Positions 1 through 20,000 of a stretch of DNA of 20,000 nt are shown in pieces. A model generated the notes under the pieces. It was not told where the DNA came from and did no database searches. It was given only the letters and a program-made list of their open reading frames with translations. Positions within the stretch are counted from its first letter, which is position 1, and every line of letters starts with the position of its first letter. This DNA comes from Atractiella rhizophila (lineage: Eukaryota): contig MU271322.1 of assembly GCA_021432655.1 (NCBI GenBank), positions 57,296 to 77,295 on the forward strand, given 5' to 3'. The position numbers and the translations under genes are program-made.

Positions 1-350
1 GAAACTACATGGGGTAAGCTTGGTAATTCTGCTCTACTGGGTTCGGTTGGGAGGGAAAGAGAAGAAATATCAACAACGTCGGGTTGTAGAAGCGACAGAC
101 GAGGAAATAAAAACAGCTCAGGCGAGTAAATTGTAAATGATCAACGGCAATCATGTGTTTGCATACAGAAACTCTTCCTCTTCAAAGACCTTCCCTATTT
201 TGATACTCTATACATTAGTTCCTCATTTCCTCTCCTTTTTCATATTCGAGGACCATCTGATGTTCATCAGTCACAGACAAGAAACAAATCAAAGAATCAA
301 ATCAAAGAAAGCAAATCGACTTCACACATTTTCAGATCTCACCATGTCAA

Positions 351-1680
351 CTACCTCCTCGCCGCTCGTGACGGGTATTGAATTCCTCTCCCACGCCCCA
401 TATCCCTCGCGATCGCCACTCCTCTCGGACCTTGTCCCACGGAGACCCAGCTTGCTTCCCGAATTGATCCCACGCTATCCAAACTGGTGTTGGCCGTCGT
501 CAGGGCTGTCATAGGCGTCTTTCCTCCAGCGTTAAAGGCGGCTGCTCTGATAAAACCACCGTTCCGAAGGGTCATTTCTTCCTCGAACCCCTTGTTGGCA
601 TTCATTTTAGCCCATTGAGCTCTCTCCCCCATATCCTCATCTGGATCTGGAAGGGGACGACGGGGATTGTACGTCGGTGCGAAAGGAGAAGGAGGGAGTG
701 GCTTCGAGTGCTTGTCCAACGATCCCCTTGGATTATCGAGGAATGCGCGGACATTGGCATCTTGTTTTCTGAACGTTTGCGGCTCAGTATCTGCGTTCAT
801 TGGCGCCGGGGCAGCTGAAGGCCAAGCAGAAGATGACGGAGGGATGTACGTCTGACTACCGTTGGCGCTGGCGTGTGTGAGATTGCTTCGATTGGTGTCG
901 TGGGAGTTGTTTGAGTGATTCGATCGCAGACTCCCGACCGATCGTTTTGGGTATCCGATCGAGGGACGGAGAGATCGTTGACCCATCTCTTCATCCGATG
1001 TTCGTTCGGGATGTGGCAGGACATCAGAGAGGCGTACTGTGTGTATAGAAGCGAGGGGAGTTCGGTATCGGGAGAAAGAAGATAGTAGGATGGAGAGCGA
1101 AACGGTGAGGAGCATGAAGACGATAAAACCTAAGCCGCAAAGCGTACGAAGGATGTCGGCATTTGACGGAGATGCTAGAGAAGCTGCTCCTCCTGTTCTC
1201 GCCCGAGTTGTCGTCAGGACACGCCATTTCAAACCTGTAAAGAATGAATTGATGGGTACCCACCCAAGAAAAGTGCCCAAATAATGAATTCCAGCACGAT
1301 AGAGAAGAGGAGAGAGTCAAAGATGTGCGGCAGGACGTAAGGGAATAAGGTGCTGAGCAGAAGGCTGAGCATTCATATTCAGCAATTGTGAACAGGAAGA
1401 GGACAGGGAACGCACTGTATTGGAAACCACAACACTGCCAGCAGAGAGGGAACGATGAGTTCCACAGCTGCAGAGCTATGAACCACTTTCTTTACTATTC
1501 CAACATACTCATCCTCACCTGTGCGACAAAGAGATGCAGCAACTCACCCGCACCATCTCCCACTTTCACCCGTCCCGCCGTCACAACGGCTGAAATAATG
1601 AGCTCAATTACAGAGAAGAGGATACAAGCTCCCAAAATGAAGAATCGCACGCGACTCAGAGGAAAAGACTTTAGCTGCAT
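351..1680 (-). CDS. MARVEL-like four-transmembrane protein with long disordered C-terminal tail (4 coding exons)
   Basis: ATG at 1680. GT-AG introns 1468-1547, 1365-1415 and 1193-1263 join in frame to give four hydrophobic segments (FFILGACILFSVIELIISAVV / AVELIVPSLLAVLWFPIHLLL / SLLFSIVLEFIIWALFLGGAASL / LRTLCGLGFIVFMLLTVSLSILL), then a S/P/N-rich tail to TAG at 351. The MARVEL assignment is inferred from topology and the 'E..IW.LFLGGAA' pattern. Confidence 0.7.
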
Positions 1681-2012
1681 GAAGGAAGATTATCGTTGGT
1701 GAAATTGCAAGTAGATAGGAAACCAGCAGAAGCCCAGCTTTTGGATTGTCGGCGCGTTGTTCTGAATGATTTGAAAGTCGTGAACGATTGGGGGAAAGAA
1801 AGTCGTGTCGAGTCGTTGACGGGGAGCTACCAAGCTGGCAGCCAGAGGTAAAGTGGGCTCGAGCGTTGATGGTCCGACCAGGCCACTTTATGTTGTCGAT
1901 CCTGTTTGACCTTGTGAATTGCCAATTTACACGTCGAGAAGCGTCGTGATTGATCAGGCACACTCGATGGGGGCGTCAAGGAGTTACAGCAAGAGGTTGC
2001 TATGGAAATTGC

Positions 2013-2118
2013 CTGCAAGAAGCACGATGTTAGCTTCAGCCGTCCTTGTCCTTTGCTGCCATTGCCGAATCCAGCATCACCCCCGATCGCAGCCTTGAGG
2101 GACTCACGAAGGACTCAC
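2013..2118 (-). other. Putative 5'-UTR intron of the MARVEL-like gene
   Basis: Strong branch point GCTAAC, TTCTTGCAG acceptor at 2013, and two GTGAGT donors at 2107 and 2118. No ATG on the minus strand between 2012 and the start codon at 1680. Confidence 0.55.
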
Positions 2119-2417
2119 CAAACAATATCTGTGGAGCAATACAGTAATCGTCCTTCTCACGTCCAAACACGTCCAAAACTTGACGAATCAGCAACAACAC
2201 TCCGAAGTTTAAATCAGATAGCTCATTTCTTCGTGCGAACTTCACATCATCCAACATCTCAACAAAAACTGAACTCATCTCTTCCACCACTATAACATGC
2301 AGATTATAAATGAAGTAAACATTGAACGAATGTAATGGTATTGGTGTTGAAACCATTCCGTGGAATGAAGGCAGAAACAGATCCCGTCCATTGAGTGACT
2401 CTCAGTGTGGATGGCTT

Positions 2418-3846
2418 CTAACCAGACTGATCCCAGCTGTTAAATATTACTCCTTGAACGAGGGAGAAACTCACTCCAGGCTTGAACTTCTTGCCGTACA
2501 CCTTCTCCTGAAACACGTCGTATAAGCTGAGCACACCAGCCCCCGCGACTCCTCTCAGAATATTTGCTGCTCCGCCTCTGAAGAAAGTCTTCATCCCTAT
2601 TCATCCTTCAGTCCTCTTGCAGCGGGGAGGTGAGAAAAGCATGCCTTCCGCCTGGTATATCTTTACAGTGCAATCTATCATGTTTTTATACCTTACCCCG
2701 TCCTGGGTTCAAATAGGTTGGTAAACCATGACTAATAGTGGATGGAAATACATACCTCTGATCCCACTGTCATCATCATCCGCCTTCTTACCGTGTCAAG
2801 AGGGTATGCGAGCAGTCCGGCACTCGTGGTGGCAACCCAACCTATCACGGAGCATGTCTCAGACCTGGAAAAAGACGCTGAGGGAAGTTATTCACCAAGT
2901 AAGAATGATAACACGAAGTTGCCCTCCAGCTTTCCAACCAACATAGTTTCTTTGAGAGTGTCGTATCCTCCGAAGTATGCGCCACGGTAAACGAAGATCC
3001 CGATAACGCTGGGAACAAAGCCTCTATAAAGGCCAGCGACACCTTCCGCTTTAAGCGTCTTCTTGTATACATCTACGAGACCGTTGAACTGCCTCTCGCC
3101 ACCTGAATCAATGCCAAAATAATTATCAGCAAGGCAGAGAACATAAATAGGCAGGAATCGAGCACCTTTCTTCTTCCCATCTGCGGACAATCTTGTTCTA
3201 GCATAGTCGAGAGAATAAACGAAGACACTGCTGGACATTCCTGCCAGTCCTCCGCTCATTACATTTCCATATGCCCGTTTAGCTAAGCCTTCATCTTTCT
3301 TATAGCTGAACATCTGCTTGAACGTATCCTTGAATGCGAAATTGAGCGCTTGCGTCGGGAAGTCTGCAAGCGCAACCAGCTCCATCAACATTGACTAGAG
3401 GGAAAGAATCGATGGTGGAAGCATACACCGAATGCAATTCGTTCCATTTCCTCTCCAAACTACGCAACGAATCAGCTGCTCTCCAGGTAGAAAGGAGAAG
3501 GAAACCCACGAGAGAGAATGCCTTCTTCCCTCGCTACCCTCACGCCGCAATCGATGACCCCTTTGTAAGGTCTGCACACGTCAATGCAAACTCGCCTAAA
3601 AATATGAAAACGCACTTGTCCAATCTTCCTGTTCTTATCAGGTCTCCTTGATTCTGCAACAACAGCTTCACGCGTTCAATTGGCGCTGCTCCCGTCTTCG
3701 AAATGACCGCCGCGGTACCTCCCATGGTCAGATCAACTATTACATGAGTTAGCAGGTTAGTCTTGGGAAACGAGTTTTAGGATGAATGACGAACCGAAGA
3801 AATTCTTGACGTTAGCCTCCTTCTTGACAGGTGTTGAAGCGCTCAT
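2418..3846 (-). CDS. AAC: Mitochondrial ADP/ATP carrier (adenine nucleotide translocase), about 9 introns
   Basis: Spliced product [47 protein letters not shown]...[23 protein letters not shown]...[10 protein letters not shown]...GLYRGF...[13 protein letters not shown]...[17 protein letters not shown]...KKFKPGSG*. Contains the RRRMMM AAC signature and carrier Px[DE]xx[KR] motifs. Includes GC-AG intron 2597-2644 and last intron 2427-2474. Confidence 0.97.
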
Positions 3847-3958
3847 CGTAACAATAACAATCTTTCTTGGGTAAGTCTAAAACCTAAAACCCAACTGAGT
3901 AGTGAATACTAGTCTGATAAATAGATCTGATGTGTGTAAATAATGACCTGTAGTGCTG

Positions 3959-3972
3959 GCCTTTTATACTTT
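3959..3972 (-). promoter_or_regulatory. TATA box of the AAC gene
   Basis: AAAGTATAAAAGGC on the minus strand about 115-125 nt upstream of the ATG at 3846. Confidence 0.55.
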
Positions 3973-5861
3973 GTTGAAATTTTCCATTTTTGTCACGCGT
4001 CATGCACAAAGCGCACGACCCATCCCGCTTTCCGCCAATTGTCGGGTCATACCTCCAGGGAGCCAGCACGTAACTTGTGTTTGGACAGGCAGGAGCGGTC
4101 CGTCGGGGGAAGCCAGGAGTCCTTCCGTGTTTCCTTGCATATGCTCTTGCATTCAGAATATTCAGAGTTGCACTTCCACGAATGCCAAGTTGCGAGTCAG
4201 TCGGCGCCGACATGTCAGAAAGCGCTGCATGAGCTCGATGAGCTCCTAAGTTATCAAACGTTCAAATGACGCAAGGAGCGCATCATTATCAAGGATTCAC
4301 GGATCGGGTCCTTGCAAGTGCAACGATATGAAGATTGCAACCTGTGCCCAGAGCGCTTTAAGTCAAATTTTGCCAACAGCGTTTTCATACACCGGCAACG
4401 AATTTCCAGCAACATTGTGCGTGAATCTGCATTTTGCGTTCGCATTCGCAAACGTATGATCATCCTCCTTAAATCTTGAACGAAATTAAACATCGTTGCG
4501 GGAAACCCTCGAATTCGGACGAATTCGAACTTTGACGACATCTCGGCGTCTTCCTGTTCTGGAAGTTTTGACACACGTCTCGACTCTCTCGAGTGTTTTT
4601 GATTATTGATTTATCAGTTTTGTCTTCCTTAATATTACTGCGCACTCTGACATGCAACTTGGAATATCACATCAATCGTCTCAGCCGTGTATGCGACAGA
4701 TTGACAGGTTCTCTTCTTCCTGCCTTTTATACTTTTCGCATTAAAGGCACTCCCATGCGCTTGCGCTTCTACCGCGATAGATCTTCATCGATAGTGTCAG
4801 TAGTAGATTCCAGCTTTTAAAAAATAATTATAGAGGTATACTTACTCGAATGAGAGGAGAACTTGAATGCCTCGGTCTGTGTTCATTAACCATCTTCAAT
4901 TCTGCTGAGTCTGATTTCTGAAATACTGAACAAACGTTTGCTGGGCTAGCAATAATGCTGTCTTTAAAGTATTTTTCATTTATGCTTATTCATTACATAC
5001 ATCGTTTCTTGCGTATTCCTAGCAAGGCCTTGCGTCCACAGGCCTAAGAGTTAAACAATTTAAATGGACTGTTTAGGCTAGCCACATGACGCTAGTCAGC
5101 TTAAAACAACGATTTTCAAACAGTTTTATAACGATAGGCAAAAGAGGCTCAGGCAAAATGATACGCCACGGATAACTCGACAACTAATACATTGTGTCAT
5201 TTGCAACAGCATATTCCGCCATTTGTTTGACTAGGTTCGATTTCATTAAACTGAGGAAACTCTTTCTAAAGCGGCTCAATGTAGTCCTCAACGTGATAGA
5301 TTTCATCATTCTCACTGCCCGTCGCTCACACTGTGCAGCTGACCTTGCACCACACCGTTTCGTGTTCCGTGGGTTAGGGTCTGCGTGTCAAAACCTGGCA
5401 GCAGTCTCGCGTATACACACGGGCTCTAGGTATTCACGAGCGCAGTGACGCGTTGCAACTACATCTGGTTGACATCCAGTTGTTTCCAGTCTGCTTACAC
5501 GCTTGTCCTTTCCACCTTTTTCCCGGTTGACATTTTGTCGCATATTCTTCACGGATATAGGATACCGATTGCAAATGTGTCTCGAGGCTGATTGTAATGC
5601 ACCCTCACGGAGGGAGATGGTGGCTTACGCAAGCCCGGGCCCCTTACGCCTACTTAGAGGAGTGGTACGCAGACAGTCAGCAGGTAATGGCTTTGGAGGT
5701 GGTGTCTGACAAGGGCTTGACGTAAGCTCCGTCTTCTCCTGTGGTCACTTTGTCACTCAAATCTTCAGCTTCATCGTCGATTTAAAAGTCCGGAAGTGTG
5801 CCTTCATATCCCTTCATCTTACTTTCTTAGACTTTTCACAAGAGTTGTTACTAGAGTTACG

Positions 5862-6796
5862 ATGGGCAAATCATACGCTGTTACCGGGTCCGCTCGCGGT
5901 TTGGGTCTAGCATGGGTTCTAAAGCTCTCGTCAGACCCCTCCAACGTCGTCTTTGCACTCGCTCGAAACACAAATAAAGCGGAAAAACTTATTGCAATTG
6001 CGAAGGAGAGACAAAATGTGGTTGTGGTGCAGGCGGACACTTCAGTCAGGGAAGAGATTGAGAGAGCGGTGGAGGAGGTGAAAGGCAAATTCGGAGAGAA
6101 GGGTTTGGACGTTCTTGTCAATAAGTAAGATCTGGCCATTGCTTCTAGCGTATGGTTGCTCATCGACAATGAACGTAACAGCGCCGGGATCGCGCAGACC
6201 GCGGGACTCAAAGGTCACCCAGCACAAGTTCCGTTCACTTCGATAGGAGCCGACGAGTTTACCGAGCTAGTGCGTTATTCTCTGTCGTTGTTCCTTCTCA
6301 TAGGATAACGATTTTCATAACAGTTTCGAGTAAATACAGTCGGCCCCATCTTGACAACTGAACTCTTTCTGCCGCTCCTACGCGAGGGAACTGACAAGAA
6401 GATAGTAGTAATCAGCTCAGACTTGGGCTTGCAAAATACCATCAATCCTGACGATAAGTTTGATGTGGGGAACATAGGGTCATGGGGAGCATATGCGGTA
6501 TCCAAGAACGCGTTGAATATGGCCGTGAAGAAGTTGGCGTTGGAGCTGAGGAAGGAGGGTTTTGTATTCGGGCTCTTTAACGTGAGCCTTCACCTAGTCC
6601 TAGCCCTTCTGTTTTGAACCCACCGCTAACTGGGATTGGATAGCCTGGATGGGTGCGAACCGACATGGGAGGAAGCCAAGCTCACCTTTCCGCGGAAGAA
6701 AGTGTTGACAAGATGCAACAGAAAATGGAACTGTTGAAACAGGAAGATTCAGCCGTATTTTGGGACGTTGCTGGCCGTGTCGACGGACTATGTTGA
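5862..6796 (+). CDS. Short-chain dehydrogenase/reductase, CsgA/C-factor (sniffer-like) type
   Basis: TGSARGLG Rossmann motif, DVLVNNAG across intron 6125-6181, further introns 6270-6323 and 6582-6643, catalytic YAVSK, and PGWVRTDMGG C-terminal motif. TGA at 6794-6796. Confidence 0.93.
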
Positions 6797-6995
6797 ATGC
6801 ACGTCTCGTTTTCAATTTGATCTCCTCCAGTGACTTCTTTTGTGTTTGACCACATTCAGATGCACCAGCATCAGATGTAAATCCACCACCGTGTCACAGT
6901 ACATGAAGGGCATTGAAGGCCTTCCCAAACTTGATCAGGACCCTTTGGTCTTACGTCGGCATGAGTGTGCTCCAGTATCTCGTCATTGTGTCACC

Positions 6996-7019
6996 ACTCA
7001 CGCTCTGACTCACGCTCTG
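6996..7019 (+). repeat. Two-copy 12-bp tandem repeat (ACTCACGCTCTG x2) creating TGACTCA at the junction
   Basis: Read directly from the sequence, about 115 nt upstream of the peptidase ATG. Confidence 0.7.
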
Positions 7020-7132
7020 TCCATCGTTTGGACTATCCGGTGTGGCAGATCACTCTGACTCCGATTTCCAAAACAGCCGACTTCAAATTGGGGCTTTCTC
7101 TGGAGGCACTGAACTTGAAGGGAGAGGCAAAG

Positions 7133-9837
7133 ATGGATACGAAGGAGTCAAAACACTCAGGGTCTAAAGAAGTACTCCCGACGCATACCAACTTGCAGGC
7201 GAGGGAAGTACTGCTAAATGGCAAGAGTCGTTCATTCAGTCGTCTCGCAAAGTCTTTCGTCTTGCCATTCCTTGCCCTTTACATCTTCTCTCCTGGGTCG
7301 CTCGGCCTCCCATGTTTCAACTTTGCCTCCACCCTCGGTGTTTGCAAGCCAGCTGGAGCTCCTCCAGCTTCACACTCCGTGACGGTCACCATCAAAGAGC
7401 CAGAAGATTCCAAGATGGGGACAGTCAAATGGTGGAAGTGTCCCGAGGAAGGACATCTCCCTGGCTCTGAGTGTGGGACTATTGTGTCCGTCTTCTAGCA
7501 TTTCCTGTTCATGGCCAGGCATCTAACACTTCTCGAAGTGTGCCGAAGGATTACTTCAACCCCTCTGCAGGCACAGCTACCATCGCTCTCGGAAGAGTAC
7601 GTGCTGTGGGAGAGAGGAAAGGGATGGTGCTAGTCAATCCTGGTGGGCCAGGAGGAAGCGGGAAGGGCTTTGCTGTGGTAAGAGGGGATATGGTGCAACG
7701 TCTTTTGGGCGGTGCGGCGTTTGACATTGTCGGTATGCATTCTCCTTCCCAATGGCTAGTTCGATCATTGCTGACTGATGACTTGGAAGGTTTTGATCCT
7801 CGCGGAATTGGGGAAACAACGCCCCATCTTCGTTGTTTTGATGTTGAACAAGATGGTTCATTCGGCGACTTAACTGCTCACACACCCTTGGAAGAGGGAT
7901 ACTTGACAACTTCCAAGGAGGAGCTATTGCAACAGCTTATTGTTCGTCTTTTCTGCACTAAGTTTGATGCCCTTTTTCGAAATGGGAATTGCTTTTCCTT
8001 GGTGACAGACGACAGACGGCGTTTGGAAGACTGCCATGGAACTCTGCAAGGAGAGGATGGGCGAGGAGTTGAGGTACATGGGGACGTCTACAGGCTCGTT
8101 CTTCCTCCTCGCCTGCGACTGGAATTGACGAGGGTTTGATAGTTGTACGGGATATGGATTTTATTACAAAGGCACTGGAAGGTGATGATGCACTCATGTA
8201 CGCCTTTACAACGTCTCTGCCATTCTTTACTGACTTTGCACGGAAGAAACTTTTGGGGCGGGAGCTATGGTGCGCGAACAATCTCCATTATTCATTCACG
8301 AGGTTGAAGTGCGCGGCGACAGGATCAATTCTTGGACAATACCTCGTGAATATGTGCAGATCTCTAATTTTGACACAACCCTCGTCTCATCTACCCGTCA
8401 TAGGTTGCCCGACCGTCTGGGAAGGGTGGTGATTGATGGCATTGCTGATGGTTCGCCTTTCTCCCCTGTTCTTGACCTGTGGACTCAATTCTGATGATCG
8501 CAAAGCGGAAGCATGGGCCAGTCCGTCATGCCTCTCATCTCACATTCTAAACATACTGACGCATTGAGCAGACCTGCCGCCTCATTTATGGTATCGAAAT
8601 TGGCTCAGTAGCACAGAGGGAGCATACCAAACGTTTCTCGATGCTTGCGTGAAGGTACGTCTCCTCCTCATGCCTTTCGCATTTCCTGAAGCAATTCTCA
8701 GTATGGTCCTGAACGCTGTGCTCTCGCTGGAGAACCATACGGCTCCAGCCCTGCCAGTATCAGGGCAAGAATCGACGAGGTACGGGAGCAGTTACACGCA
8801 CGTCCTTTGCCCGTTCCGCACGGTAACAAACCTGGCCTACTCAAAGCTGGAATGGTTGACAGTACGTTCGACCTCTATGTCTGGTCCCTCATTCACGATC
8901 ATTTCTACAGTCTTTCTTCTTGGAACACTACAGCGTCCCATACAATATAGGGAGGCAGCAATCGCCCTGAAGGAGCTCCTCGCGACACCTCCTAACCCTC
9001 TTAAATTGTACAATTCAGTCATAGGCGGAGCTGGACCTAACATCCGCGATATGGAGAGGTCAGGAGTGAGTTGCAATGACCAGATGCTCGGGTACGGTAG
9101 GGAAAAAGAACCGACTCCAGAAGAGGTGACGGATGAACTATGGAGCGTAATTAACGAGGTGACTGAACTGACTATGGCTGTGATACCTGTGAGTTATCCA
9201 ATTGACTGTCCTTGAGGAGTATTGAAATTGCATGACGATAGAGTGAAAAGGACGGCGGTTGTGGATATTGGCCTGTTGCACCTCCAGAACGGTTTACAGG
9301 GCCCTGGAATGCCACTCTCCGAAATCCAATCCTCATCCACTCCAACACTGTGAGTTGACCTGTAGTCGTTCAATTTCGTCCTTGACGTGACTCGAAGGAT
9401 GATCCTGTGACTCCAATCTGGTACGTTTCTCGTTTCTCGAAAGCTCAGAAAAGTGGGAGCTGACTACGCTGCTCCTCAGGTCTGGAAGGAAAGTGAACAA
9501 GCTGCTAGGTGATAAACAATCTAGGCTTGCGATCCAACATGGACCGGGGGTTGGTTCTTTCCTGAGAGATTCCTGGTACAGAACTAACATTCACCAACAG
9601 CATTGTTCCATCGCCGTCTTTTCTGCTTGCACAGTCAACATCACTCGAGCATATTTTCAAGACGGCATTCTGCCTCCTCCCAACCACCTCTGCGAACCAG
9701 AGACGGAGCTTTTCCCTCTCCCAGAGGAGGAGAATGCGTTTGTCAGTGCCATGGATGTGGAGACGAGGGAGATGTGGGAAGCGGTGAGGGCTGTAGATGA
9801 GGGGATTTGGGAGGCAAGAGGTGGAAGGTGGTTTTGA
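7133..9837 (+). CDS. Alpha/beta-hydrolase, TAP-like (tripeptidyl-aminopeptidase-like, S33-type) peptidase with an N-terminal hydrophobic anchor; about 14 introns
   Basis: Motifs ECGTIVVPKDY, NPGGPGGSG, DIVGFDPRGIG, YMGTSTVVRDMD, nucleophile INFWGGSYG, RVVIDG, PILIHSNTDDPVTP (catalytic Asp) and GPGHCS (catalytic His) are all rebuilt in frame by splicing. TGA ends at 9837. Confidence 0.9.
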
Positions 9838-10056
9838 TTCCCACAAATGCGGGACGCTAGTGTTATCTACCCAAAGCAGTCTTATGCCGTCAACTCTTTT
9901 TCTTGCATGTCGCGCGGAGCAGGGCCATCAAATATGGAGAGAGATTCGATGAATATCCTTATCTTCTGTAGCAAGAGCAAAAAGCGGAAGCGAGCGACTA
10001 AATTGAGTGATGAAATATTAATTTCTTCAGTTCCCTTCTACGGCTTCAAATTGTGT

Positions 10057-11046
10057 TTACTCCGGATCACCAGCAGCAATGTTGGCCTTGGGGTTGTGGA
10101 AGAGGGACCTAAAATCACGGCAATGTCAGCACTAGTACTTCCTAGAACAAGAAGAAGTGACGCACTGGTTGCCCCATGGGAATTCCTTGTTCCTGATGTT
10201 CATGTACGGATACACGATCCTCTCTGGCTCCTCACCTCCATTCAGCTCAACAAGATGGGCGTGATGAGCGCTAAATCCCATTTAATGGGACTTTCAGCTG
10301 AGGTGGAAACAAAACCTACTGCTCCTCCTTCTCAATTCGCTCAAAGTTAAGCCACGCGAGAGCGACGGAAGGGATGGCAACAAAGAAGGTGATCTTGCGC
10401 CAGAGGTCGGTCGTTTTCTCGGCATGGTGGGAGATAGCTTCCTCGTTCTGTTCCCAGGAGCAGGTGGTCAGTATCTAGTACAGACTTTATAGGTCCTTCA
10501 TTGCTATCCGTCTACTAATGTCTAAACCACTTGGTGAAAGTGCCTGATAATATACGAGAAAACGACGAATCATCCTTCCCAGGTCACAATATTCTCCCCG
10601 GCGAAGTTCCGTCTCAACACCAGCCTGCGAGAACTCTTTCGTGCTCCATAGACTGAGCATAAAGGTTGAACAGCAGCTCACGATGTAATGTAACGAGGCC
10701 ATGATACACTGATTGGGAGTAAATTGTCCCAGACAACACGAAAGAGCTCGGAGAGAGATGATATTTTCACTTTCTCAAGTCCTGCAAACCGTAGTTCATC
10801 ATGTTCGGACACAGCGAGCAACTAAAAGCTCATGCATCTACAGAAGGGTCTCAAATGGGGAAAGGGCAGCTTCACAACCATTTTCCATTCACAATGCATC
10901 ACATCCGACGACCGACAACTTTAACTCACCTTGAGGTAGTTTTGGGCCTTTTCCACGCTCTTGGCGGCAATTCCTCTTCTCTGAGAGACCTGCCTCAGCG
11001 TAACTGAGTTCCTCGCTGCAATCCTTAGTGCTCTCTGGGAAAACAT
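10057..11046 (-). CDS. COX13: Cytochrome c oxidase subunit VIa (mitochondrial precursor)
   Basis: Arg/Ser-rich presequence MFSQRALRIAARNS..., intron 10448-10929, then NEEAISHHAEKTTDLWRKITFFVAIP...YPYMNIRNKEFPWGNQSLFHNPKAN...*. HA..T..LW.KI and YMNIR.K.FPWG..SLFHNP are COX6A hallmarks. Confidence 0.95.
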
Positions 11047-11180
11047 GGTGGTTGTCGTTTTGTCACTCTCAGTGCCCCTCAAGTGGTCACAAGCCCCTCG
11101 AGTAGGTGAAAAAGAAAATTGCAGCAATCCAGCGTCCGTGAAGAGCAACCATTGGACCAAAGCAACTCTACGGAATAGGC

Positions 11181-13503
11181 ATGTCAGTCACGTCTTCAAC
11201 TCCAGGCTGGAAATTAGGTCACCCGCCATTTCACGACGAAATTGCTGGAGGAGACAATGCGTTACCACCCAACGGTTTAGAATTGGTGCAAGCTCACTGG
11301 TTCGTTAGGCATGGAGAGAGGACACGTGAGTATCTGTCCATTTAGAGTCTTGGGAAATGTCAGACCTTCTTTAAAGTCGACGAGGAAACACTGTCTTTTT
11401 AGAGGACCCGTGTACAAGCTTTCAGGCAAGTAGGTACGGAGCTAATTAGTTTTCAAGAATATACAACCCAAGGCGAAAGATACAGCCTGATGCCGACGTT
11501 CTAGAACGTTTGTGAGGGATGTTATTGATATCACATCTCGGCCAGCTGTATTTCGGCAGTTGCCTTGAATTCCTTTTACAACCTTCTTACATCTCCTATC
11601 ATTCCTACATACGAGCAAAGCTTTGTTTAAATTTGCGGCCTCAAATCTGTTGTAGAAAGATTTTTTAAAATTTTGCGATAAGTACCACAACATGTCAGGT
11701 CCACGTCTTCATGCCTTGTGCATACTTTCTGATGAGTTGTGGACCGTTACAGTTGTGGAAGAAAGATGAATACCGATTTCAGAGTTGAAGCCCAGGTGAA
11801 AATCGACTAACCTTCGACAGAAGGTGAAAGATTTTCCTGATTCTGGAACTTCTTAGTTAAACTTCGGACATCTCTTTGCTTTCTCGTCTTGAGTTGCTGG
11901 GAAAGATGTGAAAAAGGAAGCGCGCTGATGTTATTTTTTCGCATGAAAAGCCGTACGACCTCGACCTCTCCTCGCCTATCGAGCAGGCCTTCCTCAGCGA
12001 TACAACCTTTGTCATCTTGGCCGCAAATTCCATGCAGCAGTATTAGATTGGGACGAGAGTGGTGAGAATGGTTCAGTGGCTGTAGGTCCGTTCCTTGACT
12101 GCTCCTGGATCCTCCAGCGAAACATGATCCTAACAGGTCCGGACAAACATAGGTGCAAGGATACCAGCCAATCCAACGACTGGTGGGACGACAAGATGAA
12201 AGCGGAGGGAACAACTCCCGCATTGGTGACGAGGGAGAATGGTGTGCTATGCCTTGAACTCCCGCATTTCGGCGACGCTAACTGCGACTGGCATTGAAGC
12301 CATTGGGGCGAATTGACAGATGTCGGACGGATGAGCACTCGCCGCTTGGGAGAGGCCTTACGAAAGCTCTATGTCGATGAATTAGGCTTTCTGCCACCAG
12401 CAATTTCGGACGAGGGGATAGTAACCTTTCGCTCGACAGTGCGTGTTCGACACTCCTGTCTCATACCCAGTCTGACAGACTGAAATAGCCTATGCCTCGA
12501 ACGATAGAGTCTCTCCAACAGATTATCCGCGGCTTAGTCCCACATGAGCGTCAAGTGGAGGCGGGTTCGAGTTGGATTCCAAAAGTAGTCGTTCGGTATG
12601 TCTGAGACAATGTCCTCCTCATTCGAGAATATGGTGGCCGACGAATCGAGTTAGAGATCCGATGGAAGAAAGTTTATATCCGAATACCATCTGCGCAAAA
12701 CTAAGGAAAATGGAGAGCATGTATGCAAGCGCGGCTGCTCAGAAATGGGAACCTGAGCTAGCAAAGCTCGATGACAAGATCGCTAAATATACGGAAGGGT
12801 ATGTGCAGCCTCCTCTCCCTCAACACCTAATGACGTCGTCAATAGCCCGCTTCGAATTGACTCGTCACCTCGAGCATCAGGTGTGTTGGACACCATGGCT
12901 TGCTGCCGAGCACACGGCCTTCCCGTTCCTCCAGAATTCGAAGATCCCGTCATCCTTGAAACACTGGAGCGAGGGATTTCAGAAGAGTGGTTCGGTGGTT
13001 ACGACGCATCCCCAGAGTTCAAGAGGATTTCGATGGGGCGATTAGTTGGGGATCTACAGTCGACCCTTGAGCGAAAGATTGCAAACCGAGAGAAGAGGAC
13101 CGAGGATCCGTTGAAGGTTGCTGTTTACGCGCTGCATGATACAAGTATCTGCGGAATTCTTCACTCTCTTAACTGCTACGACAAAAAATGGCCAGCTTTC
13201 ACCTCTCACATAGGACTTGAACTATTTTCCCGCCCGCATTCATCAACGACTCAATCCTCATTCCTTTCTCATTTCATTCGCCCTTTCTCATCAACACCCG
13301 CGCAGGAATATTTTGTACGGGTACGATTCAACTCTAAACCGCTGAAGATACCAGCTTGTCAACCAAATGGGAAACATCTGGAGGGAAGTCAGGGATATGT
13401 CTGCACTTTTGAAGCCTTCAAAGAGGCCATCAAGGACGTCGTAATGACCGCGGAGGAGTGGGAGAAAGCGTGCTCCGGCGGCGTGGGAGGTCATCGTGGA
13501 TAA
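11181..13503 (+). CDS. Histidine acid phosphatase (branch 2 histidine phosphatase)
   Basis: Exon 1 (11181-11325, missed by the ORF track) encodes ...HWFVRHGERT, and Pro is completed across the 625-nt intron 11326-11950 to give RHGERTP. Downstream motifs: GECHWGELTDVGR, FRSTPMPRTIESLQ, ALHDTS (HD proton donor), WPAFTSHIGLELF. TAA at 13501-13503. Confidence 0.93.
11684..11873 (+). ncRNA. snR191: Box H/ACA snoRNA, snR191/U19 (SNORA74)-like, copy 1 (intron 1 of the phosphatase gene)
   Basis: Hairpin 1 has stems CCACAAC/GTTGTGG and GGTCCAC/GTGGACC with pocket GTCA + GTTAC. Hairpin 2 is closed by CCGA/TCGG with pocket AGAGT + TAGTTA. ACA at 11868-11870 plus 3 nt. The pockets are complementary to LSU rRNA helix 69 GUAACUAUGACUCU. 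Confidence 0.88.
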
Positions 13504-13865
13504 TGGTGGCATCTCAAAAACGACTCTCGTCACGGAGCCCCTTCTTGAGCAGTGCACTGAGTTGCCAGAAACGTCGACGAGCACGTTCCGGTTAGTCAAT
13601 CTAGGTTATGGGATGGACGTTTTGTTTGGACAACGAATGATTTGGTTACGTATTGCAAAGTGTCGTTTCACGTTATGTCAGCATCTCTCGCTCGTCAGGC
13701 ATAAACGGCGCTTTCTACCGCTTCACTACCCCCTCCTCCCTTTTGATACTCCATTTCGCTTCAATACATCGATTCGAAATGACAGATATGTCTCATGTGT
13801 TGGAGCACCGGATTGGTGTTGTCCTCCTTCCTATTGCCCCTGTGGAATTATTTTCTGGCGAGCAC

Positions 13866-14052
13866 ACCACAACATGTCAGGTCCACGTCTTCATGCCTTG
13901 TGCATACTTTCTGATGAGTTGTGGACCGTTACAGTTGTGGAAGATAATTTAAAACCGATTTCAGAGTTGAAGCCCAGGTGAAGTCGAATACCTCTTGAAA
14001 GGGGGAAAGAGCTTCTTGATTCTGGAACTTCTTAGTTAAACTTCGGACATCT
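13866..14052 (+). ncRNA. snR191: Box H/ACA snoRNA, snR191/U19 (SNORA74)-like, copy 2
   Basis: Near-identical to copy 1. Canonical H box AGATAA at 13942-13947 with a 14-nt 3' pocket arm, ACA at 14047-14049. Similarity to copy 1 stops exactly at ACA+3. Confidence 0.9.
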
Positions 14053-14370
14053 TTCATTGTCATCCTCCTTTACCGTTTTCTTTTCGGTTTCCAAAGAAAG
14101 AGACTGGTGACTCATGTGATCATTTTTAGACAGCTTCTCGCTCTGTGTGCTCACCTTTTCAGCTGGATGTTCTGACTGTCGTCTCAGTCTTGTCTCTTCG
14201 ATTTGCAGTGAAGTCCGTCATACGACGGCGTTGTCACTATGTGCACCATTTCTGGTTTCAATAGTTGCGTAGAAATAGCTGATGAGCTTTTCGAAGGCAG
14301 GCTGTCTAAAGCCGTCAGGAAGGATCTGTTTCGAACAGCTCTGTATTGTGTGTGAAGGATACGAGGATAA

Positions 14371-15698
14371 TTACAGCTGTTTAGCTCCTTTTCTGCGAAA
14401 AAGGAGTAGAGCTACTTCTCTTCCAAGCACGAACTCCTCATCCTCATCTTTTATTGACATTACCTCTTGAACTCTCCTAACCACTCTCTCGATGGGATCT
14501 CCGTCTGTGCCCACCAGAGACGGGTTTGCTACCTTCCATCTATGACAAGGTCCAATACTGTGACTGAGTTAGGTACGATCAATCATTCATATCGCGGCCT
14601 CACGTAAAGATGTTTTTCCTCTAAACACCCGTGATCTGCATGAGCAAAGTTACTCCGAATCAAGAAGTACTTGCCAACGTTTTCAGAGTGAACAGAGCTG
14701 GCATGAAGAAGGAGCCATCTTCTAAGTACATCTTTCCTTGTCTGTCAAATGCTCGACGATCTACAGATGTCCACGCTGTACGCAAAGGGAAGTCTTTAGT
14801 GGATGGAATAGAACTAAAGTTGATACCATTCCCTCACCTGAATCTGGATCAGGAAGTGGAAGATTATCGTAAAGTTTATTGATCACGTCGTTCCCTATTA
14901 CTTGGTGAGCAAGCTATTGATTCTATTGGACGGTGCAAGAACCTGGTGCATCGTGGTCTCTAAGCTCGTGCATAGATGCTTTAAGGTCGTCTGCCGTGGG
15001 AGCTGATGGCCACCTCTTCCGATCTAAACAAGAATCAGAGTGGATGTCTCTTACCTAAGGCGTTCTTACCAATGATGTAACCGCTGTAACACCATATGGC
15101 GAGCGTGCCTCCTGGCTTGAGGATGCGCGCCATTTCGTCGTACCAACGCGGTGGAAACCAATGAGCAGCAACCTGAAGTGCACAATGAATCATGCCACAT
15201 CGCTGGAGACGATCTTACAGAGGCCGCGACAAGGTCGACACTCGCGTCTTTAATGAAGGGTACGGCATCAGCGTGTCCCTGGCGAAAACTCAGGTTTGCT
15301 GGTGGACCTGTCGATCTTGCAGTTTCTAGCATGGTCTCGCTAGGATCCACTCCAATCACTTCCCTAAAGCTTCCTGAGAGGTCTATGGCCGCTTGACCCT
15401 ACCACGACAAATTATGGCATATTGTCTTTGGTTTTGGCGAAGCGTACAGGTCCACATCCTAGTCATTACATCGACAACCACTCAAGCTTGAACGTTTGAC
15501 GCACCTATATCGATGGCTACATTGTATTGTCCTCCTGATCGATTGTGAAATTCGAAAATATGATCATACAGTGCTTGAGGTGGCTGCGAAACATCATTGT
15601 TCCATTTTTAGTTCTCGGGGCAGGAAAATGCAAACCTTTGGACGATACTCTGCATAATCGCTGGTGGAATAAGCCTTGGAAGCAAAGGTGTCCGCCAT
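14371..15698 (-). CDS. Class I SAM-dependent methyltransferase (trans-aconitate methyltransferase/Crg1-like)
   Basis: MADTFASKAYSTSDYAEYRP..., motif I DIGCGPG rebuilt via the 11-nt exon 15448-15458, VIGVDPSETML, SVDLVAASVAAHWF, RILKPGGTLAIWCY, and C-terminal TIGPCHRW...DPIE...LLLFRRK. TAA at 14371-14373. Confidence 0.88.
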
Positions 15699-15897
15699 CC
15701 TGAAGCGCAATATTGTTATGGTGGTGGATTGCAATCTTCCCTCCCTGCGATTAATCTAGCCCGAATCTTTATCGGGCCGAATATTCCCCCCCCCTCATTA
15801 CCCCACATCACAACATCCTTGGCTCATCGATTCCCCAGGTTCAGAAAGTTCCTGTTGACCATCCTCTGCCTCTTGCACCAACGTCTACATCACCGAC

Positions 15898-17056
15898 ATG
15901 AGTTTCACATCTCAAAGACTGAGTGGAAAGGTTGCGATCGTAACTGGAGGGGCTAGCGAGTTGGGATTTGGAGGTTCCATAGCTCAGAGATTTGCGAACG
16001 AGGGATGCAAGAAAGTAATCATCACTGATGTGTGCCTTCGTCTTCTCCCCATGTGAACTTATGTGCTCATACATGGTTAGATCAACGAAGCAGGAGCTGA
16101 TGCAGTAACGAAACTCAATCCGGAAGTGATAGTTTTCAGGAAGGCAGATTGTACTAAAAAGGAGGAATGGAAGGAGCTCTTTTCTTGGATTGTTGAACAA
16201 TTTGGAGGAGCTGATATACTCGTGAGTTCCGGTCGTCCTTGTAGAAGCACTTCTCCCATTGGAACGTGGTTTGTAGGTGAACAACGCTGGTTGGTCATAT
16301 AAAAATAAACCCACCCTGGAAGTAACAGAAGATGAGTTTGAGAGAGTGATAAATGTCAATGTGCGTTTGAACTGTCCATATATTTCAAAACTCATAAGGT
16401 GAGCAGGTAAAGAGCATTTATTTGGGATGCAACGCCTTTATTGCCCATCGTTTGGAGCAAAAGAAGCCAGGATGCATAATCAATATCTCCAGGTCTACAT
16501 CCCAACCTCTTCTCTTAAGCGCACATACCAGCCTTAGTATTCTGACCAAAGCTTTCTCAGCGTCTCTGGAGTCCGTCCACGTCCCGGCCTCGTGTGGTAT
16601 GCTGCATCCAAAGCCAACGTCACCGTCGCAACCAAAGGGCTGGCAGCAGAATTTGGGCCGCACGGTATTCGGTAAGATCCTTTTCCTGCTTCACTGAACG
16701 AACCGCTGATGCTTGACGAAGTGTGAACTGCGTCTCGCCTCTCCTGACAGCTACCCGTAGGACCTTCCCCCCTTCCTTCCGGTATCTAGCCGTTCTCATC
16801 CTTCCACCGATGTAGCACTATTCGAGAACTTCGTCGGTGTCCCCCCAACACCTGAAAATCAGGCGGCTTTCCTCAGCAATGTACCTCTAGGAAGACTTGG
16901 GAAAACAACCGATATTTCAGGTTAGTACCTGGATACCTCCTTTTTAGATGTAGGTTCTGAAGATGCTCATCAGCTGCTTGCGCTTATCTCGCGTCTGACG
17001 ACGCTGAATTCGTAACGGGGACTGATCTTGTGGTGGATGGCGGCCGAGCGGTTTGA
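15898..17056 (+). CDS. Classical SDR oxidoreductase (FabG/TsaC-like), 7 introns
   Basis: GKVAIVTGGASELGFG, DILVNNAG, NISS, RPRPGLVWYAASK, IRVNCVSP, VPLGRLG, FVTGTDLVVDGGRAV*, all in frame after GT-AG splicing. Confidence 0.94.
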
Positions 17057-17964
17057 GGAGATCTACGATAAGCCAGCCCTATCTCGCCAATTTCGATGGC
17101 TCAAATTCCTACTGTGCCTGTCTTCTACGCATTTTCCCTCGCTCAACTTGAACAATAAATGAAAATATACAATGTCTGTATATCTTCAAGGATAGTGATA
17201 GGGACAGAGGAGTGGGACTGATTCTGCTAAGGTTTCTGAGTTTGAGTTGCCTGATGGGGACTCTATTCGGTCTAGGTAATTTCCAAAAATTCCATTTCTC
17301 TGTTGTCGGATGATATACGAAGCAGACTCCCTCTTTCCAATGGGTAGTGAGTCTCTCCCAGCAGCAGAATTGTGCACTCACTTGGTTTGCCTTACCATGG
17401 CTCAATTTACCTTACGATCATCTTGAATCAGAGCTGGCTTTATCTGCACCCATGGTTCATCACACGCAGTGTTAACGTATTGACGAACGAGAACCGCAGA
17501 ACTTCGCGTCGGTTACAACATTGGTGGCTCCTTCTGGAATCCTTAGTGACTGAATCCTAATATCGTCGATTTCTCAGCCTAGGCAAGAAGCTTCAAATTC
17601 GGCATTGTGCATTCCTGTGGCTGCCTAATCAGATGGGCCTAACGACGAACTTTATGCTGTTGTCCGACAGTCAGTGCTCTACCGCACTTTGGTATGAGAG
17701 ATGCAGGTGGCGATTCCAATGGGTCAAGCACGACGGGGTCTCGGACGGAATGGAGGTGCATCACAGACGAGCTTGTCATCATTTCCTGACACCCAAAACA
17801 TCTTGCTTCTTTAACCCCTTTCAAAGGGTTCAATTAGTAAGTATCTCCGAGAGGAAAGATCAGGAGAAGAAGGGCTAGCTTGTATAAAGCACGAGCGGAG
17901 TAAGGCAACTCAAGGCTAAAGTGTTAGAGGTACTACACCTTCCAACAACTTCAGCATTATCAAA

Positions 17965-19185
17965 ATGATTCTTTCTTCTGAGTCTTCTGCTCCTCTCGTC
18001 GCCCTCACTGGCATCACAGGCCACCAAGGCTCCTCAGTCGCTAACGCTCTCATCCAATCTCCTAAGCCATATCGGCTGCGCGGGTTTTCAAGAGATATTA
18101 CAAAACAAGCGAGCGTGGAATGGAAGGAGAAAGGCGTGCAGATGGTGGCGGTCAACTTGATCGTAGGTAACGAAGCAGCCGTGCGACAAGCGCTGGATGG
18201 GGCTGAGATTGTTTTCGTTTGTTGATATATTTCGTACTCGCTTCCGAAGGAGGAATGACAGGAGGAACAGCTCATGACAAACTTTTGGGAGCACTGGTCT
18301 TCTGAAAGGGTCGGGGTCTCCCTCCTCTTCTCTCCTCCTCAGCCGCAATTCTGATTGCCTCTTTTACTGGAATAAGGAAGTCCAAGAAGTCAAAATGGTC
18401 GTCAGCGTGGCTTACAGCCTGCCAACTCTGAAGTTCTTTGTCTGGTCCGGTCTTCCAAACTACAACAAGATTTCCAATGGCAAATAAACCCACGTCTTAC
18501 ACTTTGACGGGAAGGAAGAAGTTTCTGTTTTTCTCGCGGAGAAGTCTGCAGCTACTGGGATCCCCTACGCAGTAGTGCAGCCAGGAATGTACGCTGTCGT
18601 CCTTGTTGCACCGCTGCAATGGTTAATGGGAATGAGGGAACAGCTACATACACAGCTTCGTTGAAATGGTCAAGCCACGAGACGGCAAATTATCCTTTCC
18701 CACTGCACCAGACACACGAGTCCCGTTCTACGACATTCGAGAGTTTGGTCTCTTCGTGCAAGCTGCAATCGAGCAGCCGGAGAGAACTGGAACAATAATT
18801 AACGTATTCGCAGACGCACGATCACTCAAGGACGCTGCCAAAGACCTTGCAGAAGGCAAGTCTCTCCTTTACTCGCCATCATCTGTGCTCATAATCTTTT
18901 TGATGACAGTGACCGAAAGACCTTTTGAATATGTTCAAGTACCTGTCCGTGAAGGCGAACTCGCAAAGCGCTTCCCGGAACATGTCATGCTTGAAATGGA
19001 AGAGAACCTTGCGGTTTGGGACGAATTTGGCTGTATGTAATTGATATTCCCTTCTCCCACCTTTTCTGATTCTCTTATCCGTAGACTTCGGCACAAAATA
19101 CCCAGAGCGTAATGACGCTATGAAAGATACCAAGCTAACGACTTGGAAAGAATGGGTGACAGAAAACAAAGATCAATTTGCTTGA
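17965..19185 (+). pseudogene. NmrA-like atypical SDR gene interrupted by one in-frame TAA (18485-18487)
   Basis: GITGHQGSSV motif, LMTNFWEH, FVWSGLP...ISNGK*THVLHFDGK. Five intact introns, normal TGA at 19183-19185, TATA-like TATAAA at 17883. Family call is strong; pseudogene status depends on a single base. Confidence 0.75.
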
Positions 19186-19674
19186 TAATAAAGAGGTGAT
19201 AATGAACCTGAACGATTTTCTCACACCTTTTACGGAGTCAAAGTCGGCCACAATAAATGATTAAGCATGATTGTTCGACAAGTCACTAGGATGAATTCGT
19301 TTTGCTGGACTTTATCACAATTTGAAAGCTTGAGCTTTTACGTTGGGACATCTGGTCCTAGCATGGATGGGAACGTGGTTCGCGTCGAACATCATTAATA
19401 TACGCCAGTAATACCCTATTGTACTGTGACACTGGTAAGCGTGGTCTAAGGATCATTTTATATTCAATGTGCGAGTAAGTACAAGTTGCGCCACAAATAC
19501 AAACATACTTTACAGTATTCGATCGGACACCAACCATGCCTTGGAAACGTGGAGCAGGATCAACAGAAGACTGGACAATCTCCAATTCCAATGAAGGGGT
19601 GATCAATCGAGAATTCTTGTTTCTTCCTTGTCCACCACGATCGTCCACTGCAACTCAGGGCTGAGACGTACAAG

Positions 19675-20000
19675 ATGGGAAAAGTCAGGATTCAGGGTAT
19701 TCCTTCGTCCATGCAAGCTGCCGTGGTGCGTGAGGTGGGTCTTTAACAATCTCTTTCTATTTTGAGGAGTCGGTTGTTGACTTGACCCATGAGTAGCTGA
19801 GACGACCGTACTGTATAACTCAGGTAATATTCGTCGCAAAAGCACGGTCCATCATGTTGAGGCGTGCCGCAGATCCCGACTCCTACATATCTGAACGACC
19901 ATGAAATACTCATCAAGGTCGCTGTGTGCGTTCTGCCTCTTACCCTTACACGATTGATACGAGGGACTACGGCAGAGCTTCATTCTGTCACACGGATCTC
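19675..20000 (+). CDS. Zn-dependent alcohol dehydrogenase (MDR/GroES-like), 5' part, runs off the window
   Basis: Splicing three short GT-AG introns gives MGKVRIQGIPSSMQAAVVRE|LRRPYCITQ|IPTPTYLNDHEILIKVAV|ASFCHTDL, containing the CHTD catalytic zinc motif. Absent from the ORF track. Confidence 0.85.

Follow-up and report, generated by a model that had tools for sequence, protein, structure and literature searches.

U13, SNORD13 and snR45 are box C/D RNAs that guide the acetylation of 18S helix 45 by Kre33/NAT10 (PMC9226516, PMC5464676). The published model of snR45 (PMC5464676, Sharma et al. 2017) has the same layout of guides, box C and helix as the locus described here, and the layout of SNORD13 with its three-way junction was given in bioRxiv 10.1101/2022.05.12.491732. 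Whether RNA-guided helix-45 acetylation arose once or repeatedly was left open in PMC9226516, and the fungal part of data S1 of that study consists, in the portion available, of budding yeasts only. In the accessible text of a homology-based survey, which had an Atractiellales genome in its sample, snR45 was reported only from Saccharomycetaceae (PMC5824354). Intronic snoRNAs are common in Tremellomycetes (bioRxiv 10.1101/2024.10.08.617225). Members of the family from Diptera are described as being without the 5′ guide; its loss by trimming upstream of box C has been discussed, and intronic copies may be transcribed independently (PMC9226516). Our literature search, which covered few subscription papers, found no published U13 from Pucciniomycotina.

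The window analysed here is the whole 20,000-nt stretch between positions 57,296 and 77,295 (forward strand) of contig MU271322.1 of Atractiella rhizophila (GCA_021432655.1), a fungus of the Pucciniomycotina; the window belongs to a 51-Mb assembly, in which the genome searches were carried out. The region from 10852 to about 10608 on the minus strand (~245 nt) was interpreted, with a probability of roughly 0.7, as a functional variant of a U13/SNORD13/snR45-like box C/D snoRNA. In its action the RNA most likely resembles U13, and homology to U13 is probable. It was filed as U13/snR45-like because the defining canonical box D fails, which leaves the locus outside formal membership of the family. 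An initial annotation had proposed an orphan snoRNA or a new regulatory element at this place. An intron-hosted box C/D snoRNA around its ATGATGA motif and 15-bp stem is supported, but the word orphan is not, because two guides are complementary to the organism's own 18S on both flanks of the helix-45 CCG. Such a pair of guides is the signature of U13/SNORD13/snR45, which was not among the families named in the initial annotation.

Host intron and neighbourhood

The host gene is COX6A (cytochrome c oxidase subunit VIa), whose coding exon 1 lies at 10930–11046 on the minus strand, as indicated by the match of protein P0001 to PF02046 (98.6 bits) and by the splice joints. The 482-nt intron 1 claimed at the outset (10448–10929, minus strand), the proposed host of the RNA, was confirmed: its joint 10447/10930 was present in the assembled contigs of all four public runs. 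It starts with GUGAGU at 10929, ends with CAG at 10448 and contains a branch site UACUGAC (10467–10473, minus strand), which includes the only CUGA of the intron (10471–10468). A sequence search that skipped very common words returned intron 1 as a single match in the genome. A nested intron was considered and rejected, with one inner 5′-site-like GUGAGC only and no inner branch site; the contig of run X3 over 10421–10872, which bears on this reading, was ungapped.

The length of intron 1 had been put at about nine times the typical value. This holds for COX6A because its other introns measure 49 and 57 nt (49–50 and 57 nt in the run contigs), but not for the divergent neighbour, whose first intron spans 625 nt (11326–11950; joint seen in one of the four runs). 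The neighbour encodes a histidine phosphatase and lies head-to-head with COX6A, and splicing of the 625-nt intron completes its RHGERTP motif. This intron contains a copy of the H/ACA snoRNA snR191 (11683–11873, plus strand; Rfam 46.2 bits, cut-off 46). Long first introns here therefore do host snoRNAs, and each of the two head-to-head genes would thus have a snoRNA in its long first intron. A second snR191 copy was found downstream of the histidine-phosphatase gene (13865–14052, plus strand; 43.9 bits, cut-off 46); the two copies are nearly identical and 2.2 kb apart. Ahead of the intronic snR191 copy, the neighbour's intron has ~350 unassigned nt (11330–11680, plus strand) that could contain another small RNA.

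Guides, boxes and fold

Complementarity to rRNA was assessed with the organism's own 18S and 28S sequences. The 5′ guide (GS1, or 18S-A+B) occupies 10828–10852 on the minus strand, and its core CCUUCUGUAG (10847–10838) forms ten contiguous pairs, two of them G-U, with CUGCGGAAGG at the 18S 3′ end, 3′ of the target C and just past the helix-45 CCG. Flanking GA and CAU lengthen this duplex, which reaches −20.4 kcal/mol over 10852–10828. No other 22-nt window of the intron binds this half of the 18S target as well (−19.2 versus −14.2 kcal/mol for the next). The second guide (GS2, or 18S-C), GGCCUCGUUAC(A) at 10689–10700 on the minus strand, pairs with 18S GUAACAAGGUU, 5′ of the target C and just before CCG, with 10 of 11 positions paired (10700–10690), one mismatch and −10.9 kcal/mol; it is the second-best window of the intron for its 18S half (best −11.4 kcal/mol). 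The family's internal antisense to 18S GUAACAAGG is thus present in the intron as GGCCUCGUUAC, and the letters GCCUCGUUAC of this guide also occur in Capsicum SNORD13 (PMC9226516 data S1). In the folding model the second guide is partly paired, with unpaired probabilities of 0.25–0.94. The target CCG was intact at all three distinct rDNA places examined, and a Kre33/NAT10-type domain is encoded elsewhere in the genome (PF13718, 124.9 bits, a domain match only). A methylation-guide scan of the intron returned 12 duplexes of at least 10 nt compared with 12.8 ± 3.4 in 60 shuffles, that is, no excess; the scan missed the 5′ guide, which has two G-U pairs.

Box C follows the 5′ guide as a canonical AUGAUGA (RUGAUGA) at 10796–10802 on the minus strand, and this is the C-box-like motif that had been noticed near 10800. 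The candidate box D is a non-canonical UUGA at 10614–10617 (minus strand), in register with box C behind stem I, and an alternative CGGA lies six bases past it (10611–10608, minus strand). A canonical CUGA is absent from the 3′ end of the RNA, the sole one of the intron being that of the branch site. Among human D-box guides CUGA is present in 61 of 64, and the single guide with UUGA has a paralogue with CUGA (PMC5027482). A near copy of the 18S 3′ end, lying downstream of the candidate box D, was found post hoc at 10568–10587 on the minus strand (19 identities in 22 columns, 2 gaps); its score was reached by none of 5000 shuffles and by 2 of 478 window tiles, both of them this site, and no partner was found for it. 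Masking of the 5′ guide by this copy through a strong helix was rejected (−10.2 kcal/mol, with 483 of 500 shuffles equally good).

All motifs quoted in the initial annotation were recovered at their positions, and its 15-bp stem (10749–10735 with 10645–10631) was beyond chance. The stem comprises 13 Watson-Crick and two G-U pairs; stems of at least 15 bp with at least 13 Watson-Crick pairs occurred in 6 of 1000 shuffles (69 of 1000 with any number of G-U pairs); of 162 window tiles, the only two with such a stem were those that contain this one. Its pair probability was 0.54–1.0, and the enclosed UGGGA/UCCCA, also described before, paired with a probability of 0.91–0.99. For a 120-nt window with the stem, z was −3.98 in the sense orientation, compared with −1.56 in antisense. 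The description of the intron as structured was not borne out for the whole, which had a z of +1.22 with 90 of 100 shuffles folding equally well, and the sense-strand z stayed above −1.4 in 12 of 13 sliding windows. Folding no better than that of shuffled controls, which had been set as a test against the initial claim, thus characterizes the intron as a whole but does not apply to the central stem. Two other proposed structures were not confirmed. The GUG-CCUG/CAGG-CAC stem had a probability of 0.01 and a loop of 33 nt with no UUCG tetraloop, and the stems near the 5′ end (AUGCAU/AUGCAU, 0.6–0.7; AAUGG/CCAUU, 0.45) lie in windows with a z of about +0.2 to +0.4.

The trimmed region folds as a three-way junction of stems I, II and III, and the loop of stem III contains the second guide. 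In both the MFE and the centroid of the trimmed RNA, stem I is formed by CGGUUUGC (10784–10791) and the complementary GCAGGCUG (10621–10628), and stem II is a variable hairpin (10751–10783). Stem III is the 15-bp stem described above, supported by shuffles and pair probability, with its 5′ strand at 10735–10749 and its 3′ strand at 10631–10645; UGGGA/UCCCA forms an extra hairpin in the guide loop (10714–10731; all on the minus strand). A duplex of −11.6 kcal/mol joins the 14 nt that follow box C to the 14 nt preceding UUGA. The trimmed core had a folding z of −1.25, and in the full-intron fold the probability of stem I was 0.01–0.18 and that of stem II at most 0.05. A pseudoknot between the guide loop and the bases after box C would, by eye, comprise at most 4–6 weak pairs.

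One contig of run X3 covers 10421–10872 and carries four listed differences in the intron, at 10743, 10742, 10704 and 10631. Stem III, with its 30 nt, contains three of the four, and each of these breaks a sense-strand pair as read from the sequence; when the X3 sites were forced unpaired, stem III fell to ~0.6 and the MFE switched. The initial annotation had used G-U pairs to argue for the sense strand. The two G-U pairs of the stem were confirmed, but the argument is weakened because two U>C changes of X3 produce C-A mismatches in the sense strand and G-U pairs in the antisense strand. Three of the four differences are A>G on the plus strand, and an allele, a template switch or editing are indistinguishable as their source. 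The contig runs to 10872, 20 nt past guide 1 on its upstream side; its end there is not evidence for an RNA start because one run of contigs cannot show a start.

The clustering of pair-breaking X3 variants in stem III, together with the non-canonical box D, would fit a true U13/snR45 homologue in decay, in which mutation of box D and drift of stem III are tolerated because helix-45 acetylation can be dispensed with; when it is lost, yeast, fly, fish and human cells show little phenotype (PMC9226516). We consider decay unlikely. The altered pairs lie in the outer part of stem III, and the four X3 variants leave the guides, box C and the GS2-proximal 7 bp untouched. Moreover, the rRNA target is unaltered, the genome searches gave no better copy, and one published plant SNORD13, from Dioscorea, is also listed with AUGA in place of CUGA (PMC9226516 data S1).

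Upstream module, other copies and chance

A possible methylation-guide module of low confidence lies immediately upstream, at 10848–10909 on the minus strand, with a C-like GUGAUGC (10902–10896), a D-like UUGA (10854–10851) and a guide CCUUUCCCCA (10865–10856). This guide forms a 10-bp duplex with the organism's own 28S, including one G-U pair, 1 nt before UUGA. The +5 rule leads to G1493 of this 28S, which corresponds to human LSU 2388 (anchored by nine of nine expected letters at the Arabidopsis offsets), a methylated position assigned to the D′ guide of SNORD68 (PMC5027482). Furthermore, Rfam sn1185 aligns exactly over the module (22.6 bits, cut-off 60, E 0.042). The RNA could be drawn longer in either of two forms. 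One is a single intronic RNA of ~300 nt, in which the C-like box at 10902 pairs with the terminal UUGA and a 28S methylation guide is joined to the two-part 18S acetylation guide. The other is an RNA of ~385 nt, in which the branch-site CUGA is the true box D, UUGA serves as a D′ box and snoRNP assembly would compete with splicing.

There is no spacer between the upstream guide and guide 1, a C′-like AUGAUUC is present at 10574–10568, and CUA/UAG can pair beside the branch-site CUGA, all of which would suit such a composite. Nevertheless, we regard it as quite unlikely. A guide followed by YUGA as good as the one observed arose in 414 of 5000 shuffles (8%) of the 5′ 85 nt and in 1893 of 5000 shuffles of the intron; GUGAUGC and UUGA are both degenerate, so that the module is without canonical boxes; and the score of sn1185 is far below its cut-off. 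The counterpart of LSU 2388 is not among the methylated positions of Arabidopsis or yeast in the accessible part of PMC8351944 (Table 2), and folding of the 3′ part is not significant (z −1.4 to +2.0). If the composite were correct, the upstream C/D module would cap the RNA, so that a U13 bearing a 5′ guide survives intron release, and the 18S-like sequence downstream of box D may take part in RNA maturation. The product would be a snoRNA with two chemistries on both ribosomal subunits, using a non-canonical box D. Elsewhere in the genome the 28S guide pattern matched four other places (control 1), with no box C by eye, and the SNORD24, snR190 and SNORD12 models gave nothing significant. Two tandem short complements of the same 28S site, each followed by CUGA, were seen in L187 near 1501 (G000:C351:17603); they have no evident box C and are probably due to chance.

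For the shorter, U13/snR45-like RNA, the Rfam check suggested at the outset gave nothing above cut-off within the intron when the window and the intron were searched. The models snoU13 (RF01210) and snR45 (RF01266) did not match the locus even at E 10, and no place in the genome reached the cut-off of either model. U3 had already been discounted, and the two Fungi_U3 matches of the genome indeed lie on other contigs. The U3 copies at L181:1501–1764 and L182:1501–1762 scored 60 and 52 bits, below the Fungi_U3 cut-off, and have a common upstream motif CAGAACAGTGCGTCC.

A loose pattern consisting of guide 1, box C and guide 2 matched 5 of 20,000 shuffled introns. In the genome it matched 31 places compared with 32 for the reversed control, and therefore proves nothing alone. 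When 29 of the 31 genome places were scored for extra features, this locus ranked first with 41.6, ahead of 24 for the next, a margin that is flattering because the score was built after the locus had been seen and also permits UUGA. Among 134 control matches, at least ten guide-1 pairs were found in nine, a 15-bp stem in one and a stem I of −7 kcal/mol or lower in two. Outside the search pattern, letters shared with human U13 (CCUUYUGUAG..CAUGAGC), with 'N_fulvescens' (CAUGAUGA(AA)ACUACG) and with S. cerevisiae (GUUACAUU) were recognized by eye. Three further genome patterns, two of them requiring CUGA, yielded 11, 3 and 1 matches and no better candidate; 12 of 14 of these loci were folded and judged by eye, none with a U13 fold, and those not refolded were a duplicate and L145 and L150, which had already been scored among the loose-pattern matches.

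Beyond this genome, a search of a genome-contig collection with the single COX6A protein found nothing, the searches gave no Pucciniomycotina homologue of the RNA, and the COX6A alignment was too divergent for a scan of the locus. In 596 billion prokaryotic bases a stricter pattern matched 31 times, which was used as the chance rate, and the 89 matches of the metagenome scan are near this rate for the stricter pattern. Among the metagenome matches listed (80 of 89), there was no close homologue and, in the BLAST output available, no match to COX6A or the intron. The match L089 was rejected, as it lies inside a coding frame of a phage-like contig. On a eukaryote metagenome contig, L061:215–362 (plus strand) is a canonical-looking U13 with a 5′ guide, box C, three-way fold, second guide and CUGA. 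It is located between convergent-strand ORFs near an ELP1 gene, which we presume to resemble that of an early-diverging fungus. Despite its canonical look, L061 too is barely detected by the Rfam U13/snR45 models (snoU13 16.3 bits, E 4.3, not significant). Its extra-feature score of 28.4 is below two chance matches, and aligning it directly with the intron gave no information.

A chance origin, in which a long first intron holds a short inverted repeat or the remnant of a mobile element and the complementarity to rRNA is accidental, would be compatible with the whole-intron z of +1.22, the lack of an Rfam match, the loose pattern at genome chance level and X3 variants that fit an unconstrained inverted repeat. 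Such an origin is very improbable in view of the guides, box C and stems standing in family order and of the frequencies of the pattern (5/20,000) and the stem (6/1000) in shuffles. The transposon remnant named earlier as a possible refutation found no support either, as the intron is single copy in the search that skipped very common words and no target-site duplication was found in the flanks beside the repeat. Finally, the readings first suggested, a cis-acting structure that regulates splicing or expression of COX6A and an orphan of the H/ACA type, are extremely unlikely: the X3 contig holds intron sequence from 10872 into exon 2 and AGAAUA is present in the intron, but the hairpin probability is 0.01 with no hairpin-H-hairpin-ACA layout, the intron has no H/ACA match in Rfam, the riboswitch and cis-element families of Rfam are without a match in the window or the intron, and the U13 layout accounts for the features.

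Proposed mechanism and related RNAs

The intron, the two 18S complementarities, box C, the stem enclosing the second guide and the Kre33/NAT10-type domain come from the sequence, and the remaining steps of the U13-like reading are modelled on yeast and human. The RNA would be released from the intron or transcribed within it, and box C and the degenerate box D would fold together as a kink-turn to which the core box C/D proteins bind. Both guides would keep helix 45 of pre-18S open, and Kre33 would acetylate the second C of CCG, C1777 of the organism's own 18S and the putative counterpart of yeast C1773. The 5′ guide, lying upstream of box C, would have to be spared 5′ trimming, for which independent capped transcription and protection by the upstream module are candidates.

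If true, a two-guide single RNA in Pucciniomycotina would fill a gap and favour common descent, an argument that draws on letters shared with animal, plant and yeast members. The locus would also offer a test of how the 5′ guide of an intronic U13 is retained and of whether a box D in degenerate form suffices. The physiological stake is small because helix-45 acetylation is largely dispensable.

The locus resembles snR45 of S. cerevisiae and other budding yeasts in having the 5′ guide before box C and the same rRNA target, the second guide GUUACAUU in a loop beside the helix, and a long variable region; ACUACG after box C is shared with 'N_fulvescens' (PMC9226516 data S1). Unlike yeast snR45, it has a box D other than CUGA, a longer leader with 38 nt from the guide core to box C and an extra hairpin in the guide loop, shows no evident pseudoknot or C′ box, and lies in the sense strand of an intron. 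With vertebrate SNORD13 (U13) and plant snoR105/108/146 it has in common the 18S-A/B and 18S-C guides, a short helix outside the C/D motif and, in the fold of the trimmed RNA, stems I–III at a three-way junction, and several plant members have a mismatch at the same place of 18S-C (PMC9226516). It differs from vertebrate and plant SNORD13 by its degenerate box D and in being about twice as long. In the downstream 18S-like sequence there is some resemblance to stems IV/V of human pre-SNORD13, although its pairing with the leader is poor.

Among basidiomycetes, the Tremellomycete candidates snR45-U13_U3a and snR45-II address the same cytosine (bioRxiv 10.1101/2024.10.08.617225). The guides in Tremellomycetes were proposed to reside on two RNAs, one of them U3-like, whereas both are on one RNA here; the U3 copies of this genome have, by reading, ordinary leaders, unlike the Tremellomycete U3-like guide RNA. 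An intron-located acetylation guide is also known from Drosophila (Or-CD1/SNORD13, PMC9226516), and in contrast to the SNORD13 of Diptera, which is without the 5′ guide, the locus of A. rhizophila retains it.

Follow-up and report, generated by a model that had tools for sequence, protein, structure and literature searches.

Can a guide RNA that fungi usually keep in an intron of a ribosome-biogenesis gene be carried, in two copies, by a gene for a metabolic enzyme, and are both copies still intact? The question is raised by a locus of Atractiella rhizophila, analysed here in a window of 20,000 nucleotides (20 kb), the whole stretch of DNA under study. In yeast, snR191 makes Psi2258 and Psi2260, according to two reports (bioRxiv 10.1101/2024.02.02.578723; PMC8476143), the first of which describes these two helix-69 pseudouridines as the most conserved of the ribosome. 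According to PMC8476143, 72% of fungal species have kept the NOG2 intron position that bears snR191, which makes any other host notable. That paper lists NOG2-borne snR191 in the basidiomycetes Ustilago maydis, Malassezia sympodialis and Pseudozyma hubeiensis, and proposes co-ordinated expression of the intron snoRNA with its ribosome-biogenesis host. That snoRNAs relocate is in itself well established (Hoeppner and Poole 2012).

The initial annotation of this DNA had reported a direct repeat of about 190 nt, and the repeat is present at the positions given there (Table 1). A repeat search paired 11684-11800 with 13866-13982 (117 nt, 96%) and 11823-11873 with 14002-14052 (51 nt, 92%), and blastn aligned copy A with copy B (190 against 187 nt) at 90% identity (E 5e-70). 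When the copies were aligned with 24 nt of flank on each side, identity opened and closed precisely at the RNA ends (11684/13866 and 11873/14052), and no homology between the flanks was found beyond this RNA-sized unit. A search of the window by blastn with a limit of E 0.1 found no third copy. The duplication is real and, as had been claimed, local, with two copies on the same strand. Both copies are preceded, no more than 22 nt upstream, by a short A/T-rich run and GCGA, the flanks being otherwise unlike.

Table 1. Positions in the window of the snoRNA copies, their parts and the neighbouring genes.
Feature	Position	Strand	Basis
Copy A, snR191-type H/ACA snoRNA, 190 nt	11684..11873	+	Rfam RF01263, fold, pockets, RNA contigs
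Copy A, hairpin 1	11684-11759	+	fold
Copy A, hinge	AGAAAG 11760-65, AGAUGA 11764-69	+	sequence
Copy A, hairpin 2	11773-11866	+	fold
Copy B, snR191-type H/ACA snoRNA, 187 nt	13866..14052	+	Rfam RF01263, fold, X7 contig
Copy B, H box AGAUAA	13942-47	+	sequence
ACA box	11868-70 (A), 14047-49 (B)	+	sequence
Histidine acid phosphatase gene (His_Phos_2), 8 exons, 465 aa	11181..13503	+	Pfam, homologues, exon map
Exons 1-4	11181-11325, 11405-11425, 11987-12081, 12153-12241	+	tblastn exon map
Exons 5-8	12300-12438, 12489-12595, 12655-12798, 12846-13503	+	tblastn exon map
Predicted intron 2, 561 nt, CAG|GCAAGT ... CAG|, GC-AG	11426..11986	+	frame and homologue similarity
3' UTR or downstream sequence between stop codon and copy B	13504..13865	+	X3, X4 contigs
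Convergent methyltransferase gene (Methyltransf_25/11), right limit of the copy-B region	14660..15398	-	Pfam, joints

Both copies are further members of the known snR191 family. In a covariance-model search of the whole window, Rfam RF01263 (snR191) aligned with each copy over model positions 1-273, that is, over its full length, scoring 46.2 bits on copy A (gathering threshold 46; E 8.6e-8) and 43.9 bits on copy B (2.1 bits under gathering; E 3.4e-7). RF01263 is the sole Rfam family matching the copies, and the next best match in the 20 kb is unrelated (E 0.52). The conserved pocket letters of the model, UGUCA, GUUAC, GAGU and UAGU, are identical in the window. Rfam assigns RF01263 to clan CL00043, of which we take U19 to be the other member. 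A metagenome search for snR191 relatives, with the guide and stem of hairpin 1 as a gapped pattern, gave 11 loci. None of these reached E <= 0.01 with any Rfam family, and they were rejected as chance matches.

Sequence identity confined to an RNA-sized unit between unlike flanks would also be seen if the repeat were a SINE, a MITE or a retroposed snoRNA copy merely resembling an H/ACA RNA, for a retroposed mature RNA would look alike. Neither a poly(A) tail nor an abutting target-site duplication was found around either copy, however, and terminal inverted repeats were likewise not found at them. A mobile origin is made extremely improbable by these results, by the restriction to two copies in 20 kb, on one strand and in one transcription unit, and by the full-length covariance match with intact guides.

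The architecture of the two RNAs is that described in the initial annotation. Separate MFE folds of A and B, and of their halves, give a hairpin, a hinge, a second hairpin and a tail, in which ACA stands 3 nt before the end of the repeat and is followed in both copies by UCU, where repeat identity stops. The fold of copy A has a z of -3.14, with 0 of 200 shuffles as stable, and that of copy B a z of -1.23, with 23 of 200 shuffles folding equally well. In both copies, hairpin 1 consists of a lower stem CCACAAC/GUUGUGG and an upper stem GGUCCAC/GUGGACC around a pocket AUGUCA...GUUACA, while hairpin 2 holds a pocket AGAGU...UAGUUA; the pocket strings GTCA/GTTAC and AGAGT/TAGTTA noted earlier are thus found in each. 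By the H/ACA rule, 14-16 nt separate the target U from the box, H or ACA, that follows it. Here, counting from the first 3' pocket base, the H-box AGA and ACA each lie 14 nt away, again in both copies; for ACA this is the spacing first noted. The consensus of the H box is ANANNA. The box of copy B fits it; at the homologous place copy A reads AGAAAG, whose sixth base is G, and 4 nt further 3' it contains AGAUGA, a perfect match to the consensus. All four pocket strands complement the 14-nt motif of helix 69 (5+4 bp and 6+5 bp), a motif taken from the initial annotation rather than from the LSU rRNA of A. rhizophila, and U-A (hairpin 1) and U-G (hairpin 2) are left unpaired in the pockets. Rfam match, fold, pocket complementarity and spacing agree in upholding the snR191/U19-like H/ACA identity first proposed.

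By this complementarity, the RNAs of A and B are predicted to act within a Cbf5/dyskerin snoRNP that would convert two uridines of the helix-69 loop in LSU rRNA, spaced two positions apart (yeast 25S U2258 and U2260), to pseudouridine. In hairpin 1, GUUAC and GUCA would pair round GUAAC-UA-UGAC and so choose the first U, while in hairpin 2, UAGUUA and AGAGU would pair round UAACUA-UG-ACUCU and choose the second.

The differences between the copies are confined to particular parts of the RNA. The 20 differing columns of the alignment comprise 5 out of the 14 that make up the hinge and 15 out of the 41 in the hairpin-2 tip; the remaining 135 show 0 differences. In the folds, the tip is built of the same two helices in different letters, GAAAAUC/GAUUUUC and ACCUUC/GAAGGU in copy A and GAAGU/GCUUC and CCUCU/AGGGG in copy B. 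We count this distribution as a pattern of selection on both copies. A divergent contig of run X5 (11751-11979) shows a similar contrast around copy A: 1 of the 14 listed substitutions falls in 123 snoRNA bases and 13 fall in the following 106 (Fisher p 4e-5), together with 3 of 3 indels. Differences in X3 near the copies lie outside both of them, at 11898 and 11918 for A and at 14068, 14074 and 14121 for B. The pair is probably an old local duplication of an RNA-sized unit, in which change has since been tolerated in the hinge and the hairpin-2 tip alone.

One of the two could instead be a decaying, non-functional duplicate: B, on the strength of its score below the threshold of 46 bits and its weaker fold z, or A, by the G at the sixth position of its H box. 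Against this stand the unchanged columns outside the hinge and tip, and the paired changes through which the tip helices have been preserved. In addition, strain differences avoid both copies, apart from the single X5 substitution, and RNA contigs specific to each copy exist. Decay of either copy is accordingly improbable.

The gene in and behind which the copies lie is a metabolic one unrelated to the usual host, as the initial annotation had stated. Pfam PF00328 was found in two exon translations, and three homologues (P0001-P0003), in Rhodotorula and Sporobolomyces, share 49-51% identity with the product. The coding sequence is open over 1398 nt and collinear with the homologues, beginning with the start codon at 11181, and the catalytic RHGERT is encoded at 11307-11324. 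The host is thus a His_Phos_2 gene and not NOG2; in a Pfam search, none of 59 further long open frames in the window matched a GTPase family. For introns 3-7 the RNA contigs contain the GT..AG joints, and from exon 3 onwards the gene model is an observed one, while introns 1 and 2 are predicted. In intron 3, 1 of the 4 observed donor/acceptor combinations is productive.

The boundaries of intron 2 were chosen because they give the only combination of exons 2 and 3 that keeps both the frame and the similarity to homologues (PV..L.G / LP..Y.LC); its splice joint was sought in the RNA contigs and was not seen. An alternative exon 2 (acceptor 11402, GT donor 11430; ...QDPCTSFQAS...) was rejected as less similar to the homologues. 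It also loses frame in the X5 variant, which has one extra G after 11403 and is known from one contig at a depth of about 3, whereas the GC-donor model keeps the frame there through an AG two bases upstream. The gene model does not account for one X4 contig of low depth, in which 11325, 11383-11419 and 11508 are joined. On the preferred model, copy A would lie in intron 2, 258 nt from its donor and 113 nt from its acceptor, and this intron would be 7-12 times longer than the other six (47-79 nt).

Copy B has the same orientation and lies outside the coding gene, 362 nt past the stop codon. The two copies do not, then, bracket the phosphatase gene as had first been supposed: copy A is intragenic, 3' of exons 1-2, and copy B stands behind the gene. 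The region of copy B is bounded on the right by a methyltransferase gene with four CT..AC joints in contigs (14776-15218), whose frame end, at about 14660, is an estimate from residue counts.

Evidence for RNA comes from assembled contigs of four runs (X3, X4, X5 and X7), which show no ends, strand or level; X7 is a metatranscriptome, and for three of the four runs an RNA origin is itself a guess. With respect to the possibility that no stable RNA is made, contigs of this kind cover both copies. The copy-specific part of A lies under contigs in 4 of 4 runs and that of B in 1 of 4, X7, whose contig 13915-14046 shows 0 differences from copy B. Adapter-like letters follow 14051 in X7, one base short of the end of the repeat. 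The phosphatase joint 12438>12489 is present in all four runs. Contigs from X3 and X4 (11844-12072 and 11784-12087) run unspliced from the interior of copy A through the predicted acceptor into exon 3. Downstream, an X4 contig covers 13486-13752, and a 993-nt X3 contig covers 13063-13865 and then passes directly into snoRNA sequence. The latter could be taken as a joint from 13865 back to 11684, in a circle or tandem array, but is read as the assembler crossing the 79-nt identical start of the repeat. Contigs are missing from X3 at 11102-11683 and in the interior of copy B, and from X4 and X5 at 13820-14574, holes which carry no weight. Contig depth cannot rank the parts of the gene; in X3 it is about 413-441 for contigs with copy A and its 3' flank and 534-670 for exon contigs, and in X7 it is 9-23 for snoRNA contigs and 3-4 for those of exons.

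Taken together, these results suggest that A and B are probably working genes for the fungal counterpart of snR191, processed with one transcription unit. Copy A would most likely be freed when the intron is spliced out, debranched and trimmed by exonucleases as far as the bound proteins. For copy B the most likely source is the phosphatase transcription unit, either through trimming of a 3'-UTR or read-through RNA on both sides or as the fragment left downstream when the poly(A) site is cleaved, shielded by the snoRNP.

Most snoRNAs of S. cerevisiae are independently transcribed, and the copies might likewise be transcription units of their own, A nested in an intron and B between convergent genes, with the phosphatase a mere neighbour. 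The X3 and X4 contigs that carry copy A unspliced into exon 3 fit a start at or just before A, and the A/T-rich run with GCGA before both copies could be read in the same sense. The upstream letters in common are few, however; the length of intron 2 is as expected of a snoRNA-carrying intron, and the X3 contig links coding exon, 3' stretch and snoRNA sequence without a break. We consider separate promoters fairly unlikely.

It is also conceivable, if doubtful, that A and B form the protective ends of a long RNA of the phosphatase locus, a fungal analogue of mammalian SPA or sno-lncRNAs (SLERT-like). Such an RNA would start with copy A, continue through the unspliced remainder of intron 2 and exons 3-8, and end with copy B. 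Contigs bridge copy A to exon 3 in two runs and the last exon to the snoRNA in one. Exons 3-8 are without the catalytic RHG exon and have no in-frame start before residue ~127, and the single productive combination at intron 3 would be in keeping with a locus that mainly makes something other than the enzyme.

On the preferred reading, in which both copies are guides processed with the phosphatase transcript, the locus represents a putative case of snR191 host switching that fits the literature. An additional, NOG2-borne copy may exist elsewhere in the genome of A. rhizophila. An intact, duplicated guide in a phosphatase gene is a counter-example to the association with NOG2 being read as functional co-regulation, as it is in PMC8476143. 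It favours 'constrained drift' (Hoeppner and Poole 2012), in which a snoRNA requires no more of its host than adequate expression. The family persists, with the double guide kept and the second hairpin included, in a fungus whose host protein is nearest to those of Pucciniomycotina. The practical gain is two snoRNA annotations and a gene model corrected with a long GC-AG intron; the host gene is the one notable point, and knowledge of how such RNAs work is unchanged.

Among the papers searched, nothing relevant on basidiomycete snoRNAs stood in the matches listed, and none names both SNORA74 and snR191. A computational survey (Canzler et al. 2018, PMC5824354) finds hairpin 1 of the fungal family HACA_42 and its target conserved at least across Dikarya, confines the predicted second yeast target to Saccharomycotina and Taphrina, and reports that several Pucciniomycotina seem to be without most H/ACA snoRNAs. 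The conservation of hairpin 1 agrees with copies A and B. In contrast to that survey, hairpin 2 is here fully complementary around the neighbouring helix-69 uridine, in the motif taken from the initial annotation.

The locus resembles mammalian sno-lncRNAs, SLERT and SPA RNAs and yeast hybrid mRNA-snoRNA transcripts in that two snoRNAs on one strand bound a 2-kb stretch within one transcription unit and contigs join snoRNA to host sequence on both sides. It differs from them in that the stretch between A and B holds spliced coding exons, and the evidence here consists of assembled contigs. Vertebrate U19/SNORA74 shares the helix-69 targets and the double-guide design and differs in its host; U19 resides in a non-coding host gene. 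The snR191 of S. cerevisiae shares the double-guide layout and, in each hairpin, the conserved pocket letters, and is intronic, as copy A is predicted to be. It differs in size, the model having 273 positions against about 190 nt here, where an insert of some 99 positions after the hinge is missing, and in being, according to PMC8476143, a single copy in an intron of the GTPase gene NOG2, whereas A. rhizophila has two, one of them outside an intron. The NOG2-intron snR191 of other fungi belongs to the same family, is likewise intronic and extends into the basidiomycete lineage too; the difference lies in the host, which in A. rhizophila is a gene without a link to ribosome biogenesis.

Both copies of the repeat are members of the known snR191 family of H/ACA snoRNAs, as the initial annotation had proposed. 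When the entire window was scanned with covariance models of 4227 Rfam families, the one match at gathering level was snR191 (RF01263) at copy A, covering model positions 1–273 (E 8.6e-8; score 46.2 bits, threshold 46). An E-value threshold added copy B, again by RF01263 (43.9 bits, gathering level 46, E 3.4e-7), and one unrelated lncRNA fragment (E 0.52). In the printed alignment the conserved pocket letters of the model are those of the window, the chief departure being that an insert of ~99 positions after the hinge is missing. Folded separately, each copy forms the expected hairpin–hinge–hairpin–tail, in which ACA is followed by UCU, the repeat's final letters. The fold of copy A is more stable than 200 of 200 shuffles (z −3.14), and that of copy B (z −1.23) is equalled by 23 of 200. 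The H box of copy B, AGAUAA, is canonical; copy A reads AGAAAG at the same place, with a perfect ANANNA 4 nt downstream.

A scripted check of the guide regions reproduced the pockets, pairing and spacing first claimed. Hairpin 1 consists of a lower stem (CCACAAC/GUUGUGG), a pocket (AUGUCA...GUUACA) and an upper stem (GGUCCAC/GUGGACC); its GUUAC base-pairs with GUAAC and its GUCA with UGAC of the helix-69 motif of LSU rRNA, which leaves U-A unpaired. The pocket of hairpin 2 is AGAGU...UAGUUA, whose UAGUUA strand base-pairs with UAACUA and whose AGAGU strand with ACUCU, so that U-G stays unpaired. In each hairpin the first 3′ pocket base lies 14 nt from the box that follows, the H box (measured to its AGA) or ACA. 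The 14-nt target motif is that of the initial annotation and is presumed to be present in this species' own rRNA. Yeast snR191 is responsible for two helix-69 pseudouridines, Psi2258 and Psi2260, as stated in bioRxiv 10.1101/2024.02.02.578723 and PMC8476143, both citing Badis 2003. Copies A and B would assemble with H/ACA proteins, each hairpin offering one helix-69 uridine to Cbf5.

The repeat search of the window gave two same-strand direct blocks, 11684–11800/13866–13982 (117 nt, 96%) and 11823–11873/14002–14052 (51 nt, 92%), which blastn merged (190 against 187 nt, 90% identity, E 5e-70); the coordinates first reported were exact. No further copy was found by blastn within the 20-kb window at an E threshold of 0.1. 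Alignment with 24 nt of added flank placed the edges of identity at 11684/13866 and 11873/14052. Across 300 nt on either side, shared words reach at most 7–8 letters, and neither an A-run nor an abutting target-site duplication was seen. Within 22 nt upstream, both copies have an A/T-rich run and GCGA (11660–11683, 13842–13865) in otherwise unrelated flanks, which may reflect chance, a trace of the duplication, or a signal, for processing or as part of a promoter, that the copies share.

Of the 20 alignment columns at which the copies differ, 5 are among the 14 of the hinge and 15 among the 41 of the hairpin 2 tip; the remaining 135 (hairpin 1, both pockets, lower stems and ACA tail) are identical. 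The tip helices GAAAAUC/GAUUUUC and ACCUUC/GAAGGU of copy A correspond to GAAGU/GCUUC and CCUCU/AGGGG in copy B, the same pair of helices built from other letters, so that paired changes have preserved the structure. Strain comparison gives the same picture of selection. A divergent contig (11751–11979) from X5, one of four public sequencing runs, has 1 substitution in 123 snoRNA bases and 13 in the next 106 (14 listed of 15 stated), with all three indels also in those 106 bases past copy A (Fisher p 4e-5). In run X3, the differences near the copies all lie just outside them (11898, 11918; 14068, 14074, 14121).

Exon translations of the phosphatase gene match Pfam His_Phos_2, the closest proteins being acid phosphatases of Rhodotorula toruloides (51%) and Sporobolomyces salmoneus (49%), both Pucciniomycotina. 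Homologues (tblastn) and splice joints in RNA contigs gave a model of eight exons and an open 465-aa protein collinear with its homologues. GT..AG joints were observed in RNA contigs for introns 3 to 7 (47–71 nt), joint 12438>12489 in all four runs. The exon 2 and exon 3 start predicted from frame and similarity would define intron 2 as a 561-nt GC-AG intron (CAG/GCAAGT ... CAG/), which would host copy A 258 nt past the donor and 113 nt before the acceptor. Contigs from X3 and X4 pass unspliced from within copy A to exon 3. The two snoRNAs had been described as bracketing the gene; this holds for copy B, downstream of it, and not for copy A, which lies inside it, probably in intron 2.

Features of the locus and neighbouring genes
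Feature	Position	Strand	Basis or content
Mitochondrial carrier gene	2891–3394	−	Pfam
Short-chain dehydrogenase gene	5721–6614		Pfam
Exon 1	11181–11325	+	catalytic RHGERT; GTGAGT donor at end
Exon 2 (predicted)	11405–11425 (21 nt)	+	RPVYKLSG; frame and similarity
Copy A	11684–11873	+	snR191
Exon 3 start (predicted)	11987	+	LPQRYNLC...; frame and similarity
Phosphatase stop codon	13501–13503	+
Copy B	13866–14052	+	snR191
NmrA-like protein gene	17920–19037		Pfam

The putative donor of intron 2 (11426–11431) has GC in place of GT, and its context, CAG/GCAAGT, fits the consensus perfectly. A strain variant in X5 (depth about 3) has an extra G after 11403, where frame would be kept only by the GC donor and an AG two bases upstream. 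In an X4 contig (11153–11543, 266 nt, depth 2.6), 11325 is followed by 11383–11419 and then 11508, the joints carrying insertions of 6 and 12 foreign letters and having no counterpart in the gene model; taken as splicing, this order yields an in-frame stop. The contig may come from a divergent strain, represent an unproductive isoform or be misassembled. Intron 3 (12082–12152) has donors at 12082 and 12086 and acceptors at 12136 and 12152 (RNA contigs and loose ends); when the frame is counted through, the pair 12082/12152 alone stays in phase, and a stop codon follows the 12081>12137 joint.

The phosphatase gene and a minus-strand gene (region 10930–11181; open frame beginning MFSQRALRIAARN..., with its start codon at about 11046; splice junction at 10930 in contigs) are arranged head to head; because the start codons are only about 130 bp apart, a bidirectional promoter region is probably shared. 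To the right of copy B, Pfam and four minus-strand joints identify a convergent methyltransferase gene on the minus strand, its frame closing near 14660. Pfam found no GTPase-like gene in the window, and none of the three carrier, dehydrogenase and NmrA-like genes relates to ribosome biogenesis.

The RNA data are assembled contigs from four runs, without readable ends, strand or levels; three runs are RNA by guess, each with spliced joints of the phosphatase gene. Contigs cover the interior of copy A in all four runs and that of copy B in one, the soil metatranscriptome X7 (13915–14046, 0 differences), where adapter-like letters after 14051, one base short of the repeat end, fit an RNA end 2–3 bases past ACA. 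Copy A is most likely freed by exonucleases that trim the intron after splicing and debranching. Copy B, which starts 362 nt past the stop codon, most likely derives from read-through or 3′-UTR RNA of the phosphatase transcription unit, or from the RNA left downstream once the poly(A) site has been cleaved, shielded by the snoRNP, as is described for SPA RNAs (review PMC11028025). The main rival, that each copy has its own promoter, appears unlikely. One X3 contig extends from 13063 past 13865 directly on to snoRNA sequence, where its letters are copy A's, not copy B's ('goes back 2182' to 11684). This passage is likely assembly through the 79-nt identical repeat start; it may instead represent a strain with copy B converted to copy A's sequence. 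A long RNA with snoRNA ends, reaching from copy A to copy B, is improbable, its sole support being bridging contigs; such an RNA would resemble sno-lncRNAs, SLERT and SPAs, as well as yeast hybrid mRNA–snoRNA transcripts (PMC9351541).

Overall, a duplicated snR191-type guide with a phosphatase host is supported, with the placement of the copies corrected. For a fungal snR191, a phosphatase locus is an unusual location. In 72% of fungal species, with Ustilaginomycotina among them, the intron position of NOG2 that hosts snR191 is described as retained, an association interpreted there as functional coupling (PMC8476143). Movement of snoRNAs from one host to another is well documented (Hoeppner and Poole 2012; PMC13736004). 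Among 11 loci from a metagenome scan for relatives, none matched snR191. A fungal survey (PMC5824354) predicts the second yeast snR191 target for Saccharomycotina and Taphrina alone and gives few H/ACA snoRNAs in Pucciniomycotina; the double guide here is intact, and its host protein is closest to those of Pucciniomycotina.
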